Source: Candidatus Bathyarchaeota archaeon (lineage in GTDB: Archaea; Thermoproteota; Bathyarchaeia; Bathyarchaeales; Bathycorpusculaceae). Taken from it: a stretch of DNA of 64,000 nucleotides. Positions 1 to 64,000 of the stretch are shown here, in pieces. The stretch is taken from the NCBI GenBank assembly GCA_963767735.1, contig CAVYES010000004.1:128001-192000 (forward strand). Direction: 5' to 3'. Below the pieces are notes generated by a model that was given only the letters and a program-made list of their open reading frames with translations, did no database searches and had not been told where the DNA came from. Each line of letters starts with the position of its first letter. Within the stretch, counting starts at the first letter, position 1. The translations under genes and the position numbers were made by a program.

Positions 1-1
1 T

Positions 2-847
2 AATGGCGGCTCAGGCAACAGTACTTCCGCCAGCTTTTACACCAACTACGGTGATTATCCAACCTTCATACAAGAGATCAGTAACGGAGTAGTATACCTA
101 GCTTCTACTGAGCACACTATCACCGACCCGATTTACAAGGGCGCGCTATTTCGAGCTGTTAATGCCACTACAGGACAACAAATATGGACCCTTTCAAATT
201 ACCTCAGCAGTAGCACTGTTGCTATCGCAGATGGCTATGCAACAATGTTCAACGGTTATGACGACCAAATCTACACTGTAGGCCAAGGACCTAGTGCAAC
301 CACAGTACAAGCACCGCAGATGGCTATCACAGCAGGCAGCAAGGTAGCTATACAGGGTACAGTGATGGATATTTCCGCTGGCACAAAGCAAACTGAGCAG
401 GCAGCTGACTTTCCAAATGGTGTTCCATGTGCATCTGACGCAAGCATGCAAGCCTGGATGGGCTACGTTTACCAGCAGCAGGCAGCACCAATCAACTTCA
501 CCGGAGTTACAGTAACGTTAACCGCTATTGATCCGAACGGCAATTTCATCACCCTCGGCACAGCCACAACTAACTCAAAAGGCTTGTATTACTACGATTG
601 GACGCCTTCAAGCATTCCAGGCAACTACCTCGTCACCGCTACATTTGCTGGCACCAACGGTTACTGGGGATCAAGCGCAGATACCGACATGGTCGTACAA
701 AATGCACTAACAGCAACACCTACAGCTTCACCTGTTACAGGCTTGGCATCGACAGGAAGCTTAGAGTTAGGTATAGCAGCCGTAATAGTCGTTATAATCA
801 TAATCGGCGCTATACTGGCAATATTGCTGATGAGAAAGCGTCCATAA
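2..847 (+). CDS. PQQ-binding-like beta-propeller surface protein, C-terminal part (5' end outside the window)
   Basis: Frame open from position 2 (..AVNATTGQQIW.., IADGY), continuous with ORF 245..847; ends in an Ig-like domain, TM helix and basic tail (LLMRKRP). Confidence 0.8.
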   Translation, partial: NGGSGNSTSASFYTNYGDYPTFIQEISNGVVYLASTEHTITDPIYKGALFRAVNATTGQQIWTLSNYLSSSTVAIADGYATMFNGYDDQIYTVGQGPSATTVQAPQMAITAGSKVAIQGTVMDISAGTKQTEQAADFPNGVPCASDASMQAWMGYVYQQQAAPINFTGVTVTLTAIDPNGNFITLGTATTNSKGLYYYDWTPSSIPGNYLVTATFAGTNGYWGSSADTDMVVQNALTATPTASPVTGLASTGSLELGIAAVIVVIIIIGAILAILLMRKRP

Positions 848-1496
848 AGTGAAAACAAATCACCACAACTAAACTTTCCCCTTTTTTAGTTTTTAAAAAG
901 CAATGGAGAAAAGAATAGGGGCTGAGAAGGCTCTGGTTAGATTCACGATTTACTCAATCGCTCAGCATCGTGATGGCGCATTTGCATTTGCGTTCTTTTC
1001 TCCTCTAAAAGTCCCAGAGCCTCAGCAAACCCCAGAATGCTGAAAGATTTCACCAATTCATTTTCGTCTTTTTGAAAAAATAGGGCATAGTTTTGTCAAG
1101 TGGGATTTGAATAGCTCTATTCGTTATTCTGAAAATTTTCTTTTTCTATCTTATTGTTGAGAAATAAGATCAATTCAACAAGTTTTTAGGTTATTCTATT
1201 TCCTATAATGTATTTTTAGGAAATAGAGCGAGAGACAACTCAAAAAATCCTCAAATTAGTCGTATATTAATTCTCTGTCAATTACGTTATAATAAGAAAA
1301 TTGTGAATCTCGTTATTCTTAGGAAAAGCGCGCCGCGCTGCATTGTCTCTGAGCAGCGTGCTTTTGCCTAAAACCACTTAACCCCCTTCGGAACTGAAAG
1401 TAGCCAATACAGCTGTAAAATCGGGCGTTCAATGCAGCAGATTTCAGCATCTTGAAATAATGCCACTTGTTTTATTTATGGCATAGCTGAGTATTT

Positions 1497-1763
1497 ATGG
1501 CATTAATGTTCAAGGTAAAGGTCGGTAAACAGGGAAGAATTGTGTTGCCGAAAGAATTGCGGGAGGCCTGCGAATTAAACGCGGGGGATGAAGCAATTAT
1601 AATCGCAAAAGGAATGGAATTGAGCATACACCTTCATAAAGTCTCTAACGACCCAGTCAGACACTTAACAGAAACGTCGAAGACGATAGCGATAGGGTTA
1701 TCTGCTGAAAAATTAAAACAAAGGGCCAACGAGGAACGAATCAAAGAATTCCGAATGACTTAA
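1497..1763 (+). CDS. AbrB/MazE/SpoVT-family antitoxin
   Basis: KVGKQGRIVLPKELRE motif; directly upstream of a PIN gene. Confidence 0.85.
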   Translation: MALMFKVKVGKQGRIVLPKELREACELNAGDEAIIIAKGMELSIHLHKVSNDPVRHLTETSKTIAIGLSAEKLKQRANEERIKEFRMT

Positions 1764-1774
1764 GGCGGATTAAC

Positions 1775-2206
1775 TTGGAGCCAACTGCACAAGCTTACTA
1801 TTTAGATTCCTCTACACTCATCCATGCTGCAGATGGAAGCGCAGAATATCACCAAGACTGCCTAAACATCATAACCAAGGCAGCAAAAGGACAAATCAAC
1901 GCAGCGATAAGCTTAGAGACCTTGGAAGAAACCCTTTTCATCCTATCAAAGCTTACAACCTCAGTAACAGCCCTTAGCGTTGCACGGGACTTCTTAAAAA
2001 TGAGTAAGATTAAAAAATACGAAATGAATCTGACGATTTTCGAAAAAGCGTTAGAAATTATTGAAACAACGCCGCTGAAAAGACCACAAGATGCAATAAA
2101 TGTCGCAACAATGCTTGAACATCACATACAAACAATAATCAGCGAAGATAAAGATTTTGATAAAGTGAACTTAATACATAGAGTTCACACAAAAGACTTT
2201 GTATAA
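1775..2206 (+). CDS. vapC: VapC-type PIN-domain toxin
   Basis: YLDSS...EE...QDAINVATML...ISEDKDFD PIN acidic motifs. Confidence 0.85.
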   Translation: MEPTAQAYYLDSSTLIHAADGSAEYHQDCLNIITKAAKGQINAAISLETLEETLFILSKLTTSVTALSVARDFLKMSKIKKYEMNLTIFEKALEIIETTPLKRPQDAINVATMLEHHIQTIISEDKDFDKVNLIHRVHTKDFV

Positions 2207-2480
2207 GCATACATAGCCGCCTTGTTTCTGGAGTTAAGTCAAACGACATTTACTACACATCCGTAGCACTACAGCCTGTATTAAAAAAATAAACTATTCT
2301 GTCGGTCACTATCCACTTTCCCGATGTCAATGTAACTTCTCGTCTAGCAGAAAGAACACTTGCCTCCCAAAAGCCTCAAAAATATCGATTTCAGCCTCAT
2401 ATTTTCATCCCAGAAACCCTCAAAAACGTAAGGAAAGCTATAGAAGGTTTTTTAGAAGTTAAAACTAAGCTTTTAGATCA

Positions 2481-2648
2481 GAAAGTCAAGGTGAAAAGGT
2501 TGAAGTAATAATCGAACCTTCCTACTTTGAAGAAAGACCCAAGCAAATCGAACTCATAAAAAAGCTACAACAAATAGAGCCAAGCGCTGAAAAAAGAAAA
2601 ACAAAAATAAACTCCGCCACTCTCGTTAGACAAGATAGAGAACGATAA
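2481..2648 (+). pseudogene. Antitoxin remnant
   Basis: Frame reads GEKVEVIIEPSYFEERPKQIELIKKLQQIEPSAEKRKTKINSATLVRQDRER*, matching the C-terminal half of antitoxin 11233..11451; no start codon and no toxin follows. Confidence 0.65.
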
Positions 2649-2657
2649 AAATACTGC

Positions 2658-3341
2658 TCATTTTGCTTTGCTAGCGCTGTTTGTTTTGGGCCGCAAAGCT
2701 CTTAATCCTTGGAATGAGGAGATAGCAATGAACACAAATAAGATGATGTGGCCTGCGGCGAGAGCTATTAGTATATTGCTAGATAAAATGTATGTTGTTA
2801 AACTGCTTACAGACGACCAGTGAGAAGCAAAAAATACTGCTGACGTTGCCAAGGCCAAGAGGGGAAGAAGCATAAGTGTATTTCTTTTGTCAACAGAAAA
2901 GAGACGTTTCAAATCTCTGCTGTACACAATGATTCCAAGGGCTAATATTAAACCGGCTATTTCTAGGGTTACATCTGTAAGAGAGGGCATAGGAATGCCA
3001 AAACCGACCCATGACGAGTTGAAAGGCCAAAATATCATAACCTTGCCCATCAATAAGTCTCCGAAGGCAAAGTGTTGCACTACCGCTACAAAGTAGGGAA
3101 CTGATTTTAGCCGGAAAACAATGAAGAGAGGCACAAATATGATAATCCAGAAGAAAAAGGAGTGCGTAACAGTACGATGCACTACGCCGAGGTTGCCGAG
3201 TAAGAGGTCGGCGTCAGACAAAATTCCCAGTAACAAAATGAGGGGCACGATAAGCTTTCCGCCGCGTTTTACGCCGGGAATTAAAGCCCAGGCTAACATA
3301 GCCCAAACATAAGCCCAAGCCATATGCCCAAGAAAATACAG
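2658..3341 (-). CDS. Membrane-bound metal-dependent hydrolase (YdjM/DUF457-like)
   Basis: N-terminal GH, SDAD and HRTVTHS motifs with multiple TM helices; probable CTG start at 3341 after a GGAGG SD. Confidence 0.75.
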   Translation of the reverse strand: MYFLGHMAWAYVWAMLAWALIPGVKRGGKLIVPLILLLGILSDADLLLGNLGVVHRTVTHSFFFWIIIFVPLFIVFRLKSVPYFVAVVQHFAFGDLLMGKVMIFWPFNSSWVGFGIPMPSLTDVTLEIAGLILALGIIVYSRDLKRLFSVDKRNTLMLLPLLALATSAVFFASHWSSVSSLTTYILSSNILIALAAGHIILFVFIAISSFQGLRALRPKTNSASKAK

Positions 3342-3636
3342 TTAAAAGCTCCTCCCTAATTTTTGGTGTTACCATTTAAGTTGATGTTCTAAAGGTGAAA
3401 TAGGGAGTCACAATTAAGGGTTCTAAGCAGGTTACTTTTTTTAACATGTTATTTTATGGGAGCATCTGGGTTGTCAGGCTTTTCATTTTACAAAGCATTA
3501 GTTTCTGGAGGTGTTCAGAATAACTCTAATTGTTATGTTGACCCAAGCAAAAATTTCATAATTGAAAACAGAAAAAAACAAAAGCCGAAACTGCAAACGA
3601 CCAATCATCCTAAGCGCGCGCTGCGATAAGCTGGCT

Positions 3637-4515
3637 CTAAGTATTTAGAGGAGTCAGAATCAAAGTTCTGAGTATTCTAAATCCCTGCTGTATTTTTAGA
3701 ATCTCCTCTTGAGTGAGATTCAAGATTTTTACTGAGGACAAATCTTGAAAAACATTGAGGTATGAGTATTCTTCCATTTTAAACCCAGCTTTCTCGAAAA
3801 ACTGTTTTAAGTCATTTTCGTCGTCAAAAATGTTGCTCTCAAGGGCGGTCTCGGTGCTGCTAGAAATGCGGGTTAATCGTTTTTTCGCGTTCTCATCAAA
3901 TTGGGGAACTTTTTGCAAGAACTGCTTAGTGTGAACGTCCGTTGTAATCCAGAGTCCAGGGTATTTTTCAAGGAGTTCGTGGATGTTTCCGGCTAAGGCC
4001 TTTCTTTCGCCGCGAGTGAGATAAGGGAAGAGTCCTTCAGTGATGATTGCTAACGGTCTGTCATGTTTGAAAGCAACGGCTGCAGTTAATAAACTGTCCA
4101 TGCTGAAGCAGTTTGCAGGTTGAAAATAAAGATTTGGGCGCTCACTATTTAACTTGACGAGTATTGCTTCAGCGATTTCTTTTTCTTCTTCAAGAATCTG
4201 AGGTAAATCAGTAGCCACATAAACCACATCGGGGTTTCCGGTCATTGCTAAACCGCGAGGCGAAAGTCCAGCGGCTAATTCTAGAACCTGCGTAATTCCG
4301 TGTTCTGTGAGAATTCTATTAGTGACTTTATATCGTGCCTCCCACATTGGAGCGAGTCGAATCATTGATTTTGCGCTTTCATCAGCTAATTCGTGGAAGG
4401 TTTTCTCTGCCCCACTTTTCGCTGCAATCTCCTTGGTGAATGGGATATCTGTAAACGTCCTGAGGTAGGCCACTAGTTTTGCGGTTGGACTTATTTTCTC
4501 ATCAGATTCTTTCAT
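3637..4515 (-). CDS. Class I SAM-dependent methyltransferase (LCM-like)
   Basis: QVLELAAGL, TDLP and IITEGLFPYL motifs. Confidence 0.8.
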   Translation of the reverse strand: MKESDEKISPTAKLVAYLRTFTDIPFTKEIAAKSGAEKTFHELADESAKSMIRLAPMWEARYKVTNRILTEHGITQVLELAAGLSPRGLAMTGNPDVVYVATDLPQILEEEKEIAEAILVKLNSERPNLYFQPANCFSMDSLLTAAVAFKHDRPLAIITEGLFPYLTRGERKALAGNIHELLEKYPGLWITTDVHTKQFLQKVPQFDENAKKRLTRISSSTETALESNIFDDENDLKQFFEKAGFKMEEYSYLNVFQDLSSVKILNLTQEEILKIQQGFRILRTLILTPLNT

Positions 4516-4518
4516 GAT

Positions 4519-4667
4519 AAAGCTGAAGTCTATGCTTCTGAAAAAGGTTTCTAGATTTCATGTTCATCTTGTTCGGGTAGGACTCACCTATAAGCTTGAA
4601 CGTACCCAAAAAATGAGCTCCCACCTCAAACATAAATACTAATTTATTTTAGGGACAAGCCAGCGCG
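4519..4667 (-). mobile_element. Left-end remnant of the IS found intact at 45551..46652
   Basis: Minus strand reads CGCG-CTGGCTTGTCCCT...GAACAAGATGAACATG...CTAGAAACC..TTCAGAA...TAGACTT, colinear with 45547..45700. Confidence 0.75.
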
Positions 4668-4670
4668 GGT

Positions 4671-4898
4671 TTAGTTTGTTAGTATTTGTTCTTCTTGTTT
4701 TGGAATCATAATTAATTCGATTTCGTTGTGGTTTGTTGGTGTTTTGTTAGTTGTTTTTTGTGGTTGCTTTGTTTGTGGCTGATTTGATTGTCCTATCCAG
4801 TAGAGGCTCCAGCCGGCTACGAAAACTATGGCAAGTATGGGTGCTAGTAGGAATATTGTGAGTTTGCTGCGTTTTTTTCTGTTGGTTGGTTTTATCAT
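4671..4898 (-). CDS. Small single-TM protein (GWxLY family)
   Basis: LAPILAIVFVAGWSLYWIG; paralog of 11987..12232 and 24236..24379. Confidence 0.65.
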   Translation of the reverse strand: MIKPTNRKKRSKLTIFLLAPILAIVFVAGWSLYWIGQSNQPQTKQPQKTTNKTPTNHNEIELIMIPKQEEQILTN

Positions 4899-4989
4899 GG
4901 GTTGCCGTTATGATCTTGTGGCTTAATTTTTAATATAAAAGCTTTATGAATTGTCAGTAACTAAAAGGCAATAGTCGAACACTCGTACA

Positions 4990-5007
4990 GATTAAATTTT
5001 AATCCCC
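4990..5007. repeat. 18-nt repeat with palindromic core, GATTAAATTTTAATCCCC (copy 1)
   Basis: Identical copy at 7775..7792. Confidence 0.8.
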
Positions 5008-5320
5008 CTCCTCCTCCTCAACGACGAGGGGTGACCTACCCTGCATGAAATGAGCATGAGAGGGCAGGGCATTACAAATCTGCCCCCTGATAATCAAGTA
5101 ATATTGCCCCCACAGAGGGGGGCAGTAAAAACCAAGTGCCCAGTAGGGTACCCAACAGGGTATTGATTCAGGGCGAACTATAGTATATAGTAATAGTATA
5201 AGGTAAGGATAAGGAATACAATAAGGAGATATTCGGAACGTCCCGAATATCTTTCTAAGGACCTTTTTTCTTGGCAGGGTGGGAAAAGACTATTCTGACA
5301 AACCCAACGCGCGCGTGTTT

Positions 5321-5980
5321 CTATTCGACTGTTTTCCACGCTTTTGCAATGAAAACAATGCTCAGTATCGAAAGAATGGCTATTGCCAGTCCAATTTCCC
5401 AAACACTGTTACCATCTAATGGCACTGAAAATAATATTCCAGAAACTATTAGCAGACTTACTCCCACCATTGAAAGACCAAATATTTTTTTCTTTAGTAT
5501 CAATTTTCCAGCAGTTAAACCGCTCTTTAGCGACAATATTGCAGCTGTTAAGCCAAATGCAAATGCTAGAATGCCATAAACACCCACATACTCAAAATAA
5601 ACATAAACGCTTATTACCCCAAATATTCCAAGAAGTAAACTCATGCAAGAAGCGATTATCGTTAGAATACCAGCAATTATTGGCAGCGTTGGTACTACAA
5701 CCTTTTCTCTCAGAGCAATTATACCACCTGCAAGCAAAAGAATTAATGGCAGGATTCCATACAAAAAACCACCAAGTATTAATGCTGAGACTCCTGCAAT
5801 AATCATAAGAGCGCCACCAAGTTTCTTACCCACAGCCGCACCTGCAATTCCCACTATTCCAGCTATGAGGAATCCATATGGAATTACGGAAGTAGAAAGG
5901 GTATATAACAAAGCCACAAGTATCACGAAGATACCACCGACCACTCCCAGAATGAAACTTAGTTTCACCTTTCGTCTCAC
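5321..5980 (-). CDS. Multi-pass membrane protein (DUF4064-like N-terminus)
   Basis: Gly-rich TM helices arranged in two similar halves. Confidence 0.65.
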   Translation of the reverse strand: MRRKVKLSFILGVVGGIFVILVALLYTLSTSVIPYGFLIAGIVGIAGAAVGKKLGGALMIIAGVSALILGGFLYGILPLILLLAGGIIALREKVVVPTLPIIAGILTIIASCMSLLLGIFGVISVYVYFEYVGVYGILAFAFGLTAAILSLKSGLTAGKLILKKKIFGLSMVGVSLLIVSGILFSVPLDGNSVWEIGLAIAILSILSIVFIAKAWKTVE

Positions 5981-6426
5981 TTTTCCACCTTCTCCCTAAA
6001 AAGATTCACAAATAAGTTCAAAATCAGAAGTGGGGTCTTCCACTTACCTGTATTCAAAAACCTTAACTCAGTACTCTATTTTAAGATGTGTGACTGTGGA
6101 AAAACAGTTACAAGCTTCAGCATCTTTTCTATTTCAGCTTTGTCCAGATTTAAGACTTATCATCAATGGAAAGCACTGTTTAACTGCTTAAATCACCTTC
6201 CTGAACAACTCTGCCCTTTTCCTGCCCTTATGACATACCCCTAATTTCTTCAGTTAGGTGCGTCCTAAACAAAGGAAGTGTGTGATAATTAGTATATTGA
6301 ACTGAGAGTAACTAATAATGAACTGATGGTATCACACTACCTTTCTTTCCCTGCATTCAGCGTAGTTTTCCTGTTCTGTTCAGGTATTCAGCATCAGTTA
6401 GTGGTGGCGCGCGCGTTTTCGGTTTG

Positions 6427-7296
6427 TCAAATAAGAGAAAAAGAACTGGCTGTTACCGTTATCCCATCTTGATAGCCAACTAACTTATTGCTTAGGTCTA
6501 TGCCAATAATTTTTTGTGGGCCTGTAGCCTTGAAGGAAACTGTGAATGTCTGACACCCTTTGTCGCTTGCTTGGAAAGTGTAATCAGTCGGTGTTACAGT
6601 GGCTTCGCTGTCTGTTGTCGTTATCGTAACTTTGCCAGTATAACCAGTTACTGTATTATCCTTGTCATCTTTTGCTGTGACAGTAACAGTGCCAGAAGTT
6701 CCAGCTGCTATCGTTGGGGGGAATCCAGAAACAACCAAACTTGCAACAGTTGAAATAGATGTGGTGACAGCAGGAGCAACGCGCGGGGTAACAGCAAATA
6801 ATGTGTCGGTTAAATCGTCAAGTTTTGCGTTGAATTTTCTAAATGCAAATCCTGCGAGAAATCCTATACCACAAAAAAGCAAAATACTTTTTGAATAGTC
6901 GATTTGCGTGGGTGTGCCTACAGCCCATAGTCCGCCTGCAATCAAGAGATAAGCCACCCCGCCTGCTATGAATCCAGTTATGGGTTGAAAAAAATACCAC
7001 AAAATGGCAGAAGAAGGATATTTGGCAGAAGAAGGAGGCCCCTCTTCGAATTCAAGCCAGTGGTTAATAAATCCATGTTCTATCGCATAGAGCACTCCCC
7101 CAATTCCTCCGGCAATTCCAACGTCCAAGACTGTTTTCAATACCAAACTGCTCAGGTGCATCAAATACACAAAAGCGGCAATTGCCAAAAGTGCAAATAG
7201 AGCGACTATAAGGTAAATACCGACAAAGTTCCTAGTCTGCATTCTTCTTCCCAAAAGATAATCAGGCTCTTCTTTATTCATTCTTTTGAACCTCAA
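6427..7296 (-). CDS. Membrane protein with C-terminal Ig-like domain
   Basis: Four TM helices (GGIGG..WYFFQP..FLAGF) followed by AAGTSGTVTVTAKD..NTVTGYTG, similar to the repeats in 14544..16544. Confidence 0.7.
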   Translation of the reverse strand: MRFKRMNKEEPDYLLGRRMQTRNFVGIYLIVALFALLAIAAFVYLMHLSSLVLKTVLDVGIAGGIGGVLYAIEHGFINHWLEFEEGPPSSAKYPSSAILWYFFQPITGFIAGGVAYLLIAGGLWAVGTPTQIDYSKSILLFCGIGFLAGFAFRKFNAKLDDLTDTLFAVTPRVAPAVTTSISTVASLVVSGFPPTIAAGTSGTVTVTAKDDKDNTVTGYTGKVTITTTDSEATVTPTDYTFQASDKGCQTFTVSFKATGPQKIIGIDLSNKLVGYQDGITVTASSFSLI

Positions 7297-7649
7297 AGAT
7301 ACTGTGGTGGTCTTGATACTTAATTTTTTACTTTTTTACTTAAACTCAAACTATTGTAAAGCGACCACCCTCAGATTTTTTGTGACATAAGGTTTTAGTA
7401 AACTCCCTATCTCTATTCCATCCCTTTTTTCCTGTAGCAGCAAGCGTGAAAAAACGATGTTTCTTAATGCAGTACCTTCTTTTAATTTAGAAATTTTTTC
7501 TGTTCCTGCTTCCTCTCGAGCGAGCAATCCACCGGAAAAAAATGCTCCGCCTTTTTGTCTGTGTGTGTCCTCCTGCTTGCCCGCATGCTCGCTCACCTAT
7601 ATGCATGCATGCCTGCTTGCCGTTCGGGGGAGAGAGGGTAGGTAGGAGA

Positions 7650-7760
7650 ATGTGTGATTGAGTGACAGAGAGAATTTGAGTGATGGAGAGATTGAGTGAC
7701 TGTAAGTGACTGAATGATGCAGTGAAAGTAAGTGATGCAGTAAGTGTGTGATGGTGAGTT
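7650..7760 (+). repeat. Low-complexity (G/A)AGTGA repeat tract
   Basis: Multiple GAGTGA/AAGTGA units in a non-coding, purine-skewed stretch. Confidence 0.6.
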
Positions 7761-7774
7761 CGAGAGAGAGAGCG

Positions 7775-7792
7775 GATTAAATTTTAATCCCC
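7775..7792. repeat. 18-nt repeat with palindromic core (copy 2)
   Basis: Identical to 4990..5007. Confidence 0.8.
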
Positions 7793-8112
7793 AAACCCAA
7801 ACCCAACCGCACTCTCACATATTCACATATGGTACCCCCCGTACCCGCCCGCGTGTGGTCAATAAGTCACTCTGTCACAAAAAGCACTGCCTATGTCAAT
7901 GCTAAGGTTTACTTTTTGATGGTGCGCGCTGAACCCATCTATACATAATAGCAAGTTTACTAGACTTCACAAGCTTAGTTAAGTTGACTTTGCAAAACTT
8001 AGTTAAAATTGACAATTAACGATATTGAATTTCTCAAAACTATATAATAAGTCGTGCGATAAGATGAATCAGCAAGAAACGGCAAGCGCTATTTGGAGGA
8101 AGAACGAAAAGA

Positions 8113-8334
8113 ATGCAAACTGAAGAATTAGGGTGTCTAGCAAAGAAAGTAAGAAACTCTTTGCCTAACGTGGAATCGCTTCCACTATCCACAATCTATA
8201 CCACAATCAAAGAGCAAGAGAAAACAAATATGAATTTACCAGACTTTAAGGCATTAATTTTTCATCTGACTGGCTGGGACATACCATTCCAAGTCATACG
8301 CAGACAACTTGAAATAAACCAGATAGTATGGTGA
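8113..8334 (+). CDS. Hypothetical protein
   Basis: ORF with GGAGG SD and an upstream TATA-like box. Confidence 0.55.
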   Translation: MQTEELGCLAKKVRNSLPNVESLPLSTIYTTIKEQEKTNMNLPDFKALIFHLTGWDIPFQVIRRQLEINQIVW

Positions 8335-8335
8335 G

Positions 8336-8385
8336 CGCGTGTCAGTTATGGGTTGACAGACAGTTAGACAGACTAACTGACCGCG
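8336..8385. repeat. Mini inverted-repeat element flanked by CGCG
   Basis: GTCAGTTA (8341..8348) and TAACTGAC (8374..8381), with CGCG on both sides. Confidence 0.5.
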
Positions 8386-8496
8386 CCGCGCTTATATTTT
8401 GCGAGGGTTAATCTTTCCTATTTTGTTGTATTTTTGTGTGTTTACTCGATTCCGATACTTTCCAAGCATTAATATAGCAAGACAACGCTAGGGTAT

Positions 8497-8727
8497 TTGG
8501 GGAACGTACACTTGGATAGACTTCAAGCTGTGGCTCTCTTTAAGGAATTGGCAGCTAACGGTTTAGTTGAGCCTTCTTATGTGTCACTGTTTCAGATTGA
8601 GGCTAACGCCTTTCAAATTCAGATAAAAGGCGGTAACAAGACAGAGCTAATGGATTATGCAAAGAAATTCGGATTAACCATTGAAGAGGCTAAGGAAGGA
8701 AAATACTTAGTTATCTATAAACCCTGA
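8497..8727 (+). CDS. Small hypothetical protein
   Basis: Protein-like composition; followed by a T-rich terminator-like tract. Confidence 0.55.
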   Translation: MGNVHLDRLQAVALFKELAANGLVEPSYVSLFQIEANAFQIQIKGGNKTELMDYAKKFGLTIEEAKEGKYLVIYKP

Positions 8728-8931
8728 CTTATTTTTTATTATTTTTTTATAAGGGGTCGCCTTTCTCATGTTTTTTACCCGCGCGCACAGTTATTCTGTG
8801 GAATACTAAATTTGAAGGTGACTATAGGGCGAAAAGTTCAAATTCAAGGTAAACCAGTTTTCTGTCTGGATAATTTTCATTATAATATTCTCTTTTGTAA
8901 TTAGAGATTTAATTCAACAGTTGGGATAGAA

Positions 8932-9114
8932 TTGCCTAAGTTAAAACAGTTCACAAGAAAGGAGCTGAAAAAATTCGATGGAAAAGAGGGAAGACCTGCT
9001 TACATCGCCTTCAAAGGACTGGTCTTTGACGTTTCAGATAGCAGACTCTGGACTGGTGGAATCCATCAAGGTCACCATTCAGCCGGAAACGAATTTGCTA
9101 AGCGCGCTTTTTAA
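8932..9114 (+). pseudogene. Truncated cytochrome b5-like heme/steroid-binding protein
   Basis: FTRKELKKFDGKEGRPAYIAFKGLVFDVS..W..G.HQGHHSAG; homology ends at GCGCGC (9102), before the expected second heme-ligand His. Confidence 0.75.
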
Positions 9115-9172
9115 ATAACGTTTTAAATAATAGTTTAACTAACAAATTACCGTTAAACGAGTGCTGGTATAA

Positions 9173-9958
9173 GTGGGAAAAAGAGATTTGCAGTTTACTT
9201 CTTCGACGCAGGTTGTCATGGCTGGGTTGGTCGAGGAAGAAAAAAGAGTGTTGGTACCAGTGCAGAAATGGGATTTGCAGGTTCCCCCTTCGACGCAGGT
9301 TATCATAGCTGCTTTGAACGAGGAAGAAGGCATAGGCCCCACCATATCCGAGCTAAACAAAACATTAAAGAATTCTCGGATTTTGGTTGTTGACGGCAGA
9401 AGTACAGATCGAACCGTTGAGATTGCCAAGAATATGGGTGCTGACGTTGTTGTCCAAGATGGGTTAGGTAAGGGTGACGCGTTAGCGAAGGCGATTAAGC
9501 ACTCGGATTTAACTGTTGATTATGTGGTCATTACAGATGCAGACTATACGTATCCCGCTGAACACGTTCCTCGGATGATCCAGATACTTGAGAAGAATCC
9601 TGATGTGGGTATGGTTTGCGGTAACCGTTTCAGTGGTTACTTAGACCTGAAAGGGTTGAATTACTTTTTTTATCTTGGCAATAGATTCATAGCTTTTACT
9701 CAAAACTATCTAAACGGCGTCTGGTTAGCCGATCCGTTAACAGGGTTGCGTGTGATGCGCGCGGAAATTCTTAGACACTGGAGGGTGAAATCCAAAGGCT
9801 TTGATGTCGAGGTGGAGCTTAATCATCACGTGAAGCGAGAGGGTTTCGGCATCGCGGAAGTTCCCATTAAATACCGCGAAAGATTAGGCGAGAAGAAACT
9901 AGGCGTTAGACATGGCGCCGAAATTTTGAGGCGTATAATGTTAGAAGCAACATATTAA
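9173..9958 (+). CDS. Glycosyltransferase family 2 (DPM synthase-like)
   Basis: IIAALNEE, VVDGRSTD, TDAD motifs; N-terminal segment tandemly duplicated. Confidence 0.9.
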   Translation: MGKRDLQFTSSTQVVMAGLVEEEKRVLVPVQKWDLQVPPSTQVIIAALNEEEGIGPTISELNKTLKNSRILVVDGRSTDRTVEIAKNMGADVVVQDGLGKGDALAKAIKHSDLTVDYVVITDADYTYPAEHVPRMIQILEKNPDVGMVCGNRFSGYLDLKGLNYFFYLGNRFIAFTQNYLNGVWLADPLTGLRVMRAEILRHWRVKSKGFDVEVELNHHVKREGFGIAEVPIKYRERLGEKKLGVRHGAEILRRIMLEATY

Positions 9959-10013
9959 ACGCGGCGCGATTTAAATGCCATTAATCGCATTACAGTTTGT
10001 GAGGCACAAGATA

Positions 10014-10277
10014 ATGGCAAAAGAGAAAAAGCGTCAAGTCTGCTTCCGAATCGAAGACTCAATCGTGAATGAAATGGAGAACATAAGAGATAAGACCGGG
10101 GTCCCCGTCAGCACTCAAATCGAACTCCGCCTAAAAGGTTTCACTATAACCAGCGTTAAAAAAGAAGGCACCCCGCAAGGAATTTTGCAGTGGTATGAAA
10201 GCTTTCACCAAGACGAAAACTACGCAAAAAACCTTGACGAAGCAGTCAATAGAATGCGGGAGCTGAAACTTCACTAA
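10014..10277 (+). CDS. RHH-like antitoxin
   Basis: RQVCFRIEDSIVNEM N-terminus; stop overlaps the PIN start (TAATG). Confidence 0.6.
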   Translation: MAKEKKRQVCFRIEDSIVNEMENIRDKTGVPVSTQIELRLKGFTITSVKKEGTPQGILQWYESFHQDENYAKNLDEAVNRMRELKLH

Positions 10278-10662
10278 TGGTTTGTTTAGACACAACTTTT
10301 TTCGCAGATCTTTTTCGAAAAAACCCCGCTGCAGAAAAGAAACTCTACGAGCTCGCAAATGAGACTGAAATTGTTTCAACAACTGTTATGACAATTGCGG
10401 AGCCTACAAATCTCAGAATGTGAGTGATGAAATGAGAAATGTAGCAGCGGTTCTCAGCAGTTTTGTAATCTTGGAAATGAACGAAGAAGGCGCAAAAATG
10501 TTCGGAGAAATTCTGAGCACACTGGAAAAAAAGGGCCAAACAATCCCTGACAGAGACATCCTTATCGGAGCTATTTCTTTGTCAAAAGGGGAAGAAACAA
10601 TAATCACTAGAAATGGAAAAGACTTCGCCAGAATCCCGGGACTTAAAGTCATAACATACTGA
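10277..10662 (+). pseudogene. vapC: Frameshifted VapC PIN toxin
   Basis: MVCLDTTFFADLFR... in one frame and ...PDRDILIGAI..IITRNGKDFARIPGL in another. Confidence 0.75.
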
Positions 10663-10723
10663 CCACAAAGACAACCACCCGCAACTTTAAAAAAGGATTA
10701 CATTGAATCGAGGTAAGCAGCGA

Positions 10724-10884
10724 ATGAAGCTTGAAGGTTACAGGCTTGTTTTTGTTGTCGTGGGCTTGATTGGCGTTTTGCTTATCGCATCTCCAGAAAT
10801 TGCTGGTGCTATTCCTCGTCTTCCCGCTGAGTCACAGTTTTCTGAGCTTTATCTCTTAGGTCCAAACCAGATGGCTGCGAATTA
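10724..10884 (+). pseudogene. N-terminal fragment of a DUF1616-like membrane protein
   Basis: TM helix plus FSELYLLGPNQMAANY, then runs into an antisense PIN gene. Confidence 0.55.
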
Positions 10885-11236
10885 TGGCGTTTGTTTTTTG
10901 TGCGGCTGCTATGAACAATGCGTCATATACCGTTATGTTTTGGGTTACAGCAATGTGCATTGCTTCATCTTTTAATTCTCTTGTCGGGGTGATTGTTAAT
11001 CCGTCATATAGTTTTGTGATATCTTCGAGCGCCAAACTCGCTTCTTCCGGATTGAGGTCTTTAAGTAAATTTGTGTGCTTCCAGATGACGTTTAGACATT
11101 CAACTAACGCTATATCCACTGTGCAAAGAGTGTATCCTTTCTTTAGAAAGTCAGTGACTTCATTTCTATCTTCTTTAGAATCAGGTTCGTTCAATAATAG
11201 TTTCGAGAGAATATTAGAGTCGAGGATAAGTTCTAT
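10856..11236 (-). pseudogene. vapC: C-terminally truncated VapC PIN toxin
   Basis: ILDSNILSKLLLNEPDS...ECLNVIWK...ITVYDALFIAAA; lacks the T-x-D end; start codon reads ATA. Confidence 0.75.
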
Positions 11237-11451
11237 CGCTCTCGATCATCTCTAATAAGAATAGTTGAGTCTGTTTTTGTTTTTCTATTTTCAGCTCTTG
11301 TCTCCATCTGCTGTATCGTTTTTACAAGTTCAATTTGCTTGACTCTTTCTTCAAGGAAATTTCTGATTTCCTGGCTCCATTTTTCTTCTGGGTTTTTTTC
11401 CATTTTCTCTTTAAGATCACGGGGTATGCGTACGGTATACGTTGAGGACAT
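11233..11451 (-). CDS. VapB/CcdA-like RHH antitoxin
   Basis: TYTVRIPRDLKEKME..WSQEIRNFLEE..IRDDRER. Confidence 0.8.
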   Translation of the reverse strand: MSSTYTVRIPRDLKEKMEKNPEEKWSQEIRNFLEERVKQIELVKTIQQMETRAENRKTKTDSTILIRDDRER

Positions 11452-11634
11452 AACTAATCGCCTATACCATTACTACCCTATTATGTTCAGGAAAATAAAA
11501 AACATTCTTGTCTTACAAATCAGTGTACAGTGTGCGCATCTTTTGTTTTTGATATGTTACGGTTTAGGAAATATGGCTTATAGGCTTCTCGTCCATGCAT
11601 TATTTACTGCTTGTAGCGATAGGAGAAGGGTAGC

Positions 11635-11898
11635 GTGCGGAAACGTGGTTGGGGAACTATTTCTATAGATCTCTTGGAGGCGACTTTGACTCCTCAGAAA
11701 AAGATGCGAATAATGTATAGGACTAATTTGAATTATGTGCGTTTCAACAAATACTTTTGTGATTTCCTGAAGAAAGGTTTCATCGAGGAGACTGATGATC
11801 CTGACGGAAAGGTGTGCTACCGCATTTCTCAGCGAGGCAAGACTCTGTTGGCGGTACTTAAGAAAGCGAATGAACTTGCTTTAACCGATGAACTGTGA
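11635..11898 (+). CDS. Winged HTH regulator (HTH_45-like)
   Basis: KMRIMYRTNLNY..YRISQRGK. Confidence 0.8.
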   Translation: MRKRGWGTISIDLLEATLTPQKKMRIMYRTNLNYVRFNKYFCDFLKKGFIEETDDPDGKVCYRISQRGKTLLAVLKKANELALTDEL

Positions 11899-11986
11899 CA
11901 TACTCCCATCAATTGGTGCGGCGTAAAACGCATTCATCTACGAAGTCATTGCAGGCTTGAATAAATAAAACCGAACTTTGCCATTC

Positions 11987-12232
11987 TTAATAATCTTTGT
12001 GATAAGGTGCTGCGTTATGCTGTTTGGGTGTGGTTGCATACTTCTGTTCTGGTGTTGGCACGAAGAAGACTAGTTCTTTTTGAGCAGACAGTTTTGGTGT
12101 TGCTGTTGTTTTTCTTTTGGATCCTGCCCAGTAAAGGCTCCAGCCAATCGCCCAAAGAATGACGAATATTGGCATTAGCAGGAAGACTCGTGCTCTTCCT
12201 CTTCGATGTTGAGTCTGTGACGCATATTGCAT
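11987..12232 (-). CDS. Small single-TM protein (GWxLY family)
   Basis: LMPIFVILWAIGWSLYWAG. Confidence 0.65.
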   Translation of the reverse strand: MQYASQTQHRRGRARVFLLMPIFVILWAIGWSLYWAGSKRKTTATPKLSAQKELVFFVPTPEQKYATTPKQHNAAPYHKDY

Positions 12233-12234
12233 TT

Positions 12235-12426
12235 CTATTCATACCTTACAAGGTACAACGGTTTTTCTGCCTCTTTCCGTCTTCTTTGCCAAGCTATGAC
12301 CCTTGCGTTATTGATATCCATAGCCATTTTCGAGCGTGCGCGCCCTATTCGTCGTCTTTCTTGAATAGTGAGATAGAGTTCATCGTCGTCAAGGAGTTTT
12401 TCATATTTCTTAGCTTGATAACTCGT
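12235..12426 (-). CDS. Hypothetical 63-aa protein with probable ACG start
   Basis: GGAGGTGA SD then ACG; frame open to a TAG 2 nt before the next gene's ATG. Confidence 0.5.
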   Translation of the reverse strand, partial: TSYQAKKYEKLLDDDELYLTIQERRRIGRARSKMAMDINNARVIAWQRRRKEAEKPLYLVRYE

Positions 12427-12529
12427 TTTCTCACCTCCTGAGGAAGTAAACTGTGCTTTTTTTAGACGCTATTCTTTGTTGCATTTCGGAAAGATTTTTT
12501 GAAACTTCCTCCATGTGATACCCTCAAGC

Positions 12530-12596
12530 CAGCGAATCTTGCTTTTAGGGAGAGATATATAGGTTGGGCGGGCATAATTTTTAGCAAGATTCGCTG
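12530..12596. promoter_or_regulatory. 14-bp perfect inverted repeat enclosing a TATA-like box
   Basis: CAGCGAATCTTGCT (12530..12543) and AGCAAGATTCGCTG (12583..12596) around GATATATAGG. Confidence 0.6.
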
Positions 12597-12738
12597 CTTG
12601 CCATAAGTATTGATTTTAATTACTTATTAGCTCTATGAATTTGAAATTCATGTTTTTGGCTAAAATGAAACTGGGGCAACTTCTGGTTGGATTTTACTGA
12701 TGTTGCTGATCTGAGTGGATTGAATTTTGACGGTTTTT

Positions 12739-12975
12739 TCATGCTGGGTGAACGTGTGTTTCCGGGGGTTCGGTTTCGTCTGGGAGAAGGTTTTGCCATT
12801 CAGGTTCGATTTTGATTCTGTGGGCTTTATCTTCGTAGGCGATGATGCCGTGTTTGGATAGGAACTGTAGGAATTCGGTCAGCTTGTCGGTTTGCACTTG
12901 GATTTGATCAGATATGTCGGTTAAGTCATGCCATTCTCCGTCTTTGAGGATGGCGAAGAATTTTTCAATCGTCAA
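12739..12975 (-). CDS. Small wHTH-like protein
   Basis: LKDGEWHDLTDIS..FLSKHGII pattern. Confidence 0.6.
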   Translation of the reverse strand: MTIEKFFAILKDGEWHDLTDISDQIQVQTDKLTEFLQFLSKHGIIAYEDKAHRIKIEPEWQNLLPDETEPPETHVHPA

Positions 12976-13261
12976 GATTTTTCCCTGCTCAATATCAGTG
13001 AAAGCGCATTTAAATCTGGCAGAACATATGATAGAGGCTTAACCTGATTTATTTTCTGTATTTTTCGATGCTGTTTTTATGGAAGAAACTGGTGAATGAA
13101 TAGTACTTTTGGGCTGTACTTGTGGAGTCTGCCCTTTGGACTATGCTCTTTGGGCTCTACTTACTGGTCCACATGTCTTATAAAACTTGAATGATATGTT
13201 CTAGATTAATGAAGGCAGGGTTTTTAGTACGTTCTGCTCCGGGGCACGGGGAGATGAGATA

Positions 13262-13657
13262 GTGGTAACGAAGTCGGATGAAGCTCCAAGGGTTAATGCA
13301 GAGGAAGTTAAGGAGGAGTGGAGGTTACTTTGGCGGCGACGTATCGACGATAAGGTTCGGGCAGAAGGCATGGCGGATCAGAGTTTTTCGTTGTTGGCTG
13401 TGGAGAGGGGCACCGTGATTGCGGCCACAAGAGATTTTAAAGCGTTAAATTTGAAGGAGATTTTGCGTTTCTACAATGTTCAGAATGTTGATCGGGTTAT
13501 TGGTCCGCATCCTTCGGATGGTGGATGGACAAAGTTTGCTAAAACAGTGTTGAACAAGCAGACCCGTACTCAGAAATTTAGAGCTGAATCGCGGCCTGAG
13601 CGCCGTAGGAAGAATGCACAGCTTAAGAAGGGCGGCAAAGGTTGGCTGCATCTGTGA
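13262..13657 (+). CDS. Hypothetical protein
   Basis: 131-aa ORF, SD-like sequence upstream, basic C-terminus. Confidence 0.6.
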   Translation: MVTKSDEAPRVNAEEVKEEWRLLWRRRIDDKVRAEGMADQSFSLLAVERGTVIAATRDFKALNLKEILRFYNVQNVDRVIGPHPSDGGWTKFAKTVLNKQTRTQKFRAESRPERRRKNAQLKKGGKGWLHL

Positions 13658-13763
13658 GAAAATAAACCGCTATTTTCGGAAGAATTTCTTGTCTCTGTTG
13701 GTTTTGTTTTTAGTTTAGCATGATAGGTTGAGGTGTTGGGTTCTGTCTTTGAAAAATGGAAGA

Positions 13764-14123
13764 ATGATGAATAAGAATCGGCGTAGTTTGGACATTGTGC
13801 GAGAAGTGCTTTCTATCGTGTCGGTTAGGGTCCGGAAGACTAAAATCATGTATAGGGCTAATTTGAGTTTTGTTCAAGTGGAAAAGTATTTGACGGTTCT
13901 TCTGGGCAACGGTCTTTTGAAACACGATGGTGATTCTGGTTATTTAATTACCGAGAGGGGGAAGGAGTTTCTTCAGCTCTACGAGGATTATCTAGAGCGA
14001 TCTACGCATTTAAGGGAGGAAGTCGAGACGAACACGAGGGATAGGCTGCTGCTTGAGAACATGTGTTTCAGCAATAAAAGTGAGGCTAATCAAATGGGAA
14101 TTGGAAAAGACGATCACAAGTGA
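13764..14123 (+). CDS. Winged HTH regulator (HTH_45-like)
   Basis: RRSLDIVREVL..KTKIMYRANLS..YLITERGKEFL. Confidence 0.85.
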   Translation: MMNKNRRSLDIVREVLSIVSVRVRKTKIMYRANLSFVQVEKYLTVLLGNGLLKHDGDSGYLITERGKEFLQLYEDYLERSTHLREEVETNTRDRLLLENMCFSNKSEANQMGIGKDDHK

Positions 14124-14196
14124 AATTAAAGCTGAATGATCTTTTCCGTGTCTTTTTGCATTATAATCGACGTGTCAACGTTGCAGGTGTGGAATT

Positions 14197-14547
14197 GTGT
14201 CTAAACTCAGAAATTTAAGGAATAATATTCGCAGTTACACTTGGAAGCGGCTGGTTTGGAGCCTCGTTATCGTAGCTTTGTCCCTTGGAGTGATAAGTGC
14301 TGGAGCCAAATTTGCCGCGTTTTGGAATCACTGGGTGTATTTTCCGTGGTGGCCTAACATTGCTGATAGTACGCTCTTAATCGTTGTGGGCGTCTGCCTG
14401 CTTGCGTACATGCTGCGAGATTTGACGAAGGATGAGACTCGCGCTAATCCGCAGTTGGCGTGTCAGCGCCGAGACCCAATTGAGGAGGCGAAAAAAATAG
14501 CAGAAAAAAAGAAAGGAGAAATGACAAAACAAGAAACATTAGGATGA
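14197..14547 (+). CDS. Two-TM membrane protein
   Basis: Hydrophobic helices; ATGA overlap with the next gene. Confidence 0.55.
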   Translation: MSKLRNLRNNIRSYTWKRLVWSLVIVALSLGVISAGAKFAAFWNHWVYFPWWPNIADSTLLIVVGVCLLAYMLRDLTKDETRANPQLACQRRDPIEEAKKIAEKKKGEMTKQETLG

Positions 14548-16544
14548 AAAATATGAAGAAACTACAAATCCTAATAATCGCATTTCTAATTTCGTTATCA
14601 ATCTGCGCATACACGGGTATGCAAGCCAGAGCTCAAACAGTCACTTTGTCTAAATTTGTCTTCAGCACTATTAGCAGTCCACAAACCGCAGGTTCTGCTT
14701 TCAGCATAACGATAACAGCTGAAGCTTCAAACGGCAAAACGGTTACGAGTTATACTGGAACTAACACTTTAACGGTGTCTTCAGGAACGATTAGCCCAAC
14801 AAGCACAACCGCATTCACATCAGGAGTTTGGACTGGTCCAGTGACGCTCTCTCAAGCGGGAACCGGCATTTCAATCTCAACCAGTGGCGGCGGTAAATCT
14901 GGAACAAGCAACACCTTCACTGTTAATCCGGCCGCTCTTGACCACTTCGTCTTTAACACTATCAGCAGTCCACAAACCGCAGGTACAGCTTTCAGCATAA
15001 CGATAACAGCTAAAGATTCTTCCGGCAACACAGTTACAAGCTATACTGGAACTAACACTTTGAGTGTTTCAACCGGAACTATTAGTCCAACAAGCACTGG
15101 TGTCTTCTCGAGTGGTGTTTGGACTGGGTCAGTGAAAGTGACTGGTGCTGGTTCAGGCGTTAGGCTTTCAACGTCTGGTTCTGGCAAGTCTGGAACGAGT
15201 GGCAGCTTCACGGTAAATCCTGGTGTTCTCGACCACTTCACTTTTAGTACTATTAGTGGTTCTCAGACTGCTGGTACACCGTTTAGCATAACGGTTAATG
15301 CTGAGGACACTTCTGGGAACACGGTTACGAGTTATAGTGGTTCGCCGACTTTGAGTGTTTCAACCGGAACTATTAGTCCAACAAGCACTGGTGTCTTCTC
15401 GAGTGGTGTTTGGACCGGTAATGTTACGATGACTGCTGCTGGTTCAGGCGTTACTATTACGGTTACTGATGGCGCTCATTCCGGCACGAGTAACTCGTTT
15501 ACGGTGAATCCTACTATTTCCGCTTCCGCTGGTGCTGGTGGTTCTATCAGTCCGACTGGAAGTGTTAGCGTCAACTATGGCGGCAGTCAAGGCTTCACTA
15601 TAGCGGCGAGTGCTGGCTACCAAATTGCCGATGTCGTTGCGGATAACGTTTCTCTGGGTGCCCTTTCATCTTACACCTTCACCGGTGTCCAAGCTTCTCA
15701 CACAATTGCGGCTGACTTTGCGATTAACACGTTCAATATTTCTGCTTCTGCTGGAGCCGGCGGTTCTATCAGCCCAAATGGGTTTGTAAGCGTTAACTAC
15801 GGTGGCAATCAAACTTTCACTATAACACCGAACACTGGCTATAACATAGTTGATGTTTCAGTGTATGGGGCTTCAGTTGGCGCTGTTAGCTCCTACACAT
15901 TCAAAAATGTTCAGGCTGCAAATACCATCTTGGCAACGTTTGCACCCACACCGACGCCATCACCATTACCAACCGCTACTCCGCCCCCTGCACCAACACC
16001 AACTCCAACGCATACACCTACAAGTACTCCTACTCCTACGTCATCACCTACTCCAACTCCGTTTGCAACAACTGTGCCAGCAACGACAGATACTGGCGCA
16101 ACAGTTGACCTTGCACTCTGCGGAAACATAACCAGCTCACAGATATTCCACGCCACAATCGCGTCATACCAACCCACCGCAACAACCACAGTGTCCTTCA
16201 CAATGATAGGGCCGAGCGGAACTGTTGGCTTTGGCAACATGACTATTCCAAAAACATCAATATCCTACGGGACAAGCCCAGTTGTAAACATAGATGGCCA
16301 ACAGGCTTCAAACCAGGGTTACACCCAAGATGCCAATAACTTCTACGTATGGTATACAACGAGTTTCGACACAAATCTCGCAGGGCAAGGTTCACAGGTG
16401 ACAGTACAATTCTTAGTACCTTCAAAGTTGCCAGCAACATCAATAGGCTCTGTACTCGTCGTCGGCATAGCCGTAATCGAAATCATTTCGGTCTTCACAG
16501 TAATAGCCGTTAGACGTTTAAGACGAAAACCTGACAACGCGTAA
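14544..16544 (+). CDS. Surface protein: signal peptide, three Ig-like repeats, two InlB-B-like repeats, PT linker, C-terminal TM anchor
   Basis: Repeated FSTISSPQTAG..ITITA and ISASAGAGGSISP units; near-identical DNA repeat at about 15057 and 15348. Confidence 0.85.
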   Translation: MKNMKKLQILIIAFLISLSICAYTGMQARAQTVTLSKFVFSTISSPQTAGSAFSITITAEASNGKTVTSYTGTNTLTVSSGTISPTSTTAFTSGVWTGPVTLSQAGTGISISTSGGGKSGTSNTFTVNPAALDHFVFNTISSPQTAGTAFSITITAKDSSGNTVTSYTGTNTLSVSTGTISPTSTGVFSSGVWTGSVKVTGAGSGVRLSTSGSGKSGTSGSFTVNPGVLDHFTFSTISGSQTAGTPFSITVNAEDTSGNTVTSYSGSPTLSVSTGTISPTSTGVFSSGVWTGNVTMTAAGSGVTITVTDGAHSGTSNSFTVNPTISASAGAGGSISPTGSVSVNYGGSQGFTIAASAGYQIADVVADNVSLGALSSYTFTGVQASHTIAADFAINTFNISASAGAGGSISPNGFVSVNYGGNQTFTITPNTGYNIVDVSVYGASVGAVSSYTFKNVQAANTILATFAPTPTPSPLPTATPPPAPTPTPTHTPTSTPTPTSSPTPTPFATTVPATTDTGATVDLALCGNITSSQIFHATIASYQPTATTTVSFTMIGPSGTVGFGNMTIPKTSISYGTSPVVNIDGQQASNQGYTQDANNFYVWYTTSFDTNLAGQGSQVTVQFLVPSKLPATSIGSVLVVGIAVIEIISVFTVIAVRRLRRKPDNA

Positions 16545-16870
16545 CCAAACCCTGAAAGTTTATGTTTATACGGTTTGTTTTTGCCGGAAGGTGTGTGCTT
16601 AAAGCGTTTGGGTCTCAGATTTAACTCGCAGCTTTCCGATATTGTTCTTTAGAAGAAAATGTTAAGCGCGCAAATCTTTTTTCTTTTTATTTTGCAATGA
16701 TGATTTTAATTGATTTATGATGGCTTTTATTTTGGAGCCTTTGCTGTTCTTCTTATGGTTATCTTGCGTCATGTAGTTCCTCTATGAGGGTGAGAGGATC
16801 TTGCAATGGTTTAGTTGTTCAAGAGAGTGCTCTGAGAAATAGTTAGTTAAAAGATTTCTGTGGGCGTTGG

Positions 16871-17242
16871 TTAATGTTGGATTAATGGTGTTTGGTTCTG
16901 GATTTCATTGTGGGTTTGTGTGTTATCTCTTGTGATAGTTTTGCAAATTGTCTTAAGTGAGCATGCAGTGTAATTAAGTGTAGCTTTTCCGTTGCTTGTT
17001 AGTTTATAAATTTTTCTTGGTCTTTCGCTGTCCATGTTCCAGTCGCTTGTTATGTAGCTCTTTTTTTCCATTGTGTTAAGTATTGGATATACTGTGCTTG
17101 GTCCAAGATAGACGCCGAAGTTTTTGCGGATTGTTGTTATTATTTGGTAGCCGTGCATTGGGTGGTTTTCGAGTAGTTGCAGGATTATTAAGTCTAGTAG
17201 GCCTTTTGTGAGTTTGGCTTGAATGTTTTTTTCTATGGGCAT
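16871..17242 (-). CDS. PadR-family transcriptional regulator
   Basis: PMHGYQII..GPSTVYPIL..RPRKIYKLT. Confidence 0.9.
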   Translation of the reverse strand: MPIEKNIQAKLTKGLLDLIILQLLENHPMHGYQIITTIRKNFGVYLGPSTVYPILNTMEKKSYITSDWNMDSERPRKIYKLTSNGKATLNYTACSLKTICKTITRDNTQTHNEIQNQTPLIQH

Positions 17243-17528
17243 TTTTTGTTTCTCCGTGTATGTTTGTTGTACAAGTGTACAATAGGTCCTTTTTCAGACA
17301 TATTGCCACGCAAGTATTCATATACACTACAGCCAATATAAAGCCTCTCGCATACCCTAAGCATATCAAAGCATAACAAAAAAGCCATTTCTCAACCAAA
17401 ACCAAGTCAACAACAAGCCTGCGACCATTAAAAAGCCCGTCATGAAAGCATTTAAATGGTTAAAAAACAGCAAAAACGAACTGTTCAACAATAAAACATA
17501 AAAATGCGGCTGCAGATTTGGCAGTTAA

Positions 17529-17981
17529 CTAAAGGGTTTCTGTGAAGCTTTTTAATGATTTCAAGTAATCCTGGAAGTTCAAATCGGCATTTTCTAGTTT
17601 AAATTTGAATAAAGGAATTTTCTGGTGCATATTTTTCATAACGTCAATTTCTATGAGTGATGCGCCGGTTTCAAATATTTGCTCAAGTGCGTTAACGAAA
17701 TCATCGATTCTGTTAGGTATGTCTTCTTTGGTTAGTTTATAGTTGGTCTCTAAACAGGAGTAGAGTGTGTGTTTTATTGGGGCTCCTAGTTTTGAGAAGG
17801 TTTGGTCTGTTGCTTCGATTAGGAGTTCTTGAAAGGTTGAACTGTTTAGGTTTATCTGGATTTGTGGATAGCTAACGGTTTGTGTTTGATTCACTTTATT
17901 CCCTCTCTTCTTTGTTGTTTTGTTAGGCTTGTGTACAATTGTATTAAGACTTAATATATTGCTTATTTTGAGATTTGACAT
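17529..17981 (-). CDS. Conserved archaeal hypothetical protein (DUF3227/NitrOD-like)
   Basis: LG..LYSCLE..KEDIPNRIDDFVNALEQIF..GASLIE pattern; true start is probably downstream. Confidence 0.55.
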   Translation of the reverse strand: MSNLKISNILSLNTIVHKPNKTTKKRGNKVNQTQTVSYPQIQINLNSSTFQELLIEATDQTFSKLGAPIKHTLYSCLETNYKLTKEDIPNRIDDFVNALEQIFETGASLIEIDVMKNMHQKIPLFKFKLENADLNFQDYLKSLKSFTETL

Positions 17982-18418
17982 ATTACAAAAGTCGATATAT
18001 ACAAAAAAGACATAAACAGGTCTGTTAACCGTGCACGTTTAACTTAACCCACAAAACACCATCCTGCAAACAGTTCAGACCTCAACAGAATATTTGCACT
18101 CTGCAGCCTTAATATAACTCTCCTGCTCCCACAGATAGCTCGGCGCTAACACGATCTAAAGAAACTTGCCAATGCTTTCGGCTTCTTGAGCAGTGCTTGC
18201 ACGCAACTCGAAAATACTTAGTATCCAATTGAGGTTTTTTAGAAGACAATGGGCGGTTTGCAGATAGAAACTGTGAGATCTTTTTGGGTTTTGATATGTT
18301 ACAGTTTTGGAAACATAACAAGTTAAGGTTGAAAAGTGTTGACATATTCCAGTTTTTTGAATATCTCATTTAAATGAGAATTAAGATAGCAGATATTGCT
18401 TGAAAGCATGGTTTATAA

Positions 18419-19117
18419 GTGGAGAAAGAAGACGTGCGAGTTAACCCTCCGACGCAAGTTATCATAGCCGCTTTGAACGAGGAAGAAGGCATCGGCCTCA
18501 CCATATCCGAGCTAACCAAAACATTAAAGAATCCTCGGATTTTGGTTGTTGACGGCAAAAGCACAGATCGAACTGTTGAGATTGCCAAGGATATGGGTGC
18601 CGATGTTGTTTGCCAGGATGGATTAGGCAAGGGCGATGCGTTAGCGAAAGCGATTAAGAAAGCGGATTTAACTGTTGATTACGTGGTCATTACAGACGCA
18701 GATTATACGTACCCCGCTAAGCACGTGCCTGCGATGATCCAGATACTTGAGGAGAATCCTGCTGTGGGTATGGTTTGCGGTAACCGTTTTAGTGGTTACT
18801 CTGACATGAGGGGTTTGAATTACTTTTTTTATCTTGGTAATCGGGTTATAGCGTTTACTCAGAACTTTCTAAACGGCGTCTGGTTAGCTGATCCGTTGAC
18901 TGGGTTGCGTGTGGTACGTGCGGAAGTTCTTAGAGGTTGGCGGGTGAAATCTAAAGGCTTTGATGTTGAGGTCGAGCTTAATCATCATGTGGTGCGGGAA
19001 GGATTTAGTATCGTTGAGGTACCCATTAAATACCGAGAAAGATTAGGCGAAAAGAAACTAGGCGTTAGCCATGGCTTCGAAATTTTTAAGCGCATAATAT
19101 TAGAAACAACATATTGA
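18419..19117 (+). CDS. Glycosyltransferase family 2, close paralog of 9173..9958
   Basis: Same motifs and long near-identical DNA stretches. Confidence 0.9.
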   Translation: MEKEDVRVNPPTQVIIAALNEEEGIGLTISELTKTLKNPRILVVDGKSTDRTVEIAKDMGADVVCQDGLGKGDALAKAIKKADLTVDYVVITDADYTYPAKHVPAMIQILEENPAVGMVCGNRFSGYSDMRGLNYFFYLGNRVIAFTQNFLNGVWLADPLTGLRVVRAEVLRGWRVKSKGFDVEVELNHHVVREGFSIVEVPIKYRERLGEKKLGVSHGFEIFKRIILETTY

Positions 19118-19554
19118 GCCTTTTTTCAAATCTTTGAGGGCTGGGAGTTTACGTAACATAACTTTATGGTTATAGCTTTTGAATAACGATGCTATTGAAG
19201 TTGGATAAAGTTAACTCAATTTAATTTAATTTATTTATTTTATTTTTTTAAGGTTTGTTTGAACCGAAAAGTTTGAGTGGAAAAGCTACTTTAGGGTTGC
19301 TAAGATTTTTTTGTGTCTGTTTTTCCATTTGTTAAAGCGCATTGAGCTCTTTAACAAATTTTCAATGGTTGCTTGAAGCATTTTACTGGTCATTGTTATT
19401 TGCGCTTTATGCAATTTTTTTGTGTGCCTAGTTGAGGAATTGTTGGCGTACATCTTGCTTCACCAAAACAGTTATGGTCAGGCAAGTAGCTTTTGAACTC
19501 TTTTGAGAAGCCAAATGCACTAATTTGAGAAGTAGCGCGGGCAATAAGGAACAG

Positions 19555-19635
19555 CATAATCTTACTCATCAATAAGTCTCAGAAGGCAAAGAGCTGCACC
19601 ACAGCAACAAAGTAAGGAACTGATTTAAGCCGCAC
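19555..19635 (-). pseudogene. Fragment of a YdjM-like hydrolase paralog
   Basis: CATCAATAAGTCTC.GAAGGCAAAG..TGCAC..ACAAAGTA.GGAACTGATTT.AGCCG matches 3048..3113. Confidence 0.55.
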
Positions 19636-19831
19636 CATTTCAGGAATAATTCGTTGTTCTTTAGGATGCACTTTTCTCTTGAGAATGCTTCCTGTTCAAT
19701 CGGTTTTACCGTTTGTTCAAGGCTCTCTTTATTTTTTTAGGGCCTGACTGATTATTTGGTCCATCATATGTTTGGTCTCGAACGTTTGGGGGAACGTTTA
19801 TTTTCATACGTTCAATTTGTCAGTTTGGATA

Positions 19832-20563
19832 TTATTCCTTTGATGGCTTTTGAGAAAACCACGCTAACGTTCTCTTTAACCCTTCATCAAAACTCATGTT
19901 CGGCTTCCATCCCACCAGTCTCTCCAGTTTGCTTGTTTCTGGGCAGCGTCTTTTCGGGTCGTCTTTGGGCAGTGGATGAAATTCTATGGTTGACTTGCAT
20001 TTGGTTGCTTCTTTTACTTTCTTTGCCAACTCGAGGATGGTGACTTCTTGGGTGTTGCCTACGTTTACAACTTCCCCCTTAGCTTGCGTGTTAATCATCA
20101 GCAACATTAACCCAGTTACCGTGTCTGTTATGTAGCAGAATGACCTAGTCTGCTTTCCATCGCCATAGACAGTTATGGGCTGATTATTCAAAGCCTGCAA
20201 GATAAAACGTGACATCGCTCTCCCATAAAGCCCGTCTTCCCGCAGGCGTGGACCATGAGAATTGAAGATTCTTGGAACTCTAACATCTAACCCATATTGC
20301 TTGCCGTAAGCCATAAGCAAAGCTTCAGCAAAACGTTTTCCTTCATCGTAACATGATCTAGGCCCAATAGGGTTAACTTTTCCCCAGTAACTCTCAGGTG
20401 TAGGAATAATCTCCGTGTCACCATAAACCTCCGAAGTCGACGCAAACAGCAAAGTAGCATCATTTTTCCTAGCTAACTCTGCCATGCCAAAGCTGCCTAA
20501 AGCACTAGTCTGCAAGGTTTCAATTGGATGTGCTTGATACTCGTCAGGAGACGCGTGTCCAGC
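19832..20563 (-). pseudogene. UDP-glucuronate decarboxylase (UXS-like SDR), 5'-truncated
   Basis: AGHASPDEYQ..ASTSEVYGD..GPRSCYDEGKR..DDPKRRCP; the Rossmann GxxGxxG N-terminus is replaced by viral DNA. Confidence 0.85.
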
Positions 20564-22014
20564 CCATTAAGGTAAACATACATGTTTGTTCCATCATAGA
20601 TGAAAGCGCCGAAGAGGCGGCCATTTAGCGGGGCGGATCCAGCTGGCGCCGTTAAAGTTACCCAAGCTCCACCGATATATAAGCCAAAAACAATGCTTCC
20701 ATTAGCTAGGAGTTCAACATAAAACTGGTTAGCTTTATACACCAAGTACTGAGCAGCTGCAGATGTCGGCGAGAACCAGCATGTACATGAAAACTTGGAT
20801 AAGCCGCCGAAATCAATTACATTAGCAGGCACATCAACATATGAACCGTTTCCATTAAACATTAAAACTTCTGTTTCTGGCCCTGGAATCCAAGTGCACC
20901 CAGAGCCTATTGTCCCATTATTTGCGTTTGGACTTTGATCTGTCGCCACTGTGCCTTGGCCTTCGCCAAGATGATAAAAGCCTAACAAACTTTGCAAGCT
21001 CACACTTGCACCCTGCATTTGATCACTGCTCACGGGCAAAGTACTAAGGGCTGCTGTTGAAGTTGCCATGGCATCGACTAGGTTGCTGAAGTCGTTAACT
21101 GAATGCACAATTTCAATAGTTGCCTTGGTCAAAGTTTTTGTTATGCAGCAAATTTCGTAGCTCCCCGAGAGCCCAAAAGCTGCACCGTTCGTAACGGTAA
21201 CCAAGTCGCCGCTGTTGAGCAGTGCTGCCTGAGCAATATCGCACACGAGGGGAGAGCCGCTATTGGTTTGCTGGAGGCTTTGCAGGTATTCCGTTGCAAG
21301 GCTATTTAGTGTCGCTTGGCTCATAGCGATTTTGTTGGTTAAGGTTTTAACGCTGTAACCAGCGCCTGTGTTACCTGCTGAACCCGAAATAGCATTTCCA
21401 GCTTGATCGACGCCGCGGATAATTACTCCATCATAGCCCGCTTTGCTTCTGTCAATATCCACTTCGCTCTCTGTGTCAATTGTTATGGCAGTGGGCGTTT
21501 GACTTCCCTTTAAGGCGATATTTACGGTGTTGCCTGTATTGAACAAATTTAAGCCTAAAATATTGGCAACATTAAGCGCCGCGGTGTAACAGTCCGTTGA
21601 ATTAAACTGTGTGCTAATGTCTGTTGTCGGGCAGGATCCAGCGGTCATGCCGCAAGCTGCGCAAATTGAAGCCAAGATTGACGATGCAGCCACATTATTA
21701 TATTTTCCAGTGATGGTCTGCTTTTTCATTAATTCAAAAACGCTATTGTAAACCGTGGCTGTGATGTTGAGGAATTTTGCTTTGTATGCTCGTAGTAATC
21801 CAGCAAAGACGCTTGTGCTTCCCCAGAGGATTTGAATTTGCTGATCGGTTTGGACAAAAGCCAAGTTCACTGGTGTGTTAGGAAGAATAAAGTCTAATTC
21901 TTGTTCGCCGGATGCTCCTAACTGACCGTTGATTTCGTCAACTATCTGATCTATTACGGCGTCAGTTTTGGTAGTCCAGGTGCCGCCAGACAAATATTGG
22001 ATCGTCCATGACAT
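20497..22014 (-). CDS. Tail hub/Tal-like protein with C-terminal LamG domain (truncated at about 20564)
   Basis: Position after Dit; GFYHLGEGQGTVATDQS..FNGNGSYV..YDGTNMYVYLNG LamG motifs. Confidence 0.75.
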   Translation of the reverse strand: MSWTIQYLSGGTWTTKTDAVIDQIVDEINGQLGASGEQELDFILPNTPVNLAFVQTDQQIQILWGSTSVFAGLLRAYKAKFLNITATVYNSVFELMKKQTITGKYNNVAASSILASICAACGMTAGSCPTTDISTQFNSTDCYTAALNVANILGLNLFNTGNTVNIALKGSQTPTAITIDTESEVDIDRSKAGYDGVIIRGVDQAGNAISGSAGNTGAGYSVKTLTNKIAMSQATLNSLATEYLQSLQQTNSGSPLVCDIAQAALLNSGDLVTVTNGAAFGLSGSYEICCITKTLTKATIEIVHSVNDFSNLVDAMATSTAALSTLPVSSDQMQGASVSLQSLLGFYHLGEGQGTVATDQSPNANNGTIGSGCTWIPGPETEVLMFNGNGSYVDVPANVIDFGGLSKFSCTCWFSPTSAAAQYLVYKANQFYVELLANGSIVFGLYIGGAWVTLTAPAGSAPLNGRLFGAFIYDGTNMYVYLNGLDTRLLTSIKHIQLKPCRLVL

Positions 22015-22016
22015 GT

Positions 22017-22445
22017 CTATAGCACCACGTAGTTTGCTGCAAACTTGAAGACAAGAGTAAATTTGATCGCTGGCTGATTGGCGTAATCTTTTGTTTCTGT
22101 GAAGGTTGCTTTGTCAAATTTCCATGTGGCGTTTAGACTGGGCCGAGGAGTGCTTAACGTAACCAGTAAATGGAGCATTCCCAGTAAGGGAATAATGTAA
22201 GTAGTGTCGATAATGCTTTTGCTTGATCCTGCTATGTAGAAAAAGCCTTCCATAGTTAAAGTGCGCACATCATTGCAGACGGAAACAAGAGTAGTTCCCT
22301 GCTCAGGTATATTGATTGAAGAATCATCTACCGTTGGAGATTCATCTGTATTAGTCTGTGGAGCAAATGGCAACGTAACTGTTGTGGACCCTTGCGATAT
22401 TTGCCAACTCATTAATTTTTCCTCGCTATTAACATGTAATTCCAC
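22017..22445 (-). CDS. Distal tail (Dit-like) protein
   Basis: Position after TMP; RTLTMEG and IKFTLVF beta-strand pattern. Confidence 0.6.
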   Translation of the reverse strand: MELHVNSEEKLMSWQISQGSTTVTLPFAPQTNTDESPTVDDSSINIPEQGTTLVSVCNDVRTLTMEGFFYIAGSSKSIIDTTYIIPLLGMLHLLVTLSTPRPSLNATWKFDKATFTETKDYANQPAIKFTLVFKFAANYVVL

Positions 22446-22579
22446 GCATTCCCGTCTGGATGTGCGTCTGCGATATTTTGATCCAAGTCTTAAAAGTCAC
22501 AAAATACCTTAGCTGCAAACTATCCATCGTCCCATGAGTTTAAATTATTGTTTTTTCAAATGAAGTTAGGCAGTAGAAA

Positions 22580-22825
22580 ATGCAAAAGCCACCCATAATT
22601 ATAGAGATTCAGGAAGCAATCAAACTATGCGAAGAGGCAGGGCGTAAGCCGATACTTATACTCATTAACCCAGAAGTGTCAGATAGGCTGAGTGAAGAGG
22701 TGAAAAACTATCCACCAGGAACAATTTCCTTCAACGAAATTCTCGGATTAAAAGTGATTGAGAATCAAAAGATTAAAGATTTCTATATCGTTGACGAAAG
22801 AAGCTGGGCAGAACAGAAATGGTAA
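22580..22825 (+). CDS. Small protein resembling an isolated HK97-fold A-domain (DUF1884/family 4 encapsulin-like)
   Basis: IQEAIKLCEEAGRKPILILINPE..EILGLKVIEN..FYIVD pattern; antisense to the tail operon. Confidence 0.5.
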   Translation: MQKPPIIIEIQEAIKLCEEAGRKPILILINPEVSDRLSEEVKNYPPGTISFNEILGLKVIENQKIKDFYIVDERSWAEQKW

Positions 22826-22853
22826 AACTTGTTCCAAACTAAATAACAAATAT

Positions 22854-24239
22854 CTAAGTCACCTTGTTAATTATGCCTTTTTTGTACATTGCATCGCAGA
22901 TGCCTTTGTTTACGGCGTCTCGTGTCTGCTTAAGTGAAGCTGTTCCGGTGATGCTGCCAATTGTGATGTTGGGTGAGCCGATTGTCACGTTGCTGGTTCC
23001 GCCGCCCCCCTTGACTGAGACGTTTCCTGCTAAGCCTTGAAGGCTAGATCCAAGCGTGTTAGTTTTATGCGTTAACTGATCGCTCAGCGCTATGCTCTGC
23101 GTAACCTGTTTGTTGAATTCTTCAGCCGCAGGCGCTGCGTGGGCAAAGCACAAATGGCTAAGAGCTGAGCCTAAGCCGCCGATTAAATCAGACAATGGTT
23201 TTACCGCATTTGCAACGGCGCCAATGGCTGTCTCAAAGGCTTTAACAGGCACTAATGCAAAGTCCAAATCTGCAACTAAAACTTCTTTGAAAAAGTTAGC
23301 TACCGGCAACAAAATGTTGCTGTATGCCCAGCTAAGCCCGCTCCATAAGGCATCTCCAGCATTTTTCAAAGCGTTAAATGCGGAAAGAACTGAGCCTCCT
23401 ATTATGGTACCTATGTCGTTGATTACGTCGCGGAAGGGCTTGCAATACGTGTAAGCGGCTATTACACCTGCCACCAAAGCAGCAATGGCAAGAACGACTA
23501 AACCAATCGGGTTAGCATCCATAACAACGTCAAGAGCTGCCTGGGCGCCTTCCCACATTTGAGTCGCATGACTCGCCAAAGTCATAACATTAATTACTGC
23601 AGGAATGACCGTAAGAGCCGACATCATCAAGGTACTGTTATAGTTGCGGTTTGCCTCTGCCACTCGTTCTTGATCTACTTGCTGAGTTTCAATAGCTAAA
23701 TTGAGCTTGCTTGTTGCATCTTGTGCTTGAATGCTGGTTTCGCCGTATTTTGCAACGGCCACGTTATAGGCTTGTTGCGCTAAGGTTACAGAGTTGGCCG
23801 CTTTTTCTTCTGTTAAATTCGCTCTTGCGAGTGATGTTTGCGCGTTTTCTATGTTATTTACAGCCATATACAACATGGCACCGCTCATCGCAGCGCTATT
23901 CATCTGCATGGCGTTTTGGCTGAAGCTTTGGCTTGAAGCCTCCGTTGCGTCGCTTGCTTCCCCAGTGCTGACGGTTATTTGGTTCATGCTTACTTGGGCT
24001 GTGCTTCCAGCTTGATTTAATGAATCCTGCATTTGGCTAGTATCAGCCTGCACGGTTGTCGTCATAGTTGAAACAGAGCTGGAGGTTTGTTGCATGCTAT
24101 CTGAAACGTCGGTGCTCATTGCGTCGGAAGCTTCGCTGACATTGCTGCTCATATCGGTAAAGTTGCTGCTGACCTCTTGAAAAACGTCTGAGGCGTCATC
24201 AGTCGCAACAATGTCTATTTCTGCAGGAGCCCCACTCAT
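22854..24239 (-). CDS. Tape measure protein
   Basis: IDIVATDDAS start, ANPIGLVVLAIAALVAG motif, Ala/Ser-rich helical composition. Confidence 0.85.
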   Translation of the reverse strand: MSGAPAEIDIVATDDASDVFQEVSSNFTDMSSNVSEASDAMSTDVSDSMQQTSSSVSTMTTTVQADTSQMQDSLNQAGSTAQVSMNQITVSTGEASDATEASSQSFSQNAMQMNSAAMSGAMLYMAVNNIENAQTSLARANLTEEKAANSVTLAQQAYNVAVAKYGETSIQAQDATSKLNLAIETQQVDQERVAEANRNYNSTLMMSALTVIPAVINVMTLASHATQMWEGAQAALDVVMDANPIGLVVLAIAALVAGVIAAYTYCKPFRDVINDIGTIIGGSVLSAFNALKNAGDALWSGLSWAYSNILLPVANFFKEVLVADLDFALVPVKAFETAIGAVANAVKPLSDLIGGLGSALSHLCFAHAAPAAEEFNKQVTQSIALSDQLTHKTNTLGSSLQGLAGNVSVKGGGGTSNVTIGSPNITIGSITGTASLKQTRDAVNKGICDAMYKKGIINKVT

Positions 24240-24379
24240 TTTTTCAAACCTCGCTTAGACTTAGACCTATTTTTATCGCCAAAGCAATAGAGTATCCAGC
24301 CTACAAGAAACAGCAAACAACTTATTGGAAAAAGAATCGTGGCAATTATTTTCCGAATTATTTTATGGTGTTGTTTCAT
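24236..24379 (-). CDS. 47-aa single-TM protein (GWxLY family), absent from the ORF track
   Basis: MKQHHKIIRKIIATILFPISCLLFLVGWILYCFGD...; GGAGG SD; ATGA overlap with the TMP start. Confidence 0.65.
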   Translation of the reverse strand: MKQHHKIIRKIIATILFPISCLLFLVGWILYCFGDKNRSKSKRGLKK

Positions 24380-24381
24380 TT

Positions 24382-24920
24382 TTATCCCTCCGATAATTTG
24401 TGGTACCATACTGCTGATTGAATCAAAAACTCCAATTGAAAATTGGTTAAGCTTGCCGCGTACTCTAGGGTGTAGTGGTAGAGGTTGACGACGGCGGCGA
24501 TCCGCTGGGCTTCGCTGCTCCAGTAGATCCAGTCATTGACCGCCTCAGCTGGCGCGGTAAAAAACCCTCATTAAGCAACGCCTTCTCCAATGCACGCACT
24601 AGATCCCAGGGCGCATCGCGCAGGTCTTTCTCGGTTAAGTCTGGGTAGCAGGGCTTCATCATCTTTAGAAGTGCCTGCAGTTCAAATTCGCGTTGATCAT
24701 CCTTGTAGAATTTAGCCAAATCGCTCAGCTCGTTGTGGGTAAGTAACACGAATTTGACCCATCCGGCGCCGGGCACATTGGCCTCTTGCGGAACCTTACT
24801 GCTTTTGAGCAGGCCTACGCTAAAGTTTTTGAACCGCTCTTTCTGCTCTGCTTCATATTCGTTGAATGCCGCCTTAAGTTTCTCGAAACCTTCGCTATCA
24901 AATTTTTCTTCACTCATCAA
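24382..24920 (-). CDS. Tail assembly chaperone gpG (24465..24920) and -1 frameshift product gpGT (to 24382)
   Basis: Slippery GGGTTTTTTA at 24567..24558; the -1 frame is open: FTAPAEAVNDWIYW..YTLEYAASLTNFQLEFL..*. Confidence 0.8.
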
Positions 24921-25016
24921 ATCACCTCATTTATCGTCAACTTAAATTTCTTTGATAACAGATTTTATCAAAAACGTTAAAATGAAGCAAAAAGGAAGCA
25001 TGAAAGAAGTGATACG

Positions 25017-25871
25017 GTGGAAAAAGTGGGCTGGTCATCCCTGCACAAGATTCTTGGTGATACTACTAGGAGAAGTATTCTAGAGCTGGTTAAGGAAAAA
25101 GATGCGATTAGCTATACAGAAATAATGTCGACCTTGCGAATAACAAACACCGGCAGACTCAATTACCACATCAAGGCGTTGAATGGTCTTATATCTAAAG
25201 ACGACCAGGGAAAGTACCATCTCACAGAGAAAGGACAGCTTGCAATTAACTTGCTTCAGGCCTTCCCTAAAAAAGTTCAGGCGGTGAATGTACCATTTAT
25301 CACTAAGCATTCATTAAAGTTCGCCGCTGCTGCACTCTTGATAATTCTTGGGGTGTTTCTAATCGTCTTTGCTTTTGTTTTCGCCATTTCATCGTTCCAA
25401 GCCGAGGTTGCTACCGCGAGCTATCGTTTTCCCGACCGAACTCTACCCCCGAATACAACTATATTTCTAATGGGAGGAAATGTTCAAAATGCTTCACGAT
25501 ATACCATTCATTGGAATGCCTCAAATCCAATAAACATCTATGTCCTGAATTCAACTCAATATGATGCTTTACCACTTGAGCATAATACAAATGGGGTTTT
25601 GTCGAATTTCACTGGGATGCCCTCAGTGTACTTAGATAAATACACTTTGAAAAGCGATCGTGTTTCGCTGACACTTCCTCAAGGTCAATATTGGTTTTAC
25701 GCAGGATCGACGAGTAATACTACATTGGATTCGCTCTTGGTGACTCAAAAGATAAACCTGACTGGCGGGCCATCACTTTTAGAAAACTTAGAAAACTTGA
25801 CTCCAGTTGGTCTGGGAATTATTATGATTGTCCTTGGCATTTTAATTCGTACTCGTCGGGTTTGGCGATAA
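25017..25871 (+). CDS. wHTH (ArsR-like) membrane-anchored protein, antisense cargo
   Basis: ILGDTTRRSILEL..TGRLNYHIKAL..YHLTEKG, then TM - extracellular domain - TM. Confidence 0.8.
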   Translation: MEKVGWSSLHKILGDTTRRSILELVKEKDAISYTEIMSTLRITNTGRLNYHIKALNGLISKDDQGKYHLTEKGQLAINLLQAFPKKVQAVNVPFITKHSLKFAAAALLIILGVFLIVFAFVFAISSFQAEVATASYRFPDRTLPPNTTIFLMGGNVQNASRYTIHWNASNPINIYVLNSTQYDALPLEHNTNGVLSNFTGMPSVYLDKYTLKSDRVSLTLPQGQYWFYAGSTSNTTLDSLLVTQKINLTGGPSLLENLENLTPVGLGIIMIVLGILIRTRRVWR

Positions 25872-25901
25872 GAAAAACCTAAACGAAGAGAAAGAAAAGC
25901 A

Positions 25902-26324
25902 CTAGAATGTGCTTGTGGCCACACTTTGCGCTTCACCGCTAATATCGTTTGCAATGGTGCCTTTCTGCCCGTTTTTCACGCTGTAAGCCGTTAGGACTAC
26001 GTTGCTTAACGTGATTTTTGGAGTCCCAGACCCTGTAGTCGTACCTTGTGGACCCCAAATAACCGTAACCAACGTGCCGTTTAGAACATCTGTAAGTAAT
26101 GCTGCGTAGTTTGCTGGAACATAAAGTGCTGAAGCCTTGAAGGTGTAGGATTGGTTGCCGCTTGCCGTGAAAGCTGGCGATGGAGATCCGCCTGAAGCGC
26201 AAACGTATTCCTTAATCATTTCCGCTTTAACATCCAAAGTGAAGTCAGTGAGGAAACCGATTGCCGCTCCGCCCACCTGAACAACTGCATTCCGACTTAG
26301 AACTGGCGTAGTAGCTAAACTCAT
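25902..26324 (-). CDS. Major tail (tube) protein
   Basis: Position, size and tail-tube beta-rich pattern. Confidence 0.75.
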   Translation of the reverse strand: MSLATTPVLSRNAVVQVGGAAIGFLTDFTLDVKAEMIKEYVCASGGSPSPAFTASGNQSYTFKASALYVPANYAALLTDVLNGTLVTVIWGPQGTTTGSGTPKITLSNVVLTAYSVKNGQKGTIANDISGEAQSVATSTF

Positions 26325-26363
26325 AATTTTTCACCTCGATTACAATGATTACTTTGAAGACCG

Positions 26364-26726
26364 TTAACCTTGAAGTAAATCTTGGATTTGCTGCTCAATC
26401 TCAGGAGCGAATTCGCTAAGATGCTGATTAACAGAGTTAGTAAGGAAAAGCCTCGCAGACATCTTTCTAGTGCCAAACTCCACATAATACGCATAAGGCG
26501 CTGTAGCCTTGATTTTGATTTGAAAATTGCTGGGTTGCTCGATTGCTATTGTACTTTTTAAATATCCCGTTCTGACTGGAACTAACGTGTTTGCAGTCGC
26601 CAAAATATCTTGAGCAACATTCATCATAGCCCGCCCCACAGCCTCCGGGTACTGCTCACCAAGGCAATCAAAGCAACTGCTCAGCACATCAAAATTTGAC
26701 AAGTTGACCCGAATAGAAAGACTCAA
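26364..26726 (-). CDS. HK97 gp10-like tail completion protein
   Basis: PVRTGYLKSTI..YAYYVEFGTRKMSARLFL. Confidence 0.9.
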   Translation of the reverse strand: MSLSIRVNLSNFDVLSSCFDCLGEQYPEAVGRAMMNVAQDILATANTLVPVRTGYLKSTIAIEQPSNFQIKIKATAPYAYYVEFGTRKMSARLFLTNSVNQHLSEFAPEIEQQIQDLLQG

Positions 26727-26761
26727 ATTTTTTCACCTTTGATGGAGGCCGCTGTTTTCTT

Positions 26762-26881
26762 CTAAGCTATTTTCGTTACTCTGTGTTCTACTAGAACCTG
26801 GGAACCGTTTTTGTAAGTCACAGTCCAAGATGTAAATCGAGTTTTAAATTTCTGGTTTGCCGCCCTTTTTTGTTCTGCCAT
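26762..26881 (-). CDS. 39-aa hypothetical viral protein
   Basis: GGTGA SD plus ATG; fills the gap in the operon. Confidence 0.45.
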   Translation of the reverse strand: MAEQKRAANQKFKTRFTSWTVTYKNGSQVLVEHRVTKIA

Positions 26882-26894
26882 TTATTTCACCTGC

Positions 26895-27335
26895 CTATTG
26901 AGTTGAAATGCTGAAGTACACGGCGTCAACGTTGATCATGACGCGGGTTACTTCGGTTGCGTTACTGTGAATTGGTTCTCCGGTTACTGCATAGTTTGGG
27001 TCTTGCAAGTGGATAATGCGGGTAACTTCAGCCTGCAATGCTTCTAAAGTGGATTCTGCAGTCGCTAAATCAGCTGTGCTTTGGCTTGCGTTAATAACCA
27101 TTATGTCGACGACAAGTTTTTCAGTAACCAGGTAGCATTCACGGCTAAGCGCATCAACTTGTTTGTTGGGGCTCGCATTATAGACGGCTATTTGCAGCGG
27201 TCCTTTTCCCTGAGTAATCCCAATCACATCCATACGCGTTATAGGCCACAAAATATTTGCGGCAGCCACCGGACTTGATAGCCCCCAATTCTCCTGCAGC
27301 AACTCCGAAACTGCATTAGCCTGATTAACTGACAT
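26895..27335 (-). CDS. Putative tail terminator protein
   Basis: Position and size. Confidence 0.55.
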   Translation of the reverse strand: MSVNQANAVSELLQENWGLSSPVAAANILWPITRMDVIGITQGKGPLQIAVYNASPNKQVDALSRECYLVTEKLVVDIMVINASQSTADLATAESTLEALQAEVTRIIHLQDPNYAVTGEPIHSNATEVTRVMINVDAVYFSISTQ

Positions 27336-27349
27336 AACGTTAAACTCCC

Positions 27350-27832
27350 CTATTGAAAGAAATAAGGCCCGCGACCTGGAACCCTAAACCCAAGAGTAGC
27401 TTTAGCTCCTGCAGCAACAGTTGATAGATTTACTATGTTATGGTTAAAACTGGTTTGGTAACTCTGCACTGCCTCTTGCAAAGCAAACTTTTCAATTGTG
27501 CCCTTCGTAACGAAAAGATCGCCTAACTTATAATCAGTTGCTCCAAGCATTATCCCGCCACTAGCAGCTACCAAAATATCAATACAAGCTAAATCTGTAG
27601 CCGCTAACTCAGCTGCAGGTTCACGAGGATCTAAACAACCAGGACCACTCAAAGAGGGCACAAGGCTAAAAATGTACTTATTAGCATGATCAATCTGACT
27701 CTGTAAGCAACTTTCAGAAATAGTTAAGCCAAAAATGGTACAATTGCCATTATCGTCAGGGCCAGTAATATTTAGATGGCTTACAACTTCACTTAGCGTA
27801 GTGAAAGCAGGAGTAAAAGGAACCCAACTCAT
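27350..27832 (-). CDS. Putative head-tail adaptor (gp6/gp15-like)
   Basis: FTTLSEVVSHL..QIDHANKYI..YKLGDL pattern. Confidence 0.6.
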   Translation of the reverse strand: MSWVPFTPAFTTLSEVVSHLNITGPDDNGNCTIFGLTISESCLQSQIDHANKYIFSLVPSLSGPGCLDPREPAAELAATDLACIDILVAASGGIMLGATDYKLGDLFVTKGTIEKFALQEAVQSYQTSFNHNIVNLSTVAAGAKATLGFRVPGRGPYFFQ

Positions 27833-27903
27833 ATTTTCAAATCACCTTAAATAATTTGCACCGGAAAAAACTATTGTGCTTAGTTAAGATTTGTTTTTTC
27901 AAA

Positions 27904-29640
27904 TTACGGTTGATATGTAGCAATGTAAGTATAAGTTCCGACTGCTCCGTTTGCCGTGAATCCTGTAGTTGAAATCGAAGAGGGATAATATGCTGTTGTA
28001 GTGCTGAAGTCTGGAGTTAATGAAATAAGAGGTGTTCCCGCCATTGCCGTTCCGAAAGTCGCAGTTGCTGTTGACCCAGAGCTAATTGTTACCGTTCCGG
28101 ATTCCTGTGTGACAAAGCCGCCAATTCCGCTAAAACTTTCTGTTGCTTCATGCGATCCTGAATAGACGCCTGATAAACCAGGGTACATCATGCCGCCTGT
28201 TACGGTTAAATATGTACCGCCATTAGTTTGCAAAGCATAACTGGCTTGTTCTCCTGAAACCCAACCTAACGTATTCGCGTTTACCTGCAAGTTGCTTCCC
28301 CATTGAAGTTCAACTTCTGCATATGTTCCTGAACTTGCTTGGCTATTTTGATAAATGTCGTTGCAATCAATAATTTCTTGATTTCCGTTTGTTAAAATGC
28401 CATATAACCCATTCTGTTTTATTGGGTCATTATTGGCAACTGTAACAAAAGTAGCGGCAGTAGCGTTAATCCCGCAGCCGCCGTTTAAGGTAATTGCATG
28501 GTTAAGTGTAATTATCGCATTTGCCATGCCATTTCCCGAAGCATCTAATTGAATGCCATCTCCATTGTTACTCTCAAACCACGAAAGAGTAATAGTTGAG
28601 TAATATTGATTTCCGCTGCTATCTCCTGAAAAGCATAATCCGTTATTGTAAGCTCCATACGCGCACACATCTAAAAATGTTGTATCGCTAATTTGTCCAT
28701 AAACGTAGATGTCATTGGAGTATTCAGCTGTTTGATGTGCTTTGTTTCCATCAAGAGATATATCCTCGACTCCCGCAAAATGAACAAATGAACCAGTAAC
28801 ATAAGGTGTAACTTCAAACAGGTTGCAGTTTGCGCCGCTTGCTAATGTGATAGTTAGGTGAGAACTTAATCCAGATACGCCTAGACCTTTAGCGTATTCT
28901 CCGCTATAGACGTATAATGTTGATGGTGCTGTATAGTAAGGGTCAACGAAAACAAAGTTGCCGCCAATTTGATAACTCGCTGCTGTTGCAGAGTTAAAGG
29001 TAGTTGCAAGATTGTGGTTTGCGTACCATATTGTTCCGTCTGGCTTCATCGCCATATTAAAAACGTTTGGCAAAACAGTTATTGAATATGTCCCATTCGT
29101 CAGTATTGAGTATAAGCCGCTTTGATAATAGCCGAATTGTGAAGCAAAATCACCGCCTGTAATCTTAGCGCCGTTTCCGACACTTGCGAAATCTAAGCCT
29201 GTTACTAAAGGATCACAGTCAAGCCAACAACCAGCAGGAACAGCTAAAGCATCACCTGTCATAATCATTGGTCCAACGATAATGTGAGAAGGATTTATGG
29301 CAAATACTGAAGAAAAAACTGAAGCCTGATTTGTTGAAGATTTGATAATTGTTCCGTTTGGTGCTTTTGCGTCATATAAACTATTAGTAGCAAACGCTGG
29401 GTCCTTGTAAATTTGCCAAGAAGGCGTTATCTGCTGAGTACTTGAAACATTATTAACAACAAGCGAAACACCAACGAGCGCAACGACAATACTCGCAATT
29501 AAGGCAGCAACAACTGCAGTCTTTTGAGTTGAAGTCATGCCCGTAACAGCTGAAGTTGTTGATGCCGGCGAAGAACCTCCGCCTGGGGGCGGTTGATAAC
29601 CAAAAAAAGGAAGCTTCCTCAAACAACAGAGCCTCCACAA
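27904..29640 (-). CDS. Right-handed beta-helix (pectin lyase-like) protein with N-terminal TM helix and tail-fibre-type C-terminal domain
   Basis: ISLDGNK and NNGDGIQL repeats; SGTVTI..TFGTAMAGTP..STTGFT; true start may be slightly downstream. Confidence 0.7.
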   Translation of the reverse strand: MWRLCCLRKLPFFGYQPPPGGGSSPASTTSAVTGMTSTQKTAVVAALIASIVVALVGVSLVVNNVSSTQQITPSWQIYKDPAFATNSLYDAKAPNGTIIKSSTNQASVFSSVFAINPSHIIVGPMIMTGDALAVPAGCWLDCDPLVTGLDFASVGNGAKITGGDFASQFGYYQSGLYSILTNGTYSITVLPNVFNMAMKPDGTIWYANHNLATTFNSATAASYQIGGNFVFVDPYYTAPSTLYVYSGEYAKGLGVSGLSSHLTITLASGANCNLFEVTPYVTGSFVHFAGVEDISLDGNKAHQTAEYSNDIYVYGQISDTTFLDVCAYGAYNNGLCFSGDSSGNQYYSTITLSWFESNNGDGIQLDASGNGMANAIITLNHAITLNGGCGINATAATFVTVANNDPIKQNGLYGILTNGNQEIIDCNDIYQNSQASSGTYAEVELQWGSNLQVNANTLGWVSGEQASYALQTNGGTYLTVTGGMMYPGLSGVYSGSHEATESFSGIGGFVTQESGTVTISSGSTATATFGTAMAGTPLISLTPDFSTTTAYYPSSISTTGFTANGAVGTYTYIATYQP

Positions 29641-29903
29641 TCAACGTGTAAAACTTGGCTGCCACTATTAGCAACAACCCAAATCAAATTTAACTGAGTA
29701 TTAAGCTTCTCTTCAGCAGCGCCGGCAATTAAAGGAAACTTTTGTGCGCTGCTATTTCCAACCTTAATTACATCAGTATTATTTGAGTCAGCAAGTAAGG
29801 TTACAGATGCTCGTTGTAATGTATCGGTACTTATAGCTGCAGGGATTGTAGTTACAGTTACGTCGAAAGATAGACTATCAGGTTGACCTTTAACTCCACT
29901 CAT
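29619..29903 (-). CDS. Small beta-rich virion protein (putative)
   Basis: ADSNNTDVIKVG pattern; lies within the virion operon. Confidence 0.55.
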   Translation of the reverse strand: MSGVKGQPDSLSFDVTVTTIPAAISTDTLQRASVTLLADSNNTDVIKVGNSSAQKFPLIAGAAEEKLNTQLNLIWVVANSGSQVLHVDCGGSVV

Positions 29904-30017
29904 CTTAAATTCCTCTTAATAGTTTTTTCATTTTATTTTTGTCCGGTTTACCTAATCTAAATTATAATTTCAGTTATTATGAAAACTTAAAAAAAGAAAA
30001 GGAAAATTTTATGCTGT

Positions 30018-30404
30018 TTATGCTGGTGGACCTGCTGCAGGAGGTTGAGCCGTTGGAGTAGCAGATTGAGGAGTAGTATCAGTGGCTGGAGCTTGTGCGG
30101 GCTCTAAATCAGCAAGAACTGCTAATGCAGTATTATACGCTAAGTCACCTGCAGCCCAGCCTGCTAAGAGCGCAGTCACTAAGAAAGCCATAGTTAAACC
30201 TGTAATTGCAGAAGGCAGAGTTATGCTTGTCATGGTCTGAGAAGCGATGTAAAGAACTGCACCTATAGCTATAATCAAAGCAATAAGGTGTGCTTTGTTA
30301 AAGAAATTATAGTTACCAAGTTGCTGTCCTTTACTATACAGCTTCACGAGAGCACCAACAACTATGCAAATATAAACAGCTAATTGAATTATCGATATAT
30401 CCAT
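30018..30404 (-). CDS. Three-TM membrane protein (holin-like candidate)
   Basis: Hydrophobic helices and Pro/Ala tail; GAGGGGGTGA SD. Confidence 0.5.
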   Translation of the reverse strand: MDISIIQLAVYICIVVGALVKLYSKGQQLGNYNFFNKAHLIALIIAIGAVLYIASQTMTSITLPSAITGLTMAFLVTALLAGWAAGDLAYNTALAVLADLEPAQAPATDTTPQSATPTAQPPAAGPPA

Positions 30405-30583
30405 ATATTCACCCCCTCTAAAAACCTGTTTTTGCCCGCTTCTCCAAGCTAGAAATCAGAATGCAAAAACTGAATTTCATAAACACTAAAGCGGGCCAAT
30501 GTTTTTAACCTGGCGACGCCGGCTTTACGGTCTCAAACTTAAAAGATTGAGGCAGACAAAAGTATCTAATTTTACTAGTTTGT

Positions 30584-31486
30584 TTAACTTGTTGCGAGAC
30601 CTGTGATTGCGGCTAGGCACTGGGCGTTAGTAACTACTGGGGCATATCTTGTTGTTAGAATTGGCTTCACGACTTCTTTGCTTTTGATCAGTTCTACATC
30701 GGTTGTCAAAGGTCTACGCACTAGGAAATATCCCATTGGTGCGTAAGCAGCTGAAAGGTTCTTGCCTGTAGATATGCAGTATATTGTGCCTGCGGGTACG
30801 ACGTTGCTCCAGCAAAGTTCCCATTCGCCAAGCATCTGAATCGGCTTCTGGGTGATCGGCGATATCTCATCACGGTACAAGCTGTAGTTAGGTAGGTTCT
30901 TGATGTCACGCTTCTGAATCGGATTGCAAAGTATTGTATCCATCAAAAAGTCGCCAGCATTGATCAAAGCCTCAGCAGCGTTGAAGTCTTCCATACCTGC
31001 AGTGTTTGCCGCTGTGAAAACGGTGCCCGTGACGGTTACGGTTTTTCCTGTGCCCGCAAAACTATTAGTGCCCAAAGACGTAATCGCATTGCCAATAACA
31101 GTTATGCAGTCAAGCTCAATCTGGAAGGCTAAACGTCTAGCAAGTCTTTTTAGTTGTTGATTAATCACTGGCAAATCAACGTCTTCCACGACTTCTTTAG
31201 GAATTTCAACAGCTTCGCCGCGTTTGTAGGGGCTAACGGTCGCGTATTTGTATGGTGTGAAATCAACTGGAACCGCAGAGCCTGGAGCAACTTCACTGAT
31301 CCCCACACTATGAGAACCGTTCTCTATTGGGTAAGTCTTCGTTCGCCCACGCTTCAAAACATCATCAGTAAACAAGCGTTTCGCAATTAAGTTTGGCATA
31401 GTCATTTCAATGATAACCTGGTTCAACTCGGGGTATTGAATGGCAGCTGAATCAACAAAAGTTAAAGCATCTTCATTAAAGCTCAT
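30584..31486 (-). CDS. HK97-fold major capsid protein
   Basis: SEVAPGSAVP, KRGEAVEIPKEVVED, ILCNP, VPAGTIY motifs. Confidence 0.9.
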   Translation of the reverse strand: MSFNEDALTFVDSAAIQYPELNQVIIEMTMPNLIAKRLFTDDVLKRGRTKTYPIENGSHSVGISEVAPGSAVPVDFTPYKYATVSPYKRGEAVEIPKEVVEDVDLPVINQQLKRLARRLAFQIELDCITVIGNAITSLGTNSFAGTGKTVTVTGTVFTAANTAGMEDFNAAEALINAGDFLMDTILCNPIQKRDIKNLPNYSLYRDEISPITQKPIQMLGEWELCWSNVVPAGTIYCISTGKNLSAAYAPMGYFLVRRPLTTDVELIKSKEVVKPILTTRYAPVVTNAQCLAAITGLATS

Positions 31487-31543
31487 AGTTCTTTTTTTCC
31501 TCCCTCTTCCTTTTTACTATTTATTTTGGGTTTTTGCTTCGGT

Positions 31544-32014
31544 TTATCCGAATATTATTTGCACCAGCGCATTGTTAGCTCCGCCAACGGCCACAACCCC
31601 TCTCCGACCCATCTGAGCATTAATGGCAGCTATTGTTAACGTCAATGGAAAGCTTGTGTCAAGAGCAGTTAAAGCTGCCAAGTTTGTAATGCCACCGTTT
31701 CCTGAAGTGATTACTTGGCCTGCCGTGAGAGCTCCGCCGGAAGTGTTTTTGCATCGTATCCTATGCCCGAAAACGTAGACGTTTAGCAGCTTATTGCCAA
31801 AACTATCCGTTGGAATAATTGATTGTACAAAGCCAACGAACGCGGGGTTTTCTCCTGTGCATAAGCTAACTGCTGGAGTGAAGCCGTTGTCACTGGAAAT
31901 GTAAACGGGATCGCCTACGGCAGGATTCGTATAGCCTGTGTCTGCGCGGAAAGTCTGCTCGAGATCTGGAATAACCTTAGGCCCGACACCATCAAATGCT
32001 TGTCCTTGCGACAT
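31544..32014 (-). CDS. Capsid cement/decoration protein
   Basis: Between protease and MCP; VGDPVYIS and ALTAGQVI. Confidence 0.65.
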   Translation of the reverse strand: MSQGQAFDGVGPKVIPDLEQTFRADTGYTNPAVGDPVYISSDNGFTPAVSLCTGENPAFVGFVQSIIPTDSFGNKLLNVYVFGHRIRCKNTSGGALTAGQVITSGNGGITNLAALTALDTSFPLTLTIAAINAQMGRRGVVAVGGANNALVQIIFG

Positions 32015-33084
32015 TATGCTTCCTCCTCTTCTGCAGGCTGTGTTAGATCTGCAGTTAAGCCGCCCATACGCTTCGCAGCTGCAGCCAATTCAAGGCCTGC
32101 ACTTCTCAGATTGCCTTTTTTAGCGAAAATGTTGTTTAATCGTTGAGCATCATCAATTGGCAAAGATGCGTTGAAGTTTCCCACTTGCCCTTTGCCTGTG
32201 GGCTTAGGCTTAGGTATCGCTGCCGCCACTGCGGCTTTAACGTCCGATTCCACTTTTGCCTCAAGTTTCTTAGTTGACTCCGCAATTGCCGCTTTGCAAG
32301 CATCCATAATTTGTGTTGTGTTCTTTGTCAATGCGTCTTCAAATTGTTGATAGGTCAATTCTGTGCCTGCTTTGGCTGGAGCTTCTGGTGCTACTGGTGC
32401 TTCTACTGGTTTTTCTGCACTCATTTTTTGGTTTTCTCCTGTTTTGTTTAGTTGGTTTAGTCCGTGATAGTCGGACTGTACCTGTGACTTCAGCGACTTG
32501 ATGCCGCATGGACACTTCGCCTTATCCGCGCATTCGCATACAGAAGCGACCAGTGCTTTGCGCTGCGATTCATCCATAGCCGCGGCGAACCCTTTCAAAT
32601 GAAAAATGTTATTTTCATACGCGCCCTCAGCAACGATGCTCAGCTCGACGCAACGGGGTTTATGCACGATCTCCCAAGCACCTGCGCACAAGTGAACCAT
32701 TGCCATGTTAGCATCCCGCGTCTTGCCCTGGCACAAACTACAAACAATATCATCCGAGACAACTTTGGGGCTAACCACACGCAAATACTTCTTTTCAATC
32801 TGAGTCAAAAGCACTGGGTCACCGGATACTTCGGCCTCAAAAAAGACGATATCGCCCAAACGCTTAGTCTTAGTAACTAAACCCTTAATTGCTTCAATTT
32901 TTTCGTCGTGATTAATCCGAACCTGTGCATCCTTAAGAGTAGAAGCGAAATAATCCAGGTCTTCATCCGGAACTTGCCAACGATTCTTGTTAACTGATGA
33001 ATCAATTGCCTGGCCTTCAATGATGCCTGTTTTCCTTAAGTCATCAAGGCTAGCTTTAACGTCAACGTCATAGAGCAATTCCAA
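32014..33084 (-). CDS. Prohead protease-scaffold fusion
   Basis: NKNRW, RINHD, VS, CSLC, ELSIV..GA, followed by an Ala/Lys-rich coiled coil. Confidence 0.8.
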   Translation of the reverse strand: MELLYDVDVKASLDDLRKTGIIEGQAIDSSVNKNRWQVPDEDLDYFASTLKDAQVRINHDEKIEAIKGLVTKTKRLGDIVFFEAEVSGDPVLLTQIEKKYLRVVSPKVVSDDIVCSLCQGKTRDANMAMVHLCAGAWEIVHKPRCVELSIVAEGAYENNIFHLKGFAAAMDESQRKALVASVCECADKAKCPCGIKSLKSQVQSDYHGLNQLNKTGENQKMSAEKPVEAPVAPEAPAKAGTELTYQQFEDALTKNTTQIMDACKAAIAESTKKLEAKVESDVKAAVAAAIPKPKPTGKGQVGNFNASLPIDDAQRLNNIFAKKGNLRSAGLELAAAAKRMGGLTADLTQPAEEEEA

Positions 33085-33109
33085 GTTTGATTCGCCACAC
33101 TAATTTTCT

Positions 33110-33424
33110 TTAACTTTTTTGATAATCCGACTGCTTGACACAATAGCACAAGCAGTTTGGGTGAACGTTGCAGGCGAAAGTGTCATCGGCTACAAAGACT
33201 CCGTATGGAAAAATATCCAGCAAATCGTCAGGGTCCTCAAGCTCGTATGTGTCGCCGCTATAATCGTCGCATTTTTTGCAAGTGTTAGGATTGCCTGAGT
33301 TAACGAACAGCCATGTTGAAAATTTTATGTTAGGATCCACAACAGCGGCTTGGAAGCTTTTAACTGCCATAATCGCGTTAACTACGTTCGGATACATCTC
33401 CAGCATGAGCCTTCCGTTTTTCAC
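33110..33424 (-). CDS. Minor head protein (SPP1 gp7/Mu gpF C-terminal-like)
   Basis: TCKKC...HPNCLC. Confidence 0.7.
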   Translation of the reverse strand: MKNGRLMLEMYPNVVNAIMAVKSFQAAVVDPNIKFSTWLFVNSGNPNTCKKCDDYSGDTYELEDPDDLLDIFPYGVFVADDTFACNVHPNCLCYCVKQSDYQKS

Positions 33425-33515
33425 AATTTGATGCCTTGGTTAAGAAACTTTGACTAAACTTGGTCAAGAAACTTTTACGAATAGACTTTTATCGCTAACT
33501 ATTTAATTATTATTT

Positions 33516-34982
33516 ATGCGTAAAATAAGCAGAAATATTTCATGGAGCCTCTTATTGCCATTAGTCATGCTGAGCCTAATTAGTCCGATGCCGAAAGTGA
33601 TGGCTCAAAGTGGCACAAACGTGAGCTATATAATCAGCACAGATACTACTTGGACCCAGGGAAACAGTCCATACAATTTTACAGGAAATGTCCTTATCCC
33701 CACTGGCGTTACCTTAACAATAGGCAATGGTGCCACCGTTGACCTCAACAGCTATTACCTAGAAGTTAACGGTACACTAATTATTCAACCAGGTGCAACC
33801 ATTAACATTGGGCTCATAGGAGATGGCATAGATGTTTATGGCACTATGTCCACCGAAGGCACAAGCGCAAATCCAATTCAAATAATTGGCAGCGTGCAAG
33901 GTCACATTTCTTTTGACGCCTATTCCGCTGTTTGGTTCTATTCCACCAGTACTAGCTGGGACCCACAGACAAACTCCGGCTCCCTCATAGAGAACACCAT
34001 TTTTAGCCAGACAGGATTGGAAGTGCAGAGCGGAACAAGAATTATTAACAGCACTTTCCTAAGTGGAGGATTAACGGTAGAAAGCGCCTCACCCACAATC
34101 GTAAACAATGACATTACAAATGGTCTGAGCGTTATTCAAAACCCTAACATCCCAAACAACGCCACTGCAATACAGCCTGAAATTTCAAACAATACCATTG
34201 CCGGAGGCCTCTATCTCGACGCAGGCGGCGGGGTAGTAAACGACAACACTATCACCGGCGGAAGCAGTGGCGCGTTGTTTTTAAGCGACGAGTACGGAGA
34301 CCCTGTTTCCACCGTTGTCCTCCGAAATCTTATAAACAACAGTCCTATCGGAATTTCTTGCTACATACAAAGCTCCTACAACAATGAAGCAATTATCGAG
34401 AACAATACAGTCACCAATAATACGGTAGGCGTTCAGATAGGAAGCACAAACGTGTCATCCATAATTAACAATAACATTTACGGAAATTCATACAACGCAA
34501 AACTCTCTGGAGTATCATCACAAATTAGTTTACCGAATAATTGGTGGGGAACTACCGATGTTCAAGCAATCAACCAAACAATGTACGACTTCAAATACGA
34601 CTTCACGCTTGGCACAATAAACTTTTTACCCATTTTAACCGCCTCAAATCCCCAAGCCCTACCTAACCCGACTGCACCAACAACAACACCTGCTCCCACT
34701 TCAAGCCCGACACCGGCCCCAGCAACACCAACTCCGACGCCAACCCAAGCACCAACACCTTTGCAGACAGCAACTTCGATCCCAACATCAACATCAACCC
34801 CAAGTTCTACGCAATCCCCAACTTCAACACCTGCAGTTCCAGAGTTTCCATCATTAATTGTAATTCTGACGTTATTGATTGCAGTATCCATATCCTTTGC
34901 AGTTATGGTGTTAAGGCAGTCAAGACAGAGCTCGCACAAGATACGAAGCCCCATTACCCGCCTTAACCAATTTCAAAGGTAA
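33516..34982 (+). CDS. Secreted parallel beta-helix surface protein with PT linker and PEF-CTERM anchor, antisense cargo
   Basis: DTTWTQGNSPY, NNWWG, VPEFPS plus TM helix. Confidence 0.85.
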   Translation: MRKISRNISWSLLLPLVMLSLISPMPKVMAQSGTNVSYIISTDTTWTQGNSPYNFTGNVLIPTGVTLTIGNGATVDLNSYYLEVNGTLIIQPGATINIGLIGDGIDVYGTMSTEGTSANPIQIIGSVQGHISFDAYSAVWFYSTSTSWDPQTNSGSLIENTIFSQTGLEVQSGTRIINSTFLSGGLTVESASPTIVNNDITNGLSVIQNPNIPNNATAIQPEISNNTIAGGLYLDAGGGVVNDNTITGGSSGALFLSDEYGDPVSTVVLRNLINNSPIGISCYIQSSYNNEAIIENNTVTNNTVGVQIGSTNVSSIINNNIYGNSYNAKLSGVSSQISLPNNWWGTTDVQAINQTMYDFKYDFTLGTINFLPILTASNPQALPNPTAPTTTPAPTSSPTPAPATPTPTPTQAPTPLQTATSIPTSTSTPSSTQSPTSTPAVPEFPSLIVILTLLIAVSISFAVMVLRQSRQSSHKIRSPITRLNQFQR

Positions 34983-36386
34983 CTTACCTGGAACTTTTTG
35001 CGGTTCTTTCGGTACATCAAAACGGTTAAGCGAATCATCCTGGCCTTGCGGAGGTTCTTGTGGCGTCGTTGGCTGCTGAGGCTGAGACTTCAAGTTGCCC
35101 TTAATCGTTTCTGACATACCGAGTTCAGCACGGGCTTCCACGTCGCCCATCAACATGTTATTGTACAAGTCGATAACACGTGACATCTTGATGTCCGTTG
35201 GAGGCTCCCAAATTGGCTTCCACTTAATCTTAGGAATCTTATCGGGGACAATCAGGCTGTCTGGGAAGTCTCCGCGTAAAATCAGTGGGAACAGTTGTGT
35301 TTCATAAACGCCACTCCGGTGCTTTTGGCGCATGCGCAGCCGAGTGACGAATTCTTGCATAACAATATCGGCAGTGGCACGGTTTGCGCCCTCGCTTTCT
35401 CCGAGAAAAATCTTGGGAACTCCAAGCTGAGAATCCCTTTGGCGTTCCAGATATTCAATCCACCACTCAGCCTTCAAGTCCTTAGTCATTGAGGCCTGCG
35501 GGTTGACCTTGACGTCTCCTCTTACCGTCAGATCGGTGCCTTGATCACGTATAGCAACTTCAGTGGAGAGCGCTTGGATACGTTCGTCACTCCAAGGCAA
35601 AGGCTCACCGGGGCGACCATCTCCGCCGCATTGGAGCACAAGCATGGGCTTGGTGTAAATCTTCATGATTTTAGCCATGTCAACTTGAAAATCATCAATC
35701 AATGCTTGAACATGCAAAATGGATCGCAAAGAAGAAGTACCATAAGCATTTTCAAACTGCCAAGACTTAACCCCGTTTAAAGTCCGATAAATTTCTTCAG
35801 GATCAAAAACAACAGGCGGGTAAGAACTAAGCTGCACATAGCCAAAAATGTTCTTGTAGCAATCCTGCCGCACACGCATATAGCACGGATCAAGCGTTTT
35901 CAGCCACTCGACACGACTTGAATCCTCATCCATACAGGGCTCGGTATAACTGGTGCCAAACACTAGCGCGTCAGTTTCTTCACTGCGCATAGTGGAAAGT
36001 AAATCATGCGACTCAATCCACTCCTCCAAAAAATTCCTAAAAGTTGACGTGCCCCCTTCAAGAACTAGACCGTTTGAAATTTCAAGATTTACCTTAACAT
36101 CAACTGAAGATTGGATACGAGGAACAAACGAGTACAAGGCCTTATATTTTGGCAAATCCTCGACCGGATTAACTCCCCAAATGCGGTCCCAAATAGACGT
36201 ATACGGACTGCTGACAAAGCCTATGCCAGCCGCTTTCAAACTATAATTATTAACATACTGCATCAAGCTCCAGTCGCCACGCCAGGCAACAGGAACCTCA
36301 CGCTCACGCTGCTCTACAGCTACCTCATTAGGTACATTACGCAGGGAATTGGGCATCGTTAACGACAAATCTTTCCTTAGCGGCAA
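34920..36386 (-). CDS. Portal protein
   Basis: ALVFGTSY, YGTSSL, LGVPKIFLG..NRATA motifs. Confidence 0.9.
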   Translation of the reverse strand: MPLRKDLSLTMPNSLRNVPNEVAVEQREREVPVAWRGDWSLMQYVNNYSLKAAGIGFVSSPYTSIWDRIWGVNPVEDLPKYKALYSFVPRIQSSVDVKVNLEISNGLVLEGGTSTFRNFLEEWIESHDLLSTMRSEETDALVFGTSYTEPCMDEDSSRVEWLKTLDPCYMRVRQDCYKNIFGYVQLSSYPPVVFDPEEIYRTLNGVKSWQFENAYGTSSLRSILHVQALIDDFQVDMAKIMKIYTKPMLVLQCGGDGRPGEPLPWSDERIQALSTEVAIRDQGTDLTVRGDVKVNPQASMTKDLKAEWWIEYLERQRDSQLGVPKIFLGESEGANRATADIVMQEFVTRLRMRQKHRSGVYETQLFPLILRGDFPDSLIVPDKIPKIKWKPIWEPPTDIKMSRVIDLYNNMLMGDVEARAELGMSETIKGNLKSQPQQPTTPQEPPQGQDDSLNRFDVPKEPQKVPGKLPLKLVKAGNGASYLVRALS

Positions 36387-36398
36387 CGGCGGTTTCCC

Positions 36399-36605
36399 CT
36401 ACGATTTTTTCTCCTCTGTTTTCTTTTCAACTTTGTTTTCTTCAATGTCAGCTGTTATTTGTAGTTCATCCAAAACAACATCCCGCATTAGGTCTACGCC
36501 GTTGATTTTCAGATGCAGCATGCCCATACGCACATTGGCAACTTCAATCCCAAGAACCCGAACAACTTCATCACGGGCACTTGCAAACAGCAAAGTTTTT
36601 TCCAT
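36399..36605 (-). CDS. Hypothetical viral protein
   Basis: TAATG coupling to TerL. Confidence 0.6.
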   Translation of the reverse strand: MEKTLLFASARDEVVRVLGIEVANVRMGMLHLKINGVDLMRDVVLDELQITADIEENKVEKKTEEKKS

Positions 36606-38035
36606 TAATCTTCACTTTCAAACGTTTTTTTCTTTATCACTGCCATGCCGACTCCTGGAATAGGTAACGGCGACTTTACAGAACATAGAACAGCCAACGA
36701 AGTGCTCCAGAAAACATCATCGTGCCCTCCTTCGGGATGACTAAAGCGCAAATGTCCTGTCTTCATGAGTTCAAACTTTTCAATATTCAATTCCGCTGTA
36801 AGATCAATATCGGCTATTTTTCTCGTCGGAACATATGGGATCTTTACTTCGCCATTGCGCATCTTTTCTCTTAGAATCGTCGCCATCTCTTCTTTAGAAT
36901 TGATTGTGAAATTTACCCCAGTTACGCCTTGGATCCCGCTGCGAACCATATCTTCAACAATATAGTTTCCAACTCCTGTGACGTCGGCACGCACTGCTCG
37001 AACTATTTTCCAGCGATCTTGCAGGCTCCTGATATAACCTATGACGCTTGCATACTCGGTATGCAACGGAAAGCGATGAACATGAACCACTCTCAGCATT
37101 GACCCTTGCTTCTCAACCACCAACACAACACTGAAATCATGTTCCTTGCCAAAATCAACACCCACATAAAACTCGCCATTCGGTTGGGCTTGAAAATCAT
37201 AAAATGCAAGTTGACCATCAATGCAACTGACGATAAGGCTCTGTGTTAACCATGCATCAATATCCTCGACGAATTCAGACATGAACTCCCGCTGAAAACG
37301 CTCAAATGGCAACTGGCTTCGCATCTCATCGATAAAACTCTGCTTAACCAAACCACTCCGGACAACATCCTCGCATGTTACAGTGTGCTTGCTGAATTCT
37401 GGCGCTTGGCACATACGGTAGAAAACACTGTCTTTACTCCATGGAGTGCTACTAGCAATTAAGGTGCCATCGGTAGTTGACAGCATAGGGTAGAGTACGT
37501 TGTAGAAGACCAGTCTATCATCTTTAAAGAATCCTGATTCATCAGTGATAACTTGGGACGCTGTGTAGCCACGAAGCAACTGGGGACTATTAGGCAAAGC
37601 AACAATACGACTTCCATTCTTAAAACGGATTGTTGTACGTTGCATCCTATCAACAAGCTCCACGCTTTTACATTTTGATAAGCTTGAAAGAAAGTCTTGA
37701 ATGCGATCACTCATAATCATGCTCTGTCGCAACGTTGGCGCAACAATTAGAGTTACCGTTTTAGGATACTTGCATGCAAACCAGATAGCCCTCAAAGCTA
37801 TACATGTGGTTTTTCCAGCTTGTCTACTCCAACGAACAACAATGCGCTTACTCGTGTCCCGGAGGAGCCCAGCTTGGTACACCTTTGGGTCGAAACCAAA
37901 GAAGGCTTGCGCAAAAGCAACAGGATCATCGGGAATCACTAATTCTTTCGGAAGCTGTTTTGCTCCTTCCAGGTTTTTCTTCCTCAACTCGATCATCCTT
38001 TCTACATTGTTCAGTTTGGAACTCACCGATCTCAT
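36605..38035 (-). CDS. terL: Terminase large subunit
   Basis: Walker A SRQAGKT, Walker B ITDE, nuclease GVDFG and HDD. Confidence 0.95.
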   Translation of the reverse strand: MRSVSSKLNNVERMIELRKKNLEGAKQLPKELVIPDDPVAFAQAFFGFDPKVYQAGLLRDTSKRIVVRWSRQAGKTTCIALRAIWFACKYPKTVTLIVAPTLRQSMIMSDRIQDFLSSLSKCKSVELVDRMQRTTIRFKNGSRIVALPNSPQLLRGYTASQVITDESGFFKDDRLVFYNVLYPMLSTTDGTLIASSTPWSKDSVFYRMCQAPEFSKHTVTCEDVVRSGLVKQSFIDEMRSQLPFERFQREFMSEFVEDIDAWLTQSLIVSCIDGQLAFYDFQAQPNGEFYVGVDFGKEHDFSVVLVVEKQGSMLRVVHVHRFPLHTEYASVIGYIRSLQDRWKIVRAVRADVTGVGNYIVEDMVRSGIQGVTGVNFTINSKEEMATILREKMRNGEVKIPYVPTRKIADIDLTAELNIEKFELMKTGHLRFSHPEGGHDDVFWSTSLAVLCSVKSPLPIPGVGMAVIKKKTFESED

Positions 38036-38354
38036 CGACTAGTCGCTCCAACTTCGCTAAATCCTCATTAAACTGGCGTTCATCAAATCCTTTTGCCAAG
38101 TTACCCATTGCCAAAGCAACATGGGCGGCTACATGACCCCACATCTGCCGCTGTTGTAAGTGAATCGGTTTCTCATCTTCGCCGATTTTTTGTTCGACTG
38201 GCTCACCTTTTGCGATGGAACTGGCCAACGTAAATAATGCTTCCAACTGATCCATTGTTCTCTTTCTAAGTTGCTGGGTATTATAGTCCACTTCTCTATG
38301 GAGAAAAAAAATACGTCTTTCAACCAAAACTGTGTAGCTTGGTTTGTGTCTCAT
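37926..38354 (-). CDS. Putative terminase small subunit
   Basis: Helical protein overlapping the TerL start. Confidence 0.5.
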   Translation of the reverse strand: MRHKPSYTVLVERRIFFLHREVDYNTQQLRKRTMDQLEALFTLASSIAKGEPVEQKIGEDEKPIHLQQRQMWGHVAAHVALAMGNLAKGFDERQFNEDLAKLERLVDEIGEFQTEQCRKDDRVEEEKPGRSKTASERISDSR

Positions 38355-38355
38355 T

Positions 38356-38676
38356 TTACTCCTCCAAAATTTTTGTTCGGCTTATTAACTTGACTTCACT
38401 AGGGTTTTCTTCTATTTGTAAACTTCCTCTTCCGTATGAATCAATTAGCACTTCGCCTTTTTCAACATCAGGCACAAGATGAACCTCAATAGGATCTTTA
38501 AACTGCCCTAACACTTCTAAACGAGTAGTTCGGGAGATAACTTCAGCTAATTTCTTATCATGGAAACTGTCATGAAGGATAATTTTCCGTATTTTTGCAG
38601 CCTGCACTTTCAAAATATTTTTCTTATGCATAATATCCCCTATGGGCCACTCTTTAGGCGGCGAGGTGAAACCCAA
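38356..38676 (-). CDS. Hypothetical protein
   Basis: Abuts the putative TerS. Confidence 0.5.
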   Translation of the reverse strand: MGFTSPPKEWPIGDIMHKKNILKVQAAKIRKIILHDSFHDKKLAEVISRTTRLEVLGQFKDPIEVHLVPDVEKGEVLIDSYGRGSLQIEENPSEVKLISRTKILEE

Positions 38677-38861
38677 GGACGCTTTAACAAGCGTGCCTTA
38701 AGCTCCATCTCTCTCTATATTGTTAAAAGTTAAAGGAATTCTGGCACACCCAAAGTACAGTGGACGTAACGGGCAGTAACGAAGTGCACTATACTTTATT
38801 ACACTTCTGAAAGTTATGTGTTAAAAAAGGGACATATTGCCTCATTCTGGAAATAATAATT

Positions 38862-39434
38862 TCATGCGATTTTCTTTTCTGTGAGCATTTCAAAGAAAAG
38901 AGTCAACGTGGCCAGCTCAATTATCAATGTACTTTCATCTGCTTCTTTGACGAAAATGTCTAAGTCCAGCTGATTCAGGAATAGAGAGACATACGCTCTT
39001 GTAGTGGGTTGAAAGAGCGTAACTTGAATACCTTGTATAGCATGTTTAAAGCCTGCTTTTTCTAGGAAACCCTGTTTCTCCAGGGCTTTTACTCTGCGAT
39101 TGACATTGGTGTACTTAGTATTGGTCAATCCTTTCAGTTGCCTCACCGTTTTTGCTATATCGTAGATTGTCTGAGGACTATTTTGGGTTATGATAATCAG
39201 GATAGCATGATTTAATTTGGTTTCTCTTCCTTTGAAAACGCTAAGCTTTGCGTATTTGCTCTTCTTGCGAGACAAATTTTTGGTTTTTACTCCTTTTCTA
39301 AAAGTTATGTTTTGTGGGTTTAGGGGGTCGGTGTTTGCAGAACCTTGTACGGATTCTGACTTACAATTGCAGGAACCGGAGCTCTCACGAAGGACAGCGT
39401 TAGGAGACGAAACCTCTGATGTAAGTCCAACCAT
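38862..39434 (-). CDS. Winged HTH DNA-binding protein
   Basis: SVFKGRETKLN..TIYDI..VNRRVKALEKQGFL; paralog of 40160..40540. Confidence 0.7.
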   Translation of the reverse strand: MVGLTSEVSSPNAVLRESSGSCNCKSESVQGSANTDPLNPQNITFRKGVKTKNLSRKKSKYAKLSVFKGRETKLNHAILIIITQNSPQTIYDIAKTVRQLKGLTNTKYTNVNRRVKALEKQGFLEKAGFKHAIQGIQVTLFQPTTRAYVSLFLNQLDLDIFVKEADESTLIIELATLTLFFEMLTEKKIA

Positions 39435-39461
39435 TCCCTCCCATCCCTCTTAAACTGTCCA

Positions 39462-39824
39462 TTAGAGACTTATTGCCCTGTAGCATAGTGAAGAAAAGAG
39501 GACGATTTTGCCTTCCACGTAGCGCTTGTATAGTCCAGGGTGTTCTTCTCTGAATAATTCTTCAGCATTTTTGTTTTCAAATACAGGTAAAGCATAAGCG
39601 CCGATGTTGTCTAAGTCAAATTGGCAGAAGGGAACTCCGATCCTGTTAGTGCCATCAGCTAAAAAGAGGTAGCTAGTAACACCCGCTGACGGTTTGCCAC
39701 AGACAATGCAGGGCGTTCTGCCTTTCATGTATGGCCCCCTTTTGGCACGAGCCTTCGTTTTTGGAACTTGAGAAGTGTCAGTCATATAGTTGCCTCGGAG
39801 GCTATTTGAAAAATTCTTCATCAC
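39462..39824 (-). CDS. Hypothetical protein with CxxC
   Basis: CIVCGK..PFC; probable start at 39785. Confidence 0.55.
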   Translation of the reverse strand: MMKNFSNSLRGNYMTDTSQVPKTKARAKRGPYMKGRTPCIVCGKPSAGVTSYLFLADGTNRIGVPFCQFDLDNIGAYALPVFENKNAEELFREEHPGLYKRYVEGKIVLFSSLCYRAISL

Positions 39825-40089
39825 GGACGTGCTCGCTTATCTGGATGAAGCAGCGTTTTTTGCAGAAATCAAGGATCTTTAATAGCGTTGGGTCGTCGCC
39901 TGCATTGAATTCTTTCTTGAAGCCGACTCTTCCAGTTTGTACTCTTACCTCAATGGTTCCATCGTTGCCAAGGAGCTGGTAGAAACCAAGTTTTTCCCCA
40001 GCATATTCCGCGAGGACATCCCAGTCCTCAATTAAATTTACCAATTTGTTGTCACCTTCCATGACTTGCAGGCTAAGCATAAAAAGCAT
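39802..40089 (-). CDS. Hypothetical protein
   Basis: Protein-like ORF in the early cluster. Confidence 0.55.
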   Translation of the reverse strand: MLFMLSLQVMEGDNKLVNLIEDWDVLAEYAGEKLGFYQLLGNDGTIEVRVQTGRVGFKKEFNAGDDPTLLKILDFCKKRCFIQISEHVRDEEFFK

Positions 40090-40159
40090 CTATCGCTGCA
40101 AAGCCATGATGGCTTTGTGAGGGGTTACAAAGCCACTATTTCTTTAAAAGACATATCTG

Positions 40160-40540
40160 CTATAACATGGAATCATTGAACTTGAGCAACTTCTCTTCAT
40201 TAGCAGTTAAGAGAAAATTTTCAATGTTTTTTTCGCCCACTCTTAAGGCTCCTATTCCTCTGAGGTTTATAGCATAGAGATCAGAAGGCCAGCCAGGCTT
40301 TGAGGGTCTCTGTCCCACTTTGCTTATCCAGCCTTGCTCTTGCAATGCATCCATGCGCCTGTAGACTGTGTTCTTGTCAGTGTGCTTGAATTCTGTGACG
40401 CGCCTTACCTCAAGGGCTACGTCATATTTTGTCAAGGGCTTTATTGAGCTGCAAAGGATCAGGAGTACTAGGCGGTTTAGCGGCCCTTCTTTGCCACTGA
40501 ACAATCGAAGCGGTGTACCTTTCTCCTTGTCCCACGCCAA
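40160..40540 (-). CDS. Winged HTH DNA-binding protein
   Basis: LFSGKEGPLN..TKYDV..VYRRMDALQEQGWI. Confidence 0.75.
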   Translation of the reverse strand: MAWDKEKGTPLRLFSGKEGPLNRLVLLILCSSIKPLTKYDVALEVRRVTEFKHTDKNTVYRRMDALQEQGWISKVGQRPSKPGWPSDLYAINLRGIGALRVGEKNIENFLLTANEEKLLKFNDSML

Positions 40541-40644
40541 AGTTTTCTGCTCTCCCCTCGACTTTGGAAGGAAGAAGCAAGGCGCTGAAACCTGCTTATT
40601 ACATTAGTGCTGATTATTTTTTGCGTTTTGTTCGAGGGAAAATT

Positions 40645-40821
40645 TTTCTAGCGCTAGAAATGGCTTGGGCAAAATTCATTCTTTGAGGCTTTATAAAGTA
40701 AACTTGCTTTTTAATGGAGCAGGCTTAATTTGAAAGCGTTTTTTGCAGTGTTTTGTCGAGGGTTTTTTCGTCTTTTTCTAGCGCTAGAAACGTTTTAGCC
40801 AGCATATTTCTAGCGTAGAAA
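40645..40821. promoter_or_regulatory. Three palindromic operator-like sites TTTCTAGCGCTAGAAA
   Basis: Perfect copies at 40645..40660 and 40775..40790; 1-nt-deleted copy at 40807..40821. Confidence 0.75.
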
Positions 40822-40885
40822 AAACAGAAAGACTATTGAAATTCTGTTTGCGGGGGCGTTTTTTCAAAAACTATGTTTGTACGGA

Positions 40886-41152
40886 TCATTTGGTTGGCAG
40901 ACCTTGAGTTTTGTTTCTTCTGAAAGTTACATTGATTATTTCTTCTTCATCTGTTTCTTGTTCGTTCCATTCGACTTCAAAATCTTTTTTCGTCTTCGCT
41001 CCAACTTTGTTATGAAGCTTCACCGGAAAATTCACAGAGCAGATTCTATAGAGGTGATCCTTCCCCTTGTAACTTTTATTCATCCAGCGACTTTGAAACC
41101 TAACCATTTTACTCCTCCCAAACACGTCCATTTCGAAGCGACTCAAACACAA
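40886..41152 (-). CDS. Small hypothetical protein (possible swapped-hairpin DNA binder)
   Basis: VNFPVKLH..DFEVEW; similar in layout to 41216..41470. Confidence 0.5.
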   Translation of the reverse strand: MCLSRFEMDVFGRSKMVRFQSRWMNKSYKGKDHLYRICSVNFPVKLHNKVGAKTKKDFEVEWNEQETDEEEIINVTFRRNKTQGLPTK

Positions 41153-41215
41153 GAAACAGTGTTCTTTCTGTTTAATTTTTTTTCATGAATTTTTATCAAA
41201 AAAACTTATCCTATG

Positions 41216-41470
41216 TCAAGCTTGCTTTTGTGATGTATCATTTGAAGTTTCTTTGTTTGCAATGTTTGAAGTTGGTGTAAAGATGACTATTATGCTCCCG
41301 TATTCTTCTTTGGCGTCCCAGTCGAAGTCTTGAGTGAAAATAGGCTTGAGCATTTTGCTACATTTTTTAGGAAAAACGAATTCTATTGCTTCAATATTAT
41401 CATCCCACTTTTTCTTGCCTCCTTCCTCAATAGGTTTCCTTACAGTTCTTTCAAGTATTACTGAAACCGT
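41216..41470 (-). CDS. 84-aa hypothetical protein with probable ACG start
   Basis: GAGGTGA SD then ACG GTT TCA; open frame ..FVFPKKCSKMLKP..DFDWD. Confidence 0.5.
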   Translation of the reverse strand, partial: TVSVILERTVRKPIEEGGKKKWDDNIEAIEFVFPKKCSKMLKPIFTQDFDWDAKEEYGSIIVIFTPTSNIANKETSNDTSQKQA

Positions 41471-41750
41471 GTTTGTTCACCTCCCCGCTTCTTTGCCACA
41501 ACAAATCTTTTAGCTGATATTCGAGCTGCTGAATTTTCTTCTGTTGAGATAGCAGTATGCATATGGCCATGGGTTCAAAGGTTATTGGGTTGCATGCGCA
41601 GCTGCCGGCAGATGCAAGATTTCTACACATATCCATCATCTCATCAAAAGCTGCTTTTTCTTCCTCGTTTGGCAGCGCATTGCGAAAGTTCTCCCAGTGG
41701 TGTATTTCGTCTTCCAATGCCATTCGATAAGAAGGCACAGTCTTACCCAT
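41451..41750 (-). CDS. Small helical protein of the type found in archaeal PolB2 cassettes (arCOG07300-like)
   Basis: MGKTVPSYRMALEDEI..FRNAL..AFDEMMDMCR..FEPM motif. Confidence 0.6.
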   Translation of the reverse strand: MGKTVPSYRMALEDEIHHWENFRNALPNEEEKAAFDEMMDMCRNLASAGSCACNPITFEPMAICILLSQQKKIQQLEYQLKDLLWQRSGEVNKHGFSNT

Positions 41751-42086
41751 AACCTGCTAAACCTCCAAACAATCTAATTTCTTTATCATAGGCGCTCACT
41801 TGGGGCTACAGCTTTTGAGTGAAATCGCTTAAAAAGTAACTGTTGAAACGAACTTTTGGAGCAGTGGAGGGATAAGTGAAAGTGAAAAACAGAGATTGTT
41901 TTCTGCGTTGCCTGTGAAAAATTAGAGATGACTTTTGATTAGTATTCTGGTGGCTTACTGTTATAAATCATATACAGCTTGTAGAAAGTTGTTTGAGCGA
42001 AATGCAAATTCCATGAGAGCGTGCGTAGCCAATGATGCAGCACAATGGTGCTAGCGCGCTGCTTGATAGAAAAAGAAAAAGGAATT

Positions 42087-42323
42087 TTAAGTCACGGTTG
42101 TAGTTTTTGCTTCTTGTGCTGCTTGTGGAGCATTCTGTTTGACAGCGTTGATGCCATTAACAATGTTTGTTACTGCATCGGTTAGGTTGCCGTCTATGAG
42201 TTCTTCGCTGGCTTTAACAATAGAGATAACGCCAACAACGGTTAATCCGATGCCTGAGTAGCCTATGCCTGTTGCAACAAAAGCAGTGATCCCTAGGATT
42301 GTTACGATTACACTAAGAACAGC
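42087..42323 (-). pseudogene. Start-less two-TM ORF fragment (holin-like)
   Basis: AVLSVIVTILGITAFVATG..LTVVGVISIVK..QAAQEAKTTTVT*; in-frame stop directly upstream. Confidence 0.4.
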
Positions 42324-42398
42324 TTATAATCTTATTTTAGTTTTATTCTCAGTTCGCGGTTCGTTGGTGAAGGTTTGAGTGAATGGCACATTTGACTG

Positions 42399-42677
42399 TT
42401 ATGTTGGCTCTAGCGTTATCTCTATGAGGCAGCCTGAAATGTTTGCCTTTTCGCCTTGCAAAACCAAAAGGGGCGTTCTCGGAATGTGTATTCGGCCGTC
42501 TTTCATCATTTTTACGTAAAAGAACTGCCATCCTCGCCCTAGGTCTAGGGCGTTTATGCCTACTTTTAAGATCTGTTCTGGCTCCATTTTGAACTGCCAA
42601 CGAATCAACTTTGGAACTTGAATGTTGTTGTTTTTCTCAAGAACTCCTTGAAACGTTACTTTTCTAGTAAGCGGCAT
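42399..42677 (-). CDS. Duplicated AbrB/SpoVT-like DNA-binding protein
   Basis: NNIQVPKLIR and KDGRIHIP swapped-hairpin motifs. Confidence 0.7.
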   Translation of the reverse strand: MPLTRKVTFQGVLEKNNNIQVPKLIRWQFKMEPEQILKVGINALDLGRGWQFFYVKMMKDGRIHIPRTPLLVLQGEKANISGCLIEITLEPT

Positions 42678-42687
42678 ACAGGAACGC

Positions 42688-42761
42688 TTACTTTCTATTA
42701 CTTTTTATTACTTTCTGTTACTTTCCTTTACTTTCTGTTACATTCCTTTACTTTTCCTTAC
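42688..42761. repeat. Seven tandem 10-bp units, consensus TTACTTTCYN
   Basis: Units start at 42688, 42698, 42708, 42718, 42728, 42738 and 42748. Confidence 0.85.
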
Positions 42762-43091
42762 GCAACCTGCAGACAATTCAAGCTTTGCTTCAAAAAAGCA
42801 ACCCAAAACGCAAAGAACAAATTTTTCCGAAAAATCGAACCATTTTGCAACCTCTGTCAAAAAAAAGAAAAACAAGAAAAAGCTACGCAATGCCGCCTTC
42901 ATCACGAGTGCACTGTTTTTAATCACAGTCGGCATCAGAATTATTGGCATTATCATAGGCGCATAACAAATAAATATAAGCCGACAAAAACAAGAATTAC
43001 AGAAATGCAGTTAACAACTTGTTCTCAAGCTCAAATAAATGTGTATTACAATAAATGAGGCACGAAAACGATATTAAATTGAATTTTCCAA

Positions 43092-44051
43092 GTGTTGATG
43101 AATGTTATGAACGAAAATAACGTAAAGGTTCTTGTTACTGGCGGTGCTGGTTTTATTGGTTCGCATTTGGTTCCGCAACTTCTTGAATTAGGATACTCAG
43201 TAACTGTGCTGGATAATTTGTCTACCGGAAAATTGGAGAACCTTAACGGGGTACTTGACAATCCTAAGTTTATATTTCAACGTGGAGACATACGAGATAA
43301 CGCCATTTCAAACGAGGCATTTAGAGGAATTAACTCAGTTATTCATCTTGCCGCCTTAATAGATATCTCCGCTTCCGTTGCTGATCCGATTCAAAATCAT
43401 GAAGTTAACGTAAATGGAACTTTTAACATGCTTCAGACAGCTGTCAAACAAAACATAAAGAAGTTTGTTTTTGCTTCATCAACCGCCGTCTACGGTGATG
43501 CTAAGACCCTGCCAGTACAAGAAAATATTGCCCTCCACCCGCTTTCTCCATATGCCGCCTCAAAAGTTGCTGGCGAAGCATATTGCAGTGCATTTGCTAA
43601 CTGCTTTGGACTTGAAACAGTTGCATTGAGATTTTTCAATATTTACGGCATAAGAAGCGAGAACAGCCCATACAGTGGCGTCATTACAAAGTTTCTCAGC
43701 AAAATCATAAACAACGAAGTCTTAACAATTGATGGCGACGGAGAACAGACCAGAGACTTCATACATGTAAGCGACATCGTCAAAGCCGTAATCTTAGCAT
43801 TAGAGCAAAAAAGATTGAAGGGCGAGGTTTTTAATGTTTGTACAGGCTTGCCTACAAGCATAAATCAGCTTGCTGCCACTTTGAAGACTGTTACGAGAAA
43901 AAACCCAAACATTAAGCATGGACCTGCAAGATTAGGCGACATACGAAGCAGCTATGGCGACCCTGCTAAAGCCGCAGAAAACTTGGGTTTTAGAGCTAGC
44001 GTTAATTTAACAGAGGGGTTGCAGATGTTATTCGAAGAATTTAATAAATAG
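43092..44051 (+). CDS. NAD-dependent epimerase/dehydratase (UDP-glucose 4-epimerase-like)
   Basis: TGGAGFIGSH, YAASK, QTRDFIHV. Confidence 0.9.
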   Translation: MLMNVMNENNVKVLVTGGAGFIGSHLVPQLLELGYSVTVLDNLSTGKLENLNGVLDNPKFIFQRGDIRDNAISNEAFRGINSVIHLAALIDISASVADPIQNHEVNVNGTFNMLQTAVKQNIKKFVFASSTAVYGDAKTLPVQENIALHPLSPYAASKVAGEAYCSAFANCFGLETVALRFFNIYGIRSENSPYSGVITKFLSKIINNEVLTIDGDGEQTRDFIHVSDIVKAVILALEQKRLKGEVFNVCTGLPTSINQLAATLKTVTRKNPNIKHGPARLGDIRSSYGDPAKAAENLGFRASVNLTEGLQMLFEEFNK

Positions 44052-44375
44052 TCAACAAAATAAGAGTTCTCAACCGACAAATCAACACTTAAAAAGGCGA
44101 ATGTACCAAAGCGCTTGCCCAGTTTTCCAGTTTTCTTAGCTTGCAGCCTACAACAAGCTTTGTATTGCGGGCAATTTTTTTGTAAACTTTATGCGGGTTA
44201 GTCGTGACTATGCTGGTAATAACGTTTTTGAAAGATTGTTTAGGTTTAATCTTTCATTATTTGGCTTTTTGGTATGTCGCGTTTTAGGAAATATGGCTTA
44301 TATGCTTTTTTGCGGTTTGTCCTGCTTAAGAAGAGATAAAAAGCGCGGTAGCATGGCTATTCGGTGGTGACTTGA

Positions 44376-44618
44376 ATGGTTAGTAAAGATCAGGGAATAG
44401 GTGGAGCAATATTTGTTGTATGCGTTATAGTCGCAATAGGATTTGTCGTTTTGGTTGCTGTCCCGATGGATGGACTAGCAACTGCCACAATCAGGTTAGA
44501 TGCGGTTCTGATTCTTGTTTCCGTAGCATTCATCGCCATTCTAGCGATCGGCGGATGGATAGGCTATACAATGGCTACGACGCCGCCTCCAAAACCAATA
44601 GAAGAAATAACCACTTAA
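44376..44618 (+). CDS. Small archaeal two-TM protein
   Basis: SKDQGIG..WIGYTMATTPPPKPIEEI; paralog at 60106..60345. Confidence 0.75.
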   Translation: MVSKDQGIGGAIFVVCVIVAIGFVVLVAVPMDGLATATIRLDAVLILVSVAFIAILAIGGWIGYTMATTPPPKPIEEITT

Positions 44619-44887
44619 ACAGATACGAAAAAAGAAGAACCAAAATAATCTTTTAGACAACCATAACTATATCTGAGTTTTTCCTACCACCCCATTTAAA
44701 ATCGAATATTGATTTTATGCTTGCCAGTTGATTGGGTAAGATTATGGTTCCTCCCAACTTCCACTTCAGATTGAGGATGCTTGTTGCGTTTTGTATTTTT
44801 GTTGTTCATGTAAACTGGAGTATCTTCAAATTAATAATATTTATTAATGCTTACGACTTACGACTATTACTTGTCGGGTCGATATAA

Positions 44888-45343
44888 ATGGCGTTTAAAA
44901 AGCTTGGCTCAGGAGCGGTAATTGTGCTCGTAATAACCGGCATAATGCTAACTGCACTCACCGCTGCTCTGTTAACTACCAGCCAAACCTTATCCACAAA
45001 TGGATCAATCACGCCCATCAGCGCCGTAGGCTTAGCAATCTACAGCAACTCAGGTTTAACAACACCTATGTCAGCAGTAACCTGGGGAACCCTAAATCCA
45101 GGCGGCCAAACATCCGTAACCGTTTACCTCAAAAACACAGGCAACATTGCCGAGAACCTTACCATGAGCGTGAGCAATTGGAGCCCATCAAACGCAAACA
45201 CATACCTCACCTGCACATGGACACCAACAGTAACGCCCCTAGCCGCCGGCGCATCAACCTCAGCAACCATAACACTCTCAGCCTTATCAAGCGCACCAAC
45301 AACATCCTACAGCTTCAGCCTAGCCATAACCGGCAGCCAATAA
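44888..45343 (+). CDS. Secreted or membrane-anchored Ig-like protein
   Basis: N-terminal TM; WGTLNPG..YLKNTGN. Confidence 0.7.
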   Translation: MAFKKLGSGAVIVLVITGIMLTALTAALLTTSQTLSTNGSITPISAVGLAIYSNSGLTTPMSAVTWGTLNPGGQTSVTVYLKNTGNIAENLTMSVSNWSPSNANTYLTCTWTPTVTPLAAGASTSATITLSALSSAPTTSYSFSLAITGSQ

Positions 45344-45550
45344 CTCACGCGCGCGGATCCCCCCTTTCAGCTTAATTTTTTAAATCTAGATATCGTCTAA
45401 TTTTCGACACTGCCGATTTCTTATTTTAATCCTGTGTGCCGTCATCACTCTCCAGTAAAAACGGAGATAACGAGCACCTAACCCTAACGAGGCGTTTTGC
45501 TAAGGGCACTCAACTAGGCCCTCGTATTTCGTGCGCTCAAGTTTAGCGCG

Positions 45551-46652
45551 CTGGCTTGTCCCTTAATTAAGTAAACGTTTATTTTTGAGTTGGGGCCTCG
45601 TTTCAAATGAGTTACGTCCAAGCTTAGGAGGTGACCCCAAGCGGGACAAGATGAACACGAGACCCTAGAAACCCTCTTCAGAAACGTAGACTTAAGTTTT
45701 GCTAAAGCAGCCTTACTCGACTGCTTCCATTCCGATGGTCCAGGAAGACCCCCCAGAAACCCAATGGGACTTTTCAGAACCTTCATCGTTATGCGCATGA
45801 AGGGCGTTCGCAGCCTAAGAGAAATGACCAGACTACTCGACGCAGACCCAAGACTTAGACGATTGTGCCTCATCAAACCAGCCGAAAAAGGTTACCCACG
45901 AAGCGTTCTCAGCAGGTTCATCCGCAAAGTCGGAGAAATCCGCCTCATTAACATAATAGACGAGAAAGTTGTTAAGCTCTCGAAACACAGCAGTGCAAGA
46001 GACGTTGATTCCATTTTTGATGCTTCCTTTATAGATGCGTGGAGTACACGTGATCCACTGGACAACCAGACCGGCTATTCAGACAAGGAAGCCAGAGTCG
46101 GACGCGCAGGCAGATCATTCGGACTCGGCTACAAGCTGCACTTAGCTATCGATTCTGCGACTATGCTTCCTTTAGCCTGCATTTTTGCTTCGGCTAATCA
46201 GAACGAGCAGAAACACTCATTGAACCTGCTGGAGAAGACCAAGCTGATTCTCAAGCAGTCTGAGGCTAAATTGAGAAGTGTGATAGCTGACAGCCAGTAC
46301 AGCGACGGCAAACTCAGAGACGCTGTCAACGCTGCGGTGATACCGTATCGTTCAAACCAGAAACTGGACGTTAAGGGCTTGCTGAGAGTGGACAAGAAGT
46401 TTCGAGCCTATGGACCGGAAGAACAGAAGAAGGAGTACCACAAAAGACCTCATGTAGAGGCAGTCTACAGCTTCCTAAAGACACAGTACAGCCTAACCGT
46501 CAATAAAGTAAGAGGCTTAGGCAACGTAGCTTCATATGCGCTCTTTAGCATTCTATGCTTAGTTCTGAACCGAGAGGCGGCAGAAAACTTCGGAAGATAC
46601 GATAAAGCAGTCTCACCAACATACTTCAACACGTAATATCGGGACAAGGCAG
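45551..46652 (+). mobile_element. Insertion sequence (IS5/IS1182-like DDE) inserted in a (GC)n target
   Basis: TIRs CTGGCTTGTCCC (45551..45562) and GGGACAAGGCAG (46641..46652); CGCG direct repeat on both flanks. Confidence 0.85.
45641..46636 (+). CDS. DDE transposase
   Basis: GRPP..SLRE, IFDAS, GYKLHL, IADSQY, RPHVEAVYSFLK; the SD-positioned codon at 45641 is GCG and the first ATG is at 45764. Confidence 0.9.
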   Translation, partial: AGQDEHETLETLFRNVDLSFAKAALLDCFHSDGPGRPPRNPMGLFRTFIVMRMKGVRSLREMTRLLDADPRLRRLCLIKPAEKGYPRSVLSRFIRKVGEIRLINIIDEKVVKLSKHSSARDVDSIFDASFIDAWSTRDPLDNQTGYSDKEARVGRAGRSFGLGYKLHLAIDSATMLPLACIFASANQNEQKHSLNLLEKTKLILKQSEAKLRSVIADSQYSDGKLRDAVNAAVIPYRSNQKLDVKGLLRVDKKFRAYGPEEQKKEYHKRPHVEAVYSFLKTQYSLTVNKVRGLGNVASYALFSILCLVLNREAAENFGRYDKAVSPTYFNT

Positions 46653-46865
46653 CGCGCAGCCAACCCTTCGGCTGGGGCAACTCGTCGGTTGGATCAAAAC
46701 CAAAACAAGCGCATAAAAAATATTAGCTAAATGAGAGAAGAAGTGCTCAACGAAAAATGATGAACCAAAACAAGCTATGAGTTTCCAGAAATAAATCCCA
46801 CGAAGACTTAACAGAACCCGCACAGCAACGTATTAATGATAAAGTTCTCAATAAATCGTTTTGTT

Positions 46866-47734
46866 TTAAGCGCTTAATATTTTTTTAAGTCTTTGTGTCA
46901 GTGATTCTCGTTCGTTGGGTTGGTGAATCCATAATTCCCGGTTTTCTCTGAATTGCTGACCTGTAATTTTTCCCTTTGTTTGAAGGGTGCCCAGCAGTTT
47001 AACGAATTCACCTAGTCCTACCTGTTCTCTGGTTACAATGTTTGATGCTTTTCTTTCTTCCTCTGATGGGTTGATTGTGCCTTTTTCTTGGTCGGGCGGT
47101 GGGTAGCTGTTATATAAGAATCGGGCAAAATAGGTAATTTCCCAAGTTTTTGTTATTGGCAAGCTTTCTTTGATGTTAGCAGTTCAGATGTCAAGGATGC
47201 GTATTCTTCCCCGAGGGAATAGTACTTGCGGGGATTACTTGGTTTATCAGCAACTTTGTTAACGAAATACTTCAAATGGGCACTGCTAAAGATAGGTAGC
47301 ACCTTTCCGCTTTCATAGTTGAAGCAAAATATGATTTTCTTTGCAACCTGTTTGTCTTGTCCTAAACGGCTGATATTTTCCCATCGAGCATCTACTTTTT
47401 CAGCAAGCGATTTCTTTTTATCAACAACAACACGAAGCAGGCTTTTGAAATCGCCTAGTTGAATTCTGATATTGCGGTAAACAGTAGAGCCGTGAATTGT
47501 AAGGTGCCCGAGCGGTTCAAGATAATACTCTAAATAGCGAAAAAATTCGCCAACTTCACCCGAGCTCTCTTTAAAAATATCATCAGGATTTAACCAATCA
47601 ATTGATTGAGGATTCTCGGCGAAAGGAAATTTTGCTCTAAAATCCTTCAAAAGTACAAGTGCCTTATCTACTTCAACCTTCATAACTCCGGTTTTGTCGT
47701 AAACACTTGCTTTCTCTAACAGAAAATTGTCCAA
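46866..47734 (-). pseudogene. Hypothetical gene apparently split by a frameshift (47153..47734 plus 46866..47162)
   Basis: Overlapping ORFs that read continuously across about 47165. Confidence 0.5.
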
Positions 47735-47896
47735 TTTCTATCTCATCCCATCAGTATCCATATTTGCCATAATAACATTTGCAATGATTTATCGAAAAAT
47801 AGACTAAGATAGCTATTTTTCTTAAAATCGTTGCTTTATGTTTCTAGCAAATTTTAAATCTATTCACAATGAATAAGCAATGAAGGACTGGTCAGT

Positions 47897-48847
47897 ATGG
47901 CATATGTATTTGAAGCTGTAACAATTGTGATTGCTCTGATTATTATTGTATGGGGTATTCTCTTGTCGCTTCGAATTGTTAGACCCACGGAAAAAGGCTT
48001 AGTGGAGCGCTTTGGCAAGTACTATCGGTTTGTTGAAGGCGGCATAACTTTTCTTTTTCCCTTTGTAGACAGAATCATCAGAGTCAACGTCACCGAACGT
48101 ATGACTCCTGTGCAGCGGCAAGATGTGATCACAAAGGACAAGGTCTTCATGGGTGTGGATGCTGTTGTATTCTACAGAATCAAGCACGACGAAGCATCGG
48201 TTAAAGCGTCACAGTATAATGTGGCTAACTTTGCCGAACAAATAGATACCCTTGCCCGAACCGTACTCAGAGACATAATAGGCGGCATGGACATGGCAAT
48301 AGCCAATACATCCAGACCAACAATAAACGCCAGTCTCAAAACAGCCTTAGACGAGCAGACAGAAAAGTGGGGAATTGAAATTGTCAGAGCAGAAATCAAA
48401 GACCTTGAACCTCCAAGAGAACTCATTATATCAATGGAATCCGTTTTGAAAGCAGACAATGAACGGCAAGCAGCAGAAAAAACCGCCATAGCGCAAGCCA
48501 CTTTGGCAAGCGGAGAGAAAAACGCGGCGATTCAAGTTGCCGAAGGGCAAAAGCAAGCTGCTATCTTGGAAGCAGAAGGACAGAAAATCGCCACCGTCAC
48601 CATCGCTGAAGGAGACGCCCAAGCAACCAAGTTACGCAGTGAGGCTTTAACCACGTATTTCAAAGACAGCGCCATAGTCTCCAAGCAACTGGACACAATT
48701 GCAACAGCTTTGCAGAATAACACCAAAATAATCGTTCCCGAAGGCAAAGCCATATCGCTAATCCTAAATGAGCAGGAAAACCTCGCTAAAGCCACCATAA
48801 TCCCAGTAACGCTGCCCCAGCAACAGAAAAGCAACAAACAAATGTAA
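47897..48847 (+). CDS. SPFH/band 7 (stomatin/QmcA-like) protein
   Basis: GLVERFGKY, QDVITKD, WGIEIVRAEIKD and AEG repeats. Confidence 0.95.
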   Translation: MAYVFEAVTIVIALIIIVWGILLSLRIVRPTEKGLVERFGKYYRFVEGGITFLFPFVDRIIRVNVTERMTPVQRQDVITKDKVFMGVDAVVFYRIKHDEASVKASQYNVANFAEQIDTLARTVLRDIIGGMDMAIANTSRPTINASLKTALDEQTEKWGIEIVRAEIKDLEPPRELIISMESVLKADNERQAAEKTAIAQATLASGEKNAAIQVAEGQKQAAILEAEGQKIATVTIAEGDAQATKLRSEALTTYFKDSAIVSKQLDTIATALQNNTKIIVPEGKAISLILNEQENLAKATIIPVTLPQQQKSNKQM

Positions 48848-48914
48848 TAATGCGTTTAAGGCTCTTAAGCAGGCTTGTTTTCCTAATTTGAAAGAGTGAC
48901 AAGTTAATCCTTAA

Positions 48915-51134
<2,220 letters not shown>

Positions 51135-51317
51135 CAACAGCTAGGGATAACAATGCAGCATTAGTAGCTCAGTCGGAACAAGAAGTTTGCCAACTAACCT
51201 TCATTTTGCTTTTTTCTTGTCCTTCAACTTGTTTTGAGTTAAGAGAGGAAGAATTTCAAAAAGGAACCGGAAAGAGATTTAAGGGCATGTGATGCGTTTA
51301 ATCGTGACCACCAATCT

Positions 51318-51509
51318 ATGTCGCCACGGATTATTATTAAAGAGAAAGTTGCAATCTTCATTATCTCCGTCGTCGTACTAGTGCTGAACTTGATTCTCTG
51401 GCGAGTTGGAATCTTTAATTATCTTGATTTTCTTTTGGTTTTTTTGGTAATTTTCGTCGGCGCTAACGCAGCCTACCGATTGATTGACAGAAAACGCAAA
51501 ACGTATTGA
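51318..51509 (+). CDS. Small two-TM protein
   Basis: Hydrophobic ORF with a basic tail. Confidence 0.5.
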   Translation: MSPRIIIKEKVAIFIISVVVLVLNLILWRVGIFNYLDFLLVFLVIFVGANAAYRLIDRKRKTY

Positions 51510-51716
51510 ACAGAACCCGACTTTTCAACAATTAGCTTCAATGTTTGATTTAAATAGCTTACAAAGTAAGTTAAATTTATCGTTCTTAGCTAAAATCCGT
51601 TCTCGGGGTAAATGAATGAGTTTTCTGAAAAATGTGAAGATGTATGTAGCCGATTTTACACATAACTCTTTAATTATTTTATCAGCAAAATGTTTTGGTG
51701 AATCAGGTTTATTTGC

Positions 51717-51953
51717 ATGAATTTCGCTGAAGCATTAGAATTCTCAAAGAAATTTCCCGCTTGCCATCCCAAAGTATTCAAAGGGTTTTTTGAGCGGGGC
51801 ATTTGTGAAACTGAAACCGAGGGCTATGTCGTCCTAACCGATACAACCTTAGCCAATGAGCCAAGTCCTAACCAGTTAGAGGATTACGTTAAGAGTCACA
51901 AATTAAAGATAGATCACGGCAAAGACCATTTGATCATTTATACATGCCCTTAA
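51717..51953 (+). CDS. Hypothetical protein
   Basis: 78-aa ORF. Confidence 0.5.
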   Translation: MNFAEALEFSKKFPACHPKVFKGFFERGICETETEGYVVLTDTTLANEPSPNQLEDYVKSHKLKIDHGKDHLIIYTCP

Positions 51954-52140
51954 CAGGTTTGTTAAACAGATTTACTTAGAGAATCCCCGTTTTCAGCCTG
52001 TTTTTGGGCTTTAAGCCTAACGCTCAATGTTTGAAATGGTCATCTCGGGTTTCCAGCGATAGTTAATTGAAAAAGGATGGATAAAATATAATAAAAAAAT
52101 TGAGCTAAATGCAAGTGAAAAAGTTTTTTTTCAACTGATT

Positions 52141-52266
52141 TTATAGTCCATCGACAAGATGGGCTGTTCCGTCTGGGCAGTAGACACAATTGCCTTTTTC
52201 AACGACAAGGTAACGTCTATTGCACGGTTTCATTTGGGAGCATCCGTCGCAATCTCTTGATAACAT
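52141..52266 (-). CDS. 41-aa Zn-binding microprotein
   Basis: AGGAGG SD; MLSRDCDGC..C..YCPDGTAH. Confidence 0.6.
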   Translation of the reverse strand: MLSRDCDGCSQMKPCNRRYLVVEKGNCVYCPDGTAHLVDGL

Positions 52267-52582
52267 TTCTTTTCCTCCTTTTGTTATTATGATTTTTTTA
52301 ACAGGGCAAGTTGAACGCATGTTCGTGAACTGGGTACTCACCTGTTCGCTTATGTGCCGTGCCTCTTGCCGCTGATAAAACTGGATAGCAATGTCGAAGT
52401 ATCTTTTAAACGTTTTTGTGCTTTTTAAAGCAACTTTTATTATTCTGTAAGTAGGAAAGCAAGATTTATTCGGAAATAAATCCCATTTAAACTCTATAAT
52501 TGGCATTAAGATGTTTACACAAAATTCAACTAAAATTAGGTTTATTTATTTGTCAAAGTTACTTTACCTTGGTTGGTAGCTG

Positions 52583-52903
52583 TTGAACAATTACATTGTC
52601 ATATTTGTAACTGCGAAGGATAGGCAGGAGGCGGAAAAAATAACACAGGCGCTCTTGGATGAACGTTTGATTGCTTGTGGAAACATCGTTAATCCGGTTA
52701 CTTCATTTTTCCATTGGGTTGGCAAAATTGAAAAGGCTGAGGAATGCTTGATTGTTATGAAATCGCGGGCAGATTTGTTTTTGCAGGTTGCTGAGCGTGT
52801 GAAGCGTTTGCATAGTTATGAGGTTCCTGAGGTTTTGGCGTTGCCTATTGTTGACGCGTCGAAGGCTTATTTGGATTGGATGAGTGTTGTGCTCAAACCT
52901 TAA
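52583..52903 (+). CDS. cutA: Divalent-cation tolerance protein CutA
   Basis: LIACGNI..HSYEVPEVLALP..YLDWM. Confidence 0.95.
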   Translation: MNNYIVIFVTAKDRQEAEKITQALLDERLIACGNIVNPVTSFFHWVGKIEKAEECLIVMKSRADLFLQVAERVKRLHSYEVPEVLALPIVDASKAYLDWMSVVLKP

Positions 52904-52977
52904 TGTACATTTTTGTTCAAGTAAGCCTTAAATAATACATTGACGTATGCTTCTGAACTGTAAGGAAGCGCAACAAA

Positions 52978-53028
52978 ATGGGGAATCGCCTTTGGCACAC
53001 AAACAGCAACCGAAACCAAACCAGCTAA
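52978..53028 (+). promoter_or_regulatory. Candidate Trp-containing leader ORF (MGNRLWHTNSNRNQTS) overlapping the trpE frame
   Basis: ATG at 52978; CTT TGG at 52990..52995; the trpE frame is +1. Confidence 0.4.
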
Positions 53029-54394
53029 TCCCCTAAAAATCAAAAAAATCCAAATCACACAACAACCCCTCGAAATATTCTCAAAACTCCAAAAACAATA
53101 CAAAACAAACTACCTTCTCGAATCAATTGAAGGACCAAAAAAACTCGCACAATACTCATTTATCGGATTCAACCCAAAAATAACCGTCCAAACCAAAAAC
53201 GAAAAAGTCCAAATCAAAAACGAAAGAACCGGCGAAACAACCATACAGAAAACAAGCGATCCACTGCAAACCATAGAAAACCTCCTCAAAAACGATGCAA
53301 TCTCAAACAGTGAATTCAGATTTATTGGCGGAGCAGTGGGCTACATCTCTTATGATGCAGTACGTTACTGGGAAAAACTTCCAGAAAACAACCAGGCTGG
53401 CCTGATTTTTCCTGACTTGGAAATGGGCATATTTGACGACGGATTCATCTTCAACCATAAACTACCGCAAGCATTCTACTATTACCGAAGCGAGAATCGC
53501 CTGCCTGAAGTTGAAAGACTACTTAAACAGCCAATTGTTTCTGAAGAATTTTCTTACACTCAACCTAAAGTAAGCACTAAAAAAGAAAACTATGAAAAAG
53601 CGGTTGAAAAAGCAAAAGAATACGTGACCGCAGGAGACATTTTCCAAGTTGTCCTATCCAAACGCTACCAATTCCAAATAAAAGGCGACCTTATGCCGTT
53701 TTATCAGTCTCTTCGCACCATTAACCCTTCCCCTTACATGTACTTCTATAAGTCAGGCGAACGGCAAATCGTCGGTTCCAGCCCCGAAATGCTCGTCCGA
53801 GTTGAAAACAGAACCGTGGAAACCTTCCCGATTGCAGGAACAAGACCTGCTGATGAAGACCCCCGCAGAAACAGCAGGTTAGCTCGTGAATTGCTTGCTG
53901 ACCCAAAAGAGCGCGCCGAACACGTGATGCTTGTAGACTTAGCACGCAACGACATCGGCAAAATCTCAAAGTACGGCAGCGTTCACGTGCCAGAATTCAT
54001 GAGAGTCCACCGTTACAGCCACGTGCAACATATTGTTTCGCAGGTGGTAGGCGAACTTAAAGAAAACCTTCAAAGCTACGATGCGCTACGGGCTGTTTTT
54101 CCAGCCGGCACGGTTTCTGGAGCACCAAAAGTGCGAGCTATGGAAATCATTGACGAGCTTGAGCCAGCTAGGCGTGGACCTTACGCTGGCGCAGTAGGCT
54201 ACTTTTCATACAATGGCAATGCCGACTTCGCCATAACCATCCGCACACTCTTCGCCGATAAGAAACATGCGTATATTCAAGCTGGCGCAGGAATTGTGGC
54301 TGATTCAGTTCCAGAAACAGAGTGGTTTGAAACAGACCACAAGGCAAAAGCGCTGATGCAGGCGCTTGAGCAGGCTGGAGGCGCAAAATCATGA
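52991..54394 (+). CDS. trpE: Anthranilate synthase component I (5' end unresolved)
   Basis: YLLES..AQYSFIG lies upstream of the track start 53336 in the same frame; GDIFQVV, PIAGT, KERAEHVMLVDLARND, GAPKVRAM. Confidence 0.95.
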   Translation, partial: FGTQTATETKPANPLKIKKIQITQQPLEIFSKLQKQYKTNYLLESIEGPKKLAQYSFIGFNPKITVQTKNEKVQIKNERTGETTIQKTSDPLQTIENLLKNDAISNSEFRFIGGAVGYISYDAVRYWEKLPENNQAGLIFPDLEMGIFDDGFIFNHKLPQAFYYYRSENRLPEVERLLKQPIVSEEFSYTQPKVSTKKENYEKAVEKAKEYVTAGDIFQVVLSKRYQFQIKGDLMPFYQSLRTINPSPYMYFYKSGERQIVGSSPEMLVRVENRTVETFPIAGTRPADEDPRRNSRLARELLADPKERAEHVMLVDLARNDIGKISKYGSVHVPEFMRVHRYSHVQHIVSQVVGELKENLQSYDALRAVFPAGTVSGAPKVRAMEIIDELEPARRGPYAGAVGYFSYNGNADFAITIRTLFADKKHAYIQAGAGIVADSVPETEWFETDHKAKALMQALEQAGGAKS

Positions 54395-54981
54395 AGGTAG
54401 TGGTAATTGATAATTATGATTCGTTCGTTTACAACCTTGTTCAGTACATTGGCGAGCAGGGCGCGGAAGTCATTGTTTACAGAAACAACCAAGTTACCTT
54501 GGAACAGTTAATTAAGCTTAAACCTGACCGAATTGTGATTTCGCCAGGTCCAGGCACACCTGAAGATGAGCGTTACTTTGGCGTCTGCAAAAAAATCCTG
54601 CAAACCTTAAGCCCCACAATTCCAACTTTAGGCGTCTGCTTAGGCCACCAAGGCATAATCCACGTCTATGGCGGAAAAATCATCCATGCAAAAAAGCTAA
54701 TGCATGGAAAAACCTGCACAATAAAACATGACCAAAAAGGCATCTTCACAGGCGTACGCAACCCATTCACGGCAACACGGTATCATTCGCTTGCCGGCGA
54801 ACGGTGCTCTATTCCAGCATGCTTAGAAATTACCGCAGAATGCATCGAGGACGGTGAAATCATGGGCATTCGGCATGTTAAGTATCCGATTGACGGCGTC
54901 CAATTTCATCCTGAGTCAATTCTATGTGAAGACGGCAAAGTTATAATTAAAAACTTTTTGGAGGGAAAGCGCAGGCTATGA
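54391..54981 (+). CDS. trpG: Anthranilate synthase component II
   Basis: IDNYDSF, SPGPG, GVCLGHQ, QFHPES. Confidence 0.95.
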   Translation: MKVVVIDNYDSFVYNLVQYIGEQGAEVIVYRNNQVTLEQLIKLKPDRIVISPGPGTPEDERYFGVCKKILQTLSPTIPTLGVCLGHQGIIHVYGGKIIHAKKLMHGKTCTIKHDQKGIFTGVRNPFTATRYHSLAGERCSIPACLEITAECIEDGEIMGIRHVKYPIDGVQFHPESILCEDGKVIIKNFLEGKRRL

Positions 54982-56039
54982 TTAGGGAAGGCATTCAGAA
55001 ACTCATTGAAGGCTACAGCTTAACAGGCGACGAGTCAGGAGAAATCATGCGGGAAGTCATGTCTGGAAAAGCCACAAACTCGCAGACTGCCGCTTTTCTA
55101 ACAGCGTTGCGAATGAAAGGTGAAGCAGTTGAGGAACTAATCGCCTTCGCCTCTGTCATGCGCGAACAGAGCACCCAGATACATCCCCACGTGCATGGTC
55201 GCTTAGTGGATACTTGCGGGACAGGCGGAGACAAAATAAAAACCTTCAACGTTAGCACCGCAGCCGCTTTCGTCATTGCAGGAGCTGGCGTGGCAGTTGC
55301 TAAACATGGAAACAGGGCTGTAACCAGCAAATGCGGCAGCGCCGACGTTCTAGAAAAGCTCGGTCTAAACCTTTACTTGGAGCCAAAAGCAGTTGAAGGC
55401 ACAATAGAGAAACTGGGGATAGGCTTCTTGTTTGCTCCAGCTTTCAATCCAGCAATGAAGTATGCGGCTGAACCAAGAAGGGAAATAGGCATCCGCACAG
55501 TATTCAACCTCCTCGGACCACTGACCAATCCAGCATGCGCAAATGCTCAACTGCTCGGCGTATACGACTCTAAACTGACTGCCCCATTAGCTTATGCGCT
55601 AAAGCGGCTGGGCTGCGAAGAAGCCATGGTTGTCCACGGATTAGACGGCTTAGATGAAATATCAACGGTTGGCAAAACAGCTATTGCACATTTAAGAGGC
55701 GGTGAAGTCAGCGAACTTGAAGTTTCTCCTGGCGATTTTGGAGTTAAAACAGCGTGCATCACAGATTTAAAGGTGGAATCACCTGAAGAAAGCGCTGAAA
55801 CACTCTTCAAAAGTCTCAGCGGCAATCTTACTCACGGTGACCCAAAAATGGAGTTTGTGCTTGTTAACAGTGTAGCTGGAATAATGGTTGGGGGAAAAGC
55901 GGACGATTTTGAAGGCGGCATGGAGTTAGCCCGTGAATCAATCGAGAGCGGAGCAGCGTATAGTAAGCTTAAGGGTTTGGTTACAGCTTCAGGCGAAAGC
56001 CTGCAGAAACTCGAGGAGTTCGAAATGAAGTATGAGTGA
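54978..56039 (+). CDS. trpD: Anthranilate phosphoribosyltransferase
   Basis: DTCGTGGD, NVST, KHGNR, GLDE. Confidence 0.97.
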   Translation: MIREGIQKLIEGYSLTGDESGEIMREVMSGKATNSQTAAFLTALRMKGEAVEELIAFASVMREQSTQIHPHVHGRLVDTCGTGGDKIKTFNVSTAAAFVIAGAGVAVAKHGNRAVTSKCGSADVLEKLGLNLYLEPKAVEGTIEKLGIGFLFAPAFNPAMKYAAEPRREIGIRTVFNLLGPLTNPACANAQLLGVYDSKLTAPLAYALKRLGCEEAMVVHGLDGLDEISTVGKTAIAHLRGGEVSELEVSPGDFGVKTACITDLKVESPEESAETLFKSLSGNLTHGDPKMEFVLVNSVAGIMVGGKADDFEGGMELARESIESGAAYSKLKGLVTASGESLQKLEEFEMKYE

Positions 56040-56811
56040 TTATCTTGATGTTCTGGCGCGAGTTGCCCAGATAAATATTGATGATGAATACTATGATGCA
56101 GTAAAACGTGTTGAAAGCATTGTTATTAGCTTGCGAAAGGCGATTTTGGATTGTCAAGTTGTTCCGGTTATAGCCGAAATAAAGTCGGCTTCTCCATCGG
56201 CTGGTGTGATAAGAAAAAACGTGGAGCCAAACGAGATTGCGAAGGCAATTCAGAGGGGCGGAGCCGCAGCCTTATCTGTGTTAACTGAGCCCAAACAATT
56301 CAATGGCTCCTTAGAAGCTTTAGCTCAAGCCAGAGAAGCAATGAAACTTCCCATCCTCATGAAAGACATAATCGTAAGCCCCCTACAAGTCTACGCTGCA
56401 TCGAAAATAGGTGCAAACGCCGTTTTGTTGATTAAGGCGCTTTTTGACAGAGGGTACTGTGAAAAGACCCTTGATGAAATGATTGCTGGAGCGCACGGGT
56501 TGGGTCTTGAGGTTTTGCTTGAAACCCACACCGAAACAGAGTTTCAGTCAGCCGTAATGACGGGCGCTGATTTGATAGGGATAAACAACCGTAACCTTGG
56601 GACCCTAAAAGTAGATTTAAGCGTTACAAAAAACATCCTCTCAAAAAACGACACAAACGGCAAACTCGTCATAAGCGAAAGCGGAATAAACACACCAGCT
56701 GACATATGTTTTCTCCGAGAAAGTGGAGCATGCGCCTTCCTCATCGGCTCAGCTATAATGTCAACCGATAACGTTGAAGAAAAAGTCAGGGAGTTTGTGA
56801 ACGCAAAATGA
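56032..56811 (+). CDS. trpC: Indole-3-glycerol phosphate synthase
   Basis: [28 protein letters not shown]. Confidence 0.95.
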
Positions 56812-58004
56812 AAGCGAGCAACTACCCTGTCGACGGAAAATACGGGAAATATGGCGGGCGCTTTGTCCCAGAAGTGCTGATGGCAGCCATCAAAGAGCTG
56901 GAAGAAGCGTATGAGCAAGCGCGTAAAGACCCCAGTTTCCAGAAAGAACTTGATTACTATCTGTCAGAGTTCGTTGGAAGACCCACATCGCTCTACTTTG
57001 CTGAGAACTTGACGCGTAAGCTGGGCGGCGCCAAGATTTACCTTAAACGCGAAGACTTAGCTCATGGCGGAGCACACAAAATAAACAACACCATCGGGCA
57101 AGCGTTACTCGCCAAACGAATGGGCAAGACCCGTGTTATAGCCGAGACGGGAGCAGGTCAACACGGTGTAGCCACTGCAATTGCATGCGCCGCCTTAGGC
57201 TTGAAAGCTGAGGTTTACATGGGTACAGAAGACTGTGAACGTCAGCGGCTTAATGTTTTCCGCATGAAGCTTCTAAATGCACAAGTGCATCCCGTCGAAT
57301 CTGGTTCAAAAACCCTCAAGGACTCGATAAACGAGGCGTTCCGCGATTGGGTTACAAACCTTCAGACGACATATTACTTAATCGGCTCAGTTGTTGGTCC
57401 CCATCCGTATCCAATGATTGTTAGGGATTTCCAAAGCGTAATCGGCAAAGAACTCAAAGAACAATTCCACAAAAAAGAAGGTCGACTCCCCGATGCTCTG
57501 GTTGCTTGCGTAGGCGGCGGAAGCAACGCTATAGGCACATTCTACCCCTTCGAAGACAACGCGGAAGTGAAGTTTTATGGTGTTGAAGCTGCAGGAGAAG
57601 GTTTAGAAACGGGCAAACACGCCGCATCTCTTGGCGCAGGAGCAGAAGGAGTCTTCCACGGCATGTTAACCTACGTTCTCCAAGACAGCAAAGGGCAGAT
57701 ACAGAACACAAGCAGCATTTCCGCAGGCTTAGACTATCCAGGCGTTGGACCAGAACACTCCTTCCTAAAAACCCTCAAAAGAGCGAAATATGTTTCAGCC
57801 ACAGACAAAGAAGCGGTGGACGCTTTTCTAGCTTTGTCCCGAGAGGAGGGAATCCTGCCTGCCTTGGAATCGTCGCATGCAGTGGCTTACGCCATGAAAC
57901 TTGCGCCAAAAATGAAGAAGAACCAGTCAATCATCGTAACCTTGTCGGGACGGGGCGATAAAGACGTGGAAACCATAGCAGACTACATCGGAGCAAAAAT
58001 ATGA
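56808..58004 (+). CDS. trpB: Tryptophan synthase beta chain
   Basis: [29 protein letters not shown]. Confidence 0.98.
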
Positions 58005-58810
58005 ATGCAATAAACCAAGCGTTCCAAAAGGCAAAGGCGCAGGGAAACGGAGCCCTCATCGGCTACATTATGGCTGGAGACCCAAAACCCAAAGTGACAG
58101 CGAAAATTGCTGACGCCTTAATCAAAGGAGGAGTGGACATTTTGGAGCTTGGGCTTCCTTTTTCTGATCCGATTGCGGATGGACCAACAATTCAAGCTGC
58201 AAGCGTACGTGCATTAGCTGCTGGAACAACGCCAACTCGGGTGCTGGAAATTGCCAAAGAAATACGGTTAAGCCATGACGTACCAATTGTAGTAATGACT
58301 TATTATAATCCCGTGTTCAGGATGGGGCTTGAGAAGTTTTTCGGTTTAGCTCAGGAATGCCTTGTTGACGGCGTCATAGTTCCAGATTTACCCGTTGAAG
58401 AAGCAGGCGACTACAAGAAAGCCGCAGGCAAATCTGGCATAGACACGATTTTTCTTGTTGCACCGTCCACTTCTAATGAACGCTTAGGGCGAATTGTTGA
58501 GTGTTCGTCGGGTTTTCTATATCTTGTTTCCCACTTCGGCGTGACAGGTGCACAGTCAAAAATTGAAGATTCAACTATTGAGCTTGTCAAGCGTATTTTG
58601 CCCAATACGTCTGGGAAGATTCCTTTGGCCGTTGGGTTCGGCGTCTCGAAGCCTGAGCATGTTCGGCGCATTATGGCGGCGGGGGCAGACGGCGTCATCG
58701 TTGGCAGCGCCTTCATCAATGTAATTCAAAAAAACCAAGGCAACATAGATGCCCTGCTAAAAGAGCTGCAGGCAACCGCTTCTGGGCTTAAGGCAGCAAC
58801 AAAAATCTAA
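58001..58810 (+). CDS. trpA: Tryptophan synthase alpha chain
   Basis: [28 protein letters not shown]. Confidence 0.98.
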
Positions 58811-58924
58811 AAAATCAAAAAAGCAATCCAAAACAACTAGAAAAAAATTTCGTGTAAAGAACGCCAGAAAAATCACGCTCTCATCTGCGAAAGACTTAAA
58901 GTGTGTTCTGTGCCTTTAATTTTC

Positions 58925-59243
58925 GGCGGTGGATCTTAGGCGGTGGGGTAGGGGTCCATTGTACCGTAAACCCTCTATACGACGGGCTGACATCTGCGGA
59001 TGAGGCGCCGAAGGCCGTTTGGATCTTCATTTCCGAAACATTGACTATCCGTCCTTTGGGGCTGGCGGTCTGTGGGCAGCTTCCGTAGGGGAGTTGCTTC
59101 ATTGTTAACCAGGCGAACCCGGCTAGGCTCGGGAGAGAGCAACCTAAGTTTGGACGTCGTGCGCTCAAGGGGGTGCGGGTAAGAGCGTAGGGCTTGAGGG
59201 TTCCAGGCGGAGTCTGGGCGTCAAACCGCAGTGATCCACCGCT
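58925..59243 (+). ncRNA. ffs: Archaeal signal recognition particle (7S) RNA
   Basis: Terminal helix GCGGTGGATC/GATCCACCGC; helix 6 GCAGCTTCC-GTAG-GGGAGTTGC; helix 8 CTAGG-CTC-GGGA-GAG-AGCA. Confidence 0.9.
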
Positions 59244-59250
59244 ACTAAAA

Positions 59251-59520
59251 TTATTCGTACGCTGCTTCTCTTTGCGAAATTTTCAGAATAATGATCGTTT
59301 GAGTGGTTTTATCCACCGAAAACATGACTCTAAATTTGCCCGTTCTTAATCGGTAAAAATCTTTCTGCCCTTCCATCTTCGTGACATCCAAATGCTCGTT
59401 TGGATTAGGAAAAGTTTCCAAGCACAAAATTTTCTGAAGTAATCCTTTCTTTGCTTTTTGATCCATGTGATCCAGAAATTTATCAACTTTTCTGTGGACA
59501 ATTATGCGGTAGTTAGGCAC
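59251..59520 (-). CDS. relE: RelE/ParE-family toxin
   Basis: YRIIVHRKVDKFL..FYRLRTGKFRVMF..QREAAY. Confidence 0.9.
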   Translation of the reverse strand: MPNYRIIVHRKVDKFLDHMDQKAKKGLLQKILCLETFPNPNEHLDVTKMEGQKDFYRLRTGKFRVMFSVDKTTQTIIILKISQREAAYE

Positions 59521-59761
59521 CTTTTTTTACCTCATGCTTCTTGAGCACTTCTTCCAAAGGAACGCACTTACCCCGCTCAGCTTCATGCTTCAGAACCTCA
59601 AGTTCTTCCATTTCCTCGGGGCTGATTTTTTCCTCTGGAATCAAGGACTCAACAAGGCTGTCAAGCGACTTCTCAATCGATTTAAGCTCTAGCCGCACAC
59701 GTTTCACTTCTTCGTAAACTTTGCCTAAACTAACCTCAGAAGTCAAGTAGACCCTCATCAA
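59513..59761 (-). CDS. Cognate antitoxin
   Basis: LIPEEKISPEEMEEL..VPLEEV; overlaps the relE start. Confidence 0.8.
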   Translation of the reverse strand: MMRVYLTSEVSLGKVYEEVKRVRLELKSIEKSLDSLVESLIPEEKISPEEMEELEVLKHEAERGKCVPLEEVLKKHEVKKGA

Positions 59762-59829
59762 ATAATATCATACAGCGCCCTAATAACTTTTAACAAGAAA
59801 TAGAAACTCTCGCTTCTGGAAAAACAGCC

Positions 59830-59931
59830 AGTTTGGACGTCGTGCGCTCAAGGGGGTGCGGGTAAGAGCGTAGGGCTTGAAGGCTCCAGGCGGAGTCTGG
59901 GCGTCAAACCGCAGTGATCCACCGCTACTAA
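59830..59931 (+). repeat. Direct repeat of the SRP RNA 3' end (att-like)
   Basis: 102 bp with 2 mismatches against 59147..59248. Confidence 0.95.
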
Positions 59932-59951
59932 TTTTATTCGTATGTTAGCTA

Positions 59952-60104
59952 TCACTTTTCTTGCTCTTGCAGTATTGTCTGAATTGATTTCTTTAATGGC
60001 GGATTATTTTGAGTAGCGGCTTTCCAAAGTGTTTCTTCGTCCAATCCGAAGTAGGCGTGGATTAGTTTGTCTCGCATTCCATCTATTTGCTTCCAAGGAA
60101 GCTG
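59952..60104 (-). pseudogene. C-terminal fragment of a HepT/DUF86 HEPN toxin
   Basis: LPWKQIDGMRDKLIHAYFGLDEETLW, containing the Rx4H motif. Confidence 0.8.
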
Positions 60105-60105
60105 T

Positions 60106-60345
60106 TTATACTATTTCTTCAATTGGTTTTGGAGGCGGGGTTGTTGCCATTGTATAGCCTATCCATGCACCGATCGCCAGAATAGCGATAAATGCTATGG
60201 AAACAAGAACTAGTACTGCATCTAACCTGATCGCGGGCGTTGCGAGTCCATTAATTGGAACAGCAACCAAAACGACGTAGCCGACTGCGACTATAGCGCA
60301 CACAATAAGTATTGCTCCACCTATTGCTTGATCTTTACTAACCGT
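60106..60345 (-). CDS. Paralog of 44376..44618 with ACG at the start position
   Basis: GGTGGTGACTTGA-ACG-GTTAGTAAAGATCA, where the paralog has ATG. Confidence 0.65.
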   Translation of the reverse strand, partial: TVSKDQAIGGAILIVCAIVAVGYVVLVAVPINGLATPAIRLDAVLVLVSIAFIAILAIGAWIGYTMATTPPPKPIEEIV

Positions 60346-60766
60346 TCAAGTCACCACCTTATAGCCATGCTCCTTTGCTCTTTTTCTCCCAATGTAAGGC
60401 AAACCGCGAAAAGGATATAAGGCATATTTCCAAAAACTAAACATAACAAAAACCAAGTAGCGAAGAACCAACCTGAACTATTTTTAAGTGGTATTACGGG
60501 CAAAGTCACGACTAATAAAAGAAAGGTTACAAAAAATTGACGGCGATTCAAACGAGTTTTGGGTGCGCCTTTAGGATCAAAGTCGGAAAAATTAGAGGCG
60601 TTTTTGTTAATCGCCTTTAGTTCAAGAGTTAGGCGCTGATTTGCCCGTTTGAGTTTTTGCTTGATATTCGAGTGGGCTGGTGGCTGTTTATGGGGCTTTC
60701 TGAAGGTGATATGCAGGAAGCTTTGCTGGCTTTAAATATTTTGAAAATAGGTTTTCAAGGGTTAGA

Positions 60767-61252
60767 GTGGGCTCAAGCAGTTCACGACTTAGAAACCTGC
60801 GGGAAAGGTTTAAATTGACCTTGGAAAACGCTTATTTAGACAAATCTGTCGAATTTGTGGATATGAGGTCCTGGGTAAAAATGAATTTGGCGGTTTTTCA
60901 TCGTCGAAAACAGCTTTTAGCCGCTTATTATAGCGGCATCTTAAATCCGGCTTTTATGCGTGAGCTTGCGGTGCAGTATCATTGTAGCCAGGCAGCGTTG
61001 TATGCGGATTGGGAGCGTCGGGCGAAGTGGGAGCCTTTGATCTGGGCAAGTCAGGAAGCTCATGAAGATGGCAAAGCTTTGCTGGGTCAATTGCAGCTTG
61101 CGCGTGAAGCAGCTTTGCGTCTTATGCTAAATCCGCGGTTAGGCGACAACGCAAGAGTTGCTGCCATTGGCCGATTTACTGAAACTGTTAAGACAGAGAT
61201 TGAGATGAGGCAGAGCCTTGGCTTGCTGCCGAAGATAACTGCGTCTCCGTAA
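60767..61252 (+). CDS. HTH-containing helical protein (orphan TerS-like candidate)
   Basis: RELAVQYHCSQAALYADW HTH and QSLGLLPK end; probable start at 60881. Confidence 0.5.
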   Translation: MGSSSSRLRNLRERFKLTLENAYLDKSVEFVDMRSWVKMNLAVFHRRKQLLAAYYSGILNPAFMRELAVQYHCSQAALYADWERRAKWEPLIWASQEAHEDGKALLGQLQLAREAALRLMLNPRLGDNARVAAIGRFTETVKTEIEMRQSLGLLPKITASP

Positions 61253-61607
61253 GTGTAGGTAAAGCAGCAGGCAAACTTTGATGTTTAACAGAACACAGAA
61301 ATCCAGAAACAGCAAATTTGCTGCCTAAATTGATTATGCCTCGTGATAGTGGAGAAATCTTTGGTCTTCAACAAAATATGGACCTAAACAAATGGGTCAG
61401 TTGGATGCTAGTTTTTGTTGGGTTTGTTCGAAGTGTTCGAGGTAGAACACTTAGGGAACTTGTTTGTTAGTTGTTTTTGTGGGGTGATATGTCTTTGTCT
61501 TTCTGGCTGGAGTCGTTTTGTTTTGAGCAGCTTTCTTCTAACTGTTTTGTTTTGTCGAGTAGGTATGTTTAAGTGTATATTTAAACATTGACTGGTTGTG
61601 GTTTGAT

Positions 61608-61826
61608 ATGGTGAAAACCATCACTATTAGAGATGAAGTTTATGGGAAACTGCTAACCATAAAAGGAAAAGAGGAAAGCTTTAGCGAATTATTTGATAGG
61701 CTGGTTGAGTGTACATCACCTGTGGAAACGCTAAAGAAACTCAGAGGCAAAGTCGAATTCAACGACAAAGAGAAAGAAACGGTGCTTTCTGAGCTTTACT
61801 CTAAAAGGGCTGAAAAAAGAATTTGA
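61608..61826 (+). CDS. vapB: VapB-family antitoxin
   Basis: KTITIRDEVYGKL..ESFSELFDRL; palindrome TGTTTAA..TTAAACA upstream. Confidence 0.85.
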   Translation: MVKTITIRDEVYGKLLTIKGKEESFSELFDRLVECTSPVETLKKLRGKVEFNDKEKETVLSELYSKRAEKRI

Positions 61827-62203
61827 TCGTCATCGATTCTGATGTCCTGATTGAACTCTTGGATCGAAAATCCGAGAAGGGCGACCAAGCCCTTAAGCAA
61901 ACTGTCGAAAGTAAAGAAGAAGTATCAACGACAGTCATTAGTTTGCATGAAGTTCTATACGGCTTACATAAATACGGCAAAACCGTCCAAGAGCTTCTTT
62001 CACTTCCAATTCTAAGCTACACTAAAAAAGATGCGGTCCTATCTAGCAAAATTGAACTTGAAGCAGAAAAGAAAGGAAAAACCGTCTGCAGAACTGACGC
62101 AATGATTGCAGCCATAACAATTAACAATAACGCAAAACTATACACATTCAATCAAAAACACTTTGAAGCTCTTCAAGACCTCGGGCTAGAACTCTACCCG
62201 TGA
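61823..62203 (+). CDS. vapC: VapC PIN toxin
   Basis: IVIDSDVLIE..EVLYG..DAMIAA..TFNQKHF. Confidence 0.9.
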   Translation: MIVIDSDVLIELLDRKSEKGDQALKQTVESKEEVSTTVISLHEVLYGLHKYGKTVQELLSLPILSYTKKDAVLSSKIELEAEKKGKTVCRTDAMIAAITINNNAKLYTFNQKHFEALQDLGLELYP

Positions 62204-62511
62204 ATATACCCATCTAAAAATCAATAGGCATCACCTGCAGTACTTTGCTGTAATCTTTAACTTCTGCGTGTGCTCCCATGAAAAAACACCCTACCCCCTT
62301 ACGTATTTTCATTTTGATGCGGCTACCCCACTGCAAATTCGAATTCTCCTGCCTACTAGTCGATGGGAGATTCAACATGACCCAGAATGGGGTTAGTGGT
62401 GGATCAACGAGGTAGAGAAGGGCAAGATAAGATTCCAGAAGCAAAAGCCTTATTGGAAAAAGTTTGCAAGTAAAGCACCTCGTAACCGGTTACGTGCTTC
62501 GCGCTAAAAAA

Positions 62512-62588
62512 TGGGCCGCTTAAAGATTAAACCGACCGGACTTCTGCTTCGGGAAGTAGATACAATGGTTCGATTCCATTGGACGTTT
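62512..62588. other. Degenerate tRNA-like fragment(s)
   Basis: T-arm-like CAATGG-TTCGATT-CCATTG preceded by hairpin TCTGCTT-CGGG-AAGTAGA; no D-arm. Confidence 0.35.
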
Positions 62589-63372
62589 ATCCGAATATTA
62601 CGGTGAATGACGTGCCTTGATCCTTCAAGTTTGAAGCTGTGGCGATTTGGTTATTTTGGCTGTTTTGCATGACGATGTGGTCTTCTGAGAATGTGTTTGG
62701 GGATCCTGTTTTGCCGCCGATTTGCGCTGAGAGATTTGTGAAGGTTACGGTTCCGAAGTCTGCTAACGTGGCTTGTTGATTGTTGACTGTGGGTCTTTCT
62801 ACAATCCAGTCTGCTGTTAGCCGGGAAGAGTTGTATGTGAGGTTTTGTTCGTAACAGTTTTGGGTGAAGCATGCGCCTGTGGTGTCGTCGGCTATTCCGA
62901 TTTGCCAGCTTCGGGTTGTGGCATTGATGAGTGTTATAGATGCTGAGAGTTGGTCACCGGGCGAAATTGTGATGTTTTGTATGGTTACCGCGATGCCGGG
63001 CAGAGCTTCATACCATATACTGTAAACAGCTTGACCTAACAGAGAGTTCTGTTCAGAACCTACTTGGATAAGCGTAGTGTCCAATGCACCGCCGATGCCT
63101 ATCCAGACCGACGAAAATGAGTCAGAATCAGAAATGGCCACCTTCGGCACAGTCCAAGACCCACTCACAGCGTCAACTGTAGGCTGCGGCGACAGGTTAT
63201 TTGCCGATACCGCGTAGCCTGCCCAGTCCAAGCTGACGAAAGTTTGAGTTTGAAGCGACTTGAAATAGGGCCACGCGAATATATCTACCATAACCAGCGA
63301 AAACAAAAGCAAAGCTATCCCAAGCGCTATCAGCAGAATTGTGCGAATTCTCTGTTTTTGTCCATTTCGCAA
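62587..63372 (-). CDS. G1-family glutamic endopeptidase, membrane-anchored
   Basis: WAGY, GSWTVP, WIGIGG, LIQVG, WYE, WIVERP. Confidence 0.85.
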   Translation of the reverse strand: MRNGQKQRIRTILLIALGIALLLFSLVMVDIFAWPYFKSLQTQTFVSLDWAGYAVSANNLSPQPTVDAVSGSWTVPKVAISDSDSFSSVWIGIGGALDTTLIQVGSEQNSLLGQAVYSIWYEALPGIAVTIQNITISPGDQLSASITLINATTRSWQIGIADDTTGACFTQNCYEQNLTYNSSRLTADWIVERPTVNNQQATLADFGTVTFTNLSAQIGGKTGSPNTFSEDHIVMQNSQNNQIATASNLKDQGTSFTVIFG

Positions 63373-63593
63373 TTAACTTGTCTCCTCGACCTTTCGGGGT
63401 ACGCGCCCGACAACTCAAACGTTGACTCACATAGAGCTAATGTCCGAACCATATTTAAGCGCCAATCCCTGAGCTAACTTATTTTTAAAGCGCGATTATA
63501 GGCATAGTTACGACTAATAAAAAAGTCAGGGCTGGTAAGAGATTTACGAAAACTTTTTTATTATCCATTTAATTACTACCTTTTGGTGAGAAT

Positions 63594-63824
63594 TTAAGTA
63601 AGTCTATAACGGTCTCTACAAAGATTCCTAAACAACTTAAAGAAAAAATAGACCGGCTAAAGATTAAACCTTCCAGACTCCTGCGAAAAGCTATCGAAGA
63701 TGAAATAAAAAGAAGAGAAACTGAAGAGCTTAAAGAAGAAATAGATAAATTAAAGCCAATTCTCGAGAAAGTAAACATGGAAGACATAGTGAAAAGCATA
63801 AGAGAAGATAGGGACAGCAGATGA
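63594..63824 (+). CDS. CcdA/VapB-like RHH antitoxin, absent from the ORF track; start codon reads TTA
   Basis: SITVSTKIPKQLKEK..LRKAIEDEI..IREDRDSR*; ATGA overlap with the PIN gene. Confidence 0.75.
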   Translation, partial: LSKSITVSTKIPKQLKEKIDRLKIKPSRLLRKAIEDEIKRRETEELKEEIDKLKPILEKVNMEDIVKSIREDRDSR

Positions 63825-64000
63825 AATACCTGTTTGACGCCTCAGCCATATTTAGAGCTATTAAAGAAAACAAAATTGACCTCTTAACCGGAAACTATAC
63901 ACTAGAACTATCGAGGTACGAGCTGGGAAACATCGTGTGGAAAGACTACTTCTTGCAAGCAAAAATCTCAAAAGAAGAAGCAAAAATGATCGTTAAAACA
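63821..64000 (+). CDS. vapC: VapC PIN toxin (3' end outside the window)
   Basis: MKYLFDASAI..YELGNIVWK. Confidence 0.85.
   Translation, partial: MKYLFDASAIFRAIKENKIDLLTGNYTLELSRYELGNIVWKDYFLQAKISKEEAKMIVKT

What the first reader, a model, noticed from the sequence alone, without database searches (positions are those of the whole stretch)
52978..53340. Candidate tryptophan-sensing +1 ribosomal frameshift controlling trpE
Seen: the TrpE frame carries conserved N-terminal motifs (YLLES, AQYSFIG), yet there is no ATG/GTG/TTG between its upstream stop and 53336. The nearby ATG (52978) opens a 16-codon ORF, ATG GGG AAT CGC CTT TGG CAC..., whose only Trp codon sits in CTT-TGG-C. A +1 slip of tRNA-Leu from CUU to UUU lands exactly in the TrpE frame (TTT GGC ACA...). 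Known: bacterial prfB shifts +1 at CUU-UGA-C when the A-site is slow to fill. Inference: scarce Trp-tRNA would promote the shift and yield TrpE, while abundant Trp would end translation at 53028. This would be feedback control of the first gene of a translationally coupled operon, and I know of no such described case. Competing explanation of similar weight: a TTG start at 52992 (MAHKQQPKPNQLIP) plus one missing C in the run at 53030..53033, i.e. a mutation or assembly error.
Basis: partly seen in the sequence, partly recalled or inferred. Interest (0 to 1): 0.75.

Follow-up and report, generated by a model that had tools for sequence, protein, structure and literature searches.

The report
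Conserved +1 frameshift at trpE start
The first gene of the tryptophan operon in this soil archaeon can only be made if the ribosome slips forward one base at a tryptophan codon five codons after the start, and the same arrangement is kept in well over a hundred related archaeal species, which points to a built-in tryptophan sensor of a kind not described before.

Summary
The trpE frame has no ATG/GTG/TTG for 124 codons, although its conserved N-terminal domain lies there. A 16-codon ORF from ATG 52978 is offset so that a +1 slip at CTT-TGG-C (52990-52996) enters trpE.

It is not an error. Among 152 distinct trpE 5' regions of Bathyarchaeia, 140 keep the same layout: a start codon, four codons, NTT-TGG, with TTT-GGN in the trpE frame. 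The TTTGG is invariant. Of 40 hand-picked regions from other classes of the phylum, 22 have it, including ammonia oxidisers. Stop codons in individual species confine the shift to NTT-TGG. Four natural variants encode the predicted product in one frame. Independent DNA contigs and one RNA contig show no indel.

An internal Shine-Dalgarno-like GRGG sits upstream, as recalled for bacterial prfB.

Best reading: a programmed +1 frameshift (about 0.85) whose rate is set by charged tRNA-Trp, so it feeds back on trpEGDCBA (inferred, about 0.6). Eight full-text searches and passages of three papers gave no earlier description.

The parts
52929..52938 (+). TATA-like box TTAAATAATA about 50 nt upstream of the ATG; likely archaeal promoter of the trp operon (inferred)
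   Evidence: Sequence. The block AAGCCTTAAATA is kept in relatives in the three-frame prints. No transcription start was mapped.
52964..52968 (+). Shine-Dalgarno-like GGAAG, 9 nt upstream of the ATG
   Evidence: Purine-rich peak at -28..-23 in the 140-sequence position table. First minimum of predicted pairing with the genome's own 16S 3' tail, mean -5.8 kcal/mol.
52978..53028 (+). 0-frame leader ORF MGNRLWHTNSNRNQTS, including stop TAA 53026-28; its first five codons would become the N-terminus of TrpE
   Evidence: Start codon kept as ATG 134, GTG 4, TTG 2 of 140. The peptide after Trp is not conserved, and the stop lies 1 to 45 codons after TGG.
52980..52987 (+). Internal Shine-Dalgarno-like element GGGGAATC (consensus GRGG-N-AUC), overlapping the start codon and ending 2 nt before the slippery codon; candidate frameshift stimulator
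   Evidence: Second and deeper minimum of predicted pairing with the 16S tail GGAUCACCUCCU, mean -7.5 kcal/mol. G-12 to G-9 are predicted paired in 122 to 140 of 140 sequences. Codon 2 is GGG 102 or AGG 33, so the nucleotides are conserved rather than the residue.
52990..52996 (+). Shift heptamer CTT-TGG-C: P-site CUU re-pairs on UUU, 0-frame A-site codon UGG (Trp), +1-frame codon GGC (Gly)
   Evidence: TTTGG is invariant in 140 of 140. P-site codons are CTT 84, GTT 28, ATT 23, TTT 5. The +1 codon is GGC 93, GGA 21, GGG 17, GGT 9, all synonymous. Stop codons bound the shift to this site.
52994..54394 (+). trpE (anthranilate synthase component I) in the +1 frame; the predicted trans-frame product is 471 aa (P0002)
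   Evidence: Pfam Chorismate_bind 7.8e-100 and Anth_synt_I_N 5.6e-35. Reading CTTT as one Leu step gives one uninterrupted protein, with a single changed step at L5.
52969..53296 (+). G-poor, A+C-rich stretch covering the leader and the first ~100 trpE codons; lineage-specific accessory feature of unknown role
   Evidence: GC skew down to -0.78. G is 11% here against 22% later in the same genes in 92 order-level relatives, but 20% in 48 class-level ones. It is one of 8 such stretches in the genome.
54391..58810 (+). trpG (54391-54981), trpD (54978-56039), trpC (56032-56811), trpB (56808-58004), trpA (58001-58810); each overlaps the previous gene by 4 or 8 nt
   Evidence: ORFs. Pfam GATase, Glycos_transf_3, IGPS, PALP and Trp_syntA.

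Best explanation
TrpE of this Bathyarchaeia archaeon is made by a programmed +1 ribosomal frameshift.

Proposed course of events: translation starts at ATG 52978 and reads Met-Gly-Asn-Arg-Leu. With peptidyl-tRNA-Leu on CUU in the P site and UGG in the A site, the P-site tRNA re-pairs one base downstream on UUU. GGC (Gly) is then read and the ribosome continues through trpE.

Ribosomes that decode UGG normally stop at TAA 53026-28 and make only a 16-residue peptide. The shift competes with arrival of Trp-tRNA-Trp, so its frequency should rise when charged tRNA-Trp is scarce and fall when it is plentiful. That would be negative feedback on trpE and on the overlapping, presumably translationally coupled, trpGDCBA genes. 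A Shine-Dalgarno-like GRGG(NAUC) element just upstream probably pairs with the 16S 3' tail and helps the slip, as I recall for bacterial prfB.

Shown here: the frame break, its conservation, the position of the shift within NTT-TGG, and the absence of sequence error.

Inferred: that the ribosome performs the shift (about 0.85), the role of the SD-like element (about 0.5), and the response to tryptophan (about 0.6 if the frameshift is real).
For: (1) No canonical start covers the conserved domain.

(2) Conservation within the class. Of 152 distinct trpE 5' regions, 140 have a 0-frame start, NTT-TGG and TTT in the trpE frame. The set came from 168 anchored loci, with L053 dropped because its upstream part was too short. 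In 139 of the 140 there are exactly four codons between start and NTT. Spacers from TTT to the domain come in 12 lengths, all multiples of 3. In 75 of the 140 no canonical start exists anywhere in the trpE frame up to the domain.

(3) Conservation outside the class: 22 of 40 hand-picked regions. By family the counts are f40 8/8, f63 8/8, f46 2/2, f47 1/1, f58 1/1, f52 1/2 and f53 1/1. Four of four f40 genomes tested carry archaeal amoA.

(4) Bounds on the shift site. A +1-frame stop lies directly before TTT in L168 and L169 and in L176 and L178-L183. The 0-frame stop follows TGG directly in L184 and L208, and one codon later in 3 of 140.

(5) Signature of a slippery site. The first base of the P-site codon is free (C, G, A or T) while UU-U is invariant. 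UGG is invariant, and no stop or other rare codon ever replaces it. GGN varies synonymously.

(6) Four natural one-frame variants start at the same ATG and run on in a single frame: L011 (MRNHLDNQ...), L042 (MGNRLCSTQ...), L171 and L177.

(7) Reads. The X1 contig is identical over 52951-53302. X3, from another study, has indels only at 52966 and 52969, upstream of the ATG. The X16 RNA-library contig over 52974-53260 has 18 substitutions and 0 gaps.

(8) The SD-like element gives the deepest predicted pairing with the genome's own 16S tail.

(9) The genome has tRNA-Leu(GAG), tRNA-Trp(CCA) and tRNA-Gly(GCC).

(10) Reading CTTT as one step gives a single 471-aa protein.
Against: There is no protein, ribosome-profiling or reporter evidence. 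Everything rests on comparison of sequences.

In codons 2-4 the 0-frame third positions are nearly invariant (G-9 135/140, T-6 140/140) and the first positions vary. That is the pattern expected if the +1 frame (G-I-A/V-F-G) were coding, or if the RNA itself were constrained. The SD-like pairing explains it only in part.

Of the 140 motif-bearing sequences, 42 have some canonical start in the open +1 frame upstream of TTT (11 directly before it), 32 have one between TTT and the domain, and only 75 have none at all, so up to 65 have a conceivable alternative start. All 8 f40 sequences have an in-frame GTG 4 nt after the ATG.

NTT-TGG pairs are not avoided in the genome's ORFs: 710 observed against 578 expected. 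The heptamer alone is therefore not strongly shift-prone.

One Trp codon is a thinner sensor than, as I recall, the tandem Trp codons of bacterial trp leaders.

The GRGG core lies 6 nt from the P-site codon, against 3 nt as I recall for prfB.

Twelve of 152 class-level and 18 of 40 phylum-level trpE genes do without the motif.

Genomes of one lineage are not independent observations.
Confidence: 0.6

Rival explanations
1. The +1 frameshift is real but constitutive. It fixes a low ratio of TrpE to leader peptide, or simply persists, and does not respond to tryptophan.
For: No tool could test the response. There is only one Trp codon. NTT-TGG pairs are not avoided genome-wide, which suggests the SD-like element and the early position may set the rate rather than the supply of tRNA-Trp. 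Some lineages manage without the element.
Against: The 0-frame A-site codon is UGG in 140 of 140 class-level and 22 of 22 phylum-level motif sequences. If any slow codon would do, stops or rare codons should appear somewhere. The element sits on the first gene of the tryptophan operon and nowhere else in the own genome. None of 12 non-trpE pattern hits inspected needs a shift.
Confidence: 0.22
2. TrpE starts at a non-canonical codon in its own frame: the conserved ATH (Ile) codon at 52985-87 or another near-cognate codon. The ATG ORF is then an overlapping regulatory upstream ORF, and no frameshift occurs.
For: The +1 frame reads a well-kept G-I-(A/V)-F-G, with variation concentrated at its third positions. 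Position -5 is never G in 140 sequences. One other gene in this genome (C2:235767, cbiH-like) may start at ATA in an ATAA overlap.
Against: A stop lies between the ATH codon and TTT in L168, L169 and L176, and there is no ATH in L178-L183, yet the start codon, NTT-TGG and the frame relation persist. In 34 of 140 the +1 frame opens only 3 codons before TTT. This model does not explain the ATG/GTG/TTG exchange at the 0-frame start, the invariant TGG, or TTT never being TTC. The true SD would lie about 16 nt from the ATH codon. The one-frame variants use the ATG.
Confidence: 0.07
3. The +1 change comes from four-base decoding of UGGN by tRNA-Trp at the A site, giving ...Leu-Trp-Thr..., rather than from P-site slippage.
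For: It lands in the same frame, and the base after UGG is free (C 93, A 21, G 17, T 9).
Against: It gives no reason for the invariant UU of the preceding codon (140 of 140) or for the upstream SD-like element. It would be favoured by abundant Trp-tRNA, which is the wrong sign for feedback. Three of the four one-frame variants carry no Trp at the junction in the prints.
Confidence: 0.03
4. The frame is corrected in the RNA by transcriptional slippage or editing, not on the ribosome.
For: None directly. Contigs cannot exclude a minor RNA species.
Against: The site has only three T in a row. The RNA-library contig X16 covers 52974-53260 with 0 gaps. No Rfam family matches (0 matches at E up to 1), and the predicted fold is not significant (z -0.65).
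Confidence: 0.02
5. Sequencing or assembly error (one C missing at 53030-53033, with a start at TTG 52992), or a decaying pseudogene.
For: The genome shows other frame breaks near A-runs that may be errors (C5:568266 and C7:124217). One relative (L042) differs by a single G at the site.
Against: The same break is present in 140 distinct sequences from separate assemblies, and in 22 more outside the class. There is no indel in the X1, X3 or X16 contigs. The TTG frame closes early and at varying places in relatives. The rest of trpE is intact and conserved.
Confidence: 0.01

Closest known systems
Bacterial prfB (release factor 2) programmed +1 frameshift at CUU-UGA-C
   Same: The P-site tRNA-Leu slips from CUU to UUU while a slowly decoded A-site codon waits. 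A Shine-Dalgarno-like element lies just upstream. The product of the pathway controls the rate, which gives negative feedback. The heptamer differs by one base (UGA against UGG).
   Different: Here the waiting codon is a sense codon read by tRNA-Trp, not a stop read by the protein being made. The site is at codons 5-6 rather than, as I recall, about codon 26. The GRGG core is 6 nt from the P-site codon rather than, as I recall, 3 nt. The organisms are archaea. The P-site codon may also be GUU, AUU or UUU.
Yeast Ty1 +1 frameshift at CUU-AGG-C (recalled)
   Same: A CUU slip, a slowly decoded sense codon in the A site, and GGC as the first +1-frame codon. It is a hungry-codon mechanism without a stop.
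   Different: Ty1 uses a rare Arg codon to fix a Gag:Pol ratio in a retrotransposon. It does not sense the amino acid that the encoded enzyme makes.
Antizyme +1 frameshift (polyamine sensor)
   Same: A metabolite level sets the frameshift rate, and the product feeds back on that metabolite's pathway. [quoted passage not shown]
   Different: It is eukaryotic. As I recall, it uses a stop codon in the A site and a downstream pseudoknot, and a high metabolite level promotes the shift. Here a low level would.
Leader-peptide attenuation of bacterial trp operons (trpL; recalled)
   Same: A short ORF at the head of the operon carries Trp codons, and ribosome speed on them reports charged tRNA-Trp.
   Different: Attenuation acts through alternative terminator and antiterminator hairpins, and the leader is a separate peptide. 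Here no significant structure is predicted, the downstream RNA is G-poor, and the leader is fused to the enzyme by the shift.
Saccharolobus solfataricus fucA1 -1 frameshift
   Same: A cellular archaeal gene split into two frames and expressed by recoding. According to passages of the 2021 review PMC8211752 it is the only programmed frameshift demonstrated in a cellular archaeal gene.
   Different: It shifts by -1 on an A-AAA-AAT heptamer, is confined to one species group, has no known regulatory logic, and is not at the start of the gene.

Membership tests
Programmed +1 ribosomal frameshift site (prfB/Ty1 type) | Two overlapping frames in a +1 relation, with the downstream frame lacking its own start for the conserved part of the protein | tested here: met
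   In 75 of 140 motif-bearing relatives there is no canonical start anywhere in the trpE frame up to the domain.
Programmed +1 ribosomal frameshift site (prfB/Ty1 type) | A P-site codon whose tRNA can re-pair one base downstream | tested here: met
   NUU-U in 140 of 140, with CTT 84, GTT 28, ATT 23, TTT 5. tRNA-Leu(GAG) is present. That it can re-pair on UUU is inferred from wobble rules.
Programmed +1 ribosomal frameshift site (prfB/Ty1 type) | A slowly decoded 0-frame A-site codon (a stop or a hungry or rare sense codon) | tested here: inconclusive
   The codon is always UGG. aragorn predicts two tRNA-Trp(CCA) genes with introns, the second with an odd anticodon position. Decoding speed cannot be measured here.
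Programmed +1 ribosomal frameshift site (prfB/Ty1 type) | Purifying selection on the site across species, stronger than on the flanking coding sequence | tested here: met
   Information content is 2.0 bits at TTTGG and at three more positions, against about 0.1 to 0.6 bits downstream. The site is present in at least 19 of the tool's numbered families of the phylum.
Programmed +1 ribosomal frameshift site (prfB/Ty1 type) | An upstream Shine-Dalgarno-like stimulator at short distance (prfB type) | tested here: inconclusive
   The GRGG(NAUC) element is complementary to the own 16S tail, mean -7.5 kcal/mol. The core lies 6 nt from the P-site codon, or 2 nt if the AUC pairs too. Function was not tested.
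Programmed +1 ribosomal frameshift site (prfB/Ty1 type) | A trans-frame protein product is observed | not testable with these tools
   No proteomic or ribosome-profiling data could be reached. Four natural one-frame genes mimic the predicted product.
Leader-peptide transcription attenuator | A short leader ORF with codons for the regulated amino acid | tested here: met
   A 16-codon ORF with one Trp codon.
Leader-peptide transcription attenuator | Mutually exclusive terminator and antiterminator hairpins downstream of the leader | tested here: not met
   The fold of 52950-53110 is -14.7 kcal/mol with z -0.65. The downstream 300 nt are G-poor. No Rfam match.
Assembly error or pseudogene | The frame break is private to this assembly, or the gene is decaying | tested here: not met
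   Full-length Pfam matches.

The most novel reading that the evidence does not exclude
An ancient switch spread across much of the phylum Thermoproteota, in most sampled Bathyarchaeia and also in ammonia-oxidising archaea. In it the ribosome measures charged tRNA-Trp by hungry-codon +1 frameshifting at NUU-UGG and thereby turns the tryptophan operon on and off. This would be the first natural amino-acid sensor built on frameshifting. It would also be the first conserved +1 recoding event in cellular archaeal genes, and an archaeal counterpart of bacterial attenuation that needs neither RNA hairpins nor a repressor.
Probability: 0.5. Interest if true: 0.92.

Novelty: new variant of a known kind. 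Interest (0 to 1): 0.88.

Why it matters
How archaea regulate amino-acid biosynthesis is poorly known. From memory, a few protein repressors such as TrpY are described, and bacterial-style attenuation has not been found. A frameshift that reads the charging level of tRNA-Trp would be a new and very compact regulatory principle of 19 nucleotides.

It would extend programmed +1 frameshifting to cellular archaeal genes. Passages of a 2021 review record only one -1 case as demonstrated there.

It would correct the annotation of trpE in at least 162 distinct sequences examined here. In such cases gene callers can be expected either to truncate the gene or to pick an arbitrary start.

The motif also occurs in ammonia oxidisers that carry amoA. 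From memory, that group has cultured members, so the idea can be tested directly.

It also shows that recoding only five codons from the start can escape ab initio frameshift finders. The 2013 GeneTack survey mentions neither trp nor tryptophan in its main text.

Tried and rejected
Missing C or TTG start: rejected.

RNA family or structure: Rfam gave 0 matches at E up to 1 over 52700-53500. The fold is not better than shuffles, with 48 of 200 shuffles folding at least as well.

Other genes with the same leader: the strict pattern is unique in the own genome. In 301 class genomes it hit 139 places, 85 of them at trpE 5' ends and 54 elsewhere. My hand tally of the reversed control is about 30. 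I inspected 12 of the 54, and none needs a shift. L213-L216 are a LAGLIDADG-like gene that starts at a second ATG inside the pattern.

Avoidance of NTT-TGG in coding sequence as a sign of shiftiness: not found.

The G-poor stretch as an obligatory part of the element: rejected, because it is lineage-specific. The ideas that it removes internal start codons (1.3 against 4.4 start-like triplets per 100 nt) or exposes RNA to a termination factor are untested guesses.

A scan for further start-less genes gave three other candidates, each with a different and possibly trivial cause.

Literature: eight full-text searches returned no paper on a trpE or tryptophan-linked frameshift in archaea. I read only passages of PMC8211752, PMC5009743 (only the first 300,000 characters are held) and PMC3711429. 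Supplements are closed, and the cluster tables of the GeneTack paper could bear on the claim. Subscription journals are not covered.

Not tried: the search for homologous proteins, structure prediction, complex prediction and the metagenome scan. I did not fetch the second trpE copy of G275 (C40).

The 40 phylum-level regions were picked by hand: rows whose match reached query residue 8 or less, plus examples of other families. Their 22 of 40 is therefore not a frequency.
Full report
WHAT IS THERE. The window is G000:C4:128001-192000 of a 3.04 Mb genome in 10 contigs. Record titles of its closest relatives name them Candidatus Bathyarchaeota or Bathyarchaeia, mostly metagenome-assembled genomes from soil, peat and similar sources.

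Downstream of a cutA-like gene (52583-52903; Pfam CutA1) lies a tryptophan operon: trpE, trpG, trpD, trpC, trpB, trpA, from 52978 to 58810. Each gene overlaps the previous one by 4 or 8 nt.

The trpE frame is open from 52964 but has no ATG, GTG or TTG until GTG 53336, 124 codons in. Pfam's N-terminal anthranilate synthase domain already matches from residue 34 of that frame, about window 53063. A start at 53336 would therefore remove a conserved domain.

ATG 52978 opens a 16-codon ORF in the frame one base behind trpE: ATG GGG AAT CGC CTT TGG CAC ... TAA 53026-28. Reading TTT GGC from 52991 is the trpE frame.

IS IT AN ERROR? No.

First, reads. A DNA contig of run X1 is identical over 52951-53302, though X1 may be the source sample. 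A contig of X3, from another study, has indels only at 52966 and 52969, upstream of the ATG. A contig from an RNA library (X16, a relative with 18 substitutions) covers 52974-53260 without a gap. Contigs cannot exclude rare variants.

Second, and decisive, the same break is present in relatives. I collected trpE 5' regions from:
- 30 loci of relatives;
- 80 named loci of genome contigs;
- 60 stretches cut from class-level genomes.

Of these 170 loci, 168 could be anchored on the conserved domain. One (L053) had too little upstream sequence. After removing identical sequences, 152 distinct regions remained.

In 140 of the 152 there is a start codon in the frame behind trpE, then NTT-TGG, with TTT in the trpE frame. 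In 139 of the 140 exactly four codons lie between the start and NTT. The other one (L168) has six. An unrestricted regex found the motif only in the frame that needs +1: 93 of 93, and all 50 hits in 49 loci.

WHERE EXACTLY IS THE SHIFT? Individual species narrow it down.
- In L168 and L169, and outside the class in L176 and L178-L183, the +1 frame has a stop codon directly before TTT (CTA-ATT-TGG, CTA-GTT-TGG, TTA-GTT-TGG). The ribosome must still be in the 0 frame when it reads NTT.
- In L184 and L208 the 0 frame stops directly after TGG (CTT-TGG-TAA). In 3 of 140 it stops one codon later.
- The change of frame must therefore happen at NTT-TGG.

The pattern of variation is that of a slippery site.
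- TTTGG is invariant in 140 of 140.
- The first base of the P-site codon is free: CTT 84, GTT 28, ATT 23, TTT 5.
- The +1 codon is always Gly with all four synonyms: GGC 93, GGA 21, GGG 17, GGT 9.
- The 0-frame peptide after Trp is not conserved, and its stop lies 1 to 45 codons on.
- The spacer between TTT and the domain has 12 different lengths, all multiples of three.

Four natural genes encode the predicted product in one frame from the homologous ATG:
- L011: ATG AGG AAC CAC CTT GAC ...;
- L042: CTT TGC AGC, one G fewer, which could also be an error;
- L171: a second trpE copy of G275;
- L177: MRTSNPSTSDKP..., next to L175, whose shifted product would be MRDCF-GLLASDKP....

Reading CTTT as one Leu step gives a single 471-residue protein from the window, with only that one step changed.

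HOW FAR DOES IT REACH? In a draw of 301 genomes of the class, 122 had a trpE match at E 1e-30 or better. The strict pattern ATGRGGNATNNNNTTTGG lies at the 5' end of 85 of the 114 near-full-length matches.

Of the 60 class-level stretches, 50 have the motif. The 10 without are six of family f24, one of f34, two of f31 and L171. All 10 have ordinary in-frame starts.

In a draw of 251 genomes of the phylum, 136 had a match at E 1e-60 or better. I fetched 40 regions from genomes outside the class. They were chosen by hand and are not a random sample. Twenty-two have the motif:
- with the motif: f40 8/8, f63 8/8, f46 2/2, f47 1/1, f58 1/1, f52 1/2, f53 1/1 (a variant: ATG TGC CTT TGG);
- without it: f44 0/2, f55 0/6, f49 0/3, f57 0/2, and 0/1 each in f64, f72, f54 and f50.

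Four of four f40 genomes tested carry archaeal amoA, so that family consists of ammonia oxidisers. In f40 the sequence ATGGGTGG also offers an in-frame GTG, so the shift is not obligatory there.

A SECOND SIGNAL. Between the start and the slippery codon the nucleotides are conserved more than either frame's residues. Codon 2 is GGG (102) or AGG (33). Codon 3 is NAT, with T invariant.

The genome's 16S rRNA ends in GGATCACCTCCT. Predicted pairing of 10-nt mRNA windows with this tail has two minima across the 140 sequences. One lies over the ordinary Shine-Dalgarno region upstream of the ATG (mean -5.8 kcal/mol). A deeper one lies over positions -13 to -3, that is, G of the ATG, RGG and often NAUC (mean -7.5 kcal/mol). 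G-12 to G-9 are predicted paired in 122 to 140 of 140.

From memory, an internal Shine-Dalgarno-like element just upstream of CUU-UGA is the known stimulator of the prfB frameshift. Here the core lies 6 nt from the P-site codon, or 2 nt if the AUC pairs as well. Its function is an inference.

MECHANISM PROPOSED. Initiation at the ATG, then four elongation steps. With peptidyl-tRNA on NUU, UGG is in the A site. If Trp-tRNA-Trp arrives, the ribosome goes on and soon terminates. If it is slow to arrive, the P-site tRNA re-pairs on UUU, Gly-tRNA reads GGN, and TrpE is made. The overlapping genes downstream would follow by translational coupling.

For tRNA-Leu(GAG), found, two G-U wobbles and one A-U pair are possible on UUU.

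The invariance of UGG argues that the codon was chosen for what it reads. No stop or other codon replaces it in 162 sequences, and the site sits at the head of the tryptophan operon. This logic matches RF2 sensing UGA and, in spirit, bacterial trp leader peptides. It was not tested here.

WHAT SPEAKS AGAINST, OR REMAINS UNEXPLAINED.
- There are no protein or profiling data.
- The conserved positions in codons 2-4 fall on second and third positions of the 0 frame. The +1 frame reads a neat G-I-(A/V)-F-G, as if it were translated. Stops in that frame exclude this in many species: TGA overlapping the ATG in 34 of 140, and TAA or TAG before TTT in nine. The rRNA pairing explains part of the pattern, but T-6 and A-7 are not fully accounted for.
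- Only 75 of 140 motif sequences lack every canonical start in the trpE frame up to the domain. In the rest, scattered alternatives exist, 11 of them directly before TTT. The scatter argues against their use but does not exclude it.
- NTT-TGG pairs are not avoided in 1190 long ORFs of the genome: 710 observed against 578 expected. The heptamer needs its context.
- A single Trp codon is a modest sensor.

KNOWN OR NEW? Eight full-text searches found no paper on a frameshift in trpE or in tryptophan biosynthesis of archaea.
- Passages of a 2021 review of archaeal recoding state that only one programmed -1 frameshift (fucA1) has been reported in archaea, and they list virus cases and a presumed magnesium chelatase case. 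The words tryptophan and anthranilate do not occur in that paper.
- Passages of the 2016 Atkins review do not mention trpE (only part of the text is held).
- The 2013 GeneTack survey included one thaumarchaeal genome and mentions neither trp nor tryptophan in its main text. Its supplements could not be opened.
- A break five codons from the start would be hard for such programs to see.

I therefore rate this as a new variant of a known kind: a programmed +1 frameshift used as an autoregulatory sensor. What is new is the signal (a charged tRNA for a sense codon), the position, and the domain of life.

VERDICT. A conserved programmed +1 frameshift at NUU-UGG is very likely (about 0.85). Tryptophan sensing is the most economical reading of the invariant Trp codon but is unproven (about 0.6 given the frameshift). 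Interest is high.

Noticed in passing
window 52969-53296 (G000:C4:180969-181296): The leader and the first ~100 codons of trpE are strongly G-poor and A+C-rich (GC skew down to -0.78). In 92 order-level relatives G is 11% here against 22% later in the same genes, with 1.3 against 4.4 start-like triplets per 100 nt. In 48 class-level relatives G is 20%. Only 8 such 250-nt stretches exist in the genome. Role unknown.
   Followed up: partly
G000:C7:184827-186778: Runs of hundreds of A and of T in the assembly, which look like an assembly artefact.
   Followed up: no
G000:C2:235767-236591 (+): A cbiH-like gene (ISVVGIGPG motif) with 78 start-less codons. The stop of the upstream cbiG-like ORF overlaps an ATA codon (ATAA) preceded by GAGGG, which may be a non-canonical ATA start by translational coupling.
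   Followed up: partly
G000:C5:568116-569060 (+) and G000:C7:122547-124367 (-): A GHMP-kinase-like gene is split into two frames at a run of seven A. The end of a NuoE-like ORF and a start-less NuoF-like ORF meet near A-runs. These could be homopolymer errors or slippage sites.
   Followed up: no
L213-L216 (G197:C20:96556, G208:C37:211121, G223:C1:3736, G297:C47:8767): A LAGLIDADG-like ORF of about 170 aa (GLFDTDG motif) whose start region matches the trpE leader pattern by coincidence. It starts at a second ATG inside the pattern and needs no shift. The copy in L216 has a frame break further on.
   Followed up: partly
L184, L187, L192, L208-L212 (family f40): Ammonia-oxidiser genomes (4 of 4 tested carry amoA) keep ATG GGT GGN NNN NTT TGG at trpE, in two cases with TAA directly after TGG. 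They also have an in-frame GTG 4 nt after the ATG, which gene callers may have taken as the start.
   Followed up: partly
G275:C40:2149-3531 and G275:C34:61232-62566: One genome has two trpE copies. The C34 copy (L171) is a one-frame variant. I did not fetch the C40 copy, so its leader is unknown.
   Followed up: no
window 52978-58810: The operon order is trpE-G-D-C-B-A with no trpF between trpC and trpB. I did not look for trpF elsewhere.
   Followed up: no
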